Positions 1-64,000 of a stretch of DNA of 64,000 bases are shown piece after piece. Under the pieces are notes generated by a model, which worked only from the letters and a program-made list of their open reading frames with translations, had not been told where the DNA came from and did not search any database. Within the stretch, counting starts at the first letter, position 1. Each line of letters starts with the position of its first letter. Source of the stretch: a virus (Duplodnaviria; Caudoviricetes); the IMG/VR virus record IMGVR_UViG_2873063797_000001, positions 1 to 64,000 of that record; one strand, 5' to 3'. The position numbers were made by a program, and so were the translations under genes.

Positions 1-119
1 TTAGACTTCCAGCGGGTGTTCGTTATCGACCCGTCACTGCGTGTGTCCTCCGTCGCCATGGCACGGAGGACGCGGCCCGCCGGCCAAAAGTCACAGGGGC
101 CGCAAGCTAGGTGACACCG

Positions 120-206
120 ATGGTTGACAACGAACAGCCGGACTGGAGCTTCTGGTGCTTCGTCATCGCTCTCCTGGACCTGGCACTCCAGGTGATGACG
201 AAGTAG
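120..206 (+). CDS. 28-aa hydrophobic micro-ORF (MVDNEQPDWSFWCFVIALLDLALQVMTK)
   Basis: ATG at 120 preceded by AGGTG, TAG at 204-206; single hydrophobic stretch; below the ORF-track cutoff. Confidence 0.35.
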   Translation: MVDNEQPDWSFWCFVIALLDLALQVMTK

Positions 207-490
207 ATGCTCCGCCCGGCAGCTCGCTTGTGGTGAGACAGGGCCGCTCCAGCCAGCCAGGCTGGACGGTCCTGTTTCGTTGTGCGGCCGGTGCAACACT
301 TTCTGCATTGCTTGGCCGCTTGCCATTGTACCTTCCATCCCCGCAGATTCGTAATTCGGGATCCTCAATTGCTCGCCTGTTGGACCGAATGACGCTTGTT
401 GAACGATGCTGCGTCCTTGAGCTCTGTCTGCTTCCGCCGGGAGGCTGCTGCGGGATGGCCCCCACAGTCTCACGGTAGCGTTCTTGCAGG

Positions 491-2017
491 TCAGCGCCTT
501 CCTTGTAGGCGATGGTCGCTGTAGTGCTGGCTTCCCAAGCCCTGGCTTGATGGATCCGCCAGCTCAGTTAGGGCGTGCACGGCAGCGTCCATGCGGTCTG
601 GGGAGTCCATGCCAGGGATCCAGGTGACCATCTGTCGTTCCAGGTCAGGGAACTCCCCCACGTGGTGGACGTGGCCCTGTTCATACAGTTGGGCGATGGG
701 CTCTGCCCTCAATCGTTTGCCTTGCTTCGCGTTGACCTCGATGAGCCGGGGCATCGGACGGCCCTCGGTCCGGCCGGATCGTTGCAGCTCCTGCCATGCC
801 TGGATGAGGACCTGTTTGGTCATGTCGCCGCCGAAGTTCGTCTCGACAACGAAGGCGTCTGCGTCGATGTCCAGTGCGAGGAGGCAGGCCTCCAGGCCCC
901 AGGCGTTGGCGCCGTGCCTGCCTGAGCGGTCGGCGAAGAGGTAGTGCTCTCCGTCGCTGTCGCGGCCGGCGGCGATGATGCCGGTCTCGTCGTTGACGGT
1001 GCCTGACCCGCCGGAGGGGTCGATCGCTACGAGGCTGCGGGTGAGGTTGACGCCGCGGAAGGCGGCGGGGCTGATGCGGTTGCTGGTGATCCACGACCAT
1101 TGCCAGACTCCGCCCTCGAGCGGTCTGGGCTGCTGTTGGTAGAGGGCCCACCAGACGCGTTCACCTACGGATTTTCGGATGCGGGCGTAGTCCTCCTCGT
1201 TGTACCGCTCGGGCCAGAGGGCGTCGCCGGGTTGCCGGCCGAGGGGGTCGTCGGGGGTGAGGGCGATGGCGGGCAGGTCGATGACGATCCAGTCGTCTGG
1301 TTCTTCTTTGAGGAGCCGTCCGGAGAGGTCGTCGTCGTCCCAGCGGGTGTTTACGAGGAGGACGGACCCTTGGGGTTCGAGGCGGGTGAGGAGGACGGAC
1401 TGCCACCAGTCCCAGACGCGGTCGCGTTGGGTGGGGCTGCCGGCGTCCTCGGAGCCTTTGAAGGGATCATCGACGCAGGCTACGTGGGCGCCGCGGCCGG
1501 TCAGAGGGCCTCCGACGCCTGCGGTGACCATGCCGCCTTCGTGGCCGTCGATGTCGAACCGGTTCGCGGCCTGCGACCCGTACTTCAGGTTGATCCCCAG
1601 CATGGGAGCGTGTTCGGTGATCGTGTTGCGGATCCAGCGGCCGTGGTCGTCGGCGAGGTGCGCTGCGTAGGAGGCGAGCATGAACCGGTGCTCGGGCTGG
1701 CGGCGCAGGTACCAGGTGGGCCCCCAGCGGGAGGTGCGCCGGGACTTCCCGGCACGTGGGGGCATCGTGACCATCGCTCGGATCCGTTCCCCGCGGGCGA
1801 TGCGCTGGTAGATCCGGTCGATGATGTCGAGGTGCCTGGCCTGCATCTCCTTGCCGTGGGTGAGGACCGCGGCGAGGGCGCCCGGGGAGCGGTCCATGGC
1901 CAGTTCGGCTTCGACTGCGGCGAGCTGGGCGCGGAGGTCACTGGAGGCAGTGCGAATGATGTGCCGGCGCTCGGGGGCGGGCAGGGCCCGGTAGCGGGCG
2001 AGGATGCCGTCAGGCAC
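491..2017 (-). CDS. terL: Terminase large subunit
   Basis: Walker A MPPRAGKS, Walker B ACVDDPFKG, RNase H-like nuclease motifs AIDPSGG and DRMDAAVHAL. Confidence 0.95.
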   Translation of the reverse strand: MPDGILARYRALPAPERRHIIRTASSDLRAQLAAVEAELAMDRSPGALAAVLTHGKEMQARHLDIIDRIYQRIARGERIRAMVTMPPRAGKSRRTSRWGPTWYLRRQPEHRFMLASYAAHLADDHGRWIRNTITEHAPMLGINLKYGSQAANRFDIDGHEGGMVTAGVGGPLTGRGAHVACVDDPFKGSEDAGSPTQRDRVWDWWQSVLLTRLEPQGSVLLVNTRWDDDDLSGRLLKEEPDDWIVIDLPAIALTPDDPLGRQPGDALWPERYNEEDYARIRKSVGERVWWALYQQQPRPLEGGVWQWSWITSNRISPAAFRGVNLTRSLVAIDPSGGSGTVNDETGIIAAGRDSDGEHYLFADRSGRHGANAWGLEACLLALDIDADAFVVETNFGGDMTKQVLIQAWQELQRSGRTEGRPMPRLIEVNAKQGKRLRAEPIAQLYEQGHVHHVGEFPDLERQMVTWIPGMDSPDRMDAAVHALTELADPSSQGLGSQHYSDHRLQGRR

Positions 2018-2540
2018 TGCTGTCGCCAGGCTGGCCGGGCGGGTCCTCGTCGTCTGGGGTGGGGCCGGGGCCGGCGTTCATGATGGCTTCCAGTTCCGCG
2101 TCGCTGGCCTGGCTCATCTGGAGGGGGCCACCGTTGGCGCCGGTGATCTCGGACTTGACGGGCATGTCGAGGCCGTTGAGTTTGGCGCGGCGGTCCATGA
2201 GGCGGAGGACGGTGTCGACGGCTCGCATGTCCAGGGCGTGGTCGACGACGTTGCCTTCCTTGTCGAAGACCGGGGAGGGTTTGGTGGCGCGGGGCCAGGC
2301 GGCCTCGAGGAGCTGGTCGAGGCGTTCGTTTTCCTGCTGCCGGTAGGCGCTGGCCTCGGCGGCTTCTTCGTCGCGGTGGTTTTCGAGGGCGCGGATGAGG
2401 TCTTTGCGTGCGTCGCCGGGGCTGCTGTAGCCGAGGGCTTCGATGCGTTCGTCGTCGTAGCGGACGCCTTGCCGGCGCAGCTCGAGGAGCTTGGTGCGGC
2501 GGACGGTGACTTCATCGCGCTTGAGTCTGGACCAGGCCAT
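2010..2540 (-). CDS. terS: Terminase small subunit (putative)
   Basis: Immediately upstream of and overlapping terL; N-terminal HTH-like part; C-terminal SEITGANGGPLQM motif typical of small terminases. Confidence 0.75.
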   Translation of the reverse strand: MAWSRLKRDEVTVRRTKLLELRRQGVRYDDERIEALGYSSPGDARKDLIRALENHRDEEAAEASAYRQQENERLDQLLEAAWPRATKPSPVFDKEGNVVDHALDMRAVDTVLRLMDRRAKLNGLDMPVKSEITGANGGPLQMSQASDAELEAIMNAGPGPTPDDEDPPGQPGDSSA

Positions 2541-2869
2541 GGCGGTGGGGCTCCCGCTGGGTTGCGTGTGTGGTTGTCGGCCCCGCGCCTACTGGGATGA
2601 TCGCTGATTTCCGGGCGGGTGTTCCCCCCTTGCCATGTGAGCGGCCCCCGTCGCGCCCGGCGGGGTGGGGGCGTGGCGGGGGCCGTTGATGCTCGGGGAG
2701 CCGAGGGGGGCGGGCCCGAGCGGTTGTAGGCACGGCCCAGGTGTACTGGCTGATACCAGTGGGCGCGGGGACACCCTGGAGGCTCCGGCAGTCCTCCCGG
2801 GCCGTGCACTTCTGATGCTGCCGTACATTCGGCGGTTTGTCTGAGGTGCCCTTCCCCCCTGGCGTGCGT

Positions 2870-2896
2870 CAGCCCCCGGTGGGGTTCCGGGGGCTG
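2870..2896 (-). terminator. Hairpin downstream of the FtsK-like gene
   Basis: cagcccccgg / ccgggggctg 10-bp stem, 7-nt loop. Confidence 0.5.
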
Positions 2897-2914
2897 GTCG
2901 CTTCGGTCGCTGCC

Positions 2915-5221
2915 CTACGTCTCGTCGGTGATGGGGAGGCGGCCGAGGGCGTAGGTGCCGCGTTCGCGGCCGCAGTCGGCGCCGCGGTGGATGAGTTCCT
3001 TGCGGGTCATGGCGCTGAGGGTGTTGTCGAGGGTGGAGCCGGAGACGCCGGAGACGCGGCTGATGGTGTCGCGGCTGGTGTAGATGGTCTCGATGCCGGC
3101 GGGGTCGGTGAAGCTCTGGAGCGCTTCGAGGATCTTCTCTTCGGCGGTGGGGGGCTTCTTCGGGCCGAGGTCGATACCGGAGAGGAGAGAGGCGGTGCCG
3201 TCGCTGGGGTCGCTGTCGGTGCCGTCTTCGTCGCCGAGGATGGGCGTGGCGGCGATCTCGTCGCGGTCGTCCCAGTCGGGCCAGTCGGCGGGGTAGGCGA
3301 TGGCCGTCTCGTCGATGTAGGGGGCGGCGGACTCGAGGATGAAGGTGCGCATCATCTCGGCTGCTCCGCCGGGGCCGAGGGTGTAGCCGAGGCCGAACGT
3401 GGACTTGGGGTCCTTCAGGGTGACGGTCTCGTCGTACACGAGGGGCCGTTCGACGTCCCAGGAGGCGGGAATCTGGCCGGGGTCGACGCCCTCGAATCCG
3501 GTGGTGACGAGGTGCTGCTGCCCGGAGTCGGAGCGGAGCATGACGAGGGATCCGCCCTGGATGACGTTCATGCGGAGGGCGGTGGAGCCGCCGAGCTTGT
3601 CGGCGTTCACGGCCTGGTTGACGATCGTGAGGATGATGCCGAGGGAGCGTGCCTTGGCGGCGAGCGCCTCGAGGATGATCCCGGCTTCCTTCTTGTGGTC
3701 GACGAGTTCGGACAGGGGGACGTGGGCTTCGTCGAGGATGACGCGGACCCAGGGCCGATCCGGGGTGGCGACGAAGTTCTTCATCTTGAGGCGGGCGGAT
3801 TCCTTGATGCGCCACTGGAGGAGGGCGTAGGCGACGCGGAGGGCGCCCATGACGCCGTCTTCGCCGAGGCCGTTGTAGCAGGCCATGGTTTCGACGTCGG
3901 GGTTGGAGGAGCCCTTGGGGTCGCCGTTGATGATGGCGTGGCCGTTGACGTGGTCGGCGAGGGCGACGATCTGGACGAGGCCGCCTTTGCCGGAGCCGGT
4001 GACGCCGGCGATGAAGAGGTGGCGGGCTCCGAGGTGGGGGTCGGTGAACTGGATGCGGGCGGGGAAGCCGGAGACGTGGCGGCCGACCTGTACGTATCCG
4101 CCGTCGGAGATCTTCAGGACGTCGGTGCCGGGGAAGGGGACGCCTTCCTGGAGGGGGTTGTGCTTCATGAGGCGAATCTCGCCCTTGCGGGGGTCGCCGG
4201 GGACGGGGTTGTAGGAGCAGAGGAGGGTGTTGGTGCGGAGGGCGCCGGCGAGTTCAGCGCGGTCGGGTACGGGGATCTTGTTGATGGTCTCGCCGGCGAT
4301 GACGTAGGCGACTTCGCCGCCGGTGTTGGGGTCGGTCTGGACGTCTTCGAGGTGGGTGTCGGCCATGACGCCGCCCTTGCGGCCGACCCATTTGCGCCAG
4401 GCGCCGGCGAGGGTGTTGGGGTCGAGTTCGGCAGGGGGCTGGAGGTTGACGGTGATGGTGGCTTCGCCGGAGTGCGCGCCGGGCTTGATGGTGATCCAGG
4501 AGGCGTGGGCCTGGTAGGGGGTGGCCTGGTAGGCGGAGGAAACGGTGTCGTCGGTGACGGTGACGGCCTGTCCGGGCCGTGCGGTGATGATGCCGTTCCA
4601 GCGCAAGGCGGAGAGGGTGCGGAGTTCGAGTTCCTGGCCTTTGTGGGTGCCGGTTTCGTGGTTGGAGATGATCTGGTACCAGCGGTGGACGATCTGCTTG
4701 GCGGGGGTGTCGACGGTGACTGCCGCGGGTGTTCCTGGTGGGGCGGTGATGTGGGGGGTGGTCTTCCGCTGGCGGGCGAGGATCTTGCGGAGCTTGAGGG
4801 GGACGACGGCGACGGCGGCCCACCAGCCGAGGGAGACGATGCCGGGGATGGGGTTTCCGGCGAGGTCGAGGAAGCCGGCCATGAGGGCGTCGGTTCCTGC
4901 GGGGCCTTGGGCGGTGCCCATGAGGAGGGCCATGCCGCTGGTGAGGGTGGAGGTGAAGAGGGTGGTGCGGTGGCCGCGGATGATGTCGCCGGCGGGCAGC
5001 TGGTGGAGGAGGTTGTCGGGGAGGCGGTTCATGTAGTTCGCGGCGAGGAATCCGGCGGTGCCGCCGTAGGTGATGGCGCCGAGGATGGCGGCGCTGCCGT
5101 CGAGGAGGGGTGCGGTGATGCCGACGCCGATGGGGGCGGCGATGGTGGTCCAGGCGATGGCGCGTTCGGTGGCGGCGGGGCGGGCGGGGGCGGTGGTGGG
5201 CTGGCTCATCGGGGTCTCCAT
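2915..5221 (-). CDS. FtsK/SpoIIIE-like (TraB-type) DNA translocase
   Basis: N-terminal TM segments, Walker A AGVTGSGKG, Walker B VRVILDEAH, C-terminal winged-helix-like region. Confidence 0.8.
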   Translation of the reverse strand: METPMSQPTTAPARPAATERAIAWTTIAAPIGVGITAPLLDGSAAILGAITYGGTAGFLAANYMNRLPDNLLHQLPAGDIIRGHRTTLFTSTLTSGMALLMGTAQGPAGTDALMAGFLDLAGNPIPGIVSLGWWAAVAVVPLKLRKILARQRKTTPHITAPPGTPAAVTVDTPAKQIVHRWYQIISNHETGTHKGQELELRTLSALRWNGIITARPGQAVTVTDDTVSSAYQATPYQAHASWITIKPGAHSGEATITVNLQPPAELDPNTLAGAWRKWVGRKGGVMADTHLEDVQTDPNTGGEVAYVIAGETINKIPVPDRAELAGALRTNTLLCSYNPVPGDPRKGEIRLMKHNPLQEGVPFPGTDVLKISDGGYVQVGRHVSGFPARIQFTDPHLGARHLFIAGVTGSGKGGLVQIVALADHVNGHAIINGDPKGSSNPDVETMACYNGLGEDGVMGALRVAYALLQWRIKESARLKMKNFVATPDRPWVRVILDEAHVPLSELVDHKKEAGIILEALAAKARSLGIILTIVNQAVNADKLGGSTALRMNVIQGGSLVMLRSDSGQQHLVTTGFEGVDPGQIPASWDVERPLVYDETVTLKDPKSTFGLGYTLGPGGAAEMMRTFILESAAPYIDETAIAYPADWPDWDDRDEIAATPILGDEDGTDSDPSDGTASLLSGIDLGPKKPPTAEEKILEALQSFTDPAGIETIYTSRDTISRVSGVSGSTLDNTLSAMTRKELIHRGADCGRERGTYALGRLPITDET

Positions 5222-5259
5222 CGGCGTGTAGACGGTGGGCTGGGGGCGGGGGCCGGGGG

Positions 5260-5643
5260 CTATTCCTGGGTGAGCCAGCCGCGGTCGACGTCGTAGATCT
5301 CGCGGCCGACGGAGGAGCGGGCGGCTGCTTCCCCGATGCGGGAGTGGCTGGCCTTGTTCTGGTCGTGGGCGGCCTGCGCGGTGCGGGCGGTGGTGTCTCC
5401 GGCGGCGGCGTAGTCGGCGGCGGCGGCCGCGACGCCGTCCATGAGGCGGGCGACGTCGCGGGTTTCGGCGACGGTGGCCTGGTCGACGCGGAGGGCACCG
5501 ATGGATTCGGCGACGCGGGCGGTGTCCTTGGCTTCGTCGGCGATGGCCTTGGCGTGGCCGACGATGGCTTCGCTGGAGCGGGCGATGTCCTTGGCGAGGG
5601 CGGAGGTCTGCTTGGCGAGCTGGCCGTAGGTCAGGTCAGGCAT
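5260..5643 (-). CDS. 127-aa helical-hairpin protein in the transfer operon
   Basis: Ala-rich amphipathic helices; coupled to the upstream gene; good codon bias. Confidence 0.8.
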   Translation of the reverse strand: MPDLTYGQLAKQTSALAKDIARSSEAIVGHAKAIADEAKDTARVAESIGALRVDQATVAETRDVARLMDGVAAAAADYAAAGDTTARTAQAAHDQNKASHSRIGEAAARSSVGREIYDVDRGWLTQE

Positions 5644-7603
5644 TGGCGTGCCCCATCTCTCGGTAGAAGTTCATGACGGCGGGCGCGGCCTCGGGGGAGT
5701 CGATGACGGCCTTGTAGATGCCGCCGTAGCGGGTCTCGGTGTTGGCGTGGAGCGCCTTGCAGGCTTCGCTGGATCGGACGGCCCGCTTGTGGATCTCTGC
5801 TGCCTTGGTGGCTTGGACCTGGGCGGCGTCGGCGAGCGTGGACAGTGCGGCGACGAGCTTGTCGCCGCCCTTGACGCCGCGGGCCTGCTCGAGGAGCTGG
5901 GTGATCTGCTTGGCCTGCTCGTTGGCGTGGTCTTCGAGGGTGCGGGTGGCTTCGGCGACCATCGTCATGCGGTCGGTTTTGCCCTGGAGCTGCTGCTGGA
6001 AGTTGCGGAGGGTGCGGACTTCGCCGCGGCTGATGGTGGGGCGGGCCGCGGTGTCGCCGAGGTGGACGTGGGTGCTGTCGACGCCGGCTACGGGGACGGG
6101 CTGCGGGCCGGGGGCGTGCGTGGGCTTGGGCGGCACCTGCTGCTGGTAGTCGGCGCTGGAGGCGGTCTGGGTCACGGGGGTGTCCTCCGGGCTGGTGCGG
6201 GTCTTCTTGCGGTCGTTGTGGGCTTTGTCGAGGCGGGCCTTTTCCCGGCTGGCGGCTTCGGTGGTGTCGCGGTAGCCGTCGCGGGTGCCGTCGCGCCAGG
6301 CGGTGGCGTGCGCGACGGCTTTGGCGGCGCGGGTGCCGTCGCGGTAGCCGGCCTCGCGGGAGGACTGGAGGTTGACCCTCGGGGTGAGGGTGCGGGCGGT
6401 GTCGGGGCGGCGGCTGGTGTCCTTGCCGGCGTTGGGGGCTTTGGTCAGGTCGACTTTCTGGGGCGTCTTGGGGGTGCCGTCGGCGGTGGGGGGCTTCTTC
6501 TGCCCGCTGCCCGTGGTGTCCGTGTTGGGGCGGCCGGTGGCGTTGTCGGGCTTGGCCTGGTCTTTCGGGCTGGTGTCCTTGTCCGTGGCGGGCGTGGTCT
6601 TGCTGCTGGGTGTGGTGGTCTTCCCGTCCTTCGGCTTCGGGGCGGGCGTGCTGCTGCTCCCGCCCCTGCTGTCCTTGGGGTTGTCCTTGCCGGGCTTCCC
6701 GGCCGGGCCCGAGTCGCCGGGCTTCCCCGTGCCTCCGGTGTCCCCGCAGGTGTTTCCGGTGCTGGCCTGCTTGTCCTTGCCGGTCTTGGAGCGGGTGCCG
6801 CCGTCGGCGCCGGACTTCCCGGCGGTCTGCTTGTCCGCGCCTCCTCGACCCTTACCGGCGTTGCCGGAGGTGGAGGGGCTGCCCGATCCCCCGCCCGTTC
6901 CGCCGCGCCCCGGACCACCATTGCCCTTGGGGCCGGTGCCGCCGCCGCTACGGCCGACGTCCTGCTTGTGGCCGCCCGCAGTGCCGCGTCCGCTGCCTCC
7001 ACTGCCGGGCTTTCCACTCCCGGCCGGTCCCGACGTGTTCTTCGGGCCCGCGCCGGCCGCCTTTCCGGGACCGCTGGACTTACTGCTGAGGGACTTACCA
7101 GCGGTATTCGTCTTGCTGCCCTTGCCGGAATTACCGGAGCCGCTGTCGACCTTTTCGGACCGGTTGACGGTCACTGTTTCCTTGACCTGACGGGCTTTCG
7201 CCTTCTCCTTCTGAAGGTCGAGGCGCTTGTTCCGGGCGTCGGCGCCCTTCTTCCAGCGTTCCGCTCCGGCGAGCATCCACGCCTTGATGACGCTCTGCTG
7301 CTGCTTCGCGGACGCCGCCTTTCCGTTCTTTCCCGGCTCGTCCGCGGGGGCGTCTTCGGCGGTGAACACGGCGCTGCTGGTGTCGGTGACAGCCTGTTCT
7401 CCGTCGGCCGTGAGGGTGGTCGCGCCGGGGCCGAGAGTGAACGGGGTGCGGGTGGCTTCGATGGGGGCGAGGAGCCCGGCCACGCCGGTCGGCTGCTGCC
7501 CTGCGCCGCTGCTGGCGGGGGTGGTGGGTGCAGTGTTGGGGGGCGGGTCGTGGGGGCCGGGGACGGCCGCGGGGACCGTGTCGCTCGCCATCAGATTCCT
7601 CAC
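5636..7603 (-). CDS. Large low-complexity protein with a C-terminal helical-hairpin domain
   Basis: G/K/T/P-rich middle, helical C-terminus; overlaps the next gene. Confidence 0.8.
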   Translation of the reverse strand: MRNLMASDTVPAAVPGPHDPPPNTAPTTPASSGAGQQPTGVAGLLAPIEATRTPFTLGPGATTLTADGEQAVTDTSSAVFTAEDAPADEPGKNGKAASAKQQQSVIKAWMLAGAERWKKGADARNKRLDLQKEKAKARQVKETVTVNRSEKVDSGSGNSGKGSKTNTAGKSLSSKSSGPGKAAGAGPKNTSGPAGSGKPGSGGSGRGTAGGHKQDVGRSGGGTGPKGNGGPGRGGTGGGSGSPSTSGNAGKGRGGADKQTAGKSGADGGTRSKTGKDKQASTGNTCGDTGGTGKPGDSGPAGKPGKDNPKDSRGGSSSTPAPKPKDGKTTTPSSKTTPATDKDTSPKDQAKPDNATGRPNTDTTGSGQKKPPTADGTPKTPQKVDLTKAPNAGKDTSRRPDTARTLTPRVNLQSSREAGYRDGTRAAKAVAHATAWRDGTRDGYRDTTEAASREKARLDKAHNDRKKTRTSPEDTPVTQTASSADYQQQVPPKPTHAPGPQPVPVAGVDSTHVHLGDTAARPTISRGEVRTLRNFQQQLQGKTDRMTMVAEATRTLEDHANEQAKQITQLLEQARGVKGGDKLVAALSTLADAAQVQATKAAEIHKRAVRSSEACKALHANTETRYGGIYKAVIDSPEAAPAVMNFYREMGHANA

Positions 7604-7708
7604 TGTGGGTAGTTACTACTACTGGTGGATCACCCGTCGGGAGCCGGTGATCGGCTCCCTGGGGGCGGTAGTAGGCCGGTAGGAGCGGGAGAGGGGCGGT
7701 AGTAGTAG

Positions 7709-8323
7709 CTACGTCTGGCTACTCTTCGTGAGCTTCTTCGTTCCGGCGAGGGCGATGAGTCCGAGGGCGCCGGCGCCGATGAGGAGGCCCTGCGTGATGC
7801 CCCCGTCGTCGCTGCCGCTGGTGTTGGTGCTGGCGCCGGCGGCCTGCATGGACGCCTGGGTGGCGGTCGGGTACTTGGCCTGGCAGTCGTCCTGGACGGA
7901 CTGGTAGGTGACGCCCATGAGCTTCCCGACGAGCTTCTGGTTGACCTTCACGCAGGCGTCGACCTGCTTCTTCCGCTCGCTGTTCTCGGTGCTCTGCTGT
8001 TCCTGTGCGGCGGTGTTGGCCTTGTTGAGTTCCCGCTGCATTTCGAGCTGGAGTTGCTGCTGCTTGAGGGCGAGTTCCTGGGCCTTGACGTCGGCGTCGG
8101 CCTGCTGCGCGGTGTACTGCTGCCAGCCGAAGAGGCTGCCGCAGGCGATGACGGCGGTTCCGATGCCGATGGCGGCCTTTCCTCGGGGGGTGAGGCCGGT
8201 CTTTACGGGCTGCGTGTAGGCGGGCGCGGGCGGCGGCCCGTAGGGGGTGGGGTCGCCGTAATTGGCGTGGGAATTCGGCTGGATTCCCTGAACGATGCGC
8301 TCGAATTCGTCGGGGCTGTTCAT
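7709..8323 (-). CDS. Membrane protein with a coiled coil (two TM segments)
   Basis: Start re-set to ATG MNSPDEF with GGAG RBS; TM GIGTAVIACGSLFGW and C-terminal GLLIGAGALGLIALAG. Confidence 0.75.
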   Translation of the reverse strand: MNSPDEFERIVQGIQPNSHANYGDPTPYGPPPAPAYTQPVKTGLTPRGKAAIGIGTAVIACGSLFGWQQYTAQQADADVKAQELALKQQQLQLEMQRELNKANTAAQEQQSTENSERKKQVDACVKVNQKLVGKLMGVTYQSVQDDCQAKYPTATQASMQAAGASTNTSGSDDGGITQGLLIGAGALGLIALAGTKKLTKSSQT

Positions 8324-8325
8324 GG

Positions 8326-8838
8326 CTATTCTCCGTGGTTTCGGGCGGCGCTGGCGGATGCGGTGATGAGGTGTTTGACCTGGGGGAATGTGCGGGTGGG
8401 GAGGTCGTTCCAGGCGTGGAAGGGCATGTCTTCTCCGTCCATGCGGAGGGTGTGCTGGAGGTAGTCGACGGCGCGTGCTCGGCTGGCGGGGGTGACGTGT
8501 CCGGTGCGTTCGAGGAGGGTCTGGGCGCCGCGGATGCACATGCGGCCGGTCGGTGAGAAGTCGAGGCTGCGGCACCAGCCGTAGCGTTCGAGGACGGCCA
8601 ACGTCTGGGTGAGGTGGTCGGACGGGCGGAGCGGGATCGGGTTCTGCCACAGGCCGAGGGCGGCCGCGGTGTTGCGGATGCCGGCGGGGATGAGGAGGTG
8701 CCAGCGGGTGGGCCAGTCGGGGGCGGCCGGTACCGGGAGGGGGGCCGGGGCCGGCCGGACCGCGGGGCGGGGGGCGCGGGTGGGGGCCGCGGACGGGGCG
8801 GCCGTCCGCGGCTCGGTGATCGTGTGGCGGCGGCTCAC
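8326..8838 (-). CDS. DUF6197-like phage protein
   Basis: GW...CxxGA...WND..TF..V pattern recognised by eye. Confidence 0.6.
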   Translation of the reverse strand: MSRRHTITEPRTAAPSAAPTRAPRPAVRPAPAPLPVPAAPDWPTRWHLLIPAGIRNTAAALGLWQNPIPLRPSDHLTQTLAVLERYGWCRSLDFSPTGRMCIRGAQTLLERTGHVTPASRARAVDYLQHTLRMDGEDMPFHAWNDLPTRTFPQVKHLITASASAARNHGE

Positions 8839-9743
8839 AGGTAGCCCCCGTCGGTGGTGTTGCGCGCCTTGATGCGGGACAGGACGGTGCGCACGTATGC
8901 GGCGTCCGCTTCGATGCCGTGATGCGCGAGGCGCTTCACGATCTGCGGCGCTGACGCGGTCGGGTCCGCATCACGGACGACACGGACCGCCGCAGCCTTC
9001 GACAGGCCCTGAAGCGGAAGCGCCTCGCTGTCGCGCAGCAGGGGCGCCTCACCGATGATGCGGGGCGTCTCAGCGGGGGCCAGTGCTACGCGCGACTCGG
9101 GCGCATCATGCCGCTCATCAGGGACTTCATCGACCGCATCGGTACGGTCCAGTGATGCGGGGGCGGCGGTCAGTTCGAGGGGGCGGCGCCTCTGAAGCTC
9201 CCGTGCGCGGTCCTGGCGCGTCACCTCGATGTCGAAGTCCGTGGACACTTCGGCCATGAGGAGTTCGGCGCGCATCGTGCGGCGCCGCATCTCTGCGGCG
9301 TGCTGCGCCTCTTCGAAGACGAGGCCGCGCTCCATCTCGGCAAGGGTGGCCTTCTCCTCGTCGGTGAGTGCGGCGGGGTCGCGCATGTCGGCGAGGGCGA
9401 GGGCCCAGACGACCTTGGCTCCGAGGGGGAGGAAGGGGCCGGCGTAGGCCATGGCGAGGTTGTTGTCGGCGATGCCGTGCCAGACGAGGAAGCTGGCGAC
9501 GGCGAGGAGGGCTGCCCAGCCGAAGCAGGCGACGGGCCACCTCTTGCCGGCGATTCGTACGCCGCGGTACTCGGCGTAGATGACGGAGCCCCATACGGCG
9601 TCGGCACAGGCGGCGACGGTGATGCCGGCGGGTCCGGCGCCGAGGAGGTCGAAGAGGCTCCAGGTGGTCCAGATGAGGGAGCCGAAGGACAGGAGGGCGG
9701 CGAGCTTGATGAGGGGGGACGTCTTGGCGGTGGTGGCGTTCAC
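8835..9743 (-). CDS. Spd-like (plasmid spreading) membrane protein
   Basis: Four N-terminal TM helices, coiled coil, C-terminal HTH-like YVRTVLSR; sits in the transfer operon. Confidence 0.6.
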   Translation of the reverse strand: MNATTAKTSPLIKLAALLSFGSLIWTTWSLFDLLGAGPAGITVAACADAVWGSVIYAEYRGVRIAGKRWPVACFGWAALLAVASFLVWHGIADNNLAMAYAGPFLPLGAKVVWALALADMRDPAALTDEEKATLAEMERGLVFEEAQHAAEMRRRTMRAELLMAEVSTDFDIEVTRQDRARELQRRRPLELTAAPASLDRTDAVDEVPDERHDAPESRVALAPAETPRIIGEAPLLRDSEALPLQGLSKAAAVRVVRDADPTASAPQIVKRLAHHGIEADAAYVRTVLSRIKARNTTDGGYL

Positions 9744-9780
9744 TGGACCTCTTCCTTTCGGTGAGCGGTTGTGGGGGTGG

Positions 9781-9921
9781 TCAGGCGGCGGTGGTGAGGT
9801 CGGCCGGGTTGGTGGCGGCCAGGGCGTCGATCTCGGCGAGGTTGATCTCGGTCTCGAAGTCGGTGGTCGTCCAGGTGGTGGAGTCGTTGCCGTGGGCCTT
9901 CGCGAACTCGGGTCCGGTCAT
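9781..9921 (-). CDS. 46-aa hypothetical protein
   Basis: AAAGGAG RBS, ATG, typical codon usage. Confidence 0.6.
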   Translation of the reverse strand: MTGPEFAKAHGNDSTTWTTTDFETEINLAEIDALAATNPADLTTAA

Positions 9922-10068
9922 GGGGGCTGCTCCTTTGCAGCTGGTGGGTGGTCCGCTGGTCGTGCTGGGGGCCGCACCCCGCAGGGGGGTGGTCGGGGTG
10001 CGGCCTCCGGCGGGGCCAGAGGTGGGGCCCGGCCGTGTCGGCTCGGTCCGGGCCCCGGTCGGGGGTGG

Positions 10069-10278
10069 TCAGGCGGCGGGGATGCGGATGTCGCTGATGC
10101 GGCCGGAGGGGTCCACTTCGACGCGCATGTCGCAGATGACGCAGTGGTGGGAAGCGGGGCCGTCCGTCACCGCCTGGCGGGTCGTCATCGGGCGGGCGTG
10201 GCACTTGAGCGACTTGTTGGGGTCGATCTGGTCGCCGACTCGAACACGGGTGAAGTGGTCGGTGGTGATGGCGGACAT
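10069..10278 (-). CDS. Hypothetical protein, Cys/His-containing
   Basis: RBS GAGAGGA; codon bias. Confidence 0.65.
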   Translation of the reverse strand: MSAITTDHFTRVRVGDQIDPNKSLKCHARPMTTRQAVTDGPASHHCVICDMRVEVDPSGRISDIRIPAA

Positions 10279-10295
10279 GTTGGGTTCCTCTCGGG

Positions 10296-10691
10296 TCAGG
10301 TGCCGTCGATGGCTGCGCTGGTGTCGGATGCGGCTTGGTGGAGTTCGGGGTCGGTGAGGGCGAAGCAGGCGCGTTCACCGGCGAGGGCGGCGTTCTTCTG
10401 CTGGTCGAGGGGGAGGGTCCGCAGGGCGGGGTTGGTGTCGGGGTCGGAGAGGCGGGCGATGAGGAGGCCGATCGCGGAGACGACGTTCGTGCCGTCGGAG
10501 GCGCCGGCCAACGTGGCGATGAGGGTCTGGGTGCGGTCGACGGTGTGCCGGGTGAGGGCGAGGAGGCGCAGGCCGGAGAGGATCTGGTCGATGGCGGGGT
10601 CCTGGACGGCGGCGAGGTCTTCGAGGAGGCCGGCGAGGTCGTCGTCGAGCGGGGGGACGGCGTTGTCGGCGGTGTGGACGTGGCCGGCCAT
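10296..10691 (-). CDS. Hypothetical protein
   Basis: Start MAGHVHT overlaps the upstream stop (TGATG). Confidence 0.7.
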   Translation of the reverse strand: MAGHVHTADNAVPPLDDDLAGLLEDLAAVQDPAIDQILSGLRLLALTRHTVDRTQTLIATLAGASDGTNVVSAIGLLIARLSDPDTNPALRTLPLDQQKNAALAGERACFALTDPELHQAASDTSAAIDGT

Positions 10692-11077
10692 CACAGCTCT
10701 CCGTCCCAGTCGGAGACGGCCTCGTCGAACGCGGCGACCGCGCAGTTCGGGTCTTCCTGCGCGACCTGCATGAGGAAGCCGGCGTCGAGGCCGATGCAGT
10801 ACTCCTCCAGTTCCGCTTCGAGGACCGGGTCGACGGCCACGGTGGGGGCGGGCGGGAGGGTTTCCTGGTGGGCGGCCTTGGTGGCGTTCCACTGGGCGAG
10901 GGCTTCGGTGGCGGCTTCCAGGTCGGCGGTGGACAGGCTGGCGTCGCCGATGAACTGACCGGTGGGGCCGAGGAGCATGATCCGGCCGGCGACCTCGGTG
11001 TCCTGGGACAGGCCGAGGATCTGCTCGATGAGCGCCATGAGGCGGAGGTCGTTCTCGTTGGGGTTGTCGCGGTTCAT
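10691..11077 (-). CDS. Hypothetical protein
   Basis: ATGA-coupled in the operon. Confidence 0.7.
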   Translation of the reverse strand: MNRDNPNENDLRLMALIEQILGLSQDTEVAGRIMLLGPTGQFIGDASLSTADLEAATEALAQWNATKAAHQETLPPAPTVAVDPVLEAELEEYCIGLDAGFLMQVAQEDPNCAVAAFDEAVSDWDGEL

Positions 11078-11379
11078 CGCTGGCCACCGCCTTCCAGGAG
11101 GTGGAGCTTGGGGCGGCTGGTGATGACCGGGTTGTGGGCGTGCTTGGTGCGGAGCGCGTTACCGCGGAAGACGGTGGCGTCGGCGAGTCCGCGGAGGTTG
11201 ACGGGGTCCAGGTCGGCGTGACCGAGGACCAGGCTGTGGTCCGGGACGAGCAGCGTCGCCGTGATGCGGAGCTGGCCGAGGTCGATACCGGGGGCCGGCA
11301 CGAACGGGGGCAGGGCACGGAGCGCGTCGAGGAAGGCGATACCGCTGCGCTCGGCGTACTGCCGGTGGAAGTCCTCCAT
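11074..11379 (-). CDS. Hypothetical protein
   Basis: Coupled in the operon. Confidence 0.7.
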   Translation of the reverse strand: MEDFHRQYAERSGIAFLDALRALPPFVPAPGIDLGQLRITATLLVPDHSLVLGHADLDPVNLRGLADATVFRGNALRTKHAHNPVITSRPKLHLLEGGGQR

Positions 11380-11684
11380 CAGAGCGTCACCGCCTTGAGG
11401 ACGCGGTCCGAGCCGGTCCAGGTGGCGCCGGTGTAGTGCTCGGTGCCGGCGTGGATGTCGCGGACGAGGACGGCGAAGCGGGCGGCGTTCCGCTTGAGGA
11501 TGCGGCGGGCTTCGGTGAGGTCGGTGATGACGGCGCGAACCTCGAAGGTGCCGGACGCGTTGTCGTAGACGGTGCCGGGGGTCCGCGGACCGATCTGCGC
11601 GGCGGTGACTCGCCGCAGGGCTTCGTCAGCCTGGCCGAGTGTGGTCGTGGTGGAGTGCTGTACCGGTCGGATACGGTTCTGCAT
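11379..11684 (-). CDS. Hypothetical protein, first gene of the leftward transfer operon
   Basis: ATG MQNRIRP with AGGAG RBS. Confidence 0.7.
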   Translation of the reverse strand: MQNRIRPVQHSTTTTLGQADEALRRVTAAQIGPRTPGTVYDNASGTFEVRAVITDLTEARRILKRNAARFAVLVRDIHAGTEHYTGATWTGSDRVLKAVTL

Positions 11685-11822
11685 GGCAGTCGCTCCTGTT
11701 GAGGCGGGTAGCGATCTGTCGGGTCCTTCGGGGCCCCTGAGCGGCCTGGGTGTGCTACCACCCGGGCCGTTCGGCGTTTCCGGGGCTCCGTTGTTCCCGA
11801 CGACCACCAATGTAGCGCCCTC

Positions 11823-11900
11823 GCGCTCCTAGCGCTAGTACTCGCGCTGGAGGTTTCTTTCGGCTAATCTCAGGGGTGTACCGCTGCGCTCCTAGAGCGC
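11823..11900. promoter_or_regulatory. Repeated GCGCTCCTAG boxes in the divergent promoter region (candidate GntR operators)
   Basis: gcgctcctagcgc at 11823 and near-palindromic gcgctcctagagcgc at 11886. Confidence 0.5.
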
Positions 11901-11932
11901 GGCAGCTAACGACAGAGAGAGGAGGTCGACCC

Positions 11933-12664
11933 ATGCGCGACACCCCCGGATACGCGGAGATCGCCCAGCACTTCCGGCGGCAGATCCGTGACGGAACGCT
12001 GAGGCCCGGCGACACACTGCCGAGCTTCAAGGCGGCTAGCGACCAGTTCGGCGTGGCGCACACGACCGTGAACCGCGCCTACCGCGTCCTCAAGATGGAA
12101 GGGCTGACGCACGCCAAGCCTGGCGTTGGAACAGTCGTATCCAGCCCCGTCAGCAACAACATCGGCACCCGTGTAGCCCTGCACGCGGCTACCGGTAGCG
12201 CTCTCGATGGCGGTGAGGAGTCGCGAATCCTGGAGGTTGGAACGACCGGCGCCGACGAGCTGGTGGCTTCACGGTTGGACGTTGCCCCCGGCACGCCCGT
12301 GCAGGTCCGCCGGCGTGTGGTCAGCCGGAACGGTCACCCCATCCACCTGAGCAGCAGCTACTACCCGGCCTACGTGGTCGCGGTGACTCCCGAGCTGACG
12401 GAACCGGTGTCTACCGGTGCGTCGCGGGAGCTCGCGGCGTCACGGCTGGGGATGGCTCAGGACCAGGTGCTGGAGGAAGTGACGAGCCGGCACGCCACAG
12501 CCGCGGAGAAGGATGCCCTTGGGCTGACCGCGTCCGAGGTGGTCGTCACTCAGGTGGTCCGGACGGTGACGCTGGAAGATGGACGCGTTGTCGAGGTGGC
12601 CGTCAAGGTCGCTCAGGGTTCCACGATCCTGCGCTGGACGACCTCGCTCCGTCCACAGGAGTAA
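11933..12664 (+). CDS. GntR-family repressor (HTH + UTRA), KorA/TraR-like
   Basis: YAEIAQHFRRQI..G.L.PGD.LPS winged HTH, UTRA-like C-terminus; GGAGG RBS; divergent from the transfer operon. Confidence 0.9.
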   Translation: MRDTPGYAEIAQHFRRQIRDGTLRPGDTLPSFKAASDQFGVAHTTVNRAYRVLKMEGLTHAKPGVGTVVSSPVSNNIGTRVALHAATGSALDGGEESRILEVGTTGADELVASRLDVAPGTPVQVRRRVVSRNGHPIHLSSSYYPAYVVAVTPELTEPVSTGASRELAASRLGMAQDQVLEEVTSRHATAAEKDALGLTASEVVVTQVVRTVTLEDGRVVEVAVKVAQGSTILRWTTSLRPQE

Positions 12665-12858
12665 CAGGAGGCAGCTCTGCAAGTTAGAACTGTCTAAGTA
12701 ATACGGCCGACCGCACCCAGCGGCACGGCCGGCCGCCCTACTTGCCGTTGCCCTGCGAAGACGTCGGCAGTAGGGAATCCCCAACCAAGGAGATCCGCCA
12801 TGAGCGTATCGCCTTCGCTTCGCACTGTGCGAAGCGGACCGCGATCAGGGGGGCCACT

Positions 12859-13164
12859 GTGAGCCCCCGCAACCCCAACAACGCTGGAGAGACCCGCCTC
12901 CCGCCCGCCGTGACCTTCGGAACCGGCGCCGAACTGCTGGTCAAGCTGGGAATCGTCAGCAGCATCACCCGCGAAGGCGTCCGGCACATCGCGACGTCCG
13001 AGCGGTACGAGAAGCACTGGCCGTTCGGCCCCGACAAGGCCCACCCCTACGGAGAGGGCGCCGGCGCGCTCCTCATGGCCACAGGCCCGTTCCTCGACTT
13101 CTTCCGGGACGTCTACCAGCAGGTGGACGAGAACGGCGATCTGATCGCCCCCACGGCTTCATGA
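12859..13164 (+). CDS. Small putative DNA-binding protein
   Basis: GTG start overlapping a leader ORF stop; HTH-like ITREGVRHIA. Confidence 0.6.
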   Translation: MSPRNPNNAGETRLPPAVTFGTGAELLVKLGIVSSITREGVRHIATSERYEKHWPFGPDKAHPYGEGAGALLMATGPFLDFFRDVYQQVDENGDLIAPTAS

Positions 13165-13406
13165 ACGCATTACGGGTTCTGGGATCGCAGCCCCAGCGCC
13201 CGGACACGCAGAACGGCCGGCCTTCGAGGAGGTTCGCAGCTACCTCGGGCCGACCGTTCAAGCACACCCAGCGGCTTGCACCCCGCTGGCTTCGGAAGCT
13301 CCACCCTGCAAAGAAGTGAGGTCCTCCTAATGAGGAAGCCTACTCGAACCCACTGGTATGTCGACAAGAGGACCCTCTTGATCCTCCGCACGCCGGAGGC
13401 GGCCAG

Positions 13407-14936
13407 GTGACCGACGCGAAGAAGAGGCCCAGCTCACTGGCCGACAATCCGCCGCTGGAGCTGTACGGCCCAGAGGATGGTGGCTGGTACACCACGCGTG
13501 TGTACGACTGGATCCCTCTGTGCCCTCAGCTGCGTGACGCGGACGTCCGGGGCTACCTGGTACTGCGATCCCTGGTGATCGAGAAGTTCAAGAACCCCGT
13601 CCGAAAGCTGACCCTGCTGGACCTGTGCGAGCTGATCCCCAGTCCGACTCCGGGGCAGCCCAGCAGCCTCACGCGAGTGCGTGGCATCCTCCAGGCCCTG
13701 TCCGCTGTCCAGCTCATCGCTACGCCCGATGGCGATCCGGTGAAGACGTCGTCGCGGGCCTCGGCGGCCAGCAAGACGATCCGGATCCGGGTGAACGATT
13801 TGCCGCCTGAGGGCTACGCGGGCTGGCGGAACACGGAGGACAAGTTGTCTCACGTGCAGCGTCTGCGGTCTGCGGCCGAGGCGGGTCGGAAATCCGACCC
13901 GGTTGGTTCGGGCGGCGCCACCGGTGGGGGTGCGGGTCGGAAATCCGACCCGGCGGGTCGTAAATCCGACCCCGGGGGTCAGAAATCCGACCCGGATCCG
14001 GCGAATGACCAGCCAGAACCCGATGTCCCTCTGGATTCTTCAGTTGGAACGAGGTCGGGGATGGATGTGCCTTCGGCACGTAGTGCCGTTGGCGTGCGTA
14101 GCACTTCTTCCTCAGGTAGTAGCGAAGCTGAGGACGGAAGCGGCTTCGCCGCGGCGGGCAAAGAAGGCTCGTCGTCGGATCAGGAAGACGGAACAGCGGG
14201 CGTGCCGGAGCAGCGGAAGTCGGATGGCCCGGAGCTCTCGAGGGACCAGCTGGCAGCCGTGCGTGCCGTAGAAGCGCTGTTGCCTCCCACTCTGCTGTCG
14301 CTGCTGCCGTATCAGCAGTTCCCCAAGCGGAACCGTGCCGCAGTCCTCGAGGCGCTGGAGTCCCGGACGGTGGAGCAGCTCCGGGATCGGGTGGCCCGCC
14401 GGTGGGTTGCCTACGGGTACGAGCCGGCCCTGCACGAGGGCAGCATCACCCAGCCGATCGGTGCCGCCCTGGAGCTGATCGTCCCGCCGCGGTACTGCCC
14501 GGACTGGTCGTGCGAGGACGGCACGATGATCGATACCGGTGTGGAGTGCCGGGCCTGCCTCGAGCGGCGCGCGTCTCGCCGGGCCGCCCGCGCGGCGGGC
14601 CTCGAGGTCAAGACGGGCAGCAGCAAGACGGGCGGTGGTGGGCGGATGCCGGAGTGCGTCATCTGCCGGGCCCCGTTCCCCGGTGCGGTCCCGGACAGCG
14701 GCGAATGCCTTACCTGCCAGAAGGAGACCGAGGCCGCTCTGGCGGCCCTCAGCGCTCGCCTGGACGCTCCCGACCTCGCCTGGGAGTCGTGGGCCGCGCC
14801 GGCCGCCGACGGCCCGGCAGAAGACGACGAGAACACCGGCTTGGACGAGGAAACCGTACGGCTACGCGCTCAGCTCGCCCGCCAGTTCGGCACGCCCGAG
14901 CAGGTAGAGGCGTACTGCACCGAAGCCCCGTTCTAG
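13407..14936 (+). CDS. Phage replication initiator (lambda O-like organisation)
   Basis: N-terminal winged-HTH-like region, internal DNA iterons, Cys-rich C-terminus; followed by HTH and DnaB-like genes. Confidence 0.75.
   Translation: MTDAKKRPSSLADNPPLELYGPEDGGWYTTRVYDWIPLCPQLRDADVRGYLVLRSLVIEKFKNPVRKLTLLDLCELIPSPTPGQPSSLTRVRGILQALSAVQLIATPDGDPVKTSSRASAASKTIRIRVNDLPPEGYAGWRNTEDKLSHVQRLRSAAEAGRKSDPVGSGGATGGGAGRKSDPAGRKSDPGGQKSDPDPANDQPEPDVPLDSSVGTRSGMDVPSARSAVGVRSTSSSGSSEAEDGSGFAAAGKEGSSSDQEDGTAGVPEQRKSDGPELSRDQLAAVRAVEALLPPTLLSLLPYQQFPKRNRAAVLEALESRTVEQLRDRVARRWVAYGYEPALHEGSITQPIGAALELIVPPRYCPDWSCEDGTMIDTGVECRACLERRASRRAARAAGLEVKTGSSKTGGGGRMPECVICRAPFPGAVPDSGECLTCQKETEAALAALSARLDAPDLAWESWAAPAADGPAEDDENTGLDEETVRLRAQLARQFGTPEQVEAYCTEAPF
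13882..13994. repeat. Four palindromic 20-bp iterons (candidate ori)
   Basis: cgggtcggaaatccgacccg at 13882 and 13933, variants at 13954 and 13975; the last three have a 21-bp period. Confidence 0.8.
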
Positions 14937-14995
14937 CTTCTCGCGGGCCTGGCCAACATCCTGCCAGGCCCGCCCTCGACAAGGAGAATCACGGC

Positions 14996-15658
14996 ATGGC
15001 CGTCTACCGATCCCGCCCCCTCCCCTTCATCACACTGCCGCGCGAAGTCCTGCTGAACGGCAACCTGACCCCCACCAGTCGGCTCCTGTACGCCCTGCTG
15101 CTGTCCTCCCTGGACGTCGACATGGAGTTCAGCCAGATCGCCACCTTGGCGGGCCTGCGCCACCCTGACGAGCTCTCCCCCTACCTGGAAGAGCTGGCCC
15201 AGATCGGCGCCGTGGAGGTGGGTGACCACGAGGGTCGCGGGTCAGTCCTGACCGTGCATGAGATGCCGGTCGTCCCCCAGCAGCGAACCCACACCTGTGT
15301 GCCCTGCGAGGACTGCGGCGACTGTTCCTGCGAGTACATCAAGGGCGTCTGCCGGCCCTGCTCCGAAATCCGACGCACCAATGATCAAGCGAAGCGGGAC
15401 ATTGACCGCTGGAAGCGGCAACTTGAGGCCGGCGCCACCTACGCCATCGGTCAGCACGCCGCCCGACTGCACCGCTGGGACTGCCCGACGCTGAACACGC
15501 CGGAGAAGGGCATGGCGCGCCTCGAGGAGCAGAAGCCCTACGCAAAGAACGGCGGTTACTACTGGTCCAGGCTGCCGGACCTTTACACGGCCGATGAGCT
15601 GCGTCAGAAGGGCTCACGGAAGAAACACTGCGCCGTCTGCGGCCCCGACCCGCTGTAG
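14996..15658 (+). CDS. HTH plus zinc-finger protein
   Basis: AAGGAG RBS; LTPTSRLLYALL HTH; several CxxC pairs. Confidence 0.75.
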   Translation: MAVYRSRPLPFITLPREVLLNGNLTPTSRLLYALLLSSLDVDMEFSQIATLAGLRHPDELSPYLEELAQIGAVEVGDHEGRGSVLTVHEMPVVPQQRTHTCVPCEDCGDCSCEYIKGVCRPCSEIRRTNDQAKRDIDRWKRQLEAGATYAIGQHAARLHRWDCPTLNTPEKGMARLEEQKPYAKNGGYYWSRLPDLYTADELRQKGSRKKHCAVCGPDPL

Positions 15659-15703
15659 CACGCTCGTCCATCTCCCGCACGTCTGGCGTACCAATTCGAA
15701 GGA

Positions 15704-16471
15704 GTGCCTGTGCCCCTGCTCGACACACCCTGGCCGCCGATCAACGAGATGATCGACCTGCGCCCCGGCAGCGTGACCACCGTTGCCTCTCTGCCGACCG
15801 CAGGACGGTCCACGTTCACCCTGAACATGGCCCTGCACAACGCCCTGAAGGGAACGTGCACCCTCTACACGTCCAGTGAGATCGACGCGGAATCGCTGAC
15901 GGAGAAGGCCGTGAGCGCGCTCTATGGCATTGACCTGCGCCACCGTGAGGCTCCGCTCGGTGGCTGGGACGTCTTCAGCGCCAGGACCAAGGCAGAGGTG
16001 GTTTCCCTCCCGCTCTACCTGCACGCAGCCACGCAGGAAACGCCAGAAGCGGCCTTCGAAGCTGGAACGGTCACCAGTGGCCAGCGCGGGCGCAAGGTTC
16101 GACTTTGGGTCCTGGACTCGCTCGCCCACTTCAGCCCGTTCGTCCATGCCGATGACGGAGTCTGGGACTTCGAACAGTCCATGACCCAGCTGCGCCGCAT
16201 CGCGGAGCGGGAGCAGATGGCAATAGTCGTCACTGCCTGCGCGGAGAACCAGTCGGAAGACGAACTGCTCACCCTCGAGCACGTGCCGTCCCCCGTGGTG
16301 AAGCTCTCCGACCAGGTTCTGATGCTGCACCGCGAAGGCGCATACTGGCAGAACGGTCCGGCGTCCGACGTCGCCATCGTTACCCGGCTCAAGCCCGAGC
16401 TCGAGAAGCCGGCGACGCTTCGCTTCAAGCCTCGTCTGTGCCGGTTCAGTTCCCTCGAGATCGACATTTGA
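15704..16471 (+). CDS. DnaB-like helicase C-terminal domain protein (degenerate)
   Basis: LRPGSVTTVASLPTAGRST, YTSSEIDAESL, LWVLDSL, SDQVLMLHR match the DnaB_C motif order. Confidence 0.75.
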   Translation: MPVPLLDTPWPPINEMIDLRPGSVTTVASLPTAGRSTFTLNMALHNALKGTCTLYTSSEIDAESLTEKAVSALYGIDLRHREAPLGGWDVFSARTKAEVVSLPLYLHAATQETPEAAFEAGTVTSGQRGRKVRLWVLDSLAHFSPFVHADDGVWDFEQSMTQLRRIAEREQMAIVVTACAENQSEDELLTLEHVPSPVVKLSDQVLMLHREGAYWQNGPASDVAIVTRLKPELEKPATLRFKPRLCRFSSLEIDI

Positions 16472-16703
16472 TTTAGGGAAGTGCATTCGGCAAGCGCGCC
16501 CCCAGGTTCTCAAGCTTGGGGGCGCCGTCGTTTCCGGCCGCGCTCGACCAGCACTAGCGATCCCGCCGGCGTCCTCGGGTTTGCGGGCCCGGGGACGCCG
16601 GCGCTTCCGTCCCCAGTCGCCCCGTTTCCACAGTTCAACCACCATTGTCAGACCCACCCCGTAGCGTGGTACGTCCTACTCGTAGCAGCTGCGGGGGGTA
16701 CCC

Positions 16704-17972
16704 ATGGACGACGACCTCGAGCGGGACAGCGACGAAGAGCTCTACCGCAACCCGGTCTTCTACGAACCAGCCGAACGCATCCTGGACCTCAGCCGGCCAG
16801 ACCTCGGCCTGCCGAACGGCGAAGAACTTTTCGCCTACCTGCTCGCCATGCGCGGCCGCCGTGTCCCCGTGGAACGCCGCGGGCTGATCTGCCCCGACTG
16901 CCGGGACCTTCGACGCCGGCGCGTCCCCATGTACCTCGTCCAGCGTGACGGCGTCTGGCTCGCCTCCCACTACCGCAAGCCCGGCGAGAAGCCCATCAGC
17001 CACGAGTCCGACGAGCACCTCGCCCGCAAGGAACGCGTCGCGACGGACGCCGAGGACCACGGCTTCCCTGCGGAGGCCGAAGTGTCGGCGGCTGACGGGC
17101 ACGCCCGCCTCGATGTCCGGATCCAGGGCGCGGATGGCATCGTCCTGGGCTACGAGCCGCAGCTGAGCGTCCAGACCGCCCGGGGCATGAGCAGGCGGGA
17201 GGGGTTCCGGCGTCGCGGCGGGATCCGGTCCGTATGGGACTTCACCGACCCCGACCATCCAGGAGTGGGCGCTGTTCCGTACGTGAGGACTCCGAACCTG
17301 CCGGCGTCCGTGATCCGCGTGCAGAAGAACCCGATCGCGGTCCGGGACGGCAACTTCGTCCTCGAGGAGGGGCATTGCAGCCCGGCCGGGAGCCTCGTGC
17401 GCTGCCCGAACAAGCCGTTCGACCCGCAGAACCCCACCGCCGACGGCTACTGCGACGGCTGGCACCGCATCCTCACGCCCATCCACCAGTCGTCCGCCTA
17501 CGACGGCGGCGGCGAGGGGGAACTGACGCTGACCCGATTCATCGTGGAAGCAGCCGCCGGGGAGCGTGTCCCGTTCCAACACAGGGGGCAGCACGGGTGG
17601 CTTCCCTCCGAGCACTGGCGGAAGTACCTGGAAGCGAACGGGCCCGTCCCTGCGGACGACGGAAAGGAGCGCGCCCTGTCCGTGCGGAAGGGCGACCGGC
17701 TGGTCCGGTGCACCGAGGACCGTCCAGCCTCCGAGGTCCGAGCTGAGCCGAAGGAGAGGCGCGGGAGTCGCACGATCGTCCTTGAGAGCCGCGCCGCCCA
17801 GGAAGTGGAGGCAGCCGAAGTTCCTGTCGACGCGTCGGGGCAGCCGATCCCGCTCTGTCGCTTCGGCTGTGGTGCGCCTGCAAGCCTGCGGGGGCCGGAA
17901 GGTCTACCGGAGCACTATTCGTGCCGCAGGAAGCACGAGGACACACAAGGGGCCGCAGGAAAGGCGGCGTGA
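16704..17972 (+). CDS. CoiA-like PD-(D/E)XK nuclease
   Basis: ESDEHLARK..AEAEV..RLDV..YEPQLS pattern. Confidence 0.65.
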   Translation: MDDDLERDSDEELYRNPVFYEPAERILDLSRPDLGLPNGEELFAYLLAMRGRRVPVERRGLICPDCRDLRRRRVPMYLVQRDGVWLASHYRKPGEKPISHESDEHLARKERVATDAEDHGFPAEAEVSAADGHARLDVRIQGADGIVLGYEPQLSVQTARGMSRREGFRRRGGIRSVWDFTDPDHPGVGAVPYVRTPNLPASVIRVQKNPIAVRDGNFVLEEGHCSPAGSLVRCPNKPFDPQNPTADGYCDGWHRILTPIHQSSAYDGGGEGELTLTRFIVEAAAGERVPFQHRGQHGWLPSEHWRKYLEANGPVPADDGKERALSVRKGDRLVRCTEDRPASEVRAEPKERRGSRTIVLESRAAQEVEAAEVPVDASGQPIPLCRFGCGAPASLRGPEGLPEHYSCRRKHEDTQGAAGKAA

Positions 17973-18079
17973 GGTCCTCCTGCGGTGCTCGTGAGTGCTT
18001 GAGGTGAGGGTGAACCTCGTCATCCCGGGCCCCGGCTGCCGAACCCCTTACGGCGCCGGGGCCCGCGCACGTCCGCCGG

Positions 18080-18598
18080 CTACGAGGCGGTGAGTTCGTC
18101 CGTGGTCATCGTCAGCGACACCGTTCCCGGCCCCACGAGCAGCGTCGCCACATACCCGCCGCACGCCACTCCCTCCCCCAGCGTCTCCTCCGACGACCCC
18201 GCACAACCGCCCTCCGCATACGCGGTGGACGCGTCCTCCACGTCCTGGATCGCGTCCATCGTCTTCGGGTAGGCGGCGGTCGCGCCCGCGGTGTCGATGG
18301 CGTCCCGCACGTCGTACACCAGCTCCGTCAACTTCGTGATGTGGTCCACGCAGGCCTGTGATCCGACGGTCTTGCACACGTTGTCGTGGTCGCCGGCGGT
18401 GGCGGCGTCCAGCTTCGGCTGCCACTCGGTGGACAGCGTGGGTGCGGCCGCGGGCGTCGTCTCGGACGGTGCAGCAGAGGACGTGGCCGGCGCCGGCGAG
18501 GCCTCCGGCTTCCCGTCCTCTCCTCCGTCCCCGCTGGAGCAGCCGGCGGCGAGCGCAGCAACGAGCAGAGCAGCTGCGGCGGTAGCGGTGTGGCGCAT
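18080..18598 (-). CDS. Lipoprotein
   Basis: Signal peptide MRHTATAAAALLVAALAAG-C with lipobox. Confidence 0.8.
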   Translation of the reverse strand: MRHTATAAAALLVAALAAGCSSGDGGEDGKPEASPAPATSSAAPSETTPAAAPTLSTEWQPKLDAATAGDHDNVCKTVGSQACVDHITKLTELVYDVRDAIDTAGATAAYPKTMDAIQDVEDASTAYAEGGCAGSSEETLGEGVACGGYVATLLVGPGTVSLTMTTDELTAS

Positions 18599-18991
18599 GG
18601 AGTCCCCCCAGGTGTAGATCACTGCGGGCATCATCCGCGCACGCGGCAGCAGCAGGAAGAGAAGTCACCGATCCGTGACGGTCACGCCCCCTTCTGCCCC
18701 CACGCCCAGTGATCCCGGCAGTCCGGACACTGGTACACCGGCACCCCCGGATCCGGCACCCCCGACTCGCCCTCCGGACAGTCCGATCCGTCCCCACGCC
18801 CCACGCACGTCTGCGCCCGTGTATCCGCCATACGTTCGACCGTGCGGCGCCGCCGGTCGGCCGGGGAGGGTGCCCACAGGGGCGCACCGGCGTACAGCAC
18901 CGACACGACGCCCCAGCATCCGCCAACCACCCCACCAGCCCGCCCCAAGCTGAAAAACTGACCGACACTACCGACGCCAAGGAGTACCGCC

Positions 18992-19270
18992 GTGAACGTC
19001 ACAAAGAACCCCGACGGAAGCCACAACCCGCCCTACGACGAGAACTGGCCCCCACACCTCGAGGTCAAGTGGACTGCGGGCGTCGCTGCCTGCGAGACCG
19101 GGTTGCGTATCCACGTCATCGACCTGGACAACGACAAGTACGCGGTGCACGTCGGCGGCAGCGGCCAGAGCCCCATGGACCGGGAGAGCGTGTACGCGTA
19201 CCTGGACGGGGTCGTCGCTGGCGCGCGGGAGGCCCGAAAGGCATCCCGGGATGGAGCGTCGACCGCGTGA
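18992..19270 (+). CDS. Hypothetical protein
   Basis: AAGGAG RBS, GTG start. Confidence 0.7.
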   Translation: MNVTKNPDGSHNPPYDENWPPHLEVKWTAGVAACETGLRIHVIDLDNDKYAVHVGGSGQSPMDRESVYAYLDGVVAGAREARKASRDGASTA

Positions 19271-19500
19271 GCGAGCGTCGGGCCCGGACTGGTGAACTGT
19301 GCACCTGCGGACGACAGGCCGTCACCGTCTATTCCAACACTCGGTTCGGCGACGTCGGACATTGCGCAGTCGAAGGCGCAGCGTTCCAGCCTGTTTTGCC
19401 GTGCCCGTGGTGCGGGACGAACGAGCCACACGAAGAGTCCTGGGGCGACCCGGCGCGCTGCCCCAACTACACCCTCCGACCGCCGGCCACCCGACCGTGA
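19267..19500 (+). CDS. Cys-rich hypothetical protein
   Basis: GTGA coupling to the upstream gene. Confidence 0.6.
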   Translation: MSERRARTGELCTCGRQAVTVYSNTRFGDVGHCAVEGAAFQPVLPCPWCGTNEPHEESWGDPARCPNYTLRPPATRP

Positions 19501-19645
19501 GAGCCGTCAATCTGTAGAGCGCGTCTGACGGGCGTTCACCGCCCTCCCAGGGCAGCATGGGTGCCGCGCCCCCGGCACCGGGGGATAGCGCCCGCAGAGC
19601 GCCCCCACGACCCGCCCCTACGCGGCGAGGGGAAAGCTGGAGGAC

Positions 19646-19674
19646 ACCCCCGGGACATCTGCCCGGGGGTTTTC
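19646..19674 (+). terminator. Intrinsic terminator
   Basis: acccccggg / cccgggggt stem followed by a T-run. Confidence 0.6.
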
Positions 19675-19688
19675 TCATACCCACGCTC

Positions 19689-19720
19689 GTAGAGCCATGG
19701 CGTTCGCCATAGATTATGAG
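19689..19720 (+). promoter_or_regulatory. Conserved promoter/operator copy
   Basis: GTAGAG-CCATGG CGTTCG CCATAG-ATTATGAG; 26/32 identity to the 34218 copy. Confidence 0.7.
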
Positions 19721-19822
19721 TTAGTCTGGCATCCACAGGACCACCACGCGCAGGGGGCAACACACCCCCACCGACCGCGACATCCTGACCACACCCCGGC
19801 CCCGAACACGGGAGACCCCTCC

Positions 19823-20302
19823 ATGAACGACACCCACAAGCCCGCACCGTTCTACTGGGACGCCGAGACCAACCACTGCCCCCACAAGCCCATCCCCCCG
19901 CGCAACACCGACGCCTGGGACCAGTGGATGGCCCTGGGCCACCAGCCCTACGACGACGGCATCCTCTGCCTGTCCGCACCCGCCGCCACCTGCTGCCCGG
20001 CCTGCTCTGCCGAGCACGGCGACATGGTGCCCTGGGAGCGCTGCGAGGGCCGCGACCACATCCGTCCGGCGCGCGGCATCGCCCCCAACCCGGAGATCGA
20101 GCACCAGGCGATCCCAGTCTGGGTCGGCAGTCTGGAGTGCCTGGAGCGGGAGTGTGAGGACTTCTTCACCGACGACGGCGCCGAGAAGTTCGACGTCGAA
20201 GCGTGCTCGCACGTCCGCGAGGAGACCGCGTGTTCGTGCCAGGCCCTCGGGTCGGGTGAGTACTCGCTGGGGTCGCGCCCGGCACTGACCGCCGCCGTGT
20301 GA
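19823..20302 (+). CDS. Cys-rich hypothetical protein
   Basis: GGAG RBS; multiple Cys pairs. Confidence 0.7.
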   Translation: MNDTHKPAPFYWDAETNHCPHKPIPPRNTDAWDQWMALGHQPYDDGILCLSAPAATCCPACSAEHGDMVPWERCEGRDHIRPARGIAPNPEIEHQAIPVWVGSLECLERECEDFFTDDGAEKFDVEACSHVREETACSCQALGSGEYSLGSRPALTAAV

Positions 20303-20379
20303 AGGCAAGCCGGCCCGGGGCGCGCTTATCGCCCCGGGCCTGGCCCTGATCATCCCACCCCGACCCGCTGGAGGATCCG

Positions 20380-20934
20380 ATGACCGACCAGACCACCGCT
20401 GACACCCGCGAGCACCTGCGCCTGCTGGCGCTGAGCCTGGCCACGGGCTCGGCCCTCGTCGAGCCGAGCGTGTTCGACGCCGCGATCGATGCGCACCGGG
20501 CCGCCGTCCTCCGTGAAGTCGAGGCCGCCCTGAGCGAGCGGGCGAAGCGCCTCACGGGCGAGTTCAACGACAGCGACATCCTCCACGAGGACGGCCCGGC
20601 CGCCACCGTTGCGACGTGGAAGCGCGCGGCCGAGCTGGCGCGCCGCATGGCCGACGAGACGGCAGCCACCGAGACGCAGGTCGCCGTTCCCGTGCAGCAC
20701 GCGCCCGGCAAGGCCATCCGGTGCCCCGACTGCCGCACCAAGGGCTACACGGTCTGCCAGGACGAGCCTGCCGTCACCGTGCACGCCTGCCCCGGCGCCG
20801 ACGACAACGGCTTCAGCCCCTGCTGCAAGCGCCCGCCCTTCGAGTTCCGAGGCGAGCGCCTGACCCGCGATCCCGACAAGGTCACCTGCACCGGGCCCGC
20901 CGCCGGGGCGCGGCAGGACGGGAGCGCGTCATGA
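20380..20934 (+). CDS. Hypothetical protein
   Basis: GGAGG RBS; codon bias. Confidence 0.75.
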   Translation: MTDQTTADTREHLRLLALSLATGSALVEPSVFDAAIDAHRAAVLREVEAALSERAKRLTGEFNDSDILHEDGPAATVATWKRAAELARRMADETAATETQVAVPVQHAPGKAIRCPDCRTKGYTVCQDEPAVTVHACPGADDNGFSPCCKRPPFEFRGERLTRDPDKVTCTGPAAGARQDGSAS

Positions 20935-21125
20935 CCGCCTTCGTGCGCGCCTTCGTCTTCTGCGACGGCTGCGGCCAGCCGCTCGACAACGACACCGTGC
21001 CGTCTGCCCGCAGCATCAGCGAGGCCCTACGCGACGCCAAGCGGCGCAGCTGGGTCCGCAAGCGCGGCGGCCGTGACCTCTGCGAGGGCTGCGCCGCCGG
21101 GGCGCGGCAGGACGGGGCGCAGTGA
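20931..21125 (+). CDS. Small zinc-finger protein
   Basis: ATGA coupling; CDGC...CEGC. Confidence 0.7.
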   Translation: MTAFVRAFVFCDGCGQPLDNDTVPSARSISEALRDAKRRSWVRKRGGRDLCEGCAAGARQDGAQ

Positions 21126-21247
21126 TGCCGACCTGCCCGACCTGCGGCGCCAAGAACATCATCGTCCGGCTACGCCGCTGGCCCTGGCGCCGCACCCAGT
21201 GGTGGCGCTGCTACGGCTGCTTCAACAAGTTCCAACAGGAGGCGTGA
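21125..21247 (+). CDS. 40-aa zinc-ribbon protein
   Basis: TGATG coupling at both ends; CPTC...CYGC. Confidence 0.6.
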   Translation: MPTCPTCGAKNIIVRLRRWPWRRTQWWRCYGCFNKFQQEA

Positions 21248-21582
21248 TGGACACACCAGTCAAGGTCGGACGCTGCCAGCACTGCCAACAGATCCGCCCC
21301 GTCTTCCCCTACACCGCCACCTTCGACAACGGCGACCCCATCTGGACCACCCCCTGCCCCGAATACTGGACCCACCACACCGTCTGGCTCTGCGCCCGCG
21401 ACTGGAGCCACGCCGAAACCTGCCGGGTCAACGGCCGCACCTTCCACATCGAACACGGCCTCGTCATCTTCACGCAGGACCAGCCGCGTACCCGGATCTG
21501 GGCCGGCGGCCGCGAGCTACTCACCCAAGCCGACGAAGACCTCACCACCTGCAAGGCCATCCTGGCCGTAACGGAGGCATGA
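21247..21582 (+). CDS. Hypothetical protein
   Basis: Coupled; CQHC motif. Confidence 0.65.
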   Translation: MDTPVKVGRCQHCQQIRPVFPYTATFDNGDPIWTTPCPEYWTHHTVWLCARDWSHAETCRVNGRTFHIEHGLVIFTQDQPRTRIWAGGRELLTQADEDLTTCKAILAVTEA

Positions 21583-21953
21583 TGCCGAAGCGAGTCCAGC
21601 GCCGCCGCATCAGGGGCTGGCGCGCCCCCGACGGCGCCGTCTACGTCGGCCGCGGCACCCGCTGGGGCAACCCGTTCATGCTCGCCCCTGCCGCATCTCA
21701 GCGAGGCGGCCTGCTGGACATGTGGGCCGTCGAGTATCGGGGCCGCAAGCTCGGCCGCTGGGACGACAGCGCGGACGCCCGCGCGGACGCCGCTGACCGG
21801 TATCGCCGGTGGATCCAGGAGGCCGAGCAGGGCGACCTCGCCGAGGCCGCGCGCGCCGAGCTGTCCGGCCGGGACCTCATGTGCTGGTGCCCGCCCGGCG
21901 AACCGTGCCACGCCGACGTCCTGCTGGAGGTCGCGAACCGGGCGGCGCCGTGA
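21579..21953 (+). CDS. DUF4326-like protein
   Basis: VYVGRGTRWGNPF ... L.GRDL.CWCP..PCHADVL. Confidence 0.85.
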   Translation: MMPKRVQRRRIRGWRAPDGAVYVGRGTRWGNPFMLAPAASQRGGLLDMWAVEYRGRKLGRWDDSADARADAADRYRRWIQEAEQGDLAEAARAELSGRDLMCWCPPGEPCHADVLLEVANRAAP

Positions 21954-22192
21954 CCGATCGGTTCACGCGCTGCCGGTATTGCCCCCGCATGCTGACCAGC
22001 GAGGAGTCGATACGCCGGGGGTATGGCGAGAAGTGCGGCCGGGACCGCGGCCTCATCCCACCGAAGCGACGCCCCGCAGCCCGGCCCCGCGTCCGCCGGC
22101 TCCCCGCGCCCGTCCCACCCGCACCCGACGCACTCCCCGGACAAGACGCCCTCGACCTCTTCTACATGCAGCCCACCCTCGACTCGATCTGA
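21950..22192 (+). CDS. DUF6011-like zinc-finger protein
   Basis: CRYC.RML...S..RGYG..C. Confidence 0.7.
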   Translation: MTDRFTRCRYCPRMLTSEESIRRGYGEKCGRDRGLIPPKRRPAARPRVRRLPAPVPPAPDALPGQDALDLFYMQPTLDSI

Positions 22193-22201
22193 AGGAATCT
22201 C

Positions 22202-23056
22202 GTGACAGACCAGCCGACCGCCTGGGACCGCCTCCACGACATGATCGACACCACCAAGGCCGAAGCCGCCAACACCACCCCCTCCACCGCCATAGCCGAC
22301 GCCATCCGCGAATCCGTCGTCAACGCCCCCTCCCTCCGGAACTGCCTCTACCCCGGCTGCCTCCAAGAGTTCGACATGGCCGCCCGCATGAACGGACGCG
22401 AACCCGCCCGCCCCTCCTGGTCCGGCGACGGCTGGCACCAGGTCACCCGCGGCCCCTCCCCCGGCTCCCTCTGCCCCGACCACGTCGCCATCGTCACCCG
22501 GCACCTCCCCCGCACCGTCGACCTTCCCAACGGCCGCTGGATGGTCGCCTGCGCCTGCACCTGGATGTCCCGCCCGCAGACGTACGGCGGACTCCTCCGC
22601 CCCCTGTGGGAGGAACACCTCCTCCTCGCCGCCGGCGAGCTGCCCGCCCCGGTCACGCTCGCCGAGACACCCGGCCGGATACCGCTCGCCGACCACACCG
22701 AGGACAGCCTCCGCGACCTGTACGAGGCCCTGGAAGACACCGAACACGACCGTGCTGAGACCCGTGAGGCCGCACAGGCCATGTACAAGTCGTGGGACTG
22801 GCACCGGAAGGCCCTCGGAGGCGCTGCACGGGCCGTCACGGCCGTCCGCAACCACATGCGTACTTCCTCCACCGACTGGGCTGCCGAACGTTCCACCGCC
22901 TACCTGTGGGGCGTCCTCATCGGCTGGGACGACGACGTCCTCGAGGAGCTCGCCGTCAAGCACCGGTGGAACGAGCACCGCGTGAAGTACGTGCGCGAGA
23001 TGCGCGCCCTCCTGGCCCCCGTCACCGACTCGCCGCAGGGCCAGGACAACGCGTGA
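22202..23056 (+). CDS. Hypothetical protein
   Basis: AAGGA RBS; codon bias. Confidence 0.75.
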   Translation: MTDQPTAWDRLHDMIDTTKAEAANTTPSTAIADAIRESVVNAPSLRNCLYPGCLQEFDMAARMNGREPARPSWSGDGWHQVTRGPSPGSLCPDHVAIVTRHLPRTVDLPNGRWMVACACTWMSRPQTYGGLLRPLWEEHLLLAAGELPAPVTLAETPGRIPLADHTEDSLRDLYEALEDTEHDRAETREAAQAMYKSWDWHRKALGGAARAVTAVRNHMRTSSTDWAAERSTAYLWGVLIGWDDDVLEELAVKHRWNEHRVKYVREMRALLAPVTDSPQGQDNA

Positions 23057-23060
23057 CCGG

Positions 23061-24191
23061 TCAGGCGGTCTTCTCGTACTCTGCCCCCGCCGGCCCGTCC
23101 GCGGGGGCACTGTCGTCGACCCGGCAATCCGGGGACTGCGCATACTGGAAGATCAGCGAGTTCATCGTCGACACCCCCCACAACGCTTTCAGGTCGGCGA
23201 CTTCCTCGGCGAGCTTCCGCTCCGACACGCCCAACCGGCGGGCTACCGTCGCCTGCTGCGCGCCCTCGCACAGGTTCCGCATGATCTCCCGCTGCCTGCG
23301 GGTCGTACGGACCCCGTCCAGGCCGGAGCCGGCCACGCCGATCGACTCCCGCATGTCCCCGCGGCGCTTACGGAGCTGCCCCATCCACGGCCGGGCACGC
23401 CTCCACGTTTCCTCGAACGCCCGCGCCAGCATCACCACCGCGGCAGGATCAGTGATCAGCCACGCGGCATGCGGCGGGGAACCCTCCACCAGGTAGTCGG
23501 GGACGACAGCCGTCTCCCGATCCACGATGATCATCCGTTCGAACTTGCCCGGCATCGTCCGGTACTGCGCCGACCTCCCGGGCCCTCGAGTCGACATCGT
23601 CTGCGCGAACGCCGCGGTCGGCCCGTGGTCTCGGACCGTGTCCCGGTAGACCGTCCGCAACACCACACCGCGGTCCAGAGCAGCCGCATCCCGCGGCGCC
23701 GCCACGTCCAGCAGGGCCTGGTCCCGGGGGCCGCCCGGCTGTGCGGCCAGGATCTCTCGCCTCGCGCCGCCGACCACGTCCTGGAGTCGGGCGTTCACCA
23801 CCGCCTGGTCGTCCAGGTACACGGAGGCGCCGCCCGGGATGCGCAGCTGCACCGCGTCGTACGCCTGGGTGAGCTGCGCCGACAATTCCGGCAGCGCCCG
23901 CAGCAGGGCCACCTGCTTCTCCGCGGCCTCGAGGACGTCGTCGAATCGGCGCTGCAACGCGCCCTTCGGGTCCCGGACCGCCGGCACCACACCCGCGGCG
24001 TCGGGGGTGATGAGGCCCCACTCGACCAACTCGGCACGAGCCTCGGGGTGCTGGGTGGTGAGCAGCTTGACTTGTTCGGCATTTCGAATTGCGCAGGCCC
24101 CGTACAGGCGCAACGCATTCGGCGACAATTCCCGACCGTTACCGTGCGCATCAGCTATGGCCAAAGCCTTGAATCCCCCGTCACACCACAC
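23061..24191 (-). CDS. TrmB-like / LuxR C-terminal HTH transcriptional regulator (start may be TTG at 24164)
   Basis: Central PLD-like segment ERMIIVDRETAVV; C-terminal TRRQREIMRNL..G.....VARRLGVSER HTH. Confidence 0.85.
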   Translation of the reverse strand: MWCDGGFKALAIADAHGNGRELSPNALRLYGACAIRNAEQVKLLTTQHPEARAELVEWGLITPDAAGVVPAVRDPKGALQRRFDDVLEAAEKQVALLRALPELSAQLTQAYDAVQLRIPGGASVYLDDQAVVNARLQDVVGGARREILAAQPGGPRDQALLDVAAPRDAAALDRGVVLRTVYRDTVRDHGPTAAFAQTMSTRGPGRSAQYRTMPGKFERMIIVDRETAVVPDYLVEGSPPHAAWLITDPAAVVMLARAFEETWRRARPWMGQLRKRRGDMRESIGVAGSGLDGVRTTRRQREIMRNLCEGAQQATVARRLGVSERKLAEEVADLKALWGVSTMNSLIFQYAQSPDCRVDDSAPADGPAGAEYEKTA

Positions 24192-24436
24192 AGATCAACT
24201 GCGGATTCCCGCACTGCGAACACCCGCACGAACCAGCCGTTGAAGACTCAAACAGCGTACGGCAACGTAGCCATGGGGCGTCCCCCGACGCTCGTACCCC
24301 ACATCCTCCCCACACCCAACAACAACTACTGCCAGGTTGTTGAAGGCAAAAGGGGACTCGCAGCAGGATGAGGAACACGAGAACTCGGGCCAGGCGCCCC
24401 ACTATGCATTCCCCAACCGACAGAAAGGACGACCCT

Positions 24437-24664
24437 GTGAAGCAGCCCCTGCGAAGGCTCCTCGCCGGCCTGTCCCTCACCGCCGCGACCCTCGGCGGCA
24501 CCCTCGCCGCCACCGGAACAGCCGCAGCCACGGCCCCGCCTGACACCGCATGGGGCGCACCCGCCCCCACCACCGGCGACGACGGTACCGACGACACCGC
24601 CTGGGGCACCCCGCCCACCACCGGCGGCCCGTCCGTCACCCCGCTCGACACCGCCTGGGGCTAG
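24437..24664 (+). CDS. Secreted peptide precursor with three DTAWG repeats
   Basis: GAAAGGA RBS, GTG; Sec-type signal KQPLRRLLAGLSLTAATLGGTLAATGTAAA; repeats at 24542, 24593, 24647. Confidence 0.85.
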   Translation: MKQPLRRLLAGLSLTAATLGGTLAATGTAAATAPPDTAWGAPAPTTGDDGTDDTAWGTPPTTGGPSVTPLDTAWG

Positions 24665-24770
24665 ACCCCGGCACGCCCCAGACCGGCCCGGCAGCACGCC
24701 CCCAGCACCGCTGCCGGGCCACCCCCATGAGGAGGCAACGTCCGCCCGGAAACCCGGCACCGTAGAGGGC

Positions 24771-25358
24771 ATGGCACCTTCCCCCGAACCACAAGCCGTC
24801 GACTACAACGGCCGCCCCCTCCACGTCGGCGACACCGTCGCCTACATCGGCATCGACCCCGTCCGCCTCTGCGAAGGCCGCGTCGTCGTCACCAGCCCTC
24901 GCAACATCTGCATCGAATCCGGTCCCCACCTCATCACCTTCAGCGGCCACCCCGCCTCGCTCGGCACCCCTCCGCCACGCCCCCTGGACGGCACCGTCAC
25001 CCGCAACAAGCAGGAGCAGGAGCCATTCCAGTACCCGCAGGTCGCCCTGACCGACACGGAGAACCGCTACAGCAGCGTCGGACTGTACGTCGGCGACCGC
25101 GATCTACCCGCCGACGTTGTGCAGGGCGAAATGATCTCGGAGTCCGGTCCCCGCGTCGTCCTCGACGAGAACGAACGCCGGCACCAGGCCGTCATCGACC
25201 GCGTGGACGAGCTACTCGCCGTCATCGAGCGGGTGCGCGCCTTCGCGGCCCGGCTGGAAGAGTTCGCCGAGAACGCCCTCCGAGACGACGACCGGAAGCT
25301 CTACGCGGCTGTTGCCAGCGATCTCCGTGCCCGCATCGACCGTGAGGAAGGGCAATGA
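24771..25358 (+). CDS. Hypothetical protein
   Basis: Codon bias; coupled to the next gene. Confidence 0.7.
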   Translation: MAPSPEPQAVDYNGRPLHVGDTVAYIGIDPVRLCEGRVVVTSPRNICIESGPHLITFSGHPASLGTPPPRPLDGTVTRNKQEQEPFQYPQVALTDTENRYSSVGLYVGDRDLPADVVQGEMISESGPRVVLDENERRHQAVIDRVDELLAVIERVRAFAARLEEFAENALRDDDRKLYAAVASDLRARIDREEGQ

Positions 25359-25795
25359 GCGGCGAGACCAAGACCTTCGGCACCGTGGGGGTCATCGCCT
25401 GGCTCATCACAGCCGTCGCAGCCGTCGACATGGCACTCGGGAATCCATCCGCGATCAACGGCGTCATCGGCGCCGGCGTGGGAGCAGCAGCCTTCACGTG
25501 GATGGCCTGGACGATGCACCGCGAGGACGAACTCGATCGTCCTCAACCGGTCGTTCCGCGCGTCGACCTGAACCGGATCGCGGTCCTGGAGCACGAACTC
25601 CTCGGCATCACGCCCGAGCCCGGTACCCCAGCCGCTCACGCCGTGGCCAGGGCGCAGCCCGTCGATCCGGCTGCGTGTCCCCACGACGATGTCATCGACG
25701 TCACCGAGATGGGGCAGGCGCGCGACATGGGCCTGTGTGAGCGCTGCGGCGCCGGGATGGTTGCCGACGACGAAGGAGGATGGCAGCGTCCATGA
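25355..25795 (+). CDS. Membrane protein (two TM) with a C-terminal Cys motif
   Basis: Hydrophobic N-terminus; ATGA coupling. Confidence 0.7.
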   Translation: MSGETKTFGTVGVIAWLITAVAAVDMALGNPSAINGVIGAGVGAAAFTWMAWTMHREDELDRPQPVVPRVDLNRIAVLEHELLGITPEPGTPAAHAVARAQPVDPAACPHDDVIDVTEMGQARDMGLCERCGAGMVADDEGGWQRP

Positions 25796-26085
25796 CAGAA
25801 GAACCAGAGGAGGGGACGTACGAGCCGGTCATGCTGATCGTGCTCGCCAAGAGCAACGGCGGCCCCTACGACGACGCAGCCGTAGTAGCCGGGATGACGT
25901 GCGGCGCCCTGGAGAAGGAACTCGCCATGACGGCGGCCTTGAACACGCTGCCTCACGAGCGGTACATCGACGGCCCTCTGATCAAGCAGACGGATCTCAT
26001 CGCCATGCGGCACGGGTACAAGCTCGTCGTGGGCGAGGTCGACGAGGCGTCCGGCTGGCAGCACGTGGCGTTCGACTGGGCGTAG
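25792..26085 (+). CDS. Hypothetical protein
   Basis: ATGA coupling. Confidence 0.7.
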   Translation: MTEEPEEGTYEPVMLIVLAKSNGGPYDDAAVVAGMTCGALEKELAMTAALNTLPHERYIDGPLIKQTDLIAMRHGYKLVVGEVDEASGWQHVAFDWA

Positions 26086-26141
26086 CGGGACCCCTTAGGC
26101 AGGGGGCAACACCGCGCCGGAATGTGCTGAGACTGAGGTGT

Positions 26142-26909
26142 ATGCCTCGCATACCCGCACGAACCCGCCCCCTCTGCACCCTCGGCGGGATACTCGCCGG
26201 CGTCCTCACCCTCACCGCCGCCACCCTCCCCACCCCCACCTACTCCGGGACCGGCTGGAAAGCCCTCACCCAACACGGGATCTACAGCCTCCACCCCGGC
26301 CCGTACGACATCGTCTGGGCCGACACCACCGCCCGCACCACACTCACCCGGTACTTCAAGCTGCCCGCAGCGCAGGTCACCCGGTCCGTCGGCGTCCGCA
26401 TCAACATCACCACCACGCTCGACACCACGCCTCCGACCGCCTGCCCGGCCCGGCACCGCATCGTCGTCCACTACACGCACCAGCCCATGGGCCAGCCCGG
26501 CATGAGCCAAGCCCTCCCCTGCCACGCCACCGGCAACAACTCCGCGTGGGGCGGGCACATCCGCATGGACTCCGAGTACTGGACCGTGCCGACCTGGTTC
26601 GGGCCGTCCCCGACGGTGAACGAAGCCCGGAGGAAGGACGCGGCCGCGCACGAGCTGGGGCACATCCTCGGCCTCGACCACGCCAACACCGACATCGACC
26701 ACGACGGGGTCGTGGAGGCCGGGGAGTGCGTCGCCAAGAACGGGCTGCGACCGTTGATGTGCTCCCCGAACCGCGGCCTGCCACTGTCCAAGCCGGGCGG
26801 GGGCGCGGGCCCGTTCGTCCACACGCTGGAAGCCGGCCGGTTCTCCAAGGACTTCGACCTGCCCGGCCTGCGGCAACTCCTCGCCAACTACACGCTGCGC
26901 CAGAGCTGA
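26142..26909 (+). CDS. Secreted metzincin (matrixin/M10-like) zinc protease
   Basis: Signal peptide; HELGHILGLDH (HExxHxxGxxH) at 26649-26681; Met-turn-like PLMC. Confidence 0.85.
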   Translation: MPRIPARTRPLCTLGGILAGVLTLTAATLPTPTYSGTGWKALTQHGIYSLHPGPYDIVWADTTARTTLTRYFKLPAAQVTRSVGVRINITTTLDTTPPTACPARHRIVVHYTHQPMGQPGMSQALPCHATGNNSAWGGHIRMDSEYWTVPTWFGPSPTVNEARRKDAAAHELGHILGLDHANTDIDHDGVVEAGECVAKNGLRPLMCSPNRGLPLSKPGGGAGPFVHTLEAGRFSKDFDLPGLRQLLANYTLRQS

Positions 26910-27118
26910 GCTCGCGGTTCGGGGAACGGCTGTCAGTGGCGCGTGCCATGCTGAGCGTGGAACGTCTGCCGGGATCAGGCCGGGTCCGGGCAACCGCATC
27001 CCTCCCGCATCACGCCGCGCCCGTCGGGAATCACGCCGCAGCGGGGCAGAGGCCCCCGGAGACGTTCCCCGTCCGCCCCGCCCGCGCATCCCCCGTCGCG
27101 GCCGGGGCGGACGTACAT

Positions 27119-27304
27119 CTAGGCCTTCGGCGTCGGCAGCTCCCCCGGCTTCACCGGCACCCGCTCCACTTCGGTCGCGCCGGCATCCTTCAGCACCTTC
27201 TCCTGCCGATCCGCGGACACCCTGTCGTAGGCGACAGCCGACGCCCGCCGGGTACCGCCCGGATCGGTCCACGTGAAGCCGAAGCTCTCCATCTTGATCG
27301 TCAT
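27119..27304 (-). CDS. Small hypothetical protein
   Basis: AGGA RBS; codon bias. Confidence 0.6.
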   Translation of the reverse strand: MTIKMESFGFTWTDPGGTRRASAVAYDRVSADRQEKVLKDAGATEVERVPVKPGELPTPKA

Positions 27305-27342
27305 ACCGGCATCCTGCCTGCTGCCACTGACAACGGCCTCTG

Positions 27343-27678
27343 CTACTCCCGCAGCCCCGGCTCGGGGTTGCATACCCCGCACATCTCCACGACCAGCGTC
27401 TCGTCCGCCAACGCCTCCCCCACCTCGTGCCGCTCGAGGTAGCCGTGCTCGCCCTTCCAGATCCCGCACCCGCCCCGGTGCAGCACCGACCGGCGATCCC
27501 GGGCCGGCTCCAGCTTCCACCGGGCCTCCGCATACGCACGCTGCGCCTGCCGCTTCGCCTGCTCCATCTCCGCCTCCAGGGTGCGGATCTTCGCCCGGGT
27601 GTTGTTCAGCTGCCAGGCCAGCCACTCCTCGAGGGCGTGCAGCTTCGCGAGACGTTCATCCGGGGGCAGGTCGCTCAT
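27343..27678 (-). CDS. DUF6233-like protein
   Basis: L..L..WL..QL......I...W.LE...LH.G.C...C..C.P pattern. Confidence 0.7.
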   Translation of the reverse strand: MSDLPPDERLAKLHALEEWLAWQLNNTRAKIRTLEAEMEQAKRQAQRAYAEARWKLEPARDRRSVLHRGGCGIWKGEHGYLERHEVGEALADETLVVEMCGVCNPEPGLRE

Positions 27679-27700
27679 ACGTTCGAGTCTACGGACACAA

Positions 27701-27742
27701 GAAAAAGGCCCGCCACCTGGGGTGAAACAGGTGGCGGGCCTT
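27701..27742 (-). terminator. Intrinsic terminator
   Basis: 15-bp stem aaggcccgccacctg / caggtggcgggcctt with a T-run on the minus strand. Confidence 0.75.
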
Positions 27743-27751
27743 CGGGGCGTA

Positions 27752-28099
27752 TCACGGACGCGCTGCGGCGTACAGGGCTTCCACCTCGGCCTCGGCGGCA
27801 TCCACGTGCGGGTTGTCGCGCAGGTGCCAGTAGTTCGCCGGCTCGTCCGGCAGCCACTTCAGGTGCCGCTCGTACAGGTCGAGACCGGCGGTCGTGGCGA
27901 CGACGTCGCCGTCCTTCCGGCGGGCCAGGCCGCAGATCACGACGATACTCTCGTGCCAGTCGGCACCGAACAGGCTTTTCAGGTAGCGATGCCTGTCCAC
28001 GTGTTCCTGGTCTGCCGCCTCCTCAATGAGGCCCCGCAGGATGGCCAGGGCATGGAGGACGCTGATCCCTTTGGCATTTTCTGATCTCGCAGTCATCAC
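27752..28099 (-). CDS. Hypothetical protein
   Basis: Coupled to the upstream HTH gene. Confidence 0.65.
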   Translation of the reverse strand: MMTARSENAKGISVLHALAILRGLIEEAADQEHVDRHRYLKSLFGADWHESIVVICGLARRKDGDVVATTAGLDLYERHLKWLPDEPANYWHLRDNPHVDAAEAEVEALYAAARP

Positions 28100-28404
28100 T
28101 TGCCTCCCTTGCCCAGGGTGGGCTGCTTGTTCTGCTTCCCGGATTTGATGAGCTGGTCGACGAGCGCGATGGAGCTGCCGATCATCTCTGCGACCTGCTT
28201 GAGGGTGCGTCCTTCTTTGAGGCCGGCGACGGTTCGGGAGCGGTGGGCTTTGATTTCGCGGCCCATGTCAGGGAGGAGTTCCTCGAGTACGGTGCGTGCG
28301 GCCTGCTGGCGTTGTACGGGGTCTTCGATGGTGTCGAGGTCGTTGAGGACGGTGGTCGTGGTGTCGGTGATCTGGTGCCTGATCCGAGCGAGGGCGTCTT
28401 CCAT
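28096..28404 (-). CDS. Small HTH protein, probably leaderless
   Basis: RTLKQVAEMIGSSIALVDQLI HTH; ATG 6 nt after a TACCCT -10 box. Confidence 0.75.
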   Translation of the reverse strand: MEDALARIRHQITDTTTTVLNDLDTIEDPVQRQQAARTVLEELLPDMGREIKAHRSRTVAGLKEGRTLKQVAEMIGSSIALVDQLIKSGKQNKQPTLGKGGK

Positions 28405-28410
28405 GGGATG

Positions 28411-28477
28411 AGGGTAGGCGCCCACCCAACCAATTTCAAGGGGGGGCTTGACGTACTTCTAGACCCCCCTTTAAAGT
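28411..28477. promoter_or_regulatory. Back-to-back sigma70/HrdB-type promoters with an overlapping inverted repeat
   Basis: Minus: TTGAAA-N17-TACCCT; plus: TTGACG-N18-TAAAGT; 12/14 IR at 28438-28451 / 28458-28471. Confidence 0.7.
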
Positions 28478-28528
28478 GGAGTCATCGGAAAGCGGGACCG
28501 CCCCGCAACCCCACCCAAGGAGGACCCG

Positions 28529-28993
28529 ATGACCACCACCCGCCACCCCGCGATCCGCACCCTCACCATCGCCGGCCAGCAGGTCACGGTCATCCCCATG
28601 ACCACCACCGACCTCACCCACCACACCGAGGACATCGACGTCCTCGACCTCCCCAACGACTACCACCACCTCGCCCCCCTCCGCGGCTGGAACATCTACG
28701 ACGCCACCGGCCAGCACATCGGCCGGCTCTTCTCCCGCGGCGGCATCATGACCGCCGAGTGGTACGACGACATCGACGAGTTCGACTGGATCCTCGCCGA
28801 GTGGAACTGCCGCCGCATCGAACGCGGAATCCACCAGATCTTCCTCCTCCGTGACGAGCGCCTCCGTGCCGCCAAGCTGGCCGCACAGGCCAAGGTGCAG
28901 GAGCGCGAGGCTGCTTACCTTGTCGAGCTGGCCCACCAGGGCCTGACCCTCGACGAGGACGGCCGCCAGGTCCCCCTCCACCTGGCAGCGTGA
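28529..28993 (+). CDS. Hypothetical protein
   Basis: AAGGAGG RBS. Confidence 0.75.
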   Translation: MTTTRHPAIRTLTIAGQQVTVIPMTTTDLTHHTEDIDVLDLPNDYHHLAPLRGWNIYDATGQHIGRLFSRGGIMTAEWYDDIDEFDWILAEWNCRRIERGIHQIFLLRDERLRAAKLAAQAKVQEREAAYLVELAHQGLTLDEDGRQVPLHLAA

Positions 28994-29051
28994 CCAACAC
29001 CGCAAGGGCCCCACCCGCGTTCGGGTGGGGCCCTTCGCTCTGGCACTCCGT

Positions 29052-29683
29052 CTACGCCGCACTCCCGTACTGGGGAAGCGTCTCCCGTACCCGGGCCGCC
29101 AGAGCGACCGCGGCGGGCTGTACCGGGCCCCTCCCGCCCGGCATGCCCGCCAACACATCCACCAGCTGGTCCGCGCCGAGGACGTGCACGACGCGTTCCC
29201 ACGCCGGCACCGGCACGTCCAGACGGCCCGTCCCGGCGACCGGGGAGCCGTGGACGACGATCACCGGCATCACCATGCTGGCCGGCACCCCCAGCACAGC
29301 CGCAGTCCCCGACACGTACCCGGCGAACCTCACGATCTGCTCGTGCCGGTCCTGCGACCCACAATGCACCCGACCCCGCACCAACGTCGTCGGACAGGGA
29401 CGCCCCTCCCACGAACGCCGCCACTTCTTCGAGTCCAGCACGATCACCCCCAGACCGGAAGGAGGGATCAGCACGTGATCGAGGTTGAAGCGCCGGCCGG
29501 GCACGGCCAAGTCGTGAAGGACAGTCCACCCGGCCGGTAATCCGGTCAGGAGCTCCGCGGTCTCCTGCTCGCCGATGCTCCCCTGCTCCTGCCGCACCGC
29601 GGCCGCCTCGAGCCGCCTGTCCACGGTGTCGACGCCGCACGCAGCCGGGCGGCCTCACGCGCCGTCGACCCACCCGCGGTCAC
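29052..29683 (-). pseudogene. NERD-domain nuclease, apparently frameshifted near the 5' end
   Basis: GEQETAELL...HDL......NLDHVLI...VIVLDSK in 29052-29624; the coupled GTG at 29683 is in another frame. Confidence 0.55.
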
Positions 29684-29898
29684 CGGCGGATCTCCAGACG
29701 CCAGAACATGAACGCCAGCATCGCCGCAGTCCCCAGGATCATCCCGGTGAAGAGGTTCCCCACCACGAGCAGGGTCTCGTCGATCCCGGGCCAGACCGCG
29801 GTCACTGCGAACGGCAAAGCGACCGGGATACCCGCCCCGATCACGACCAAGACCAGGCCCACGGTCCAGGAGGAAGCCTCCTCCAACCACGTGCGCAT
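29680..29898 (-). CDS. Small membrane protein
   Basis: Two TM segments; coupled. Confidence 0.7.
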   Translation of the reverse strand: MRTWLEEASSWTVGLVLVVIGAGIPVALPFAVTAVWPGIDETLLVVGNLFTGMILGTAAMLAFMFWRLEIRR

Positions 29899-30296
29899 CA
29901 GCTCTGCTCCTTCAGTTCCGGCCTGTGCTTGCGGACGGCGTCCCAGAACCGGCGTGCTGCCTCGTCCGGGGTGTAGCCAGGCCCGTACTCCAGCCGTCCG
30001 TCGTCCAGGTGGATGGTGACGAGCGAACCGTTGGCGCCGTCGATGACGATCTGGGACGGCGGCAGCGTGAGGGCGCTGAACACGAGGCCGCTGCCCGCGT
30101 ACAGGTCGCGGGCCGCTTCGGCGGCTTCGCCGACGATCCGTTCGTTGGCCGTGGTCCGCTGGTGCCCGGGGCAGATGAACGGGTAGTTCGGGTTCGGATC
30201 GACGCACAGGGCGCAGTCCTCGGCGTTGCCGTTGCAGCACCACGGGCCGTCGTCTGGTGCGGCGTCCAGGTCCTCGAAGGTGGGGCGGTCGGTCAC
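29898..30296 (-). CDS. Hypothetical protein
   Basis: GAAAGGA RBS; coupled. Confidence 0.7.
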   Translation of the reverse strand: MTDRPTFEDLDAAPDDGPWCCNGNAEDCALCVDPNPNYPFICPGHQRTTANERIVGEAAEAARDLYAGSGLVFSALTLPPSQIVIDGANGSLVTIHLDDGRLEYGPGYTPDEAARRFWDAVRKHRPELKEQS

Positions 30297-30532
30297 GGGG
30301 TGGTCCTTTCGGTGGGGTGGGGTCGGGCGTGGGCGCGGCGGGGCCGGCCGCGGCGGGCACGGTGCACGGCCGTCTCCACGACCAGGGCGAGGGCGACGGA
30401 GATCAGGGTGCAGACGATGACCGCGCCCGGTGACAGGGCGCGGGATTCGGTGAGGGTGAGCCATCCGAAGGCGGTACCGAGGGCTATGCCGCCGACGAGG
30501 ACGGCCTGGGCGAGGAGCGGGGGTATACGCAC
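30293..30532 (-). CDS. Small membrane protein
   Basis: Two TM segments; GGAGG RBS. Confidence 0.7.
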   Translation of the reverse strand: MRIPPLLAQAVLVGGIALGTAFGWLTLTESRALSPGAVIVCTLISVALALVVETAVHRARRGRPRRAHARPHPTERTTP

Positions 30533-30594
30533 GGGCCCTCCCGGGGCGTGATCGGTCTTTCCCGCCGGTGCGGGTGTCTAAGATGCCCGGATTT

Positions 30595-30933
30595 TCAGGC
30601 GTGTCGACGGGGCGTCAATCCCTCCTTCGACGGCTTCATCTCGTACGCCCGACGCGGAGCCCGCAGCTCCACCTCATCGGGCCGGATCAAACCCCTCACC
30701 AGGGCCATCGCAACCGCGTTCTCCCGGTTCTTCGCTCCCAGCCGGCGGTACACCTCCCGCCAGTAGTCGTTGACGGTGTGCGGAGACAGGAACAGCAGCT
30801 CAGCGATCTCTCGACTGGCGTGGCCGTTCGCGGCAAGCCGGAGCAGGGCCAGATGCTGGGGGAACAAGTGCAGGGGTGAAGGAGCGGGCCCGCTCCCCGA
30901 GAGGTGCGGGCCCGGTCGTGCAGGAGCGGTCAT
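30595..30933 (-). CDS. Stand-alone LuxR-type HTH protein
   Basis: LLRLAANGHASREIAELLFLSPHTVNDYWREVYRRLG. Confidence 0.85.
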   Translation of the reverse strand: MTAPARPGPHLSGSGPAPSPLHLFPQHLALLRLAANGHASREIAELLFLSPHTVNDYWREVYRRLGAKNRENAVAMALVRGLIRPDEVELRAPRRAYEMKPSKEGLTPRRHA

Positions 30934-31487
30934 GCGGCCACCCCGTACTCCTCGAGGACAGCCGCAGACGGCAGGTACAGCGGATGCCGCGGCTGCCCGG
31001 TAGCCGTACGGCCCAGGCAGTGCACGGTCACGCCCCGGGCCCGCAGAATGCCCGTCACCGCATCCGCGCGGCCGCCTTGGACGCCAGCAGCACCCCAGGC
31101 GGCTATCACCCGGTGCGCGCCCGCGACGGTGCGGCGGATGAACGCGTCGTTGACGGGGCCGACGGGTTCGGGATGTCGGGTGAGGGCGCGGGGGTCGGCG
31201 GAGCGCAGCGCGAACAGGTTCACGACGATCAGACCGCCGGCGCCCTCCCGGACGGCGAAGGACCGGCAACGCCGGATGGTCGCATCGTCCGTCATCGCGT
31301 CCGCCGTGGACGGGTTCAGCATCACGTACACGACCGGCGGCACCGTGGGGTCCCAGATCCGGGTGAGGAGGTACCGGTACTCGCGGCGGCTGCTGTCGAA
31401 CACGGCGGCGGCCAGACCGGTCGGGGTGGACTGCTGCTCTACGTGCACGGACAGTTCAGTGTCGGGGAGCATCTGAAGGACGGTCAC
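30930..31487 (-). CDS. DUF1643-like protein
   Basis: YRYLLTRIW...VMLNPSTAD...DDATIRRC...VVNLFA.R...AAWG...HPLY. Confidence 0.85.
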   Translation of the reverse strand: MTVLQMLPDTELSVHVEQQSTPTGLAAAVFDSSRREYRYLLTRIWDPTVPPVVYVMLNPSTADAMTDDATIRRCRSFAVREGAGGLIVVNLFALRSADPRALTRHPEPVGPVNDAFIRRTVAGAHRVIAAWGAAGVQGGRADAVTGILRARGVTVHCLGRTATGQPRHPLYLPSAAVLEEYGVAA

Positions 31488-31804
31488 GCGCCCACCGCCC
31501 GCCGGTACACGGCCAGCAGCCGCTCCATCGCCTCCACGTGCTCCAGGGCCTCGGCGGTCTGCCCGGCCTTGGTGAGGGCGTACGCCCACGCTGCGGAGTC
31601 CTGCACGGCGTCCATGTACGCGTGCGGGGACTCGTCGGCGGGGGCGGTCTCGGCCGGGGACGGGAGGGCGGACGGCTCTCCGGCGGCGGGTGTGCGGATT
31701 CCGTCGGCCACGTTGTCGAGGAGGTTCACGGCGTCGTCGTCGCGGCCGGTGGCTTCCAGCAGGCGGGCGGCGCGCACCATCTCGCTGGCGGCGATGTCGG
31801 TCAT
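31484..31804 (-). CDS. Hypothetical protein
   Basis: Coupled on both sides. Confidence 0.7.
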   Translation of the reverse strand: MTDIAASEMVRAARLLEATGRDDDAVNLLDNVADGIRTPAAGEPSALPSPAETAPADESPHAYMDAVQDSAAWAYALTKAGQTAEALEHVEAMERLLAVYRRAVGA

Positions 31805-32355
31805 CGGACGGACTCCTTCGTGATGGTGGCGCACGGGAAGACCTCCGGGTAGGCGGCCTTCCAGTCCAGCCAGTGCTGCATGACGTCGTCGACGATCGTG
31901 TGGCGGAGGTCCATGACCTGCTCCAGCGACAGCGGGCCGGGGTGCTTGGCGTACTCGTACTCGCCGCCGCGCACCTTAGGGCCGGAGGGGACGTAGGTGG
32001 GCCCGTACTGCCAGGAGCAGAGCCGGTAGCCCCAGTCGTCGGTGCCGTACTTGATGAAGACTGTGGTGTTGCAGCCGGAGTCGACGTCCAGCGGGCGTCG
32101 CAGCAGCTTCGCCTTGTAGCCCGCGTTGAACCAGTGGTGCTTGTACTCGTCGATGAAGCTGGAGAGCATCGCGGCCTCGGCGTCGGTGGGCCGTTCGGCG
32201 CTGCCCCAGCTGTACGGCCCGGCGTCAACGTCGATGTAGGCGGCGACGTACTTCCACTGCGGATTGAAGCTGGTGACGACCGGGATGCGCAGTGCGGTGA
32301 GCGGGTCGTGTTCGGCGGCATCGGTGCCGAACGGCCATGTCTGGGTGCTGGTCAT
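31801..32355 (-). CDS. Hypothetical protein
   Basis: AAGGAG RBS; codon bias. Confidence 0.75.
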   Translation of the reverse strand: MTSTQTWPFGTDAAEHDPLTALRIPVVTSFNPQWKYVAAYIDVDAGPYSWGSAERPTDAEAAMLSSFIDEYKHHWFNAGYKAKLLRRPLDVDSGCNTTVFIKYGTDDWGYRLCSWQYGPTYVPSGPKVRGGEYEYAKHPGPLSLEQVMDLRHTIVDDVMQHWLDWKAAYPEVFPCATITKESVR

Positions 32356-32792
32356 CGGCTGGTCTCCTTGGTGGCGCGTCGGGTGTAGGGGAGGCGTGCG
32401 GAAGCGCGGGAGAGCAGCCCCTCACGGGCCTGTACGGGCCGTACAGGCTGGGCGGGGGCCGCGGGGAGGCTGGTGACGGTGTCGGGGTGCCACAGCTCCA
32501 CCCACACCCCGCCAGACCGCCACACCAGAACCGTCCGACCGGGCACGTCCACGTCCCAGAACGGGCGCAGGTCCCCCGACTGAGGCAGGGCCAGGTAGTA
32601 GTTCCCGGCGAACAGGCGGAGGGCGTGCGCGGCGCCGGGGCCGGCGACTTCCGCCGACAGGACCGGCCTGCCGTCGGCCGCGGTGCGGGTTCGCCAGTCG
32701 GGGACGACGGCCTTCAGGTTGCGGTCGGTGGTGAACGACTGCCAGGCGTGGACGGCCTGGAGTCTCGCGGCGGTTACGGTGCTGTCGGGCAT
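32352..32792 (-). CDS. Hypothetical protein
   Basis: Start MPDSTVT; coupled to the next gene. Confidence 0.7.
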   Translation of the reverse strand: MPDSTVTAARLQAVHAWQSFTTDRNLKAVVPDWRTRTAADGRPVLSAEVAGPGAAHALRLFAGNYYLALPQSGDLRPFWDVDVPGRTVLVWRSGGVWVELWHPDTVTSLPAAPAQPVRPVQAREGLLSRASARLPYTRRATKETSR

Positions 32793-32923
32793 GGGGCCTT
32801 CTCGGGCTGGTTGGGATGGGGGGGGGCCGCCCGCCGGCTGCGATCGTGCGGGCGGCCCGAACAAGGGGCGGGGGGAGACCGCGCAATCCCCGTAGGGGGC
32901 GTGGGGGGCTGCGCCGATGGAAC

Positions 32924-33577
32924 TTAAGCGGCTGTTGCAGCGGACAGCGTGGAGGTGATGGTCTGCTCGGCGGGCACGTCGTCCATGGCGCGGATCAGCT
33001 CGCACCCGGAGCACTCGCAGCGCCCGCGGCCCGTGACGCCACGTTCGGCGTGGAAGCTCTGACCGAGGTCGGTGATGAATCCGCGGAGCCGAAGAATTTC
33101 CTCCCGCTGCTTCTCCACTAGGCTGATCTCCGGATTCTGCCGCCGGGCCTCTTCCAGCTGACCCTGCCGGTGACCGACCAGACCGGACATCGCCCACTTG
33201 GCCCGCTCGGCAGCAGACTTCAGTTCGCGTGCCTGCTCGACAGGAACCCGGCCGTCGGGGAGTTCGGCGGCACGGTGGATGACGGCGTTGATGCTGTGCG
33301 CGGACTGGGCAACCAGGTGGCCGAGGTACATGCCAGCCCAGGCGATTCGGTCCTCGGCGGCGGCGCGCCGGGCTGCGGCGTACACGGACTGGTCGTGCTT
33401 GACCTGGTCCTGAAGCAGCGAGTTGTAGGCGTTCTCGTGACGACGGGACTCGTTCGCCCAGCGCTCTACTTCTCGGTTGAGTAGGTCGATGTCGGACAGA
33501 TGGTTGACGTTCTCGCCGAGCCGGGCGTACTCGTCGCGGAGGGAGGCGGCCCTTTCGGATGCGCTCATGGACGTCAT
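32924..33577 (-). CDS. Hypothetical coiled-coil protein
   Basis: AGGAAGG RBS. Confidence 0.7.
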   Translation of the reverse strand: MTSMSASERAASLRDEYARLGENVNHLSDIDLLNREVERWANESRRHENAYNSLLQDQVKHDQSVYAAARRAAAEDRIAWAGMYLGHLVAQSAHSINAVIHRAAELPDGRVPVEQARELKSAAERAKWAMSGLVGHRQGQLEEARRQNPEISLVEKQREEILRLRGFITDLGQSFHAERGVTGRGRCECSGCELIRAMDDVPAEQTITSTLSAATAA

Positions 33578-33601
33578 GTGGGACGCCTTCCTGTGGTTGG
33601 T

Positions 33602-33715
33602 CTACTGGCCGTAGTGGTCGGACGGGTCGTCGGGTGCGCTGTCGCGGCTGGTGCAGGGCGTGCCGTGGATGCCGGCGGCCTTGTCTTCGGGGGTGGCGTC
33701 GCAGTCGCAGTGCAT
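33602..33715 (-). CDS. 37-aa hypothetical protein
   Basis: Fills the gap between coupled genes. Confidence 0.45.
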   Translation of the reverse strand: MHCDCDATPEDKAAGIHGTPCTSRDSAPDDPSDHYGQ

Positions 33716-33716
33716 G

Positions 33717-34166
33717 TCAGGCCGCCTCTGCCAGTACCGACTCGTCGACAAGGCCCATCTCCCGCAGGAAGGCCCGCGCGTCGTCCACCATGCCGTCCAC
33801 GTCCGTGCGGTCGTGGTCACCGGCCTGCCAGACCAGGAGCCACTGCCCGGGGTTGAGCCGGTAGTCGTCGGCCAGCTCGGGGTCCGTCTCCTCGGTGGTC
33901 GGGAGACGGAACACGTCCACGCCGTACTCGAGGTAGGCGTTCGGCTGCCGGGTGGCGACGATCAGCGTGGTGTCGGTGGCGACGGTGGTGAGGATCTCCG
34001 CGTTGGGGGTGCCGATCAGGGCGAGGGCCTGGCGGGCGGTGCTGCGTTGGGCGGCTTCGGCTTCGTTGCGGGCCTGGATGTCGAAGAGTTCGCGCTTGCA
34101 GCCGTAGCACTCGGCGAGGAAAGGGCCGGCTTCGGGGTGGCGGCGGCAGGTCTGGTAGGTCGGCAT
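33717..34166 (-). CDS. Hypothetical protein
   Basis: First gene after the conserved promoter copy. Confidence 0.75.
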   Translation of the reverse strand: MPTYQTCRRHPEAGPFLAECYGCKRELFDIQARNEAEAAQRSTARQALALIGTPNAEILTTVATDTTLIVATRQPNAYLEYGVDVFRLPTTEETDPELADDYRLNPGQWLLVWQAGDHDRTDVDGMVDDARAFLREMGLVDESVLAEAA

Positions 34167-34217
34167 GGAGTGCCCCCTGGTGGTTCGGGTGGTGTGTTGT
34201 CGGCCCTGCCACTCTAA

Positions 34218-34249
34218 CCCATATTCCATGGCGTACGCCATAGTTCTAC
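34218..34249 (-). promoter_or_regulatory. Conserved promoter/operator copy
   Basis: GTAGAA-CTATGG CGTACG CCATGG-AATATGGG. Confidence 0.7.
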
Positions 34250-34265
34250 AGGGATTCCCGGACAC

Positions 34266-34299
34266 GAAGAAGGGGCCCAGCCCGAAGACCAGACCCCTC
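34266..34299 (-). terminator. Terminator after ssb
   Basis: 10-bp stem including G-U pairs, loop containing cUUCGg. Confidence 0.5.
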
Positions 34300-34315
34300 C
34301 ACGCTCAACCGCGGC

Positions 34316-34831
34316 TCAGAACGGCGGGCTATCGTCCCCACCCGCCCACGCGCCGGCGGCCTGCGTACCCGGCACCCCCGACGCCCACGGATCCTCACGA
34401 CCCTCCTGGGACGTCTTCCGCTTCGTCTCCTCGTACTGCTGACGCCCCTGCCCGCCACCACCCGAGCTGGTCTTCTCCACCTTCGCCGTGGCGCTGCGGA
34501 GCGAAACGGCCACCTCGTCCGCCTCCATCTCATAGACCGTCCGCTTGACCCCCTGCTTGTCCTCGTAGGACCGCTGCGACAACCGGCCCTGCACCACCAC
34601 CCGCATCCCACGCGTCAACGTCTCCCCGCAGTTCTCTCCCTGCTGACGCCACACCGACACCGGCAGGTACAGCGTCTGGCCGTCCTCCCACGCCTGCTTG
34701 TCCCGGTTGTACGTCCGCGGGGTCGAAGCGACGGTGAACTTGCAGACCCCCGCCCCGGACGGCGTGTAGCGCAGGGACACCTGCTCGTCCACGACGTTGC
34801 CAACAACGGTGATCACGGTCTCGCCACTCAT
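34316..34831 (-). CDS. ssb: Single-stranded DNA-binding protein
   Basis: ITVVGN...LRYTPSG....[10 protein letters not shown]-fold; acidic C-terminus DDSPPF. Confidence 0.95.
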
Positions 34832-34846
34832 TTCAGCTCTCCTTCT

Positions 34847-35767
34847 CTACGCCGCGTACCGGCGGATGGTCTTCGTGGACACTCCGTACTCGCCGGCCAG
34901 CTGCCGGACCGGCTCACCAGCCACAGTCCGCTCACGGACCTGGCTACGCTCCTGCGGCGTCAACCGCGCGTTCCCCGCCTGGTAGCCGCCCGCCAGGGAC
35001 GTATCGGCGTGGCCGCACATGTGCTCCCGCGACGCCTTCAAGCTCTTCGCAGACCGTGCCGCCCGGATCGGGCCGCCACACGACGCGTACCGCTTCCCCG
35101 TCACGATCGACCGGATCGTCTCCCTGTTCGAGCTGTACGACATCGCCAGCTCCACGTCCGTCGCCCCGGCCAGAGCCTTCTCCCGGATCGCCACCACCTC
35201 CTCCGGCGTGAACGTCCGCAGACTCGGCTGCTTCAACGCCGGGAACGCACGGCCACTGCGCTGGTACTGCTTCCGCAGCCGGTTAACCCAGTTCTCCGTC
35301 GTCTTCCGCGGCCACCGGCGCAGATGATCGATGTCGAACAGCGTCATCCCGTTCGCCACGCACTGCTGCACAGCCGTCAGGAACTCCGCATCCGTCAGAT
35401 CGGTGACCCGGAAGCCCTTCATGAACTTGGCGACCGCGACCTGGTCCACGAAGTCCTCGTCCAGGTCACAGTCCGGCTCGGGGGCAAGGTCCCGTACCGA
35501 ACGCTCCTCGGACCACGACGGGACGGTCAGGGAGCCGTGCTCGTCGTGGTCGAGCCAGCCCAGTGCTTTTCCCACCGGTTGGTCCGGGTCGACGAGGCCG
35601 GCGAGGACGACGATCAGGGCGTCCTTCTCCGGCCCGGTCAGACCAGACAGGACCTGGGCGACGTCCTCGGGTCCTCCGTCACCGTGGACGAGGACGGCGA
35701 GGTTCGCCGCTTCGGGCAGCATCCGCTCGGCGAGATCACCACGCTGCTCCGGGCTCAAACGGTTCAT
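34847..35767 (-). CDS. Hypothetical protein with C-terminal HTH motifs
   Basis: VRQLAGEYGVSTKTIRRYA. Confidence 0.7.
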   Translation of the reverse strand: MNRLSPEQRGDLAERMLPEAANLAVLVHGDGGPEDVAQVLSGLTGPEKDALIVVLAGLVDPDQPVGKALGWLDHDEHGSLTVPSWSEERSVRDLAPEPDCDLDEDFVDQVAVAKFMKGFRVTDLTDAEFLTAVQQCVANGMTLFDIDHLRRWPRKTTENWVNRLRKQYQRSGRAFPALKQPSLRTFTPEEVVAIREKALAGATDVELAMSYSSNRETIRSIVTGKRYASCGGPIRAARSAKSLKASREHMCGHADTSLAGGYQAGNARLTPQERSQVRERTVAGEPVRQLAGEYGVSTKTIRRYAA

Positions 35768-36273
35768 GCCGCCCGCACCTCCTCCGCCGCAGCACGCGCA
35801 GACGCCGCGATCATGTCGTTGACCCGGTTCACCGTCTGCACGTTCGTCGACAACGCCGACGCCAACTCCAGGCCGTCCAGGCCCTGCGCCCGCAGCGTCA
35901 GGAACTCGTCCAACCTGGTTGCGTAGATGTGGTCAGCGACGTTCCTGGTCCGGCCGAACGTCGTCCCGGACCGCCTCTTGTGCAGGGCCAGACGCTCCTT
36001 CTCAGTCAGTCCACCCCACACGCCCTGGTCCTGCCGCGTCTCCAACGCCCACGACAGGCAGCGGATCCGGACCGGGCAGCCAGCACAGATCGACTTGGCT
36101 TCCGCAGCCTGCATGCGCGCGTGGACGTTGTCGCCGACCGGGAACCAGAGTTCCGGGTCGTGGCGGCGGCATTCGGCTTCATCGCGCCAGTCGCCGGTGT
36201 CGGCGGGGGTGAGGGTGGGGGTGGGCGCGGCATTCGTCGTGGGGCGGCGGGTGAGGGTGGTGGTGGGGGTCAT
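35764..36273 (-). CDS. WhiB-family (Wbl) regulator
   Basis: W...A.C...DPELWFP...AKSIC..CPVR..C...GVWGG. Confidence 0.9.
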   Translation of the reverse strand: MTPTTTLTRRPTTNAAPTPTLTPADTGDWRDEAECRRHDPELWFPVGDNVHARMQAAEAKSICAGCPVRIRCLSWALETRQDQGVWGGLTEKERLALHKRRSGTTFGRTRNVADHIYATRLDEFLTLRAQGLDGLELASALSTNVQTVNRVNDMIAASARAAAEEVRAA

Positions 36274-36866
36274 CGGGTGGCTCCGGGGAGGGTCGGCCAG
36301 GTCGCCTTGTCGAGGGCGGCCCGGTGGGTTTTGGGGAGGTCGGTAATGGGGTGTCCGAGCCAGTCGCGGCCGGCGGCCATGAGGGCGACGGCGTCGGCGG
36401 CGTTGTCGTTGCCGTCGGTGGTCCAGTCGGGGAAGCGGCGGCTGATTTGGTCGATGACGGCGCCCTTGGGGGCGTTGCCTTTGCCGGTGGCGTAGAGGGC
36501 GCGGGCGTTGGGGGCCATGAGGCCGACGGGGATCTCTCGGGCGTTGAGGTAGTTGTAGATCTCCCACCAGAGCCATCCGCGTTCGTGGGCTCCGCCTCCG
36601 CTGCGGGAGACGGCGGGGAGTTCGATGACGACGAGGTCGGGGCGGCCGATGGTGTCGAGGATGAGGGTGCGGACGTGCTGGAGGGCCTCGCGTCGTTCGG
36701 GATGGGGTAGGGCGGTGATGGGGCGCTTCTTGTCGGTCCAGCCGACGACGGTGCACCAGCCGTTGCTGGAGGCGATTCCGGTGGCTGTGAGGGAGGGGTC
36801 GACTCCGATGACGGTGTTCCAGGGGTCTCGGGGGATGTAGCGCTGGTCGGGGGCGGTGAGGGTCAC
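36270..36866 (-). CDS. RuvC-like Holliday junction resolvase
   Basis: VIGVDPSLTATG, VVIE, ATGKGNA.K, DNAADAVAL. Confidence 0.85.
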   Translation of the reverse strand: MTLTAPDQRYIPRDPWNTVIGVDPSLTATGIASSNGWCTVVGWTDKKRPITALPHPERREALQHVRTLILDTIGRPDLVVIELPAVSRSGGGAHERGWLWWEIYNYLNAREIPVGLMAPNARALYATGKGNAPKGAVIDQISRRFPDWTTDGNDNAADAVALMAAGRDWLGHPITDLPKTHRAALDKATWPTLPGATR

Positions 36867-37084
36867 AGGGGGATCTCCTGTACGGGTGTGGGGCCGGTTC
36901 GGGTGGTGCGGAGGTGGGTGGCGTGGCCGGGGCGGTTGCCGAGGTGGAGGTGGCCGCACCAGGTGCAGCGGTATTGCTTGAAGTGGGGTCCGCCTTGGCC
37001 GCGTATTTGTCGGGCGCGTCGTCGGGCTGCTTTGCGGCTGGGGAAGGGGGTTTTGCCGTGGCAGGCGGCGAGGTAGGCGTTCAT
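36863..37084 (-). CDS. Small zinc-binding protein
   Basis: YRCTWCGHLHLG. Confidence 0.7.
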   Translation of the reverse strand: MNAYLAACHGKTPFPSRKAARRRARQIRGQGGPHFKQYRCTWCGHLHLGNRPGHATHLRTTRTGPTPVQEIPL

Positions 37085-37281
37085 CGGGTGGGTTCGGGGA
37101 GGTGGAGGTCGCGGGCGAGGTTGAGGCGGATGTCGTGGGCGATGGCTTCGTTGTGGAGGAAGCGGACGACGATGGCGAGTCTGCGGCGGTGGCCGGCGAG
37201 GTCGTTCTCGGCGGAGACCAGGTCGGGGTGCCGGTGGTGGAGTTCGTCGGCGAGTTCGGTGACGTAGGCCTGGTCAGCCAT
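37081..37281 (-). CDS. Hypothetical protein
   Basis: Coupled. Confidence 0.65.
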   Translation of the reverse strand: MADQAYVTELADELHHRHPDLVSAENDLAGHRRRLAIVVRFLHNEAIAHDIRLNLARDLHLPEPTR

Positions 37282-37582
37282 GGGGGTGCTCCCGCGTCCA
37301 GGGGCCGTATCCGATACCGAGGGCGAAGGCAACGCGTTGTGCTGCCTGGACGTCGAAGCAGGGCCAGGTGTCGCGGTCGCGCCAGCAGTGGTGTCCGGTT
37401 TCGTCGGGGCCGTGGAGTTCGGCTGTGTCGAGGAGCCAGAGGCTGAGTTGCCCTTCGAGGTATCCGTCGCGGCGGCGGAGTTCGGCTGCTGCGGTGTGGA
37501 GTTCGCTGCGGGGGCTGGTGGGGCCGATGTCGGCGGCGGGCGCCGCGTAGAGGGCTTCGAGCTGGTCTCGGGTGTCAGCCAT
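37274..37582 (-). CDS. Hypothetical protein
   Basis: Coupled. Confidence 0.65.
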   Translation of the reverse strand: MADTRDQLEALYAAPAADIGPTSPRSELHTAAAELRRRDGYLEGQLSLWLLDTAELHGPDETGHHCWRDRDTWPCFDVQAAQRVAFALGIGYGPWTREHPHG

Positions 37583-38144
37583 CGCGGTCTCCGTCCAGGG
37601 CTGCCCGGAGGCGGGAGACAGGGACGGTGTGGGACCAGTCGGTGCCCTCGTAGTCGTCCAGGACCTCGCGGGCCACGGCGATGCGGGCTTCGGCCTGCTG
37701 CCGGAACTCGTGCGGGGTGGGACGGCGGCGGCGCTGGATGGTGACGGTGTAGGAGTCGGCCGGGTTCTGTCCGTCCTGGAGGTCGAGAGCCACGGACGGC
37801 TCGTTGGCGACTATCTCGGTCTCGAGGTAGTTCTGTGCGCCGTAGCTGTTCAGCATGGTCCGCATGGAGGCGACGAGCGTCAGGAGGATCTCGCGGGCGG
37901 GTTCGGTTTCCAGGGTGACGACGCCGTTCTCGATGTTGAGGCCCTTGAAGAGGGTGCCGTCGGCGAGGATCTCGGCGGCGAGGTCTCCGAGGGCGTCCAT
38001 GACGTGGTCGGCGGCCAGGGTGAAGTCGGGCTTGCGACCGGTGCGGCGCCATTCGGTCCAGGAGGCGGCGAGGGCGTTCTGAATGGCGGTGTGGGCCTGG
38101 TTGCGGCGGTGTTCGCGCTGGGTGTCGGTGAGGTCCGTGGTCAC
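37575..38144 (-). CDS. Hypothetical protein
   Basis: GTGA coupling; codon bias. Confidence 0.7.
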   Translation of the reverse strand: MTTDLTDTQREHRRNQAHTAIQNALAASWTEWRRTGRKPDFTLAADHVMDALGDLAAEILADGTLFKGLNIENGVVTLETEPAREILLTLVASMRTMLNSYGAQNYLETEIVANEPSVALDLQDGQNPADSYTVTIQRRRRPTPHEFRQQAEARIAVAREVLDDYEGTDWSHTVPVSRLRAALDGDRDG

Positions 38145-38755
38145 GGCTGCGGGTGCTCCTTGGGCTGGTCCTGGTCGGCGCGGGCGGTGAGGACGGCGGC
38201 TATCTCGGCGTGAGACAGGGGCTGGGTGTCGGCTGCGGCGGACCGGGCGCGGGTGAGGGCGTCTCCGAGGGCGCGTACCGCGGGGTTCGGTGCGGCCGGC
38301 GTGGGGGCGGTGTCGGTGCGCTGGTCGCAGAGGGCGGTGATCTGCCGGGCGCGGTGGAGTTCCTGCGCGGTGTGGATGGTGTAGACGTGGGCGGCGCCGT
38401 GGGGGCAGCGGATCGCGGCGTGGAAGGTGGGGGTGTGGTCGGTGGTGGCGTGGGCGGGGGTGTGGGTGATGACGGTGCCGTCGTTGAGTCGGGCGGTGGG
38501 GCCGTGCCAGGTGCGGACGGGGATGGGGAGGCGGGCGGTTGCGGAGGCGAGGGCGGCGCGGGCGGCGGCTTGTTCTTGGGCGCCCATGGGGCCGACGAAC
38601 ACGCGGCGGCGGACGGGGAGGGGTTCGCGAAGGTCGACGATGGTGGTGGCGTTGACGGGAGTGTTTTTGGGGCGGGCTTTGGTGGTGGTTTTGCGGGCCC
38701 GGGGGGTTGTCTTCTTCGCGGTTTGCTTGTTCGCGTTGCGTGTTCTGGTGGCCAT
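38141..38755 (-). CDS. Hypothetical protein with a basic N-terminus
   Basis: GGAGG RBS; K/T-rich tail. Confidence 0.7.
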   Translation of the reverse strand: MATRTRNANKQTAKKTTPRARKTTTKARPKNTPVNATTIVDLREPLPVRRRVFVGPMGAQEQAAARAALASATARLPIPVRTWHGPTARLNDGTVITHTPAHATTDHTPTFHAAIRCPHGAAHVYTIHTAQELHRARQITALCDQRTDTAPTPAAPNPAVRALGDALTRARSAAADTQPLSHAEIAAVLTARADQDQPKEHPQP

Positions 38756-38815
38756 CGTGGGCCTCCGTCCTGGGTTGGGGCTGGGTGGTGCTCCGGTGCT
38801 CGTGCTGGGCGGCTG

Positions 38816-39109
38816 CTAGAGGCCGGCTGCGGTCTGTTGGGCGGCGGCCACGATGCAGTCGGCGGCGTGCAGGTGGTCGGCGGGAAGGCGGTAGTCGTCG
38901 TGCTCCCGCTCCGGCTGGCACTGGCAGACCAGGGACTCGATGAAGGCGAGTTCCTTCTTGACGGCGGTCAGCTCGTCCAGGGCTTCGCCGAGTACCTCGG
39001 TGCGGACCGCGTTGTACAAGCGCTCCACGCGGGCATCGGTGGTTTCTCGGGGTGTCCACATGTCGCTGAGGAGGCTGACGTACCGCCGGATCTCGTCGCG
39101 GGCGGTCAT
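38816..39109 (-). CDS. Hypothetical protein
   Basis: ATGA coupling. Confidence 0.65.
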   Translation of the reverse strand: MTARDEIRRYVSLLSDMWTPRETTDARVERLYNAVRTEVLGEALDELTAVKKELAFIESLVCQCQPEREHDDYRLPADHLHAADCIVAAAQQTAAGL

Positions 39110-39339
39110 GCTGTCTGCTCGTTCTGCGCGAGGGCGTGGGTGACCTGGATCTGGTGGAGGTAGCCGTCGGCGTAGCCCTGGGCCCAGAGGCGGTCGTACT
39201 GGTCGGCCATGGAGGCACGGTCGTGGGCCTGGCGGGCGGGGAGCTTGCTGATGGCGTCGAGTTCGCCGTCGAAGTAGCCGGCGTTGTAGGAGTTGTCGTC
39301 GGCGGAGGTGGCGTCCGTGGTGAAGGTCGGCATGGTCAT
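39106..39339 (-). CDS. Hypothetical protein
   Basis: GAAAGG RBS. Confidence 0.65.
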   Translation of the reverse strand: MTMPTFTTDATSADDNSYNAGYFDGELDAISKLPARQAHDRASMADQYDRLWAQGYADGYLHQIQVTHALAQNEQTA

Positions 39340-39351
39340 GGTGTGGCCCTT

Positions 39352-39666
39352 TCAGGCGGCGTGGGGGGTGGGGAGGTCGGCGTCGGGCTGGTCCGTGTCG
39401 AGGGCCAGGGCGTGGACACGGATGCGAGGGGAGGCCGGGTTGTCGGGGTCGGTGCGGGTGTGGAGGGTCCACATGCAGACGCCGGAGCCGTGGGGGGCGT
39501 CCTGGCAGGTGATGCGGCCGCCGAGGGCGTACCACCAGGTGGTGAGGTCGTCGAGGCTGGTGGTGAAGACGTGGGCTTCGGTGCCGTGGTCGGTGATGCG
39601 GGCGTGGGGGAGGTTGTTGAGGTCGGCTGCGGTTTCGGCCTGGATGGCGGGGGTGAGGGTGTGCAT
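39352..39666 (-). CDS. Hypothetical protein
   Basis: GGGAG RBS. Confidence 0.65.
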   Translation of the reverse strand: MHTLTPAIQAETAADLNNLPHARITDHGTEAHVFTTSLDDLTTWWYALGGRITCQDAPHGSGVCMWTLHTRTDPDNPASPRIRVHALALDTDQPDADLPTPHAA

Positions 39667-39751
39667 GCGGGGCTCCCTGGTGCGGAGGGTGGCTGCTGGG
39701 GGCCGGCCGCGCGGTGTCGGCTTCACGCGTGGCCGGCCCCGGTCTTGGGGG

Positions 39752-40084
39752 TCAGGCGGTTTCGCGGTGCTGGTCGGCGCACCAGGGGCACTGGTGGCGG
39801 CCGAGGTTGTAGCCGTCGCCGGGTTCGATGACGTGGGCGTCGGGGTCGGCGGCGTCGAAGATGGTGGGGCACCAGCAGGAGCAGCCGCAGCGGCGGATCT
39901 CGGTGCCGTAGGGGATGCGGAGGCCGGCGATGGACGCGGCGGCGAGCATGAGGGCGACGTATTCGCCGTTGTCGGCGGTGTTGTCGGCGAGTTCCATGGC
40001 GTGGTCGAAGCGGTCCTGGTCGTCGGTGCTCAGGGTCCGGTAGTTGGCTTCGAGGCGTGCGGGGGCGTGCGTCATCAGGGCCAT
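39752..40084 (-). CDS. Cys-rich hypothetical protein
   Basis: GGAG RBS; first gene after the conserved promoter copy. Confidence 0.7.
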   Translation of the reverse strand: MALMTHAPARLEANYRTLSTDDQDRFDHAMELADNTADNGEYVALMLAAASIAGLRIPYGTEIRRCGCSCWCPTIFDAADPDAHVIEPGDGYNLGRHQCPWCADQHRETA

Positions 40085-40161
40085 GGGTGGCTCCGGGTGT
40101 TGAAGGGGGGTACTCCGCCTGCCGGTTGAGGGGCTAGGCGTTGTCGGCCCATTCAAAGTAG

Positions 40162-40193
40162 CCCATATTCCATGGCGTTAGCAATAGGTCTAC
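40162..40193 (-). promoter_or_regulatory. Conserved promoter/operator copy
   Basis: GTAGAC-CTATTG CTAACG CCATGG-AATATGGG; 17 bp identical to the 34218 copy. Confidence 0.7.
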
Positions 40194-40207
40194 GGGTGTG
40201 GGCATGA

Positions 40208-40240
40208 GAAAAGCCCCGACCCGGTTCGGGTCAGGGCTCT
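40208..40240 (-). terminator. Intrinsic terminator
   Basis: agccctgaccc / gggtcggggct stem plus TTTT on the minus strand. Confidence 0.7.
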
Positions 40241-40264
40241 GTGTCTCGGTTGTGCCGGCGGTAG

Positions 40265-40534
40265 TCAGGGCCAGTCGGAGGACGCTCTGAGCTTGGCCGC
40301 GGTCCGCTTGAAGTGGGCGGTGAGGACGTCGGACCAGTCGACGTACTTTACGGATCCGGTGCGGCCACGGACGCTGACCGTTGTGATTCCGTCCTCTTTC
40401 ACCCACCGGCGGATCGTGTCCGGGCGAGCGTCATGCCCGGTGCGGGCGAGGAGTGCGGACGCCTCGTTGTACGTGACCGGTTGCTCGAGGTCCTCGATGG
40501 ACTCGGGGCGCGGGCTGTGGTGCAGTGCGGCCAT
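40265..40534 (-). CDS. MerR/Xis-like HTH protein
   Basis: VTYNEASALL......TIRRWV. Confidence 0.7.
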   Translation of the reverse strand: MAALHHSPRPESIEDLEQPVTYNEASALLARTGHDARPDTIRRWVKEDGITTVSVRGRTGSVKYVDWSDVLTAHFKRTAAKLRASSDWP

Positions 40535-40671
40535 GGTGGCGGCCTCCCAGATCAGCGGCCGCAGTTCGCAGCTCCAGCAGCCGATACGGGTGGATGGCGA
40601 GGCATCCGGTGTGGTGGTGGTGTCGTGCGTGTTCAGTTGTGGTGGTGGTTCTTAGACCGGCGGGTGGGGGT

Positions 40672-41211
40672 CTAGGTTGCGTTGCGGCGCCAGATTTCTG
40701 TGCGCTCGATTTTCTGGGCGGCGAGCCGGGCCAATGTCCAGCTGGTGGAGAGGCCTTCGGGGGTGGTGCAGCGGCGGTTGGTGCAGCGGGCGCGGCGTGC
40801 GGCCGAATCCCACATGAGACCCCAGTACCCGCAGCCGGGGCACGGCTGCTTGCAGACCTCGTCGGTCTCGCCGAGGCGTACGGCGTGCTCGAGGCGCTGC
40901 TTTTCGAAGAGGTGCTCGCGGTGTGCCTGCTGGGCCTGGTCGGCGTCGCCGGTCGCGTTGATCGACCACTCGTAGAGGTCGGCGCGGGTGGCGGGCATGG
41001 GGCCGGCGTCGGGGGCTATCTCGCGGGTGAGCGCGATGACTTCGCCGGCCTTCTCGGCGAGGTAGTCGACGAGGCCGATGTTCAGTGGTGCGCCGGCCGT
41101 GGTGGAGGGGTTGCGGCGTTCCTGGGGTCCGTTGGCGGGGTGGTGTCGGAGTTCGGGGGAGTCGAGCAGGCGGAGGGCTTTTGCTGCGGCTGTGGCGGTG
41201 TCTTGGCCCAT
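40672..41211 (-). CDS. Hypothetical protein with a zinc ribbon
   Basis: CPGCG...C...C. Confidence 0.7.
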   Translation of the reverse strand: MGQDTATAAAKALRLLDSPELRHHPANGPQERRNPSTTAGAPLNIGLVDYLAEKAGEVIALTREIAPDAGPMPATRADLYEWSINATGDADQAQQAHREHLFEKQRLEHAVRLGETDEVCKQPCPGCGYWGLMWDSAARRARCTNRRCTTPEGLSTSWTLARLAAQKIERTEIWRRNAT

Positions 41212-41443
41212 GTGTCCCCGTCCCCTGTTGCTGGCCGTCCCGTGGGGGCGCATGCGGGGCCTGTGTGGGGCAGGGGCGTGCGCGGGTGGCCGGATGCTGT
41301 TGCTCCGGGTGTTCCGGACGCCCCATCGTGCCACGAACTGGTCGCGTGTTGAACAGAGTGTGGCAAAGGATCAACGGTTGGTTGCTGTTGTTGCAGTTTG
41401 GTGACTGGCGGTAACTGTCAAAACCCCCGGCATATGCGGATGT

Positions 41444-41797
41444 TCAGGCGAGGAGCCCTGGTGCCGCGGCCATTCCATCGAGCATTCCGACGAGGTCGGC
41501 GTGCGCCGGCTTGTCGATGAGGCCCTGGGCGAGAGCGCCGTCCAGGGTGCGGCGCATCAGGCTGAGGCTGATCAGGAACGCTTCGGCGGTGTCCTCGTCG
41601 GTGAGAGTCCTTCGGTGGTCGGCGAAGGCTTTCTCGATGGTGGCGGCGAGGCGCTGCTGGGGGGTGAGGTCGCCGGACGGTTCGGGCATGGCCGCCTCCT
41701 GGTGGCGGCGGGTACGGCGGGGGCGCCGGAACGCGAACACGGTGGCGGTGCAGCCGTCGCCGGGGTCGGGTCCGGTGTGGGCGGGTTCTGCGGACAT
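41444..41797 (-). CDS. Hypothetical protein
   Basis: GGAG RBS; codon bias. Confidence 0.6.
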   Translation of the reverse strand: MSAEPAHTGPDPGDGCTATVFAFRRPRRTRRHQEAAMPEPSGDLTPQQRLAATIEKAFADHRRTLTDEDTAEAFLISLSLMRRTLDGALAQGLIDKPAHADLVGMLDGMAAAPGLLA

Positions 41798-42488
41798 GGG
41801 GCGTCTCCGCTCCTCCGGCAGATTCGGGAAGGTCCTCGTACAGCCTGGTATTCGCAGTACCGGGCCCTGTAGGTTGCACGCCGACTGCCAGTCCGGTGTG
41901 CGGGTGCTTACTGTGTCACTTTGTACGGTAGGTGGGGTAGACACGTCTGAGTATTGAGCAGGTAATGACGCGTGTTCTGGCCAAAGTGTGACGTGCTGTA
42001 GGCCGAATCCCAACACCCGGTGACTACTTGCGGGTTGCATGAAAAATGCCCCGCACTGGCTGCGGTGGGGGTGCGGAGTTGCCGACAACACACCGCCCGG
42101 CTTCCAGTGGGGGCCGAGACCTCACGGGCGCAGGCCCGTCCGGTAGACGTCAGTCTAGTGCGGAAGCCCTTTGCGGGGGAGCCCCTTGCTGCCCCTGGCC
42201 GTCTCAGTTGCGGCCGGTGGGGTGTGGGGGTGGCCGGGAGTGGCGCGGGTTCTGCCGCGGTGGCCGGGATACGGCCGGTGGGCTGCGATCCACGCGGCCG
42301 CTCCCGGCCGTGCGGCCACCAACCGGATCGGTGTGGTGGCGGGTTCCACCCAACCCGCAGATATATGCACCATGGAAGTCCGGTCTGGGGGAGATCACTC
42401 GTGTGAGTGACGCAGAAACCCCGGCAAGAGTGGGCAACTGACCCAGATTCAAGACGGCAGGTCGGGCCGTGTCCGGAACGCAGAAAGG

Positions 42489-42528
42489 GGGCCCCGCCCT
42501 CCCGTCGGTGGACGGGGAGGCGGGGCCC
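42489..42528 (-). terminator. Long hairpin downstream of parB
   Basis: About 18-bp stem with one bulge, 4-nt loop. Confidence 0.65.
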
Positions 42529-42537
42529 TCGGGCTGT

Positions 42538-43665
42538 TCAGTGGGCGGTGTCGGCAGTCTCGTCGACCAGGCCCCGGGCCAGCTCTTGCAACCGCTGCGG
42601 AGCGCGGTCCCGGGCCATCCTGTTGATGATCTCCACCAGTTCGAAGAACAGGTCCTCGTCGGGCATCTTCGCCCCGACGAGCATGGCGACCGCGCCGGGC
42701 TTGTCCCACTCGATCGGCCGCGGGGACCGGGCCTCGGCGGGCGTGGACCGCGGTTCGGGGATCACCTCCGTCGCGGGCGGTCGGACGGAAGTCGGTGCAG
42801 TTGTCTTCTCTTCTGACGGCGTCGGGTCGACGGACCCACTAGGTGGGGAAGGCGTCGGCGCCGGCGTGAGGGCAGGCGCCGGAGCCGTTTCCGGCCGGTC
42901 GGCGTATACCGCGGTATACGCGTCGGGCGTCTTCTCGGGCTCGGCGGCCGTCGTCTTCGGCGCGCGGGTGACCGGAACCGGTGTCGGTGCCTGGGGCTGC
43001 TCTTGGTCTGCCTTCCACGCGGCGTACTGCTCTGCGGCGGGCAGGGAGGCGTAGCGGCGCATGTCCCGGAACGCGGTCAGCTTCCCCTCGAGGACGAGCT
43101 GCACCATCTCATCGGAGAGCCGCAGCAGGCCGATCCGCTGGTTGAACCACGCCTTGGACTTGCCCATGGCGCGGGCGGCCGCGGCCTGGTTCCCGTCGTG
43201 GAGTTCAAGCATGGCGCGCAGGCCGTCGGCTTCTTCGATGGGATTGAAGTTGGCGCGCTGCACGTTCTCGGACAGGACCGCGGCAAGGAACCGGATCCGG
43301 GACTCGGTGAGGTCGTGCCGCAGGAGCAGGTCGACGGTGCCGAGGCCGACCTGACGTGCTGCGCGCCAGCGTCGTTCGCCGGCGGCCATCACGTACCGGC
43401 AACTGTCGGGCAGCTGGCCGGCGTGCTCCGGGTACAGCTTGAGGTAGGCGGCCTTGTTCACGGCGACGCACGGCTGGAGCTGCCCGCCGCGCATGTCCTC
43501 GCCGAGTTCGGTGAGCTCGGTGTCGTCGAACGCCCGCCGCGGGTTGAGGGGGGTGGGGGCGACGGTGTCCGGGTGTACATGGATCAGGTCGGGGCGGCTG
43601 GCCCCGGGTACGGCCTCTACCTTGCTTCCGGCGAGCGAGGCGAGGGAGACGCGCTTGCCGGCCAT
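42538..43665 (-). CDS. parB: ParB/Spo0J-family partition protein
   Basis: PLNPRRAF, GQLQP, AGERRWRAA, ENVQR....IEEA and an HTH. Confidence 0.95.
   Translation of the reverse strand: MAGKRVSLASLAGSKVEAVPGASRPDLIHVHPDTVAPTPLNPRRAFDDTELTELGEDMRGGQLQPCVAVNKAAYLKLYPEHAGQLPDSCRYVMAAGERRWRAARQVGLGTVDLLLRHDLTESRIRFLAAVLSENVQRANFNPIEEADGLRAMLELHDGNQAAAARAMGKSKAWFNQRIGLLRLSDEMVQLVLEGKLTAFRDMRRYASLPAAEQYAAWKADQEQPQAPTPVPVTRAPKTTAAEPEKTPDAYTAVYADRPETAPAPALTPAPTPSPPSGSVDPTPSEEKTTAPTSVRPPATEVIPEPRSTPAEARSPRPIEWDKPGAVAMLVGAKMPDEDLFFELVEIINRMARDRAPQRLQELARGLVDETADTAH
42902..42921. repeat. Perfect palindrome, candidate parS copy 1 (inside parB)
   Basis: gcgtataccgcggtatacgc. Confidence 0.75.
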
Positions 43666-44327
43666 CAGCGGCGCCCTCCGTAACCGCGCTCCAGGGCGAG
43701 ACGGAAGTAGTCCTCGCGGGCCCGGAGGGTGGTGCCGTTGTCGGCGTACTGGGTGACGACCTTGCCTTCGGACGCCGCACGAGTGTGGATCTTGTAGCGG
43801 CGGATGACGGTCTTCGCCCGGGGCCAGCCCATCGCGTCGATGTAGGCGATGGTGTCCTCGAGGTCGGCTTTGCCGTCGCGGGGGTCCCAGGCGTTGATGA
43901 CGACCGTGTACGGCAGGCCGCGGGGGACGATGACCCGTTCGATGGTGCGGGCGGTCGGGTCGAAGGCGAGCGGCTCCGGAGGCATGGGGACGAGGACGTC
44001 ATCGGCGATGTCGAGGGCGGCGGCGAGGATGTGCTCGTTCTCGAGGCTGCCGGGGGTGTCGATGAAGATGTGCTGCCGGTCGTCGCTCTGGCCGAGGACG
44101 TCGTGGGTGACGGCGGCCAGGTTCACGGCGGTCGTGGTCTTACCGACGCCGCCCTTCTGGTTGGCGATGACGTGGATTTGCGCGCCGAGGTTTTTGAGGT
44201 CGGCGAGGCTGTCGGGGTCTTCGTGGGCGGCGGCGAAGTCGAAGGGGAGGTTGTCGCCGACGCGGTCGGCCCACCAGATGGTTGACCCTTGGGGGTCGGT
44301 GGACACGACGAGGACTGAGGACGGCAT
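43665..44327 (-). CDS. parA: ParA-family ATPase with permuted motif order
   Basis: VLVVSTDPQGS (A') precedes NQKGGVGKT (A), then HIFIDTPG (B); GGAG RBS. Confidence 0.9.
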   Translation of the reverse strand: MPSSVLVVSTDPQGSTIWWADRVGDNLPFDFAAAHEDPDSLADLKNLGAQIHVIANQKGGVGKTTTAVNLAAVTHDVLGQSDDRQHIFIDTPGSLENEHILAAALDIADDVLVPMPPEPLAFDPTARTIERVIVPRGLPYTVVINAWDPRDGKADLEDTIAYIDAMGWPRAKTVIRRYKIHTRAASEGKVVTQYADNGTTLRAREDYFRLALERGYGGRR

Positions 44328-44451
44328 GGGTGCTCCGTTTCCGTGTGCTTCCCGGGGCGTGGCGCTCCGGTACTCGGACGGGGCATAGCTTCTCAGATGG
44401 CCCGGGTGGGGTGTGGGATTGGGCCGGTTTCGGGCGGTGCCGTCGGCCCGG

Positions 44452-44473
44452 GGCGTATACCGCGGTATACGCC
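44452..44473. repeat. Perfect palindrome, candidate parS copy 2
   Basis: ggcgtataccgcggtatacgcc upstream of parA. Confidence 0.75.
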
Positions 44474-44531
44474 GGGGCTGTTCGTCTGGGCCTGCGATCA
44501 CGGTCTGTTCGCCGGCGCGTGGGGCGGGAGG

Positions 44532-44547
44532 GTATACCGCGGTATAC
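44532..44547. repeat. Perfect palindrome, candidate parS copy 3
   Basis: gtataccgcggtatac. Confidence 0.75.
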
Positions 44548-44565
44548 GCGCAGAGGGCTCTCCAA

Positions 44566-44730
44566 TCAGTTCAGTGGTTCGTCCTCGTCGTCCTCGAGGA
44601 GTTCGTCGGCGTAGGGCTGCCCGTCCTGGTAGGCGGCTTCACGGAACAGGGCGCGGTGGTCGCGGGTGAGCGGGGGCCGCGGGTAGGTGATGCGCGGCTT
44701 GGCGGCCCGGACGGGGGTGGGGGCGGTCAT
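44566..44730 (-). CDS. Small hypothetical protein
   Basis: ATGA coupling. Confidence 0.55.
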   Translation of the reverse strand: MTAPTPVRAAKPRITYPRPPLTRDHRALFREAAYQDGQPYADELLEDDEDEPLN

Positions 44731-44882
44731 CGCGGGCTCCCGGCGGTGGTTAGGAGCACCGGCATGTCGACGGGCTCGGGTTGGAGGGTGGGTGCGTTGT
44801 GGAGGCGGGCCCATTGGTCGAGCCAGGCGCGTTCGTCGGCTTCTTCGGCGGCGTGCCAGGCGGGGGTGTGGGTGAGGACCAT
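44727..44882 (-). CDS. Small hypothetical protein
   Basis: GGAG RBS. Confidence 0.55.
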   Translation of the reverse strand: MVLTHTPAWHAAEEADERAWLDQWARLHNAPTLQPEPVDMPVLLTTAGSPR

Positions 44883-44995
44883 GGGCGGCTCCGATCGTGC
44901 GGGGTGATCGCGACCACGGTGCACCAGGAACCGCCAGCGTGTTGCCCCCTGCCGTGGACCTTCGTTGTTCACAGCAACCTGCGTAGGAGGACGGG

Positions 44996-45208
44996 ATGAG
45001 TAGGAACAAGGACGCAGTCCGGCTGGCCGTGCTGAAGGGTGTGTCGTACAGCATGGCTTTGCGGGTAATCCGTGAGGCCCATGCTGAGTCGCCGGACGAG
45101 TCGCATCATGCGGTAGCGGTGCGTCTGATTGAGGCGGAGGAGACCCGGTTGGCAGCCGTTCCGGTCAAGACTGTTACGGCGATGTTCCTGGAGCCGAGGG
45201 CCCAGTAG
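44996..45208 (+). CDS. 70-aa hypothetical protein opposite the surrounding operon
   Basis: AGGAGG RBS; fills a gap; less GC-biased codons. Confidence 0.6.
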   Translation: MSRNKDAVRLAVLKGVSYSMALRVIREAHAESPDESHHAVAVRLIEAEETRLAAVPVKTVTAMFLEPRAQ

Positions 45209-45997
45209 TCAGGCGGCGCCGAAGAGCCGGCGGGGTCCACTGCCGCCTGCCTTCTCGCGGCGGGCTCGGGCGATGGCGGCCTGGCGGACGGCTTCCCGTT
45301 CGTCGACCTGGGCGGCCTCGAGTCGGTCGGTCTCCCACACGGCGTCGCGGTGCTCGGTTTCGGGTTGGCGGCCGGCGCGGAGGGCGGCTTCCTGTCGGGT
45401 GCGGGCTTCGATCTCGTAGGGGTCGATGCGCTGGTGTTGGGTGCCGCGGTGCTCGAGGGCGAGGGCGAGCGTGTGTTGGTAGCCGGGGTGGGCGGTGTCG
45501 CGGGTCTTCACGGGCCCGGCCGGTACGGGGGCCTGCTCGGGGTCGAGGGCGTCGGCTGCGGTCCGGTGGTCGCCGCCGGGGGCGAGGACGCGGATGCTGC
45601 GGACGGCGGGCTTGCCGAGCTGCCGGTTGAGGTGGGCGACGAGTTGCTGCTGGAAGAGCCGTATCTGGGTGGCGTAGGCCGGGGAGGACGGCCGGAGTTC
45701 GAGGATGCCGCGGTCGGGGTCGTAGGCGACGGCTTGGACGGTGGTCGCGAGTTCGGTGGGGGCGATGGTGGCCCACTGGTCGAGGAGGTTGCCGCCGTTG
45801 AGGCCGGCGTCCCAGCCTTGTTCGGCTTGGAGGCGTCCGAGGATGTTGCCGAGTCCTTGGGGGTCGCGTCCTTCGCCGCGTACGGGTCGGGGTCCACGGC
45901 GGGTCTTCTTCGCGGGCGCGGGTGCGGTTTTGGCGTTGGCGCGGGCGGCGGCGAGCGCCATGCGGGCCAGATCAGCACCGGAACCCTGCTCGGTCAC
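45209..45997 (-). CDS. DciA (DUF721)-like protein
   Basis: RDPQGLG..L..L....GW......LL.QW......LEL..SSPAYATQ.RL...L...V..IRV. Confidence 0.8.
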   Translation of the reverse strand: MTEQGSGADLARMALAAARANAKTAPAPAKKTRRGPRPVRGEGRDPQGLGNILGRLQAEQGWDAGLNGGNLLDQWATIAPTELATTVQAVAYDPDRGILELRPSSPAYATQIRLFQQQLVAHLNRQLGKPAVRSIRVLAPGGDHRTAADALDPEQAPVPAGPVKTRDTAHPGYQHTLALALEHRGTQHQRIDPYEIEARTRQEAALRAGRQPETEHRDAVWETDRLEAAQVDEREAVRQAAIARARREKAGGSGPRRLFGAA

Positions 45998-46200
45998 TGG
46001 GCACCTCCGTTGATCGCTCGGGCGACGGCAAGGGCGTGTTGAGCGTCTTCGGGCAGTGCAGCGTCCTCGCGGAGTTCGACGCCTTCCCAAGAGGCCAGCC
46101 AGCGGGTCACGGGGACCCTCAGCCTGGCCAGGTCAGCGGCAGTGGTGTGGTGGCTTTGGAGGGTCCGAACAGCGGCAGCGATCTCGTCGGCAATGATCAT
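45994..46200 (-). CDS. Hypothetical protein
   Basis: GGAG RBS; coupled. Confidence 0.65.
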   Translation of the reverse strand: MIIADEIAAAVRTLQSHHTTAADLARLRVPVTRWLASWEGVELREDAALPEDAQHALAVARAINGGAQ

Positions 46201-46211
46201 GGCGGGTCTCC

Positions 46212-47600
46212 TCAGAAGGCGGGGGCGAGGGTGTCGCGGCGGGCGTTGATGGCTTCGAGAGCGAGGGTCTGGTCGACGAGCCGGTTCGTGTACAGGCGGC
46301 GGGCGTATACCTCTCCGCGCATTTCGATCGCGAGGAAGATCAGGCTGGGGTTCTTCATAGCGTCCACGCGCATGTCGACGACCTGCTGCTTGGTGAGGTC
46401 TTCGAGCGCCAGCGGCGACTCGTCGACCGGCGCATTGCCGGGTGCCAGGTGCTCCCGGATGGCGGCGAACGCCTCGTCGATGGCGCGGCGGGCAGCAAGG
46501 CTGCGGGGGCCAGCAACGGGGGCGTCATCGAAGCCGGTGTGACGGTCCTTGGCAGCGGCCCGGGACTCTTCCCACATGGTCACGTAGCCGGCGCGCATCG
46601 TGGCGGTCATGCCTGCCTTGCCGCGGAGGCGGTCGGCAAGCATCCCGGAGGGGCGGCGGACGCCGTGGGCGGGCATGGGAATGGATTCGGCGACGGCCTG
46701 GACTTCGCGGACAGTCCAGCCCGCGTCTGAGAAGTCCTTCAGCACCCAGGAGACCCTCGGGACCGAAGCGCCGTGCAGCCACGGAATGGTGGTGACGGCT
46801 TCCTTGCCGAACTGGTAGCGGCGGCCGACCTTGTTCAGGGTTCGCGGTCCGCGGTTGGACTTCTTCGGGGTGGGGGACTTGCTTGGCCCGCTTGCGAGCT
46901 TGCTCTCAGGGGGGGAGTAAGTGCGGTCCGCAGAAGAAGTGCCAGAAGTACCCACCTGCATTGGGGTGCAACGGGTACGGCCCGAAACGGGGGTACGGCG
47001 GGGTCGGCGGCGGGTCTTCCGGGCGGCCTTCTTGGCGAGCTTTCCGAGGAGGGGACGGTGCTCGGGGGCGGCGCCGACGGGACGGCGTTGCACCCCTTCA
47101 CCGGTGGTGCGGATACCGAGGGCGGTGTCGAAGACGGTGGGGATGGTGCGCTCGTACACGGACGCCTGGTTGCCCTCGCCGCGGACACGGGTGCCCTTGC
47201 TGCGGTACACGAGGAGGCCGGCCTCCCGCAGCATGCGCAGGTGGTACTTCACGGACCGTTCGGACACCTTCGTCTTGCGGGCGAGGTAGGCGATGCCGGG
47301 GCGGCACTCCTTGAGAGCGGAGATTTCCTGGGCGATGGCGAGGGTGGTGTCGTTCATGGCGCGGGGGCCGTCGGTGTGGGGGGAGGTGTAGATGCCGCTG
47401 CCGTGGACCCAGTGGACGGCCTGCATCCAGGAGTGGGCGCAGGTGGTGATGCGGCCGGTGGTGGTGTGCAGCCACTGGTGCGTTGTGGGCACGGCGAGAC
47501 GGGTTTCGGGGCACTGGGTGTCGTCCGTGCGGGGGGATGTTCCTCGCGAAACGGGCGCCGAGGAAGCGCCAAGCTGACAAGAAGGGGTGCGCTGAGGCAC
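46212..47600 (-). CDS. Winged-helix Rep-like protein (second candidate initiator)
   Basis: CRPGIAYLARKTKVSERSVKYHLRMLREAGLL wHTH; basic middle region; upstream of the DciA-like gene and parAB. Confidence 0.6.
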   Translation of the reverse strand: MPQRTPSCQLGASSAPVSRGTSPRTDDTQCPETRLAVPTTHQWLHTTTGRITTCAHSWMQAVHWVHGSGIYTSPHTDGPRAMNDTTLAIAQEISALKECRPGIAYLARKTKVSERSVKYHLRMLREAGLLVYRSKGTRVRGEGNQASVYERTIPTVFDTALGIRTTGEGVQRRPVGAAPEHRPLLGKLAKKAARKTRRRPRRTPVSGRTRCTPMQVGTSGTSSADRTYSPPESKLASGPSKSPTPKKSNRGPRTLNKVGRRYQFGKEAVTTIPWLHGASVPRVSWVLKDFSDAGWTVREVQAVAESIPMPAHGVRRPSGMLADRLRGKAGMTATMRAGYVTMWEESRAAAKDRHTGFDDAPVAGPRSLAARRAIDEAFAAIREHLAPGNAPVDESPLALEDLTKQQVVDMRVDAMKNPSLIFLAIEMRGEVYARRLYTNRLVDQTLALEAINARRDTLAPAF

Positions 47601-47825
47601 TATGTACCTGCCGTCCTGCGGACATGAGAAAGCCCGCCTGGTGGTGAAGGTGGTTCGGAGAGAACCTGGAAGTCGCTCGCTCGGGTTGGCGCCCGGCGGG
47701 CCTTAGATCGGCATTGGCGTGCTGATCCGTGGTACGAGGGCCGCAAGGGCCGGGTAGGTGTTGGCGCACCAAACCGGGGAAGCGGCCAGGGCGGTCGAGG
47801 AATCTCCCGCCCGACAGTGGCTACG

Positions 47826-48089
47826 TCATTCGAACCTCAGCTCCGTCTTGTCGGGGTCGATCAGGTCGGCCGCATCCTGGTAAGCCAGGTGAATCGGGCC
47901 GACCTCTCCGGGGTCGTAGTCGTGGTCGCGGATCCGGTCCGCCAGTTCCCGGGCGTAGGCGCGGAGCATGTAGTCGGCAGCTTGGAGGTCGCGGTGTCCC
48001 TGCTCGTTGGTCCAGGGCTCCAGCGCACCGAGCAGGGCGCGCTCGGCGGGGCCGCGAGTGTGGGAGTGGACGAACTGGCTGTCGCTCAT
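47826..48089 (-). CDS. Hypothetical protein
   Basis: GGAGG RBS; coupled. Confidence 0.65.
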   Translation of the reverse strand: MSDSQFVHSHTRGPAERALLGALEPWTNEQGHRDLQAADYMLRAYARELADRIRDHDYDPGEVGPIHLAYQDAADLIDPDKTELRFE

Positions 48090-48352
48090 CGCTCGACCTC
48101 CGTCAAGCCGTAGCCCTCGGCGAGAAGCGGGCCATGCAGCCGCTCCACGTCGCGGCGAAGCATCATCGGCATGTCGCCTGCCGAAGGCAGGAGCACGCTG
48201 TCGCCGTCGTAGGAACGCCCGGTCGACCACCAGACTTCCGCGTCGCGGTCCACGAGCCTGACCCAGTCGCTGGGTACACCCACGAGGCAGTCCTCGCAGA
48301 TGTCGCTGACCATGTCCTCGGGGACGGGAGTCGTCCCGCCCGGGGCGGTCAT
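48086..48352 (-). CDS. Hypothetical protein
   Basis: Codon bias; coupled. Confidence 0.55.
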   Translation of the reverse strand: MTAPGGTTPVPEDMVSDICEDCLVGVPSDWVRLVDRDAEVWWSTGRSYDGDSVLLPSAGDMPMMLRRDVERLHGPLLAEGYGLTEVER

Positions 48353-48695
48353 GCGACTGTGGGGGTAGTGGGGACAGGGCCCGGCTGCGTCGGCGGTGTG
48401 ATCTTCACGCCGTATACGCACAAACTTCGGGTGGACCTGTCTACGGGGTCGAGTCCCCGGGTACTCTTGGCCATCGTCGGCACCTTCGTGGAAGTTGAGT
48501 GTCGGCCCGGCCCCGCTCCTGGTGTTACCAGCACCAGGGAAGCAGCGGGGCCGTTCCTTATTGTCTTGTGGCCAGCGACCGAAACTGAGTGGCCGTCTGA
48601 CGTGTACCACATGCTACCGGTTACGCCCATCGCCTGTCCCACCTTCCTTCCCCCGTGTCTCTAGTACTACTGGTCACACCACAAGTGACGGCCAG

Positions 48696-49130
48696 TCAGT
48701 GCCCGCGCTCCGCCTCGCCGTCCGCCGGATGCTCCGGAGCCACCAGACGCCGCGACCGCGCCACCGAACCCGCCATCGCATGGAACCCCGCCTCCGTCAA
48801 CCGGCTGTGCAGAACATGCAACCGGTCCCCCCGCGCACGGTCGTCCCCCGCCACCTGAGCCGCCCGCCAACCCACCACCACAGCCCGCTCCCACACCGCC
48901 TGCAACACCACCGGATCCAGATCCGGCCACAAGTCCCGCGGCAACTTCTCCGGACAGCCCACGGTGTCCAGCTCCGCAGCCGCCAGCACACCAGCCAGAT
49001 ACTCGCCCGACGACATCGCCCGCCCGGTCAGTACCGCGTCCGCGCGCATCACCTCGAACCCCGCATCATCGAACGGGACGCCCTGAGCGTCATCGGACGA
49101 GGCGGGCGTGGTGGCAGGGGTGTTGCTCAT
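48696..49130 (-). CDS. Hypothetical protein
   Basis: ATGA coupling. Confidence 0.65.
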   Translation of the reverse strand: MSNTPATTPASSDDAQGVPFDDAGFEVMRADAVLTGRAMSSGEYLAGVLAAAELDTVGCPEKLPRDLWPDLDPVVLQAVWERAVVVGWRAAQVAGDDRARGDRLHVLHSRLTEAGFHAMAGSVARSRRLVAPEHPADGEAERGH

Positions 49131-49963
49131 GCGGCGGTCTCCAGGCTCGTGGTGGTGGGGTACAGGGTGGTGACCGAGGCGCCGGCGGCCTGGTCGTCGA
49201 AGTCGAAAGCGAGCTGCCCGGGGACGGACACGACCCGCCGGCCACGGCGCCCGGCCCGGCGGCGGCCCGACCGGAACGGCGAGGACTCGGCAGGACCCGC
49301 GGCGCCCGGCCCAGCGGCAGCCTCCGCGGCCGCCACCTCCTGGCGGTCCAGCAGCCCCCGATCGACCGCCGCGTCCAGCAGCTCCGCACGCGACGCCGAC
49401 TTCGGCAAACTCAGCTGCGTCTTCAGCCGGGCTATCTGCCACTTCGCCGTCCGCAGCCCCTCCAGCCCCGCACCCAGCCCCGCAGCCACAGCCACCAGCT
49501 CCGGGTCCGCGTGCCGGGCCAGGCCGCGCAGCACCGCGAGCTTCTGCTCCGTCCGCAGTTGCTCCACCGGCACCGGCACGGGAGCCGCCACCGGCACCGG
49601 CGCCGCCTGCCGCTCCTGCACCAGAGCCTTCGTCCGCTCCAGCGCCGTCCGCCCGCCCAGGATCGCGAACGGCTCCGGCAGTTTCCCCTCCGGCGTCAGG
49701 CTCGATCCGTAGGCGAGGCACTGCACCATCACCGGGCAGCCCACGCACACGTCGACCGCGGCAGACTCCCGCGCCTCCCGCACCTCCCGCTCCTCGCCCC
49801 CGTCCACGTCCGGGGCCTGCCACGCGTCCACCGACACGGAGTTGTCGCCGGCCGCCACACGCGGGTTGTCGGGGTCCGGGGCACACCCCCGATACCGGTA
49901 GTACGGATGATCCGACAGCGCGGCCAGGGCGACCGCAGCACTCAAACGCTCGGGCTGGCTCAC
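49127..49963 (-). CDS. Divergent WhiB-like protein with a C-terminal HTH
   Basis: RGC ... AVDVCVGCPVMVQC ... ILGGRTALER. Confidence 0.7.
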   Translation of the reverse strand: MSQPERLSAAVALAALSDHPYYRYRGCAPDPDNPRVAAGDNSVSVDAWQAPDVDGGEEREVREARESAAVDVCVGCPVMVQCLAYGSSLTPEGKLPEPFAILGGRTALERTKALVQERQAAPVPVAAPVPVPVEQLRTEQKLAVLRGLARHADPELVAVAAGLGAGLEGLRTAKWQIARLKTQLSLPKSASRAELLDAAVDRGLLDRQEVAAAEAAAGPGAAGPAESSPFRSGRRRAGRRGRRVVSVPGQLAFDFDDQAAGASVTTLYPTTTSLETAA

Positions 49964-50244
49964 AGGGAACCCCCTTCCGGGTCATGGGCAGAAAGAACAG
50001 AGTCGAGAACCTGGTCGGCCTCGCACAGAACCGCGCCGGCCAACACCGCGGGACCGAGCCGCCGGTTCAACCGGTCGACGATCACCGACATGTCGTGGTG
50101 ATGCAGACCGTCCGCCAGACGACGCGCGGCGCGCTCCGCATCCAGAGCGCGCCGCAACCGCACCAACCGGACCACCCCCACCGCCACCCCGAGGGCGGCG
50201 AGCGCGGCAACCACAGGTCTTGCAGGTATCGAGCATGCTGGCAC
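49960..50244 (-). CDS. Small membrane-anchored protein
   Basis: Hydrophobic N-terminus; start uncertain. Confidence 0.5.
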   Translation of the reverse strand: MPACSIPARPVVAALAALGVAVGVVRLVRLRRALDAERAARRLADGLHHHDMSVIVDRLNRRLGPAVLAGAVLCEADQVLDSVLSAHDPEGGSL

Positions 50245-50300
50245 TGCACTCACCTCCCTCGGTGGTGTGCCAGACGGATGGACAGAAACCAGGGCCCGGG

Positions 50301-50555
50301 TCAGGGCCGGTACAGGGCGTTCGACCGGGCCGCGACGTTCTCCGCAGCCTCCGCGGCATCCAGGACCGCCACGTCGTGCGCGGCCTGCGCCTTCGCGGAC
50401 ATGGTCCGCCACTCGGCCATCTCGGCCTCCCACCTCCGCCGATACGACGACGGCTTCCGCCGCTCCCACCACAAGGCCAGGACCGTGCCGACAGCGGAAA
50501 CCAGGAGGATCACCGGGATCACCCAGCGCTGCGGTTCAGACAGGAAATCGGGCAT
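50301..50555 (-). CDS. Small membrane protein
   Basis: One TM segment; codon bias. Confidence 0.6.
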   Translation of the reverse strand: MPDFLSEPQRWVIPVILLVSAVGTVLALWWERRKPSSYRRRWEAEMAEWRTMSAKAQAAHDVAVLDAAEAAENVAARSNALYRP

Positions 50556-50669
50556 GACGGAGCTCCGTTCGGCGATAGCCGGGAAGGGAGGGATGGTTCG
50601 GATGCCCCAGGCGGGGACTTCAGGGAGGACGAGCCTCCAAAGGGCCGCAGAACGCGGGCCCGAAGTGGT

Positions 50670-51722
50670 TCAGGCGGCGACGGTAGAGCCGTCCGAAGCA
50701 ACCGCCGGAATACCGAAGGCCGCAGCAATCACGTGCTGAGCCAGCAGACAGGGGACAGCATTCCCCACCTGTTCCAGTTGCTTGGTGCGACTCCCCTGGA
50801 ACGGATGGTCCGCCGGGAAGGACTGGAGAACGGCAGCGTCCCGGACAGACAAGCGGATCGTGTCGCGCCGACCGCCCCGGTAGGCGGGCAACTCTTCGGC
50901 AGGCACAAGCCGCTTGCAGTCGATCCACCGACCGGCATCGCGCTCGCCGTAGAGGGTGGCTCGGGCGCCGGAACCACCAACGCAGGAGGGATCCGGACCG
51001 CCTGCCGCAGTCCCGACCATCACGGTCAGGGCCGGCCGGTGCGTCATGCCCCATCCGATGGCCTCGGCCATCGACACCCATGGCTTCAGTCCAAAGCCTT
51101 CTTGGACGTTGGTGGCGCCCTTGCGGTAGCGATGGTGGGTCGGCTCCGGAAGCCGGGCTGTGCCGTCCAGTGTGGCGACGAGGAACGCCCGAGTACGGGT
51201 CTGGGGGACGCCGTACTCCTCGGCGGACAGTCGACCGGTGGCGACGCTGTAGCCCTCCGGTTGCAGGAGCTCAGCGAACTCCTCCCACACCGAAAGAACG
51301 GTGGGCACCTGCTCCAGGAGCAGCGTCCGGTACGGGCGCCCACCGTCCACCGCAGCCAGAGCCCAGCGCAGTGGCTCCAGGACCAGCCCGGTCCGCTCAT
51401 CATCGAACCCGGCCAGCGCTTCGGTGATGGCCTGCCGGGCCGCCAGCCGCCGCGCAAGGTCGAGGATGGTGTCCAAGGCGGCCCGACCGCGGCCCTTCCC
51501 GCTGACCGAGAACGTCTGGCAGGGCGGGGAACCGATGAGGTCCGTGGCGTCCGGGAAGTCGGCGGGCCCATATGTCCGGACATCGCCCTCCACCGTGGCC
51601 AGACCCGCAGCGCGGCGGGTCTCGCAGGCGGCATGATCGCGTTCGATGCCGATCACGTCCAAGCCGAGCCGGGTCGCCCCAACATCCCAGCCGCCGGGGC
51701 CAGCGAACAGGTCGACCATCAT
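50670..51722 (-). CDS. C5 cytosine DNA methyltransferase
   Basis: DLFAGPGG (I), GSPPCQ (IV), EQV (VI), PQTR.R (VIII), LQSFP and QVGNAVP (IX-X). Confidence 0.92.
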   Translation of the reverse strand: MMVDLFAGPGGWDVGATRLGLDVIGIERDHAACETRRAAGLATVEGDVRTYGPADFPDATDLIGSPPCQTFSVSGKGRGRAALDTILDLARRLAARQAITEALAGFDDERTGLVLEPLRWALAAVDGGRPYRTLLLEQVPTVLSVWEEFAELLQPEGYSVATGRLSAEEYGVPQTRTRAFLVATLDGTARLPEPTHHRYRKGATNVQEGFGLKPWVSMAEAIGWGMTHRPALTVMVGTAAGGPDPSCVGGSGARATLYGERDAGRWIDCKRLVPAEELPAYRGGRRDTIRLSVRDAAVLQSFPADHPFQGSRTKQLEQVGNAVPCLLAQHVIAAAFGIPAVASDGSTVAA

Positions 51723-52975
51723 GCGGCGGCCTCCAAGGCCACGCCGACCGGGATGCCAGTAGCGGCCGAGACGACGTGCGCCGCCAAGAGCGGCGGAACG
51801 GCGTTGCCGACCTGCTCGAACTGCTTCGTCTTCGTGCCCTGGAACGGGTAGTCCGGGCGGAACGACTGAAGGACAGCGGCCTCGGCGACGGTGATGCGCA
51901 CGGTGTCGGGGCTGGCGAACTGGGACTCGCCGCCGGCGTCGCGGTTGCGGTGGCCGGGCGGCGCGATCCGGTTGGTGGCGCACACCGTGGTGGCCGGGCG
52001 CTGCTGGACCCACTCAATTCGAGCCGAATTGTTGCCGAAAGCCATGGTCGGCGCGGGCTCCTCAATGCCGCGTATCGCGGCCCGCTCCTGGTTGCCGTTG
52101 CGCAGCACCCACTGCCCACCCGACTTCGAGGTGAAGGCGGGCGCCGGCGCGGTGTACGGGTCGGCGGTCTGGCGGCTGCCGTCGGCGCGCTGGTCGCGAT
52201 TCGTGTGGAGCACCCACGAACGGGCCTTCTCAGTGAGCGCCCACGACGGCCGGTCGGCGGGAAACTCGTTCCCCCCAGCAGTCTTCCGGTCCCCGCGGGT
52301 GTTCACGGTCAGCCCCTCGACCCATCCGAGCGCTTCCGCCATGGACACCCACTGCTCCAGGCGCTCACCGAACAAGTCGTCCGCCGGCTCCTTCGCATGC
52401 GTCGGCGCCGGCGCGGTCACCGGCCGAACCCGGGAGGCGATGAGGATCGCCCGCTTGCGGGTCTGCGGGACGCCGTAGTCGGCAGAGTTGAGGACCCCCA
52501 CCCACGTGCTGTAGCCCCACTGCTGGAGGTACAGAGCGTACTGACGCCAAAGCGGGAGAACGTCGGGGACTTCCTCCATGCACACCCACTCGGGGCGGAG
52601 GTCGTACAGCCAGCGCATCGGCTCCGCGGCCAGCAACGACCGTTCGTCCTTGCACTGGGCGACGAGTTCGGCCCGACTGTCCCGGCCGTGCGCCAGGTCG
52701 TGGGCCGCCTGGTGCACCAGCGGCTGGTCCGCCAGGCCCCCACGCTTCCCCGCCCGGGACCACGCCTGGCACGGCGGTGACGCGATCAGACCCTTGATCC
52801 GACCCACGAACGGGGAGGTGGGGTAGGCGGCGACGTCGGTCTGGATGACAGGGTGCCCGGCGGCGTGCGCGGTCAGGCACGCCGCCCGGTCCCACTCAAG
52901 ACCGATGTCCGTCAGCCCCAGCAGGCGCAGGCCCTCAGACCAGCCCCGCGGACCGGCGAACAGGTCGACGATCAC
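51719..52975 (-). CDS. C5 cytosine DNA methyltransferase with an expanded target-recognition region
   Basis: DLFAGPRG, ASPPCQ, EEV, PQTRKR, LQSF, QVGNAVPP. Confidence 0.92.
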   Translation of the reverse strand: MIVDLFAGPRGWSEGLRLLGLTDIGLEWDRAACLTAHAAGHPVIQTDVAAYPTSPFVGRIKGLIASPPCQAWSRAGKRGGLADQPLVHQAAHDLAHGRDSRAELVAQCKDERSLLAAEPMRWLYDLRPEWVCMEEVPDVLPLWRQYALYLQQWGYSTWVGVLNSADYGVPQTRKRAILIASRVRPVTAPAPTHAKEPADDLFGERLEQWVSMAEALGWVEGLTVNTRGDRKTAGGNEFPADRPSWALTEKARSWVLHTNRDQRADGSRQTADPYTAPAPAFTSKSGGQWVLRNGNQERAAIRGIEEPAPTMAFGNNSARIEWVQQRPATTVCATNRIAPPGHRNRDAGGESQFASPDTVRITVAEAAVLQSFRPDYPFQGTKTKQFEQVGNAVPPLLAAHVVSAATGIPVGVALEAAA

Positions 52976-54204
52976 GCGGCGCTCCTCTCCGTGTCGCCGC
53001 CCTGTGCGGCCTTCTGCTGCTTCACAGCCGTCTCCAGCAGGTCCAGCAGCTCACGGAACGGCATCTGCTCCCTTGCCGGCGGCGGGCCCTCCACGTACAG
53101 GTCGATGACTTCCTTCACCGTCGCCTCACCACGAATCTGGGTGAGCGCATCAGCGTTCATGCGCATGTCGATCGCCTGGAGATACAGCCTGTCCAGGACC
53201 TCGTCATCACCACCCTCAGCAAGAACCTCGGCCTCCACGATCCCGCCGTTGCGGGGCCCGTCGTACGCGGCCTCGGCGGCGGGGTCGATGTCGGAGGGCT
53301 CCGGGTCGCCAGACTCGGCGGCGGCCATGGCTTCGGCCCGGGAGGCGACCTGGCGACCGATGGCGGTGATCTGGTCGAGATACTCCGTCGGGGCACCAGC
53401 GTTCTTCGCCTCCTGCCACAGGGCGCGGACCGCGTCGGCGGACTTGGCGGCCTGGGCCTCGGCAAGGTAGTCGCGGCGCTCCCGCTGCACCGGCGGCGTG
53501 TTCGGCGTCGACTGCACAACGCTCATACGCGGCTGCTCCTGGTCGGCGTTGTCCGCCTGCGCCATCTCCTCGGCCGTGTAGACGCCGGCGAGGTCGTGCG
53601 GGAACGCCTTCCGAAGCGCCAACGCTTCGGCGCACTTGGCGATCTGCCCGGCGGGCATCTTTGCCCACAGGCCCTTGGGGTTGCCGTCCGGAAACGTCTG
53701 CACGTACTCGCGGAACGTGGCGACCGCGGAGAAACGCTGCCCATTGCGGACCACGGTCACCTTTGCGGCCGCCGGCGGCTCGTCGGCCAGCCACACGTCA
53801 CGCCACCGACCGGACGGGTCGCACCACACGGTGTCCTCGTAGCCGTACGTGCCGCCGGTCTGCGCGGTCACGCGCTGGGCGATGACGCGGTACCCGTCGA
53901 TGCCGGTCTGCGGCGTGTAGACCTCGCGGCCGTCCTTCTTGCTGAACCGGCCGATGAGGTAGATCTGCCGGGAGAACGGGTCGAGGCCGGTGCGCTGGCA
54001 CAGGTGCAGGAAGCCGGACAGTTCGGCGGCGGTCACCTGGTCCTTGATGCCGGATTGGCGGAGGACGGCGGCCTGCTCGGGCGTCCAGTTGGTCTGGTCG
54101 GGGCGGATGGCGAGGGCGCCGCCGGTCTTGGTGGGCTGGTTTTGGGTGTGCGAGGTGGGGCCCTCCGCCGTGCTGCTGGCGAGGGCCTCGGTGGTAGCAA
54201 CCAC
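52972..54204 (-). CDS. bet: Bet/RecT-family ssDNA annealing protein
   Basis: FLHLCQRTGLDPF..QIY...QTGIDGYR..AQR...W.KMP..QIAKCAEALALRKAFP. Confidence 0.92.
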   Translation of the reverse strand: MVATTEALASSTAEGPTSHTQNQPTKTGGALAIRPDQTNWTPEQAAVLRQSGIKDQVTAAELSGFLHLCQRTGLDPFSRQIYLIGRFSKKDGREVYTPQTGIDGYRVIAQRVTAQTGGTYGYEDTVWCDPSGRWRDVWLADEPPAAAKVTVVRNGQRFSAVATFREYVQTFPDGNPKGLWAKMPAGQIAKCAEALALRKAFPHDLAGVYTAEEMAQADNADQEQPRMSVVQSTPNTPPVQRERRDYLAEAQAAKSADAVRALWQEAKNAGAPTEYLDQITAIGRQVASRAEAMAAAESGDPEPSDIDPAAEAAYDGPRNGGIVEAEVLAEGGDDEVLDRLYLQAIDMRMNADALTQIRGEATVKEVIDLYVEGPPPAREQMPFRELLDLLETAVKQQKAAQGGDTERSAA

Positions 54205-54288
54205 GTGAGGTCTCCAATGTGGGGTTGTACGAGATACCGGAGGGCGGGTCTGGTTGTCGGCGTCCAGACCGGCCCCGCCGGCCGATGC

Positions 54289-55224
54289 CTACTCGGCCCG
54301 GTCGGCTTCGATCCCGAGCTGGTCCAGCAGATAGTCGATCGCCAGCACGTTCGGGCCCGTCTTCGCGTTCAACACCGGGTGGCCCTTGCAGGCCTCCTTC
54401 ACCCGGTCATGCAGAGCATCGTTCGGACGCATCCGCATCGGAACCATGTCCGCCGCATCCTCAGCACTCCACACCACCGGCTGCGGATCGAACTCGCCGT
54501 CCAAGAACTTCTGAAAGCCCTCGTTGACGATGTCGTGCACCCGCTCACCCGAAGCCGCGGACAGCTCACGAATCAGATCCCGCACCCGGCGAGGCACCTC
54601 CGGATTACGCTCCGCGCCCTGCGGCAGAGCCACACGAGCACCCGGCGCATACCGGCCCAGCTTGTACGTGAACATCAGATACTCGGCAGCCACCCGCGCC
54701 GACGACGCACGCCGGTCGTGGGTCTCCTGCCGGATCTTCTCCGTCGCCTGCGTCGACAGCAGCTTGGACGCCATCACGTTCAGGTTCACCCGGGCCTCCG
54801 GCTGAACGGAGCGGCGGTCGACCCAGCGCGGCATCTTGAACCGGCCGGCCAGGTACTCCGCCAGACCCTCGTTCACCTTCGCCGTCAGCGTCGTCGCCGC
54901 CGGATCAGCCGCCGCAGCAGCCTTGATCTGATCGCGGATGCTCTCCGGGATGTTCATCGCCAGGTTGTGGCTGCCCTCCACACGGGAGGGGTCAGTGGCG
55001 CGGAGCTGCTCCCAACCGCCCGGCGCCAGGGCCGCGTCCACGAAGGCAGCGAGGTCGGCTCGCTGCGTGCCGGCGACGAACGCCGACACTTCGGCGAGTC
55101 CGTCACGCAGCGACGGGCGTGTGGTGGAACGGTCGGCGGGAGTGCGGGCCACGAGGGGTCCTTTCGGCGGTGTACGCCGCCGTGATCCTGCATGACCCGG
55201 CGGGCGTGTGGGGGCGTTGACCAC
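54289..55224 (-). CDS. Hypothetical protein with possible tandem ribbon-helix-helix units
   Basis: GGAGGA RBS before GTG; repeated beta-helix-helix-like segments. Confidence 0.65.
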   Translation of the reverse strand: MVNAPTRPPGHAGSRRRTPPKGPLVARTPADRSTTRPSLRDGLAEVSAFVAGTQRADLAAFVDAALAPGGWEQLRATDPSRVEGSHNLAMNIPESIRDQIKAAAAADPAATTLTAKVNEGLAEYLAGRFKMPRWVDRRSVQPEARVNLNVMASKLLSTQATEKIRQETHDRRASSARVAAEYLMFTYKLGRYAPGARVALPQGAERNPEVPRRVRDLIRELSAASGERVHDIVNEGFQKFLDGEFDPQPVVWSAEDAADMVPMRMRPNDALHDRVKEACKGHPVLNAKTGPNVLAIDYLLDQLGIEADRAE

Positions 55225-55241
55225 GCCAGTTTCCTCCATTC

Positions 55242-55350
55242 GTATTGCGGATGCCATAGGGCTATGGCGGTGGTTGAGGTGCGCTGTTTCCTAGCAACAC
55301 CAACCATACCCGCAGACCTATTGTGCATGCAATAGCTTCGTGGGTATGGT
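55242..55350. promoter_or_regulatory. Divergent promoter region with two operator copies and a 48-bp symmetric site
   Basis: GTATTG-N6-CCATAG at 55242; ACCATACCC-N6-CTATTG TGCATG CAATAG-N6-GGGTATGGT at 55303-55350. Confidence 0.7.
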
Positions 55351-55382
55351 GGAACCATCACCACACGGCGAGGGGACACCGA

Positions 55383-55781
55383 ATGCGCATCACCAAGAAC
55401 CAGACCACCCGCAAGACCCTCGCCGACCTCTACCGCAGCATCGACCGCGCCACCGTCGTCACGATCACCTACCGCGACGAGAAAGGCGAGGAGACGATCC
55501 GTAGCATCGAGCCGTACGAGATCCGCACCACCAAAGCCGGCCGCATCCAGGTCCGCGCCATGTGCCGCCTCCGCGGCGACGCCCGCTCCTTCTACGTCGA
55601 CCAGGTCGTGTCCTACACCTGCCACCGGATGGCGTTCGTCCTCGACCGGCCGGAGGCAACGACCCCCGCCGGACAGGGCATCGTGGTCCGTAGCGCCGCA
55701 CAGCTCATCGCCCGCGAACTCGGACGCGACTACCTCCCCGCACGCCGCCTTGCACGTACCGACCTCGCACCCGCCGCCTAG
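55383..55781 (+). CDS. Stand-alone WYL-domain protein
   Basis: VTITYRDEKGEETIRSIEPYEI...AMCRLRGDARSF..D. Confidence 0.85.
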   Translation: MRITKNQTTRKTLADLYRSIDRATVVTITYRDEKGEETIRSIEPYEIRTTKAGRIQVRAMCRLRGDARSFYVDQVVSYTCHRMAFVLDRPEATTPAGQGIVVRSAAQLIARELGRDYLPARRLARTDLAPAA

Positions 55782-55791
55782 GGAGAATCCC

Positions 55792-56139
55792 ATGTCGAAC
55801 ACCGACAAGCCCTACGAAGTTCTGATCACTGGAGCCGGGTTCTCCCAGCCCGCCAGGTTCGCCACCGTAGAAGAGGCCTACGCCGAAGCCCACCGTGTCC
55901 GCAAGGACGCCGAAGCTGGCGAACGCGTGACCTTCACCAACCTGATCGGACAGACAGGCGCGCACCTCGTCCTCGGCATCCGCATCAACGGCTGGAACCC
56001 GATCACCAACACCTGGCTCACCCACGCCGACCTTTGGAGCGCGAGGAAGCCCTCGCCCGACGCCCTCACCCCGATCCCCGCAGACTGGCACGGCGTTCCA
56101 CTGCCCGACGACTGGTACGGCAAGTCGACGGCCGTCTGA
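55792..56139 (+). CDS. Hypothetical protein
   Basis: GGGAG RBS. Confidence 0.7.
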   Translation: MSNTDKPYEVLITGAGFSQPARFATVEEAYAEAHRVRKDAEAGERVTFTNLIGQTGAHLVLGIRINGWNPITNTWLTHADLWSARKPSPDALTPIPADWHGVPLPDDWYGKSTAV

Positions 56140-56260
56140 CCTCCGCTCAGCAGGAAGGCCACCGCCCTGTGTTGGGTGGTGGCCGAGTCGTAGAGATCGC
56201 GCAGACGGAGTCTAACCTTGAAGCCCTTTGCGGGGCTACCGCCTCTGACGAACCCGCAGA

Positions 56261-56791
56261 ATGGAGCCCGTGACCGTGACCCACCAGACCGCCCTCTTCG
56301 GCCAGCACCAGATGGCTCTGGTCCGCCAGGACAGCGTCGCGCGGCGCTGGCAGTGCACCGAGTGCGGCGTGCGAGCGGAGCACTGGTTCAACGCGCAGTC
56401 CCGGTACGAGACCCGGCGGTGGATCGACTGGACGGCTCCCGACGGGCGTACCTGGTACACGGACTTCCGCGACGGGTACGCCGATCCGCCGGCCTGCCCC
56501 CTGCCCGGTATCCCCGCCGTGTGCCCGTGGGAGACGCCGTTCGTCCAGCTGTACCGCGGGGCGTGGGGCGACGTGCACCTGGACACGGCGATGCGGACCT
56601 GGTGTGAGCGGCATCAGCAGGCGATCAGCGAGTGCACCGACCCCGGCCCGTACTGCCCCGGATGGCAGGCACACGAGGACGGGGAGCCCGGCATGCCCGG
56701 ACCGTGCACCGGTCGGGAGAACTCCTGCAAGTGCATGTGCCCGGCCTGCTGCGGCGACACCCCCGACGTGTGGGGCGCCCCCGTCTACTGA
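56261..56791 (+). CDS. Cys/Trp-rich hypothetical protein
   Basis: Codon bias; many Cys. Confidence 0.65.
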   Translation: MEPVTVTHQTALFGQHQMALVRQDSVARRWQCTECGVRAEHWFNAQSRYETRRWIDWTAPDGRTWYTDFRDGYADPPACPLPGIPAVCPWETPFVQLYRGAWGDVHLDTAMRTWCERHQQAISECTDPGPYCPGWQAHEDGEPGMPGPCTGRENSCKCMCPACCGDTPDVWGAPVY

Positions 56792-56901
56792 CGGACACGC
56801 CGCCCCGGCAGGGGGGAACGCGGGCCGGTCTTCCGTCATACGGTGCCTCTACGACCTGCGGAACCCCGCCCGGACCGCCCTCCCACCACCATGCTGATCT
56901 T

Positions 56902-57020
56902 TCAGTAAAACCTCGGGACACCCCCACCCAGCAGCCCCATCGTGGTGTACGGCGCGGACCCAGCCCACCCCTCGCCCACGCGACATCCCCTAGTGGGTGG
57001 TGGTCCCGAGGTTTTACTGA
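56902..57020. repeat. Perfect 18-bp inverted repeat flanking 83 bp
   Basis: tcagtaaaacctcgggac (56902-56919) / gtcccgaggttttactga (57003-57020). Confidence 0.85.
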
Positions 57021-57060
57021 GGATCTTGATCTGGTGTGGGGTGCGGGCACAATAGGGCCC

Positions 57061-57918
57061 ATGGAACCCCGCGCACTCCTCGACACCTGGCTGGACACCG
57101 CAACCAACCTGCGATCCTCCAGCCGCATCGAGTACCGGCGCGAGGTCACCCGCTGGCTCACCTGGTGCGAAGATCAGCGTCCCCCGGTCAACCCCTACCG
57201 GTGCGGCATCGAGGACATCGCCGCCTGGGCCGGCACCCTCCTCACCGACCACCTGGACGGACGGCCCTTCGACGGGCCCGACGCCCTCACCCACGTCGCC
57301 GAACACCATCGCGCCGCCGCGTTGACCCACGACCGGCGGATCACCGCCATCACCCAGTACTACGAAGCCGCCAAAGACCGCGGCGCCATCCGCCTCGCCC
57401 CCGACCTCACCATGCTCCGCTCCGGCGTCGACCGCGACGCCGGCACCCCCCGCCGGCTCACCCCCATGGAACGCAACGTCCTCCTCATCTGCATCGGCAT
57501 GTGGGGACCCGACCGCGCCCGCCACTACCGCCGCGACCGCCTCATCGCCTACCTCCTCCTCGAGGGCCTGCGCCCGGCGGAGGTCGCCCGCGTCGACATG
57601 CGCCACCTCTACGACCTCGGCACCGGCGTCTGGGAAGTCCGCGCCCCCGACTACGAGTACGAAGCCGTCGGCAAGAAACACGTCCTGGAGCCGCTGACCG
57701 TGGCCGCGCTGATCGAATACCTGCCGCACCGCATCAAGCCCGCCGACGGAGTCCACACCCTCATCACCGTCCAAGGCGGCGGCCCCCTCGACTCCGGATA
57801 CCCCAACCTGATCATCCGGCAGATCGCCGCCCTCCACCCCCTCCTCGCACAGCGCACCCCACCCGTCACCGCCGACACCATCGCCCACACCGGGTACTGG
57901 GAGACGCCCCCCGGCTGA
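57061..57918 (+). CDS. Tyrosine-recombinase-like protein, C-terminally degenerate
   Basis: SAM-like N-terminus, LEGLRPAEV retained; HxxR replaced by ADTIAH; no canonical catalytic Tyr helix. Confidence 0.75.
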   Translation: MEPRALLDTWLDTATNLRSSSRIEYRREVTRWLTWCEDQRPPVNPYRCGIEDIAAWAGTLLTDHLDGRPFDGPDALTHVAEHHRAAALTHDRRITAITQYYEAAKDRGAIRLAPDLTMLRSGVDRDAGTPRRLTPMERNVLLICIGMWGPDRARHYRRDRLIAYLLLEGLRPAEVARVDMRHLYDLGTGVWEVRAPDYEYEAVGKKHVLEPLTVAALIEYLPHRIKPADGVHTLITVQGGGPLDSGYPNLIIRQIAALHPLLAQRTPPVTADTIAHTGYWETPPG

Positions 57919-57956
57919 GTAGGATCACAACCCACACACCGGGGAGAGGTGCCGCG

Positions 57957-58181
57957 ATGACGCTGGTAGCGGGCGAGTACGAGTTCACGTGCGACGAATG
58001 CGACGGGGACGGGAACCTGCAATACATCCGCATTACGACCGAGGGCGACGACGAGCCCGAACTCGTCTGGGACAAGTGCGACGACTGCCACGGCGAAGGC
58101 CGGCTCCTGGTCGACGAGGAAGAAGCGGCCGAGAAGATCCGCTGGGGGCAGACCCCGACACGCACCCCTGCCGCCGCCTAG
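57957..58181 (+). CDS. DnaJ-type zinc-finger small protein
   Basis: CDECDGDG ... CDDCHGEG. Confidence 0.75.
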   Translation: MTLVAGEYEFTCDECDGDGNLQYIRITTEGDDEPELVWDKCDDCHGEGRLLVDEEEAAEKIRWGQTPTRTPAAA

Positions 58182-59254
58182 TCTTCGTCCCCGCCCGGAA
58201 GACGCTCGGCAATTCGGGCGGCGATGCGGTAGCCGGGGCTGTTGTCGAGGCGGCCGCGCCGGCGGTCGTAGCGTCGGGTGGTCCGCGGGTCCTTGTGGTC
58301 GGCGAAGTCCTGCACGTGGTGGAGCTTGGCGTCGGGCGCGTCCAGGGCGTGGGTGACGGCGTCGTGCTTGAGGACGTGCGGGTGGAAGGTGGCCGCGTTG
58401 GCGATACCCGCCTTGGCCGCTAGGCGCCGCACGAGGCGCCACACGTAGGCCGGGTCCAGTGGGTTGCCGTTGCGGGTCTGGAACAGTGGTCCCGTGGTGC
58501 GGCCCGCGAGGTAGACGTCGATGGCGTGCCCGGTGGCCGGTGGGACGACCTTCGGTTTGCGGCGGCCACCCTTCAGGCGGACGTTGAGAATGCGGTGCCC
58601 CTTGTCGTAGCCGAGGTCGTCGGCTTGGGCGCCGAGGGCGGAGTCGAGGCGTAGCGCCACGGTGTAGATGGCGAGCAGGAGGGCGTAGGAGCGGGGTCCG
58701 TCCTCGTAGGCCGCGGCGAGCAGGCGCGCGGACTCTTCTTCGGTGCTGCCTTGGGTGTCGGAGCCGTCCTGGTCCAACTCGGGGCGGGCGACGAGGTCGA
58801 AGGGGTCGATGCCGTCTCCGAGGGCACGGACCGCGTACTTGTGGAAGCTGGAGCAGGCGGAGAGCAGGTTGGCGCGGGCGGCGTCGGAGCGGGGCGGACC
58901 GGTGGGGGCCTTCTGCCCGCGGTGGCCGCCCTTGACGGGGACCATGGTGGGTGCGGTTTCGAGGTGGCGGGAGAACGCTTCGGCGAGGGGGAAGCGGGCT
59001 TGGAGCGGGTGGGTGCCGGTCTCGCGGGCGTAGGTGTCCCACACCCGGTATTGGCGGACGTACGTCTGCCGGGTGTTCTTCGTCTTCTGCCGGGCAATCC
59101 AGGCGCCTACGAGACCGGGGTATGGGTCGCCTGCCGGGTAGTGGCCAGCCAACTCGGTGGCGAAGTCGAGGGCTTCGGAGGGCCAGTCGTCGGCGGCGCT
59201 GCGGGTGCGCGCGGCGAGTTGGCCGCCGCGCGCTCTCGGGACGAGCTCGGTCAT
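58178..59254 (-). CDS. Tyrosine recombinase/integrase
   Basis: VALRLDS (R), LKGG (K), HPHVLKH, FADHKDPRTTRRYD (H, Y). Confidence 0.88.
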   Translation of the reverse strand: MTELVPRARGGQLAARTRSAADDWPSEALDFATELAGHYPAGDPYPGLVGAWIARQKTKNTRQTYVRQYRVWDTYARETGTHPLQARFPLAEAFSRHLETAPTMVPVKGGHRGQKAPTGPPRSDAARANLLSACSSFHKYAVRALGDGIDPFDLVARPELDQDGSDTQGSTEEESARLLAAAYEDGPRSYALLLAIYTVALRLDSALGAQADDLGYDKGHRILNVRLKGGRRKPKVVPPATGHAIDVYLAGRTTGPLFQTRNGNPLDPAYVWRLVRRLAAKAGIANAATFHPHVLKHDAVTHALDAPDAKLHHVQDFADHKDPRTTRRYDRRRGRLDNSPGYRIAARIAERLPGGDED

Positions 59255-59676
59255 GGCCGAAGCTCCGTCGGAAAGTCGTGGTGATCCGTGTATGAAGCGG
59301 CTACGTCACGGACGTCGGGGCATGGCCACGCCCGTTGGCAGTGATTGCAGACCAGCACACCCCAGTGCGGTGCTTCGCACTCTGTGCACTGTCCCATGGA
59401 GTGCGGGGTGTGCCGGGCCAGCATGCGTCGCTTGGCCTCGACCTCGACAAGCACGCGTTCGGCTTCGCCTGGCGCTCGGGTTCCTGTGCCAGTGAAGAGG
59501 GTGAGAGCGGCGGCGGTGTCGGGGTCGTTCCGGACGACCTCCGCCAGAGCGAAGGCGCCCTCTGTGGCTTCGGTGGAGGTGACGATGGCTCCGCTCTCGC
59601 GGAGTCGGATGGCGGCCCGCATGAACGTCTCGTCGTCGTTCAGTCGGTCTTGCAGGAAGCGCAGCGGGTCGTCCAC
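59251..59676 (-). CDS. DUF6221-like protein
   Basis: FL..RL..DE ... RVL.EVEAKR.ML..H ... PC..VR..A..Y..H. Confidence 0.7.
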   Translation of the reverse strand: MDDPLRFLQDRLNDDETFMRAAIRLRESGAIVTSTEATEGAFALAEVVRNDPDTAAALTLFTGTGTRAPGEAERVLVEVEAKRRMLARHTPHSMGQCTECEAPHWGVLVCNHCQRAWPCPDVRDVAASYTDHHDFPTELRP

Positions 59677-59807
59677 GGATGGCCCCTTGGTTGGTTCGGT
59701 CCCCCGCCCATACGGGAGATCCACATAACAGTAATTATGTAGTAGGTGAGGGCCCGAGGTTCCCTTGACACCTGTTCAGGGACCTGTTCGACGTGTTCGA
59801 TTCTTCG

Positions 59808-60050
59808 TCAGGAACGATTCTGAGCAAGCGCCTCGGGGTCACGCAGATGCTCCAGCACCGCGCGTTGGATCTCCCTGGCCAGCAGGCTGTACTCGTCATC
59901 GTCCGGTTCCATCGTGAGCGTCGCGACAAGCCAGCGCAGGACTACTGCCATCGGAACGTCCACGAGTCCGACGTTCTCGGCTGCTTGCTGCGACCACGCC
60001 TTCAGCTTGCGATGCTGCTGGCGATCCAGATCAAGCGTTAGCCGGGACAT
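59808..60050 (-). CDS. Ribbon-helix-helix (CopG/ParG-like) protein
   Basis: SRLTLDLDRQQHRKLK...MAVVLRWLV. Confidence 0.65.
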   Translation of the reverse strand: MSRLTLDLDRQQHRKLKAWSQQAAENVGLVDVPMAVVLRWLVATLTMEPDDDEYSLLAREIQRAVLEHLRDPEALAQNRS

Positions 60051-60175
60051 CCTCTGTTGCTGCGGCACGGCGCCTCCTGTTGCACGTATCGGCAACCGTG
60101 GAACGACTGAGTGCAGCGCCCGTCACGCGGAACACACGTTATGCGCTTCTCCTGGAGCGATTCTGCCGCAGGACG

Positions 60176-61009
60176 CTAGCGGGCCGGATACAGGACGTCG
60201 AACTCTGGCGGCTCCCACCGGCCGAAGGTCGACACGTCGTCCTCGGTGAAGTCGGACGCCCCGCGAAGGGTCACTCTTCCCATGCGGAGACTTCGGAAGC
60301 TGATCCCCGGAGCTTCCATGCCCGCTGCTTTGGCTCGGCTGCGCACGACAATGTCGATGCCACCGGGCAGCAGAGCCTTCGCGGCGATGTTCCCCCAGCG
60401 GTCGATCTGCCGGAACAAGGGTCCTTCGGCCTGGCCGAGGCCGGCCAGCGTTCCCAGCCAGCCATCGGTGAACCTGAGCACGCTGGTCGTCTGGTCGCCG
60501 CTGTCACGCACAAAGACGCTGGTCTCTGCTCCAGGTAGCCGGACCCGGACGCCGTCGTGCATCAGGTGTACGGCGTCGGCCGTGCACCGTGACAGCTCCC
60601 CTGCCTGGTTGGCCGTGCCCCATGCCAACGTGAGAAGGCAGCCATCCCGCAGGCCAGCAGGATCGTCACGGCAGGTGGACAGCATGGCCCGCAGCCCAGC
60701 CTCGTCGATCGGCACGCTTTTCGGGGTGCGCCGGGTGGACGACGACTCCCACTCCATCTTCCAGCGGGTACACATCTCCCGAGTCAACGTGGTGTCGAAC
60801 CAATGCCCGTGGGGCTGCCAGGTTCGTATTGCGTACCAAGCCAGATCCACCGTGTTAGGGGACATCCGGCGCACCTTGATCAGGTACTCGATGTAGGCGG
60901 AAAACGCTTCCATCGTGCAGGGCCTAGGGCTTTCGCTCCGGCTCTCACACCAGTCCTGGAACTTACGACGCTGGAAGTCGTAGGCCCGCTGCGTCTCTGG
61001 CGTCGTCAT
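60176..61009 (-). CDS. Cre-like tyrosine-recombinase homologue with substituted catalytic residues
   Basis: RDGCLLTLAWGTANQAGEL, PLFRQIDRWG, SFRSLRMG, FGRW. Confidence 0.75.
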   Translation of the reverse strand: MTTPETQRAYDFQRRKFQDWCESRSESPRPCTMEAFSAYIEYLIKVRRMSPNTVDLAWYAIRTWQPHGHWFDTTLTREMCTRWKMEWESSSTRRTPKSVPIDEAGLRAMLSTCRDDPAGLRDGCLLTLAWGTANQAGELSRCTADAVHLMHDGVRVRLPGAETSVFVRDSGDQTTSVLRFTDGWLGTLAGLGQAEGPLFRQIDRWGNIAAKALLPGGIDIVVRSRAKAAGMEAPGISFRSLRMGRVTLRGASDFTEDDVSTFGRWEPPEFDVLYPAR

Positions 61010-61626
61010 GCAGCACCTCCAGATTGGGCGTTCCACAGCAGGGCGACGACGGTTGATTCGTACGGCCAGCGCGCCACTCCGCCGTGCTTGATCAGGTGTA
61101 GAAGGGTCCGGCTGGGGAGGGTCGCCCCAACCTCCAAGGGGACGCAACCGGGAGGAATCTCGCAGGGGCCTATCTCGGCCCGACTGCGTCCGTCATCGGT
61201 TTGCGTAGGTGCCGAACCAGTTGAGCGCTGCGCCCGAATGGGCTGAGTCCAGCACAGTTCCCCGTCAGCATCCGCTCCGGCTTGGTCGGCGTTCAATCGT
61301 GCGGAGAAGGCAGGGTGCAGTCGTTTCAGCCGCTCGGCGTTCGTCTCTCGTGCGGCGTCGGCTAGCGGTATCTCCCCTACCTCCAGAAGCGATACGGCGA
61401 ATTCGCCCGACATTAGGCCGGTGTGCACGCGCAGGAAGGCCGCAGCCTGCACCGGGGGCCAATAGGCAGCCCGGCGGAGCGTCTGGCCGATGCGATCCCT
61501 GTATGCGGCGGGTATCCGGTCACCGCGCAGATCCTGGCGGGTCTGAGCCAAAGCCTGCGCGGCGCTTGGGCTGTAGAGCATCTGGTCCAGCAGGCTGCCG
61601 GCCATCCGTTCGTGCAGTGTCCTCAT
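61006..61626 (-). CDS. Hypothetical protein
   Basis: GGAAGGA RBS; ATGA coupling. Confidence 0.6.
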   Translation of the reverse strand: MRTLHERMAGSLLDQMLYSPSAAQALAQTRQDLRGDRIPAAYRDRIGQTLRRAAYWPPVQAAAFLRVHTGLMSGEFAVSLLEVGEIPLADAARETNAERLKRLHPAFSARLNADQAGADADGELCWTQPIRAQRSTGSAPTQTDDGRSRAEIGPCEIPPGCVPLEVGATLPSRTLLHLIKHGGVARWPYESTVVALLWNAQSGGAA

Positions 61627-61719
61627 GCCCGTCCTTCCGGAGTGCAGACACATTGGAGTAGTTGAGATACTCTAAGCGTAGCAGTAGTCAAGCTACTCCG
61701 CCCCGCCTACGCTGAACCC

Positions 61720-61941
61720 ATGGACCTGACCGGCTACCTGACCTCCGACGAAGCAGCAGAACGGCTCGGCATCAACCGCCAGAGCCTGTACAACCTGGCC
61801 AACCGCTCACCGGATTTCCCGAAGCCCAAGAAGGTTGGGCGGACGTCCCTCTGGCCAGAGCACGGCGTAGACGAGTGGCGCGAGAAGCACCCGAAGCGAC
61901 AGACGAGAAAGGGGACAGAGGATGCCGACCAAGCCCCGTAA
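61720..61941 (+). CDS. AlpA/excisionase-like HTH protein, probably leaderless
   Basis: YLTSDEAAERLGINRQSLY...FPKP..VGR..LW; TACGCT 6 nt before ATG. Confidence 0.85.
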   Translation: MDLTGYLTSDEAAERLGINRQSLYNLANRSPDFPKPKKVGRTSLWPEHGVDEWREKHPKRQTRKGTEDADQAP

Positions 61942-62167
61942 GCCGTGGCGTGTGATCGTGACGGGTCCGGACGTGCGTGCCGAGTCGGACCACACCAGCG
62001 AGGCCAAGGCGTACGCGCTGGTTCGTGCCTCCCTCGGTGAGGAAAGCCCCGCCGACACTGCGCGGGTTGAGCAGTGGGAGGGCGGCCGGTGGTGGCACTT
62101 CGAGACCGTGCGCGCCGACGAGATCCGCGCGGCCCAGGCCGCCATCCGCAACATCGACGAGAAGTGA
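61922..62167 (+). CDS. Array gene 1 (ends ..DEK*)
   Basis: GGGGA RBS; stop lies inside the junction repeat. Confidence 0.7.
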   Translation: MPTKPRKPWRVIVTGPDVRAESDHTSEAKAYALVRASLGEESPADTARVEQWEGGRWWHFETVRADEIRAAQAAIRNIDEK

Positions 62168-62178
62168 GGACACCGACC

Positions 62179-62469
62179 ATGCTGACCCTGCACCCGATCA
62201 CCGGCGGCATCCGCGACGGACGCCACCAGCAGTACCCCACCCCCAACCTCCCGGCCCGCCCGGTCGCTTCGCAGGCGGAAGCTGAGGAGTCCGCCGTCCG
62301 TCTGTTCCGCGCCTACGGGGCGATCAGCTACCTGCGGCTCACCGACAGCGCTGGGGAGGAGGTCCGGGAGTACCGTCGCGGCGACTTCTTCCAGTCCACG
62401 TCGCCCCTACGGGACGTACACCGCCGCGTGGTCGACCAGGACCTCGGGTGCCGCGCCACCGAGAAGTGA
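62179..62469 (+). CDS. Array gene 2 (ends ..ATEK*)
   Basis: Bounded by junction repeats. Confidence 0.75.
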   Translation: MLTLHPITGGIRDGRHQQYPTPNLPARPVASQAEAEESAVRLFRAYGAISYLRLTDSAGEEVREYRRGDFFQSTSPLRDVHRRVVDQDLGCRATEK

Positions 62470-62480
62470 GGGAACCGACC

Positions 62481-62657
62481 ATGAGCGAGATGGAGTCACG
62501 GATCGCGTCGCTGGAAGCAACGAACAGCGACCTGCGGAGCGAGAACCGGGAGATCCGAAGGGAGATCTTGCGCGCGCTGCGGTTCATCGAGAAGGGTGAC
62601 GTCGGCTCCGCGCAGACCCTCATGCACCGCCTGTCCCTCAGCGTCGCCGAGAAGTGA
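62481..62657 (+). CDS. Array gene 3, coiled coil (ends ..VAEK*)
   Basis: Bounded by junction repeats. Confidence 0.75.
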   Translation: MSEMESRIASLEATNSDLRSENREIRREILRALRFIEKGDVGSAQTLMHRLSLSVAEK

Positions 62658-62664
62658 GGCCATC

Positions 62665-62835
62665 ATGAGCACTCCGACCGAACTCCGGACCCGTGCCGCC
62701 GAGCTGGAGAACCGCGTGCCTCCGGTCACGGCCGGCCCCCGTACCGACGACGAGCGGATGTGGCTGGAGAAGGCCGCCGCCCTCCGCGACGAGGCCGACC
62801 AGCTCGACGCCGCCGACCGCGCCACCGAGAAGTGA
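62665..62835 (+). CDS. Array gene 4 (ends ..ATEK*)
   Basis: Bounded by junction repeats. Confidence 0.75.
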   Translation: MSTPTELRTRAAELENRVPPVTAGPRTDDERMWLEKAAALRDEADQLDAADRATEK

Positions 62836-62846
62836 GGACACCGATC

Positions 62847-63008
62847 ATGGCCTACACCGCCTACATGCCGCCCGTGGGTGGTGGCAAGCAGAGCCACCCC
62901 GAGATCACCGACCACTGCCGCCCTGACAACGAGCCCACCCACCCGGAGCACGACTACCCGACTGCCGGTCCCGCGCGCTGCAATCGCTGCGGCGCCACCG
63001 AGAAGTGA
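62847..63008 (+). CDS. Array gene 5, His/Cys-containing (ends ..ATEK*)
   Basis: Bounded by junction repeats. Confidence 0.75.
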   Translation: MAYTAYMPPVGGGKQSHPEITDHCRPDNEPTHPEHDYPTAGPARCNRCGATEK

Positions 63009-63018
63009 GGACACGACC

Positions 63019-63201
63019 ATGACCACGAGCTGGCCGGAGCGGGTGCGACTCCCGCGCGGCCGCCACACTCACGCCGTCGGCTACGCGGCTGGCCACGCCG
63101 ACCGCGTCACCGCCTGCGCCCGGAACGCCGAACCCGGGGACTTCCTGGACGACGACAGCCCCATCACCTGCCCCGCCTGCCAACGCGTCACCGAGAAGTG
63201 A
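63019..63201 (+). CDS. Array gene 6, His/Cys-containing (ends ..VTEK*)
   Basis: Bounded by junction repeats. Confidence 0.75.
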   Translation: MTTSWPERVRLPRGRHTHAVGYAAGHADRVTACARNAEPGDFLDDDSPITCPACQRVTEK

Positions 63202-63212
63202 GGACACCGACC

Positions 63213-64000
63213 ATGGGACGAGAGATCCGCCGCGTACCGCTCGACTTCGAATGGCCGCTCAACAAGGTCTGGGAGGGCTTCCTGATGCCCGACCGCTTCG
63301 ACGAAGTCGACTGCTCCGACTGCAAGAACGGCTACTCGCCGCAGGCCCAGAACTTGTATGACCTCTGGTACGGCTACCTGCCGTTCGACCCGGCCAGCAC
63401 CGGGTCGACGCCGTGGCGCCACGACAGCCCAGGCGTGAGGGCGTTCGCCGAGCGCAACGTCACCCAGGCGCCGGACTACTACGGCAGCGGCGAGGCCGCC
63501 ATCGTGCGCGAAGGTCAGCGGCTGGCGAGCCTGTGGAACGGCCAGTGGTCCCACCACCTCTCCCAAGAGGACGTGGATGCGCTGGTCGCCGCTGACCGGC
63601 TTCGCGACTTCACTCACACCTGGAGCCGCGAGGACGGCTGGCAGCCGAAGGAACCGTCGGTCGCACCGACGGCCGCCGAGGTCAACGAGTGGTCACTGCG
63701 CGGCATGGGACACGACAGCATCAACGCCCACGTGGTGATCGAAGCCCGCTGCGAGCGCGAGGGTGTCGAGACCCGGTGCCCGACCTGCAAGGGCCACGGC
63801 AGTATGGAGAAGTACGAGGGACAGCGCGCCGAGGCCGAAGCGTGGGAGCCCACGGACCCGCCGAAGGGCGACGGCTGGCAGCTCTGGGAGACCGTGAGCG
63901 AAGGCTCGCCCGTCAGCCCCGTGTTCGCGACAGCCGATGATCTGGCCGGTTGGATGTCTGACCCGGAGCGCGGCGACCGTTGGGTGCCGGGCGACGTGGC
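63213..64000 (+). CDS. Array gene 7, phage hypothetical protein (partial, runs off the window)
   Basis: MGREIRRVPLDFEWP...CPTCKGHG...WQLWETVSEGSPVSPVF; open to the window end. Confidence 0.8.
   Translation, partial: MGREIRRVPLDFEWPLNKVWEGFLMPDRFDEVDCSDCKNGYSPQAQNLYDLWYGYLPFDPASTGSTPWRHDSPGVRAFAERNVTQAPDYYGSGEAAIVREGQRLASLWNGQWSHHLSQEDVDALVAADRLRDFTHTWSREDGWQPKEPSVAPTAAEVNEWSLRGMGHDSINAHVVIEARCEREGVETRCPTCKGHGSMEKYEGQRAEAEAWEPTDPPKGDGWQLWETVSEGSPVSPVFATADDLAGWMSDPERGDRWVPGDV

Follow-up and report, generated by a model that had tools for sequence, protein, structure and literature searches.

The window analysed here, the first 64 kb (64,000 nucleotides; G+C ~70%) of an 89,658-bp extrachromosomal contig in a two-contig genome, contains a short gene for a predicted secreted peptide and a cytoplasmic regulator gene arranged head to head. 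The peptide gene (24437–24664, + strand) encodes 75 amino acids from a GTG codon located 8 nt after the sequence GAAAGGA, and its third codon positions are rich in G and C (GC3 0.89). Residues 1–33 form a predicted signal peptide with a basic n-region (VKQPLRR), a hydrophobic core and a signal-peptidase site between ATA and PP, and the mature part carries three DTAWG units at residues 36–40, 53–57 and 71–75 (nucleotides 24542–24556, 24593–24607 and 24647–24661), the last of which abuts the stop codon at 24662. These units are written at the DNA level as gacaccgcatggggc once and gacaccgcctggggc twice. The original prediction had described both the Sec-signal ORF with three DTAWG units, the last at the stop, and the form of the DNA repeats, and the sequence and its translation agree with it on both counts. 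Searches of PHROGs, Pfam and NCBIfam returned no family for the propeptide and nothing informative for most neighbouring genes. In the 8.39-Mb host genome, signal-peptide ORFs ending in D..W(x) occurred four times, with only the one on the plasmid convincing, which sets a background of ~3 spurious matches per 8.4 Mb; a chromosomal DTAWG-stop sequence (C1:286832) was likewise dismissed as chance, because no signal-peptide ORF is present there. Downstream of the peptide gene, 20 nt past its stop, a GC-rich hairpin (24685–24720, +) with a perfect 11-bp stem and no U tract (−30.7 kcal/mol, z −2.7) is a candidate terminator or attenuator.

The divergent regulator gene (23061–24164, − strand) encodes 367 amino acids from a TTG codon at 24164. 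The reading frame is open to a GTG at 24191 (23061–24191, −), and the TTG is most likely the conserved start, as it follows a GGGGGA Shine-Dalgarno sequence and gives a 367-aa protein matching the database copy. No signal peptide was predicted for this protein. In the AlphaFold2 (AF2) model (pLDDT 76), a winged HTH is succeeded by a helix of 39 residues, an alpha/beta domain and, at the C-terminus, a helical bundle. In P0001 numbering these parts are a winged HTH at residues ~24–72, a long helix at 75–113, a PLD-like domain at 123–265 and a putative LuxR-type four-helix HTH at 298–357. The best Foldseek matches of the model were the archaeal regulators TrmBL2 (5bpi/5bpd, E 1e-11) and TrmB (3qph, 6e-9; 2f5t was also matched), with the PLD-fold proteins Nuc and Zucchini coming next, and the model thus includes the winged N-terminal HTH, the coiled-coil helix and the PLD-like effector subdomain of the TrmB type. 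The sugar-binding beta-barrel subdomain of TrmB is absent from the model, in which only helices follow residue 298, and no Pfam TrmB model matched the protein at E≤0.1. The C-terminus scored weakly against GerE (PF00196; 17.6 bits, cut-off 23.5) and gave similarly weak profile matches to NarL, FixJ and GerE (E 0.02–0.3), while PF00196 is carried by some regulator homologues. In the PLD-like domain, the HxK(x)4D motif is degenerate: residues 241–248 read HAAWLITD (H241-x-A243-x4-D248), with alanine in place of the lysine, which suggests a non-catalytic domain. The TrmB/PLD-like/LuxR anatomy first proposed from the letters alone is therefore backed by AF2 and Foldseek for the TrmB and PLD folds and, for the LuxR part, by a four-helix HTH in the model together with weak LuxR/GerE matches. 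The accompanying claim that the putative receptor is not a TPR protein of the RRNPP kind also held, since Foldseek gave TrmBL2, TrmB and PLD-fold proteins instead; no TPR protein appeared among the Foldseek matches listed and no TPR family was found in Pfam or NCBIfam.

The 272-bp intergenic region between the two genes is conserved to a degree exceeding that of either protein. Two tandem 15-bp boxes, TGCGGATTCCCGCAC and TGCGAACACCCGCAC (24200–24229, +), each a 5-4-5 inverted repeat and kept in 11 loci, sit immediately 5' of a −35-like TTGAAG (24240) and are a candidate operator of the regulator. This hexamer, a 17-nt spacer and a conserved cAnnnT form a candidate promoter of the peptide transcript (24240–24268, +); a consensus promoter and terminator scan gave no matches. 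Exact box matches occur three times in the window against 0.3 expected. The third, an exact TGCGRNNNNCCGCAC box at 59365–59379 (−), lies ~110 bp 5' of an integrase-family gene (58178–59254, −), is probably inside a small Cys-rich ORF and may be a chance match; apart from this single further exact box within the window, no regulon beyond the local boxes was found.

The peptide mRNA probably begins with a structured 5' leader of ~125 nt (24274–24401, +), which includes the 21-mer GGGCGTCCCCCGRCGCTCGTA at 24276–24296 and the conserved blocks TCCTCCCC, ACTGCCAG and TCGCAGCAGGA. The 21-mer is near-invariant and is present in all phage-plasmid-clade loci with a peptide gene, 140–150 nt 5' of the start codon, and the leader is confined to this clade. 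RNAalifold placed a closing helix between 24274–24282 and 24393–24401; in an alignment of 20 sequences, 98% of cells were paired and four pairs showed compensatory changes. Only 2–3 of 500 shuffles were as good and all slid controls were far worse, while G-U pairs fit the + strand only (minimum free energy z −2.9 on +, −1.4 on −). Support for the structure is nevertheless moderate because most paired columns never vary. No Rfam family matched the leader.

Beyond the peptide gene lie three co-oriented genes of 195, 146 and 101 aa with no assigned function (24771–26085, +), and then a gene for a secreted metzincin-type zinc protease (26142–26909, +) with the motif HELGHILGLDH and a weak match to the M10/M12 families (E ~1e-4). 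The slot after the peptide gene differs among relatives, being filled by a protease, by a DUF7352 member or by a protein resembling Tad3. Six further loci (L002, L006, L007, L008, L046 and L059) have a metzincin homologue 3' of the peptide gene and in the same orientation, and on plasmid NZ_CP109172 it is the very next gene. The linked metzincin is a candidate maturation or quenching protease. In one metagenomic relative, the gene right after a DTAWG peptide (L113, 2817–3308, +) matches PF25185 (Tad3), which suggests that this slot can hold anti-defence cargo.

The element carrying the pair looks like a ZL12-type Streptomyces phage-plasmid, judged from its gene content. Its large terminase (491–2017, −) shares 63% identity with the terminase of Streptomyces phage ZL12 (the circular plasmid-prophage pZL12, 90,435 bp), and further genes encode ParA, ParB, DciA, RecT, a cytosine methylase and a protein of the integrase family; like the ZL12/pZL12 type, it is extrachromosomal, within the ~85–94 kb range and equipped with both phage packaging and plasmid partition genes, beside a chromosome of 8.30 Mb. 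Describing the system as phage-encoded, as had been done at the outset, is fair inasmuch as phage terminase and packaging genes are present, provided it is added that we are dealing with a phage-plasmid. The ZL12-type terminase was found in 32 Streptomyces and Kitasatospora plasmids, nearly all of 85–94 kb, of which six carry the regulator, and other regulator carriers have a different terminase. In sequence searches of phage ZL12 itself, the regulator, the leader and the peptide were all absent, and since ZL12 does without the regulator and the leader element, the cassette is regarded as accessory.

The association of the two genes extends well beyond this element. Among ~50,000 phage records searched by tblastn with the regulator, the sole match was gp29 of Streptomyces phage Chymera (30% identity), and its divergent neighbour, gp30, is 59 aa long and has a signal peptide and two DPGWG units, of which the second is C-terminal; this pair adjoins integrase, immunity repressor and excise genes. 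By profile-guided retrieval from species-representative genomes and IMG/VR, 44 loci were collected, and a divergent signal-peptide gene was found beside regulator relatives in Chymera, ~20 phage-plasmids, viral contigs and many chromosomes, with 1–3 copies of D-x-x-W-(G/D/N/F/none), the last copy always C-terminal. The propeptide start lies ~270 bp from the regulator start, and a signal-peptide ORF is kept at this spot across loci. All phage-plasmid-type loci but one (L011) have this ORF, and its last unit forms the C-terminal end in every case; most of these peptides carry 2–3 units of DT[A/G/T/W/H]WG or DSTWG, with a single DTCWC in L009. Two peptide genes look broken, one having lost its last unit (L054) and the other its signal-peptide frame (L079), and may be decaying copies.

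In a survey of 400 Streptomyces species, 28 had a regulator homologue at E≤1e-40 and 17 of these had a D..W signal-peptide ORF within 1.5 kb, with the motifs D[LIV]GWG, DSDWG, DSGWG, DSSWN, DPGWD, DSVW and DTTW, while distant paralogues were accompanied by DSTWG, DSQWG, DDRWG and DSKWD. Homologous regulators thus usually carry a neighbouring DxxW peptide, a check that the original prediction had itself named, with a motif that differs by regulator clade, and the mobile-element setting proposed for the pair was likewise recovered in phage-plasmids, viral contigs and Chymera. When the search was started from the peptide, the regulator was the divergent neighbour in all four places found, and in S. 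collinus the peptide and regulator genes have consecutive locus tags. The pairing is retained from 78% down to ~25% regulator identity, in phage, phage-plasmids and viral contigs, and chromosomes, and on this comparative footing it is not due to chance. The host chromosome itself has three tandem distant regulator paralogues (L053, G000:C1:4207000–4213500), one of which is divergent from a single-copy signal-peptide gene (positions 5006–5248 of that locus, +) ending in DSVWD; the chromosome and the phage-plasmid, with DSVWD and DTAWG, respectively, therefore hold different dialects of one system. At 50% identity, the whole regulator family (E≤1e-3) falls into 2,372 clusters, and each of the 22 Streptomyces genomes of a class-wide sample has 1–5 members. 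As these genomic contexts indicate, the system is not phage-specific and belongs to a wide Streptomyces family that is also chromosomal. Given the chromosomal copies and the absence from ZL12, the tuning of lysis and lysogeny, which had been suggested for it, is only one possible output.

Conservation within the precursors is concentrated in the repeated motif. Units two and three are unchanged in all 25 DTAWG-type precursors compared; the first unit has degenerated in a few of them, and the hypervariable spacers differ in both sequence and length. Across 57 motif copies, synonymous variation is seen in the codons for Thr, Ala and Gly, a pattern that indicates purifying selection on the motif alone. 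The D and W are universal, and the other positions depend on the clade (DT[AGTWH]WG, DSTWG, DPGW[GD], D[LIV]GWG, DSVW, DSSWN and DSTWF). When 79 regulators were placed on a tree, nearly every clade contained peptide-linked members, and the type of motif went with the clade.

Two clades of the tree lack the peptide. The first comprises 18 Nocardioides-type genes downstream of a PEPCK-like gene; in loci L014–L024, L027 and L029–L035, regulators of this type lie directly 3' of that gene without a DxxW peptide and match query residues ~105–350 only. The second, a sister clade, comprises seven Streptomyces regulators (L056–L058 and L060–L063) divergent from an MmyB-like regulator, a partner of ~315–414 aa that combines an XRE HTH with a ligand-binding domain resembling that of MmyB. 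The existence of these two clades implies that the regulator fold senses other things too. No regulator residue pattern separates partners of DTWWG from those of DTAWG/DTGWG, the DTWWG-specific columns falling in the wing and long helix with no pocket pattern; the AAW..TD motif splits the tree by clade and not by peptide presence, and no residue pattern marks peptide-linked against peptide-less clades. Moreover, specificity at motif position 3 is doubtful because a single precursor can mix A, G or T there.

These data are best read as a propeptide and intracellular-receptor signalling cassette in which the peptide would be the ligand of the adjacent regulator, RRNPP- or arbitrium-like in its working and not homologous to those systems; we consider this reading somewhat more probable than all others together. 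It starts from what is observed of the gene anatomy, the conserved linkage, the motif that tracks the regulator clade and the purifying selection on that motif alone, together with a fold taken from a structure model. In its favour are the breadth of the pairing, the exact C-terminal position of the motif, the peptide-first result, the absence from ZL12, the TrmB-type fold without a signal peptide and the recurring protease; against it stand the lack of residue covariation, the mixed position 3, the two peptide-less clades and the lack of a wider regulon.

The main rival is a regulated secreted effector. The small protein or its fragments would then act outside the cell, for example on the envelope, a phage receptor, a host protease or development, and the regulator would control their expression in response to some other ligand. 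Divergent regulator-target pairs are common, the peptide-less clades point to other inputs for the regulator fold, no receptor residues covary with the peptide and the boxes are local only, all of which would suit such an effector, and its multivalent repeats could bind an oligomeric target. However, only 4–5 mature residues are conserved, at an exact C-terminus even in single-copy forms, which is easier to reconcile with a released ligand than with a folded effector, and the motif shifts with the regulator clade, a change that would be unnecessary if phages, plasmids and chromosomes all shared one extracellular target. We rank signalling above the secreted effector, to which we assign a minor but real share of the probability. 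It is rather improbable that the peptide serves as a signal perceived at the membrane, or by some host receptor other than the adjacent regulator, which would itself act upstream as the switch of the producer. The D..W core is invariant across regulators only ~25% identical, which might point to a host receptor or a processing enzyme that has been conserved, but in Chymera, the phage-plasmids and the chromosomal loci examined neither a sensor kinase nor a membrane receptor is kept next to the pair. A multi-core, RiPP-like precursor of a Trp-modified natural product, suggested by the repeated short core with its invariant Trp, and by other RiPPs and ComX, where precursors with several cores and modified Trp residues are known, is very improbable and was rejected as the main reading because no modifying enzyme (radical SAM, P450, prenyltransferase or cyclase) is conserved beside the gene in the contexts examined. 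The precursor also has a Sec signal in place of a leader peptide.

For the signalling cassette, the route from export and processing through import and binding to the operator and its output might be as follows. The 75-aa precursor would be exported by Sec and cleaved after ATA, and extracellular proteases, possibly including the linked metzincin, would release short DTAWG-containing peptides. A single cut would free the C-terminal copy, and 2 residues separate the first copy from the signal-peptidase site, while release of the internal copies needs a cut after Gly by a so far hypothetical protease. The peptides would build up with the density of carrier cells, be re-imported by an oligopeptide permease and attach to the divergent TrmB-like/LuxR regulator at its PLD-like effector domain. 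Binding would alter the occupancy of the boxes at 24200–24229 by the regulator and, in turn, the transcription both of the peptide transcript, comprising the leader, the peptide and the downstream cargo, and of the regulator itself.

Among the known systems that such a cassette would resemble is the arbitrium system (AimR-AimP-AimX) of Bacillus SPbeta-like phages, which is likewise carried by temperate phages or mobile elements and encodes a small Sec-exported propeptide with a conserved short C-terminal unit beside the gene for a cytoplasmic DNA-binding protein. The peptide similarly combines a conserved core with variable positions, and the Chymera pair adjoins integrase and repressor genes. 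In contrast to arbitrium, the putative receptor here is TrmB-like/PLD-like with a putative LuxR HTH and not a TPR protein, the genes are divergent and not in tandem, up to three peptide units are present, a probable structured leader lies 5' of the peptide ORF instead of an AimX counterpart, and the hosts are Actinomycetota. The two-gene layout of propeptide and intracellular receptor is also shared with the RRNPP systems (Rap-Phr, NprR-NprX, PlcR-PapR and PrgX-cCF10) and with Rgg-SHP/ComR-ComS. RRNPP systems produce their mature peptide from the C-terminal end of a Sec propeptide and are frequent on plasmids and phages (PMC10075063). An adjacent exported-propeptide gene, as predicted by its signal peptide, is present here, whereas the TPR receptor of RRNPP systems is not, the regulator having neither a TPR nor an Rgg-type fold and belonging to another phylum; since the layout matches and the receptor is unrelated to TPR proteins, the cassette would be RRNPP- or arbitrium-like in working and is not a member of either.

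The regulator shares with archaeal TrmB and TrmBL2 the winged HTH, the long dimerisation-type helix and the PLD-like effector subdomain, and differs from them in a putative LuxR-type HTH in place of the sugar-binding beta-barrel, in a bacterial origin on mobile elements and in a presumed ligand that is a peptide rather than a sugar. Fungal alpha-factor-type pheromone precursors are likewise secreted proteins in which one short peptide recurs with spacers in between; they show no homology, have other processing signals and act through a membrane GPCR. To our knowledge, peptide communication in phages and plasmids has been described in Bacillota alone, always with TPR receptors, and Actinomycetota are described as using small-molecule signals such as butyrolactones. 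Small molecules have been described as the typical signals of this phylum (PMC10075063). In the full-text literature searched, whose coverage leaves most subscription journals outside, no description of D-x-x-W motifs or of peptide signalling in Streptomyces phages was found.

More broadly, and with a confidence falling a little short of even, we propose that the pair represents a new TPR-independent peptide signalling family in Actinomycetota, built from 1–3 D-x-x-W units and a TrmB-like/LuxR receptor, which temperate phages and phage-plasmids of Streptomyces would have captured for density-dependent decisions, with the leader RNA as part of the circuit. If the cassette does signal, the logic of propeptide and intracellular receptor would have arisen independently on another receptor fold, and Streptomyces, its phages and its phage-plasmids would possess a genetically encoded peptide language with dialects, which would also offer a simple inducible switch for industrially important Streptomyces.

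Follow-up and report, generated by a model that had tools for sequence, protein, structure and literature searches.

A segment-swapped ParA-type ATPase with its Walker A' motif ahead of the P-loop in the putative partition locus of a pZL12-like Streptomyces phage-plasmid

Introduction

ParA and MinD are textbook ATPases, and the motifs of their catalytic core are taken to follow one set order, Walker A-A'-B. In a canonical ParA, the segment that carries the A' motif (module B in what follows) is placed after helix alpha1. The closest described systems of known structure are ParF of TP228 (PDB 4dzz, 4e07, 5u1g) and the ParA of Synechocystis (PDB 3cwq) which, like the protein described here, are small type Ib-like proteins of ~205-220 aa without an N-terminal HTH. 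They also share with it a deviant Walker A motif with the signature Lys, the A' Asp and the Walker B motif. In TP228, ParF is partnered by the ribbon-helix-helix protein ParG.

Elsewhere, too, there are natural and conserved P-loop NTPases whose P-loop unit does not come first: YlqF/RbgA and RsgA/YjeQ are circularly permuted GTPases with the order G4-G5-G1-G2-G3. These cpGTPases are TRAFAC and not SIMIBI proteins and their permutation is circular and ancient, whereas the permutation reported here is non-circular and the kin of normal order are still 50-70% identical. Nature also offers a precedent for a non-circular permutation with an intact 3D fold, the capsid protein of the Bordetella phage BPP-1, which has a non-circularly permuted HK97 fold (PMC3863775). 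The fold and the function of this capsid protein are unrelated to those of ParA.

Among the closest described systems are orthologues that have the module order described below: pZL12.17c, the ParA of the plasmid-phage pZL12 (phiZL12; GQ919031), and, grouped with it, the ParA of pSLE1 from S. leeuwenhoekii. The pZL12.17c protein shows 66% identity across 99% of the length and is encoded in the same parA-parB arrangement on a ~90-kb phage-plasmid of the same kind. In the pZL12 and pSLE1 records, these proteins are simply annotated as ParA. The two elements are syntenic, and the motif order of ParA receives no remark in the paper that reports this synteny (PMC4487206).

Results

The Walker A' motif of ParA precedes the P-loop

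The window, i.e. the whole stretch of 64 kb of DNA that was analyzed, is the first part of a separate contig of 89,658 bp with a G+C content of 69.2%. Two contigs make up the complete assembly, the second being the chromosome (8.30 Mb, 72.2% G+C). Genes for terminase, portal, major head, tape-measure and tail proteins are present on the 89,658-bp contig, together with genes for a RecT/ERF-type annealing protein, methyltransferases and an integrase and a replication-initiator-like gene; this gene content identifies the contig as a pZL12-like Streptomyces phage-plasmid.

The parA gene is a single uninterrupted ORF of 220 codons (220 aa plus the stop) that extends from an ATG at 44327-44325 to a TGA at 43667-43665. 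The ATG start is supported by the size of the homologues, which range from 219 to 228 aa, and the in-frame upstream extension to a GTG at 44501 in the list of ORFs carries no second P-loop. In the translation, the Walker A' motif VLVVSTDPQGS occupies residues 5-15, the deviant Walker A motif KGGVGKT residues 58-64 (within NQKGGVGKTT, 56-65) and the Walker B motif FIDTPG residues 88-93. The motifs of ParA are therefore found in the order A', then A, then B, in place of the canonical Walker A-A'-B order. An earlier sequence-only reading of this DNA had claimed that A' comes before the P-loop in one frame provided with a good ribosome-binding site; the translation confirmed this claim, with a GGAG lying 5 nt before the ATG.

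The protein can be divided in three modules, B, A and C, whose limits are given in Table 1. A phmmer comparison with PDB 3cwq returned three non-colinear pieces, query residues 52-73 aligning with 3-24, 4-30 with 30-54 and 84-200 with 68-182. With the canonical ParA P0123, BLASTP aligned query residues 47-218 with subject residues 1-218, leaving a gap of 46 residues located exactly at the A' module of P0123, and this A' module shares 56% identity with query residues 1-46. Both comparisons bear out the proposal that the two N-terminal segments are transposed. Since B-A-C is no rotation of A-B-C, the permutation is non-circular, as the sequence-only reading had also stated, and differs from the rotation that characterizes circularly permuted P-loop NTPases of the cpGTPase type.

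Profile searches assigned the protein to the ParA family in fragments. The Pfam models AAA_31 (40.6 bits) and CbiA (34.9 bits) scored above their cut-offs and were matched through the P-loop stretch only (23 residues), and PHROG 164 (ParA-like partition protein) was matched with an E value of 8e-22. The NCBIfam model NF041546 (ParA_partition) gave 71.6 bits in two stretches, below its curated cut-off of 180 bits. The canonical relative P0123 is likewise below this cut-off (89.9 bits), and the whole clade therefore lies outside the NF041546 equivalog. The matching of B-A-C ParAs in pieces, 23 residues for Pfam and two stretches for NCBIfam, results from the swapped order of the modules.

parA belongs to a putative ParABS cassette

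The ATG of parB and the stop codon of parA overlap by one base (TGATG), and parB is predicted to be translationally coupled to parA. The same parA-parB arrangement is found in L001, in pZL12 and at the loci of the B-C-A proteins described below. A 16-bp palindrome resembling parS, GTATACCGCGGTATAC, is present in three exact copies in the window compared to 0.01 expected (Table 1). Outside the parAB locus, no copy was found in the 8.39-Mb genome even when up to 2 mismatches were allowed. The same palindrome lies upstream of parA on a plasmid of S. pseudovenezuelae, and pZL12 carries a variant, GTTTACCGCGGTAAAC, inside parB. With an adjacent ParB-family gene in the operon and a repeated, putative centromere-like site, the locus has the predicted composition of a ParABS cassette.

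Table 1. Positions of the features of the parAB locus in the window
Feature	Position	Strand	Remarks
parB (375 aa)	42538..43665	-	scores above the Pfam cut-offs for ParB_N (41 bits) and for HTH_ParB (37.8 bits); GERRWRA box
parS-like palindrome GTATACCGCGGTATAC, copy 3	42904..42919	.	within parB
parA, segment-swapped (B-A-C) ParA-type ATPase	43665..44327	-	translation, Pfam, PHROG, order kept in relatives
Module C: Walker B strand HIFID90-TPG and remaining ParA body (residues 86-220)	43668..44072	-	colinear with 3cwq 68-182 and with ParF, Soj and MinD
Module A: strand beta1, deviant Walker A, helix alpha1 and 7-residue linker (residues 49-85)	44073..44183	-	aligns with 3cwq 3-24 and with ParF from residue 1
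Module B: A'/switch-I strand VLVVSTDPQGS, helix, LPFDF strand and second helix (residues 1-48)	44184..44327	-	aligns with 3cwq 30-54 and with ParF from residue 29
Shine-Dalgarno GGAG	44333..44336	-	5 nt before the parA ATG; read directly from the sequence
parS-like palindrome GTATACCGCGGTATAC, copy 1	44455..44470	.	128 bp upstream of parA
parS-like palindrome GTATACCGCGGTATAC, copy 2	44532..44547	.	upstream of parA

The swapped order is widespread and apparently maintained by selection

A search of 5.8 billion protein sequences gave 940 matches to ParA. The best 120 of these 940 matches, which are 90%-identity clusters 64-98% identical to the query over its whole length, were sorted by the positions of their motifs and all 120 proved to be B-A-C. 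In an alignment of 20 sequences (65-94% identity), the B-A-C order and the junctions between modules are the same in every row. At the DNA level, full-length colinear copies were detected by tblastn in Streptomyces, Kitasatospora and Embleya, where at least 36 finished plasmids, ranging in size from 65 kb to 3.1 Mb, carry one, and a B-A-C parA is present in 19 of 301 sampled species genomes of the Streptomycetaceae. The permuted order thus recurs as a family, which settles a point that the sequence-only reading had left to be checked.

The residues D11, K58, K63, T64 and D90 are invariant in the 20-row alignment together with 60 other columns, in agreement with the earlier statement that all catalytic motifs are intact. 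The invariant stretches include D11-P12-Q13, W19, L27-F31, N56-T65 (with K58-G-G-V-G-K63-T64-T65) and D90-T91-P92-G93. Compared with the orthologue from the S. pseudovenezuelae plasmid, which is 88% identical, the dN/dS ratio (Nei-Gojobori) was 0.12 for module B, 0.24 for module A and 0.13 for module C, and 0.15 overall. The ratio measured against pZL12 was 0.49, an unreliable value as dS is probably saturated or compressed by the GC3 bias. The swapped order of ParA is apparently held by purifying selection acting in all three modules, as substitution patterns suggest, and selection, which had been proposed from the intact motifs, is upheld.

Three module layouts coexist in one clade

When 1.84 billion representatives were searched exhaustively with HMMER, 639 matches were obtained. 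Most of these were split into three stretches, a pattern that marks a changed order of modules. Inspection of the sequences revealed three layouts, A-B-C, B-A-C and B-C-A, in one clade (tree support 100/99), and the closest relatives of ParA, ~50-70% identical, span all three of them. The canonical A-B-C layout is found in actinobacterial plasmid ParAs, e.g. P0123, P0127 and P0129, with Pseudonocardia, Actinoplanes and Micromonospora among the hosts; these proteins share with ParA a body that is 54-63% identical, the alpha1 tail NLAAV..DVLG and the C-terminal LALELGYGG, and differ from it by the order of modules. The B-A-C layout comprises the family of the ParA encoded at 43665-44327 and the divergent P0136. 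The B-C-A layout (P0122, P0290, P0293, P0301, P0124, P0142 and P0213) consists of the same three modules and starts with B as ParA does, with module A, the P-loop module, found instead at the C-terminus after a linker of 9-15 residues. B-C-A is a true rotation and is much rarer, with ~8 clusters seen. The motifs are invariant among the B-C-A proteins, and the two B-C-A genes that were looked up both lie directly upstream of parB. A predicted model of a B-C-A protein (pLDDT 80.5) aligned through residues 4-191 with ParF 28-206 (Z 16).

Module by module, ParA is 72%, 56% and 63% identical to the canonical P0123 and 77%, 59% and 70% identical to the B-C-A protein P0122. The clade-specific alpha1 tail accompanies module A wherever this module is placed. 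Because every module of ParA is closest to relatives within the clade and the alpha1 tail moves with module A, these sequence comparisons point to an intragenic rearrangement rather than to the capture of a foreign P-loop. Duplication intermediates (A-B-C-A-B-C or B-A-B-C) were sought among longer proteins and none was detected, which is weak evidence. One candidate for such an intermediate, P0271, was rejected as it is a ParA of canonical order whose start had been called too far upstream, which lengthens its N-terminus.

At least two rearrangement events are needed to account for the three layouts. The best tree implies 3 changes for B-A-C and 3 for B-C-A, and in this tree the canonical P0125 falls inside the main B-A-C clade. 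Single origins were assessed by AU tests and none was rejected, whether for all B-A-C proteins (p 0.215), for all B-C-A proteins (p 0.251) or for the main B-A-C clade without P0125 (p 0.259); a grouping of all B-first forms together was not rejected either (p 0.061).

The predicted fold is that of ParF and Soj

An AlphaFold2 model of ParA, computed from the 20-row alignment, reached a pLDDT of 86.3 and a pTM of 0.87, with a confidence lower toward the N-terminus (pLDDT 72-87 over residues 1-40). The model comprises a strand (5-9), a helix, a strand (30-33), a helix, a strand (50-54), the P-loop, a helix (63-78) and a strand (86-90), followed by the usual alternation. Foldseek matched the model to ParF, TP228 ParA, 3cwq, Soj and MinD with TM values of 0.5-0.66 and rmsd values of up to 9 Å; such muddled global alignments are expected of a non-sequential match. 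Two alternative alignments with the ParF chain were obtained with VIA-align: in one, model residues 1-219 align with ParF 29-206 (Z 18.2, 174 residues, 2.5 Å) and in the other, model residues 49-219 align with ParF 1-206 (Z 17.8, 161 residues, 2.2 Å), the two sharing the C body. The Z values against Soj and MinD were 16.1 and 15.2, respectively. The comparison of topology with Soj, which had been put forward as a check of the sequence-only reading, therefore predicts a ParF/Soj fold.

Since both ParF alignments were found, modules A and B superpose on their canonical counterparts around one body. This suggests that in the model each of them occupies its ParF-like place and that the connectivity alone is changed, a canonical 3D fold being the simplest reading of a prediction in which AlphaFold may favour this fold for any ParA-like sequence. 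Asp11 would lie near the P-loop, as deduced from the two sequential alignments. All core strands of this fold run in parallel from one edge of the sheet, so that the new links, from B to beta1 and from alpha1 to the Walker B strand through the 7-residue linker, would keep right-handed crossovers.

Discussion

The ParA of this locus carries the features of the deviant Walker A ATPases of the ParA/Soj/MinD group (SIMIBI), i.e. a Walker A motif with the signature Lys, Asp11 in A' and Asp90 in Walker B, and its predicted model adopts the MinD/ParA 3D fold. It departs from the definition of the family in the order of the motifs alone, which makes it a variant in topology rather than in fold. The model superposes on ParF and 3cwq with Z values of 16-18 and rmsd values of 2.2-3.1 Å, and 3cwq is also matched in sequence (E 4e-10). 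Unlike in these two proteins, the first two modules of ParA are swapped; the identity with them is only ~20-30%, and the partner of ParA is a ParB_N/HTH_ParB protein, unlike that of TP228.

We consider, with a probability of roughly 85%, that this protein is the working partition ATPase of the 89.7-kb pZL12-like Streptomyces phage-plasmid, belonging to the small ParF / type Ib-like group, in which module A (~35 residues) has been moved behind module B by an intragenic rearrangement that left the 3D active site unchanged. The site formed in 3D by the signature Lys58, Lys63/Thr64, Asp11 and Asp90 would be kept and, as it is expected to be unchanged, ParA is expected to act like other ParAs. It would bind ATP and form a sandwich dimer through Lys58, and this dimer may then bind the nucleoid. 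ParB, presumably co-translated and loaded on the 16-bp parS-like palindromes, would trigger ATP hydrolysis through its N-terminal peptide, with the partitioning of the low-copy prophage-plasmid as the probable outcome.

Several other explanations of the unusual order were weighed. The probability that it is an artefact of one record, produced by a frameshift, a chimeric read or a locally misassembled sequence, is negligible: the assembly is complete in two contigs, and at least 120 clusters of independent origin have the same order and junctions, among them finished plasmids and pZL12, whose sequence dates from 2009. A misassembly and a singleton, either of which would have undone the sequence-only reading, are both excluded by this recurrence in independent assemblies. 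It is also improbable that the N-terminal module B is the leftover of a partial duplication which, instead of occupying the A' position, forms a regulatory or ParB-binding extension of an enzyme without a proper switch-I Asp. The somewhat lower pLDDT at residues 1-40 (72-87) speaks for this reading, but no variation is seen in the D-P-Q motif, at W19 or in the LPFDF strand, and the dN/dS of module B is the lowest of the three (0.12). Moreover, the linker from alpha1 to Walker B has only 7 residues and offers no substitute strand, and residues 1-48 of the model align onto ParF from residue 29 within the Z 18.2, 2.5 Å superposition.

A decaying gene or a pseudo-enzyme, that is, a rearranged ParA that does not hydrolyze ATP and is carried along with parB, might account for an in-frame TGA: among the 19 family genomes in which the match covers the full length, 2 show one. 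Such an origin is very unlikely when all catalytic residues are invariant over a range of 65-98% identity, purifying selection is seen in every module and the coupling with parB is kept even on plasmids that reach megabase size and depend on active partition. As the use of ParA-like NTPases by defence systems is reported to be widespread (bioRxiv 10.64898/2026.10.19.760177), the protein could also have been recruited to a role other than partition, such as immunity or the positioning of another cargo. We regard this as highly implausible since its immediate partner is a ParB_N and HTH_ParB protein with a GERRWRA box, and since the operon is flanked by parS-like palindromes and lacks an attached effector gene. 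A functional partition ATPase with a swapped order of modules remains the reading that we favour.

B-A-C proteins are already present in databases, where they appear as 'ParA family protein'. A literature search for a permuted ParA or P-loop, of incomplete coverage, returned none on ParA, the matches to 'permuted' concerning FHA domains, phage genome ends and RNAs. What is found here is an ordinary function with an unusual topology, and the trio of layouts among close relatives is its most interesting point. We tentatively propose, as a possibility that is less likely than not, that in one clade of plasmid ParAs from actinobacteria the beta1-P-loop-alpha1 unit is a movable cassette that has changed place several times independently. 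Its destinations would have been the position behind module B, the C-terminus and, perhaps as a return, the front of P0125. If this were true, the topology of a P-loop NTPase core would have been rewired recently and repeatedly in this clade, giving a natural series in which all three layouts are functional.

The three connectivities of one P-loop fold make up a rare matched set in which to test how permutations arise, e.g. through duplication and deletion intermediates, and the same set is suited to testing the beta-(P-loop)-alpha unit as a semi-autonomous element in folding and docking. For pZL12-like elements and many large plasmids, the analysis defines a partition cassette made of parA, parB and a distinctive palindrome (putative parS). 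In conclusion, the Walker A-A'-B order of the ParA/MinD catalytic core, taken to be fixed, is broken by a large natural family, apparently under selection for function.

Module order among relatives of the window ParA

The ParA of the window carries its Walker A' unit (B) ahead of the P-loop unit (A) and of the segment running from Walker B to the end (C), an order denoted B-A-C. In seven relatives (P0122, P0124, P0290, P0293, P0301, P0142 and P0213), the P-loop module is found at the C-terminus, giving the order B-C-A; these proteins are true circular permutants and belong to the same clade as the window ParA. About 8 clusters with this layout were seen, metagenomes being the main source, and parB lies directly downstream of parA in both of the loci inspected (L003 and L004).

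P0125 has the canonical order A-B-C and is nested in the main B-A-C clade in the best tree, the 19-row set being supported at 99/92. Its placement outside this clade was not excluded by the AU test (p 0.26). P0125 has either reverted to the canonical order or arisen by recombination. One in-frame TGA is present in the full-length B-A-C parA of two Streptomycetaceae genomes; these copies may be pseudogenes or reflect sequencing errors.

Palindromic sites and genetic context of parAB

A 16-bp palindrome, GTATACCGCGGTATAC, is present in three copies at the parAB locus and at no other site of the 8.39-Mb genome searched. It is similar to the half-sites of canonical parS. An identical site was found on the S. 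pseudovenezuelae plasmid and a variant, GTTTACCGCGGTAAAC, on pZL12. The palindrome is likely to serve as both centromere and operator. The two ORFs situated just upstream of parA possibly form a replication module beside the partition cassette.

Contig C2 (89,658 bp, 69.2% G+C) consists of the window (1-64000) plus loci L007 and L008. The two large ORFs adjoining the terminase gene had no PHROG match at E 1e-5. The C2 replicon is a phage-plasmid of the pZL12/pSLE1 type.

Features of contig C2 and of related parA genes (window coordinates unless indicated)
Feature	Position	Strand
Large terminase	491-2017	-
ORF, 768 aa, high GC3	2915-5221	-
ORF, 655 aa, high GC3	5636-7603	-
Palindrome copy	42904-42919	
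Palindrome copy	44455-44470	
Palindrome copy	44532-44547	
ORF, S. pseudovenezuelae plasmid counterpart annotated DciA family protein	45209-46090	-
462-aa protein, weakly similar to PHROG replication initiators at E about 1e-6	46212-47600	-
DNA methyltransferase	51719-52975	
RecT/ERF-like protein	52972-54204	
Integrase	58178-59254	
Portal, major head, head decoration, tape measure, Dit-like and minor tail genes	C2 64-89 kb	
B-C-A parA, P0122	L003:1018-1713	
B-C-A parA, P0124	L004:4001-4696	
B-A-C parA with in-frame TGA	G245:C30:83179-83832	
B-A-C parA with in-frame TGA	G272:C43:30834-31487

Follow-up and report, generated by a model that had tools for sequence, protein, structure and literature searches.

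The window analysed here, a stretch of 64,000 nt, closes on seven tandem genes of the + strand coding for 81, 96, 58, 56, 53, 60 and 297 aa; together they would form one operon of six small genes (g1-g6, 53-96 aa) and a longer seventh, g7 (Table 1). As the preliminary description had stated, the small genes are unrelated to one another: pairwise comparison found no mutual similarity among the seven ORFs, and neither Pfam nor PHROG gave a match for the seven or for eight common cassette families from relatives. For g7, the AlphaFold model (pLDDT 77) had no PDB match at E<=0.001; its 2,815 homologues, which occur also in jumbo phages, are all hypothetical or unnamed, and in the protein atlas it falls in viral hypothetical clusters only. 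The array had been thought possibly to run on past the window, but g7 stops 106 nt beyond it; next come a hairpin with a perfect 13-bp stem and, in convergent orientation, a dCTP-deaminase-like gene, whose syntenic counterpart is annotated dcd in relatives.

Table 1. Genes and junctions of the array and the neighbouring genes discussed in the text
Feature	Coordinates	Strand	Remarks
Bet/RecT-family single-strand annealing protein	52972..54204	-	Pfam RecT E=3.6e-26; NCBIfam bet_lambda 96.2 bits (cut-off 76.95)
Xer-like tyrosine recombinase	58178..59254	-	Pfam Phage_integrase E=4.4e-14; conserved in the phage-plasmid family
HTH_17/excisionase-like DNA-binding gene	61720..61941	+	Pfam HTH_17 E=1.1e-08; operon head; 3' end overlaps the start of g1
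g1	61922..62167	+	81 aa; ends IDEK-stop; own upstream SD GAGAAAGGGGA
junction 1	62153..62181	+	ATCGAC GAGAAGTGAGG ACACCGACC ATG; homology to L069/L101 (left flank and g1) stops at 62181
g2	62179..62469	+	96 aa; ends ATEK-stop
junction 2	62455..62483	+	GCCACC GAGAAGTGAGG GAACCGACC ATG
g3	62481..62657	+	58 aa; coiled-coil-like; ends VAEK-stop
junction 3	62643..62667	+	GTCGCC GAGAAGTGAGG CCATC ATG; short spacer
g4	62665..62835	+	56 aa; ends ATEK-stop; common cassette family
junction 4	62821..62849	+	GCCACC GAGAAGTGAGG ACACCGATC ATG
g5	62847..63008	+	53 aa; Cys-containing; ends ATEK-stop
junction 5	62994..63021	+	GCCACC GAGAAGTGAGG ACACGACC ATG
g6	63019..63201	+	60 aa; CxxC near the C-terminus; ends VTEK-stop
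junction 6	63187..63215	+	GTCACC GAGAAGTGAGG ACACCGACC ATG
g7	63213..64000 in the window, to contig position 64106	+	297 aa; ends SESQY-stop, without junction; last gene

Two earlier statements about the neighbourhood hold in part. The gene that precedes the array had been called AlpA/Xis-like: its PHROG matches are to DNA-binding and excisionase families, while the AlpA match falls below the cut-off. In two relatives (L069 and L101) this gene and g1 are kept as one block. Three tyrosine-recombinase-like genes had also been proposed; the one at 58178-59254 passes the Pfam Phage_integrase cut-off, whereas in the Pfam/profile search 60176-61147 fails with a weak N-terminal SAM-like match and 57061-57918 has no match. 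In the region corresponding to that of the Bet/RecT gene, upstream, relatives have ERF or Rad52 genes.

The seven genes are joined by a short direct repeat. Its 11-mer core, GAGAAGTGAGG, occurs six times, always on the + strand (62159, 62461, 62649, 62827, 63000 and 63193), and the remainder of the 8,393,598-bp genome holds no exact copy; with at most one mismatch, 8 cores are observed against 0.98 in window shuffles. Relaxed matches at 13311, 22028 and 44310 stand alone and resemble chance matches or ordinary RBSs. At each exact copy the TGA of the upstream ORF is followed by GG, an A/C-rich spacer of 5-9 nt (mostly 9 nt in this array) and the ATG of the next ORF, and these exact cores with their nested TGA confirm that six direct repeats fuse each stop to the following RBS and start. 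The complete junction, with the consensus GCC ACC GAG AAG TGA GG ACACCGACC ATG, is ~29 nt long and reaches back over the final 2-4 codons of the preceding gene. EK-stop closes each of the six upstream genes, whereas the (A/V)TEK ending once ascribed to every gene is present in four of the six, g1 and g3 departing from it. Many 41-52-nt matches in other arrays, at 91-95% identity, cover junction 4 and nothing beyond it. A promoter/terminator consensus scan of the locus found none, a null result expected for Streptomyces, and an Rfam search at relaxed threshold gave one chance miRNA match only.

The array lies on contig C2 (89,658 bp, or 89.7 kb) of this genome. Judged from its size, genes and homology, C2 is a pZL12/pCQ3-type Streptomyces phage-plasmid: (i), its length falls within the ~85-95 kb of the class; (ii), it codes for tailed-phage structural proteins (portal, major head, tape-measure and Dit) and, on the plasmid maintenance side, for DciA; and (iii), it matches circular Streptomyces plasmids of 85-94 kb, pCQ3 and pSLE1 among them. 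DNA or protein matches link it to NC_013449 and LN831788. pSLE1 has been reported to be pZL12-like and syntenic to pZL12 (PMC4487206). The locus is a hypervariable accessory-gene array of this phage-plasmid.

The junction is a hallmark of the pZL12/pCQ3-type family. We assembled 44 non-redundant arrays with 150 junctions and ~109 cassette families (median ORF 79 aa), a set enriched for consensus junctions because many of the arrays were found by searching for the 18-mer ACCGAGAAGTGAGGACAC; loci found by gene homology alone (L007-L010, L012 and L040-L042) also carry the junction. The 18-mer matched 28 genome stretches (21 Streptomyces and 1 Streptacidiphilus) and 30 IMG/VR stretches, several of them on 82-92-kb contigs, and a 39-nt junction query matched 22 Streptomyces plasmids; run against 50,697 GenBank phage records, the same query gave one partial 19-nt match only. 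When the literature was searched for the motif as a string, unrelated papers alone came up, and the literature covered gave no description of the junction motif. In 97 of the 150 junctions (65%) the spacer measures exactly 9 nt, and in 42 it reads ACACCGACC. Between unrelated junctions the flanks are 54-56% identical, whereas the ends and starts of ordinary genes reach 30-33%. Similarity is 0.61 within an array and 0.56 between arrays; because junctions are so little more alike within than between arrays, their conservation may rest mainly on function and not on concerted evolution.

The cassettes between the junctions assort almost at random. Four junction pairs share both neighbours, while 163 share the upstream family only and 119 the downstream family only, and the commonest cassette families, each counted in 5-9 junctions, meet 5-9 different partners downstream. 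Gene order is clearly not identical in all relatives: cassette content differs in every one of them, and content and order vary from relative to relative. Breakpoints fall inside the junctions: 61-65% of blastn block ends lie no more than 25 nt away from one, where random positions would give 12%. The genes behave as junction-delimited cassettes, as first proposed: relatives share the junction with different genes and orders, and homology blocks break there. Within the window, the best relative of each cassette lies in a different element and the blocks again end at junctions: g2 is 87.9% identical to its relative in L051 over 62158-62487 and g4 88.6% to that in L080 over 62647-62852, both from junction to junction; g5 is 85.0% identical to its relative in L101 over 62811-63016; and g6 recurs in plasmid NZ_CP109172 (L008) at 94.6% identity over exactly 62994-63216, with other genes on both sides. 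The g1 family is present in 9 arrays, in first, internal or last position, and the divergence of g1 from its homologues is biased to third codon positions. Homology of g7 to the NZ_CP108353 relative begins exactly at the ATG (63213), the NZ_CP108353 copy being without a junction, and the L077 homologue diverges only over its final ~6 residues, ending there in ...DDEK-stop with a junction.

The majority of exchanges appear to be old, with identities of 74-95%. L077 and L079 have a 293-nt cassette in common that shows 99.3% identity all the way from the core to the spacer, while the gene that precedes it is 70% identical and the gene that follows gives no match. Judging from this alignment, at least one single-cassette transfer, with both ends inside the junction, looks recent. 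Uninterrupted identity between two junctions has a median of 13 nt, reaches at least 23 nt in ~9% of pairs and spans 12-24 nt in the window. Red-beta has a published minimal pairing segment of 23-27 bp and RecA one of 31-34 bp (PMC3945230); most junction pairs lie below even the Red-beta threshold, so that exchange rates may be low. In a crossover-position test, left flank and spacer each co-vary weakly with the adjoining gene family, and no sharp crossover point was found. Whatever the recombination mechanism, selection among its products would be expected to leave mosaic breakpoints at gene boundaries.

We hypothesize that the junction is a translational punctuation module that doubles as short homology for cassette exchange, probably via Bet/RecT, and we hold this to be rather probable. 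Its first role would be self-contained punctuation: the UGA of the upstream gene would be nested in an extended Shine-Dalgarno (AGAAG-U-GAGG) able to pair with the tail of the 16S rRNA, and a fixed 9-nt A/C-rich spacer would lead from there to the next AUG, so that any ORF placed between two junctions would be terminated, and its neighbour initiated, whatever the neighbours. Because one sequence stands at every boundary of every related element, it would also provide portable homology of 12-29 nt. In-register crossovers at the junctions of co-resident or co-infecting elements could swap, delete, duplicate or reorder single cassettes while leaving every reading frame undamaged, and such exchange may be ongoing. 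The likeliest catalyst would be the element's Bet/RecT annealing protein and not RecA; the "Bet-mediated" exchange suggested earlier is plausible because the element encodes this single-strand annealing protein.

Alternatively, the junction could be an expression signal and nothing else, an optimised arrangement of stop, SD and spacer, in which case mosaicism would arise from illegitimate recombination and selection, and junction homology would not be causal. Much about the junction suits such a signal: the core is predicted to pair with the 16S rRNA tail via AGAAG.GAGG at -9.5 kcal/mol (a duplex energy equal to that of plain GGAGG and exceeding the gene median), the 9-nt distance to the ATG is fixed in the majority of junctions, the near-equal similarity between and within arrays suggests a universal functional consensus, and the identity between junctions is mostly shorter than the published pairing segments. 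General features are also shared with the start-associated sequences (SAS) discussed below, for which the SAS section of PMC3203893 proposes a role in translation. Predicted mRNA accessibility gives no support either way, the junctions being not consistently more open than the remaining operon. We nevertheless consider this explanation rather unlikely. Pairing with 16S rRNA fails to explain the conserved ACC/GCC upstream of the core, because the rRNA ends at the partner of AGAAG, and conservation of the ACACCGACC spacer likewise goes beyond it. The signal is used by the array operon alone among the genes of the element, and by no chromosomal gene. Illegitimate joins would give variable spacing and gene fragments, whereas the observed spacing is uniform, and the 99.3% block of L077/L079 starts and stops inside the conserved junction. 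Finally, at least five arrays close with an exact core that is an "orphan", having neither start codon nor gene behind it. These retained cores would suit a repeated site for a phage regulator that binds DNA or mRNA and silences or times the operon, recombination being a by-product, by likeness to the stoperators of Cluster A mycobacteriophages (asymmetric, DNA) and to the T4 RegA translational repressor (mRNA). Such a site would agree with an asymmetric repeat that marks each gene boundary of a single operon, always in the same direction, and is conserved past SD needs, and likewise with the HTH gene at the operon head and an imperfect inverted repeat in the operon's promoter region; but no candidate binding protein was identified, and the copies are confined to the variable array and not genome-wide as stoperators are. 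We regard a regulator site as unlikely.

In integrons, each cassette boundary carries an attC site, an imperfect inverted repeat of about 57-141 bp whose single strand folds into a hairpin. The preliminary description had offered an integron-like system as one of two possibilities, and the layout of the array does recall an integron: small, unrelated, co-oriented + strand cassettes, promoterless (none in the consensus scan) and apparently served by one common promoter, a ~29-nt repeat of fixed structure at each boundary, spacers of 5-9 nt and a content highly variable between relatives, with a tyrosine recombinase gene 3 kb upstream that adjoins two degenerate relatives. That this recombinase inserts and excises cassettes site-specifically at the junction is nonetheless very improbable, and the integron-like claim is not supported. 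An inverted-repeat search of 61900-64000 detected no inverted repeats or attC-like hairpins at any junction, which is not palindromic and which, unlike an integron site, overlaps coding sequence and RBS; the array is without attC-type palindromes, IntI and attI. The recombinase best matches Xer-type models, scores 19.2 bits against the TIGR02249 integron integrase model (cut-off 265) and is conserved in relatives with arrays elsewhere or with single-gene arrays; neither junction half segregates sharply with its cassette. It is hardly credible that the genes are diverged tandem duplicates of one small ancestor, with the junctions as remnants of duplicated ends. Their shared orientation, similar small sizes and common ends, and the CxxC near the C-terminus of both g5 and g6, would agree with this, but cassette paralogy was rejected when, with the tail removed, no two cassettes showed significant similarity; moreover, the arrays hold ~109 distinct families, the same families have different neighbours in other elements, and relatives of g7 occur in jumbo phages and without any junction. 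Lastly, the junction could be the recognition site of a dedicated, active exchange system in which a phage-encoded factor excises and captures single-gene circles at high frequency. We regard this as quite unlikely; were it true, the array would be a programmable, translation-ready accessory repertoire, possibly anti-defence, and a new kind of platform for gene capture, separate from integrons. The factor might be Bet/RecT acting together with a partner, or else the HTH protein in combination with the atypical tyrosine recombinases.

The closest analogues of the junction are the PeSL (promoter-early stem-loop) cassettes of T4-type phages, the SAS described in Cluster K mycobacteriophages and, as a model, the "conserved boundary sequence". 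The T4-type PeSL is a conserved expression module repeated between small ORFans in hyperplastic regions, where recombination shuffles, deletes and inserts single genes with their expression signals kept, and the model predicts mini-circles that each carry a single gene with a single chimeric repeat (Arbiol et al. 2010, PMC2839356; PMC4122927). Here too, relatives differ by single ORFans inserted, deleted or replaced between repeats. However, the PeSL is ~100 bp long and transcriptional, with a sigma-70 early promoter and a terminator stem-loop that consensus and hairpin scans did not find at the junctions, and it occupies AT-rich intergenic DNA of lytic myoviruses with Gram-negative hosts, whereas the ~29-nt junction would act in translation, within one operon of a high-GC temperate phage-plasmid. 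The junction, unlike the PeSL, also includes the last codons of the upstream protein. According to the SAS section of Pope et al. 2011 (PMC3203893), SAS are SD-containing asymmetric repeats shortly before an ATG, sometimes containing the stop codon of the upstream gene, which have one orientation, serve non-structural genes only, from many unrelated families, and are absent from the host genome; they are conserved past the needs of rRNA pairing, and half carry an extra inverted-repeat element (ESAS). The junction resembles them as an asymmetric SD repeat before ATG, in one orientation, at unrelated genes and with no chromosomal copy. The 13-bp SAS consensus GGGATAGGAGCCC is nonetheless different from GAGAAGTGAGG, as is the host genus, and SAS are, in the same section, scattered over half the genome with no fixed C-terminal codons, whereas the junctions follow one another in a single tandem array; nor does that section describe any shuffling of cassettes at SAS sites. 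Because the likeness is in behaviour only, we do not file the junction as a member of the SAS.

Phage genomes are mosaic, and the origin of their joints is an old open question; the modular-genome idea is reportedly owed to Susskind and Botstein, and to work on HK620. In the boundary ("linker") model, short conserved sequences at gene boundaries are common to related phages and recombinant joints lie inside them, but the model has been largely set aside, since at most boundaries no such sequences could be detected (PMC3029335). The present family supplies linker sequences at 150 boundaries in 44 arrays of different Streptomyces elements, with ~109 small-gene families that assort almost freely, and the joints lie inside this common short sequence, as the block ends and the L077/L079 pair both indicate. 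Single genes swapped exactly at connectors are a clear natural case of the linker idea, and the junction would go beyond it in doubling as a translation signal. The cassettes form a pool of small, unannotated, rapidly exchanged phage genes that are candidates for host-takeover or counter-defence functions. The system makes the linker model directly testable in a tractable host, and the junction itself is a compact natural part for polycistronic operons in Streptomyces.

Homology between arrays mostly begins and ends at the junctions, the ~29-nt repeats that join the last codons and TGA of one gene to the ribosome-binding site and ATG of the next. Between arrays, 61% of the left ends and 65% of the right ends of blastn blocks (≥80% identity, ≥80 nt) come within 25 nt of a core, against 12% for random positions, and every homology block of the window stops at a junction (see the table). 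The relative of g6 in NZ_CP109172 (L008) has different neighbours on both sides; the relative of g7 in NZ_CP108353 lacks a junction and its homology begins exactly at the ATG. The dcd flank of the window finds matches in many elements. The clearest case is a 293-nt cassette that is 99.3% identical in two viral contigs (L077 and L079), the identity starting at CGAGAAGTGAGG and ending at ...GACACCGACC, immediately 5' of the start codon, while the preceding gene is 70% identical and the following gene has no match. The g7 homologue in L077 matches the window protein up to its last ~6 residues (...DDEK-stop followed by a junction, versus ...SESQY-stop in the window), showing that the last codons travel with the junction and not with the protein family.

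Coordinates in the window (or contig C2, which carries it); L-numbers are loci from related elements
Feature	Position	Strand	Remark
Bet/RecT single-strand annealing gene	52972-54204	-	
Left flank, HTH gene and g1	up to 62181		best relatives L101 (84%), L069 (80%)
g2 block	62158-62487		best relative L051 (88%)
g4 block	62647-62852		best relative L080 (89%)
g5 block	62811-63016		best relative L101 (85%)
g6 block	62994-63216		best relative L008 (94.6%)
g7 block	from 63184		best relative L077 (80%)
Core, junction 1	62159	+	spacer ACACCGACC
Core, junction 2	62461	+	spacer GAACCGACC
Core, junction 3	62649	+	spacer CCATC
Core, junction 4	62827	+	spacer ACACCGATC
Core, junction 5	63000	+	spacer ACACGACC
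Core, junction 6	63193	+	spacer ACACCGACC
Hairpin stem GGGGCCCCGGCTG / CAGCCGGGGCCCC	C2 ~64118-64152 (= L006 ~2429-2461)		GC-rich, 7-nt loop, without T-tract, between convergent g7 and dcd

The six repeats of the preliminary description were recovered by direct reading of 61500-64000 as six exact copies of an 11-nt core, GAGAAGTGAGG, the only ones in the 8.39-Mb genome, of which the window is part 1-64000 of the second contig (89,658 bp); at up to one mismatch, the window holds 8 matches against 0.98 expected from the shuffled window. In each copy, the TGA of the upstream ORF is followed by GG, the spacer and the next ATG. The (A/V)TEK-stop first ascribed to all the genes is found in only four of the six that precede a junction, whereas EK-stop is found in all six. 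As first described, the seven proteins (g1 to g7; 81, 96, 58, 56, 53, 60 and 297 aa) are otherwise unrelated: no two are similar once the shared tail is removed, which rules out tandem duplication and divergence of one gene. Divergence of most of these ORFs from their homologues falls mainly at third codon positions, suggesting real genes. It had been suggested that the array might run on past the window; it ends with g7 at 64106, behind which stand a perfect hairpin with a 13-bp stem, probably a bidirectional terminator, and a convergent dCTP-deaminase-like gene (dcd in relatives' annotation). Viral proteins without names make up the very large family of g7 (2,815 matches at E≤1e-10); g7 has conserved Cys pairs, matches Caulobacter and Microbacterium jumbo phages at the DNA level, and has no match in Pfam or PDB.

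The array sits in a phage-plasmid of the pZL12/pCQ3 type, as indicated by gene content, plasmid matches and synteny. C2 encodes portal, major head, tape-measure and Dit proteins, DciA, two C5 methyltransferases, a Bet/RecT annealing protein and an Xer-like tyrosine recombinase; segments of the locus have counterparts in 29 Streptomyces plasmids, many circular and of 85-94 kb, among them pCQ3 (NC_013449) and pSLE1 (LN831788), the latter described as sharing homology and synteny with the plasmid-phage pZL12 (PMC4487206). Three tyrosine-recombinase-like genes had been proposed in 57061-61147, where only the Xer-like one (58178-59254) reaches the Pfam cut-off; 60176-61147 has a weak SAM-like N-domain match alone and 57061-57918 matches no family. 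Where this element has Bet/RecT, upstream of the HTH gene, relatives have single-strand annealing proteins of other families, ERF in pCQ3 (L010 1-746) and Rad52/Rad22 in NBC_01422 (L042 1-687), which looks like non-orthologous replacement. The array is headed by an HTH_17 gene, and the 66-nt gap between it and a divergent 215-aa gene (61006-61653) contains an imperfect inverted repeat, GGAGTAGTTGA ... TCAAGCTACTCC (61654-61699), which looks like a putative operator of the accessory operon.

Across the family, an 18-mer, ACCGAGAAGTGAGGACAC, occurs in 28 stretches of a species-representative genome collection (21 from Streptomyces, 1 from Streptacidiphilus, many on 78-95 kb contigs) and in 30 of IMG/VR, several on 82-92 kb contigs. 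A 39-nt junction query matched 22 Streptomyces plasmids and, among 50,697 GenBank phage records, gave one partial 19-nt match (a Microbacterium phage) and no other. The 18-mer search supplied many of the arrays and enriches consensus copies; the junction is nevertheless not its artefact, since relatives found by gene homology alone carry it between other genes (L007, L008, L009, L010, L012, L040-L042). The non-redundant set comprises 44 arrays and 150 junctions, up to 9 per array, with the consensus GCC ACC GAG AAG TGA GG ACACCGACC ATG; 97/150 have a spacer of exactly 9 nt and 42/150 have ACACCGACC as spacer, and the commonest protein tails are TTEK and ATEK. ORFs downstream have a median of 79 aa, 82% being ≤100 aa. 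The longest array (L066 4942-7110, 9 junctions), on a 464-kb chromosomal contig of Streptomyces sp. NPDC090493 and for that reason probably an integrated relative, holds two copies each of cassette families 20 and 6; another (L064) has 8 junctions on a 1-Mb contig.

Within these arrays, cassettes assort almost freely. Clustering gives ~109 families, in whose numbers the window reads 0=14=30=2=10=8=16 and others read, for example, 5=14=24=2=31=7, 26=17=3=18=0=19, 0=53=10=12=100, 4=8=2, 104=8=19 or 5=4=3=46=16=85. Junction pairs from different arrays share the upstream family alone in 163 cases, the downstream alone in 119 and both in only 4; gene order thus varies, the opposite of the identical order named in the preliminary description as refuting its cassette system, a reading now supported as an evolutionary pattern. 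In 5-9 junctions, the commonest families are followed by 5-9 different partners, and some families favour first or last place, giving a loose head-middle-tail order.

How does the junction work? The 16S rRNA of the source genome ends in ...CCUCCUUUCU, and AGAAG-U-GAGG pairs with this tail at -9.5 kcal/mol, as strongly as a plain GGAGG and more strongly than the median gene start, which would explain the core EK-TGA-GG as an extended Shine-Dalgarno sequence with the stop codon inside it. As first noted, conservation exceeds what a ribosome-binding site needs: the ACC/GCC codons upstream have no rRNA bases left to pair with, the spacer is equally unexplained by pairing, and unrelated junctions agree at 54-56% of positions in the 12 nt that flank the core on each side, versus 30-33% for the ends and starts of ordinary genes in that genome. 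On these grounds, we propose that the junction would punctuate translation and, being uniform, would also serve as portable homology. The stretch of exact identity that two junctions share is short (median 13 nt, ≥23 nt in ~9% of pairs, 12-24 nt inside the window) relative to the minimal pairing segments of Red-beta (23-27 bp) and RecA (31-34 bp) (PMC3945230), which favours an annealing protein over RecA. Bet-mediated exchange is plausible; the element's own Bet/RecT would be the enzyme, and exchange may still go on. Junctions of one array resemble each other only slightly more than junctions of different arrays do, so it is probably functional constraint that keeps much of the sequence conserved.

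An integron-like site-specific mechanism, also proposed initially, is not supported: no junction has a hairpin or inverted repeat, the nearby recombinase is Xer-like and not IntI, and no sharp crossover point is visible. It is possible that the junction is only an expression signal and that its homology did not cause the joints, yet this would leave unexplained its restriction to one operon, its uniform spacing, the block ends inside the repeat and the orphan junctions, exact cores without a start codon or ORF behind, which stand at no fewer than five array ends (L079, L080, L083, L086, L100). That of L100 retains ...EK-TGA-GG plus most of the spacer, and in several relatives a sequence resembling the g7-dcd hairpin follows the orphan. 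The module also tolerates losing its stop: at 3565-3588 of L007 (NZ_CP109461) TGA has become GGA (GAGAAGGGAGG) and the frame, left open, continues across the spacer until it overlaps the next gene at an ATGA. The junction may alternatively be a repeated regulator-binding site, stoperator-like or RegA-like.

The junction has its closest working analogue in T4-type phages, whose PeSL cassette, a promoter-terminator module, recurs between ORFans, mediates their modular shuffling and forms mini-circles (PMC2839356); the junction would be its translational counterpart, about one third as long and overlapping coding sequence. In behaviour it also resembles the start-associated sequences of Cluster K mycobacteriophages (PMC3203893), from which it differs in sequence and arrangement, so that it is not one of them. 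A literature search that did not extend to the pZL12 paper found no published description of the motif. The junction fits the model of "short conserved boundary sequences", which according to the literature are rarely seen (PMC3029335). Two things give junction arrays solid interest for phage genomics: they make the linker model testable, and they point to a large stock of small genes that can be exchanged.
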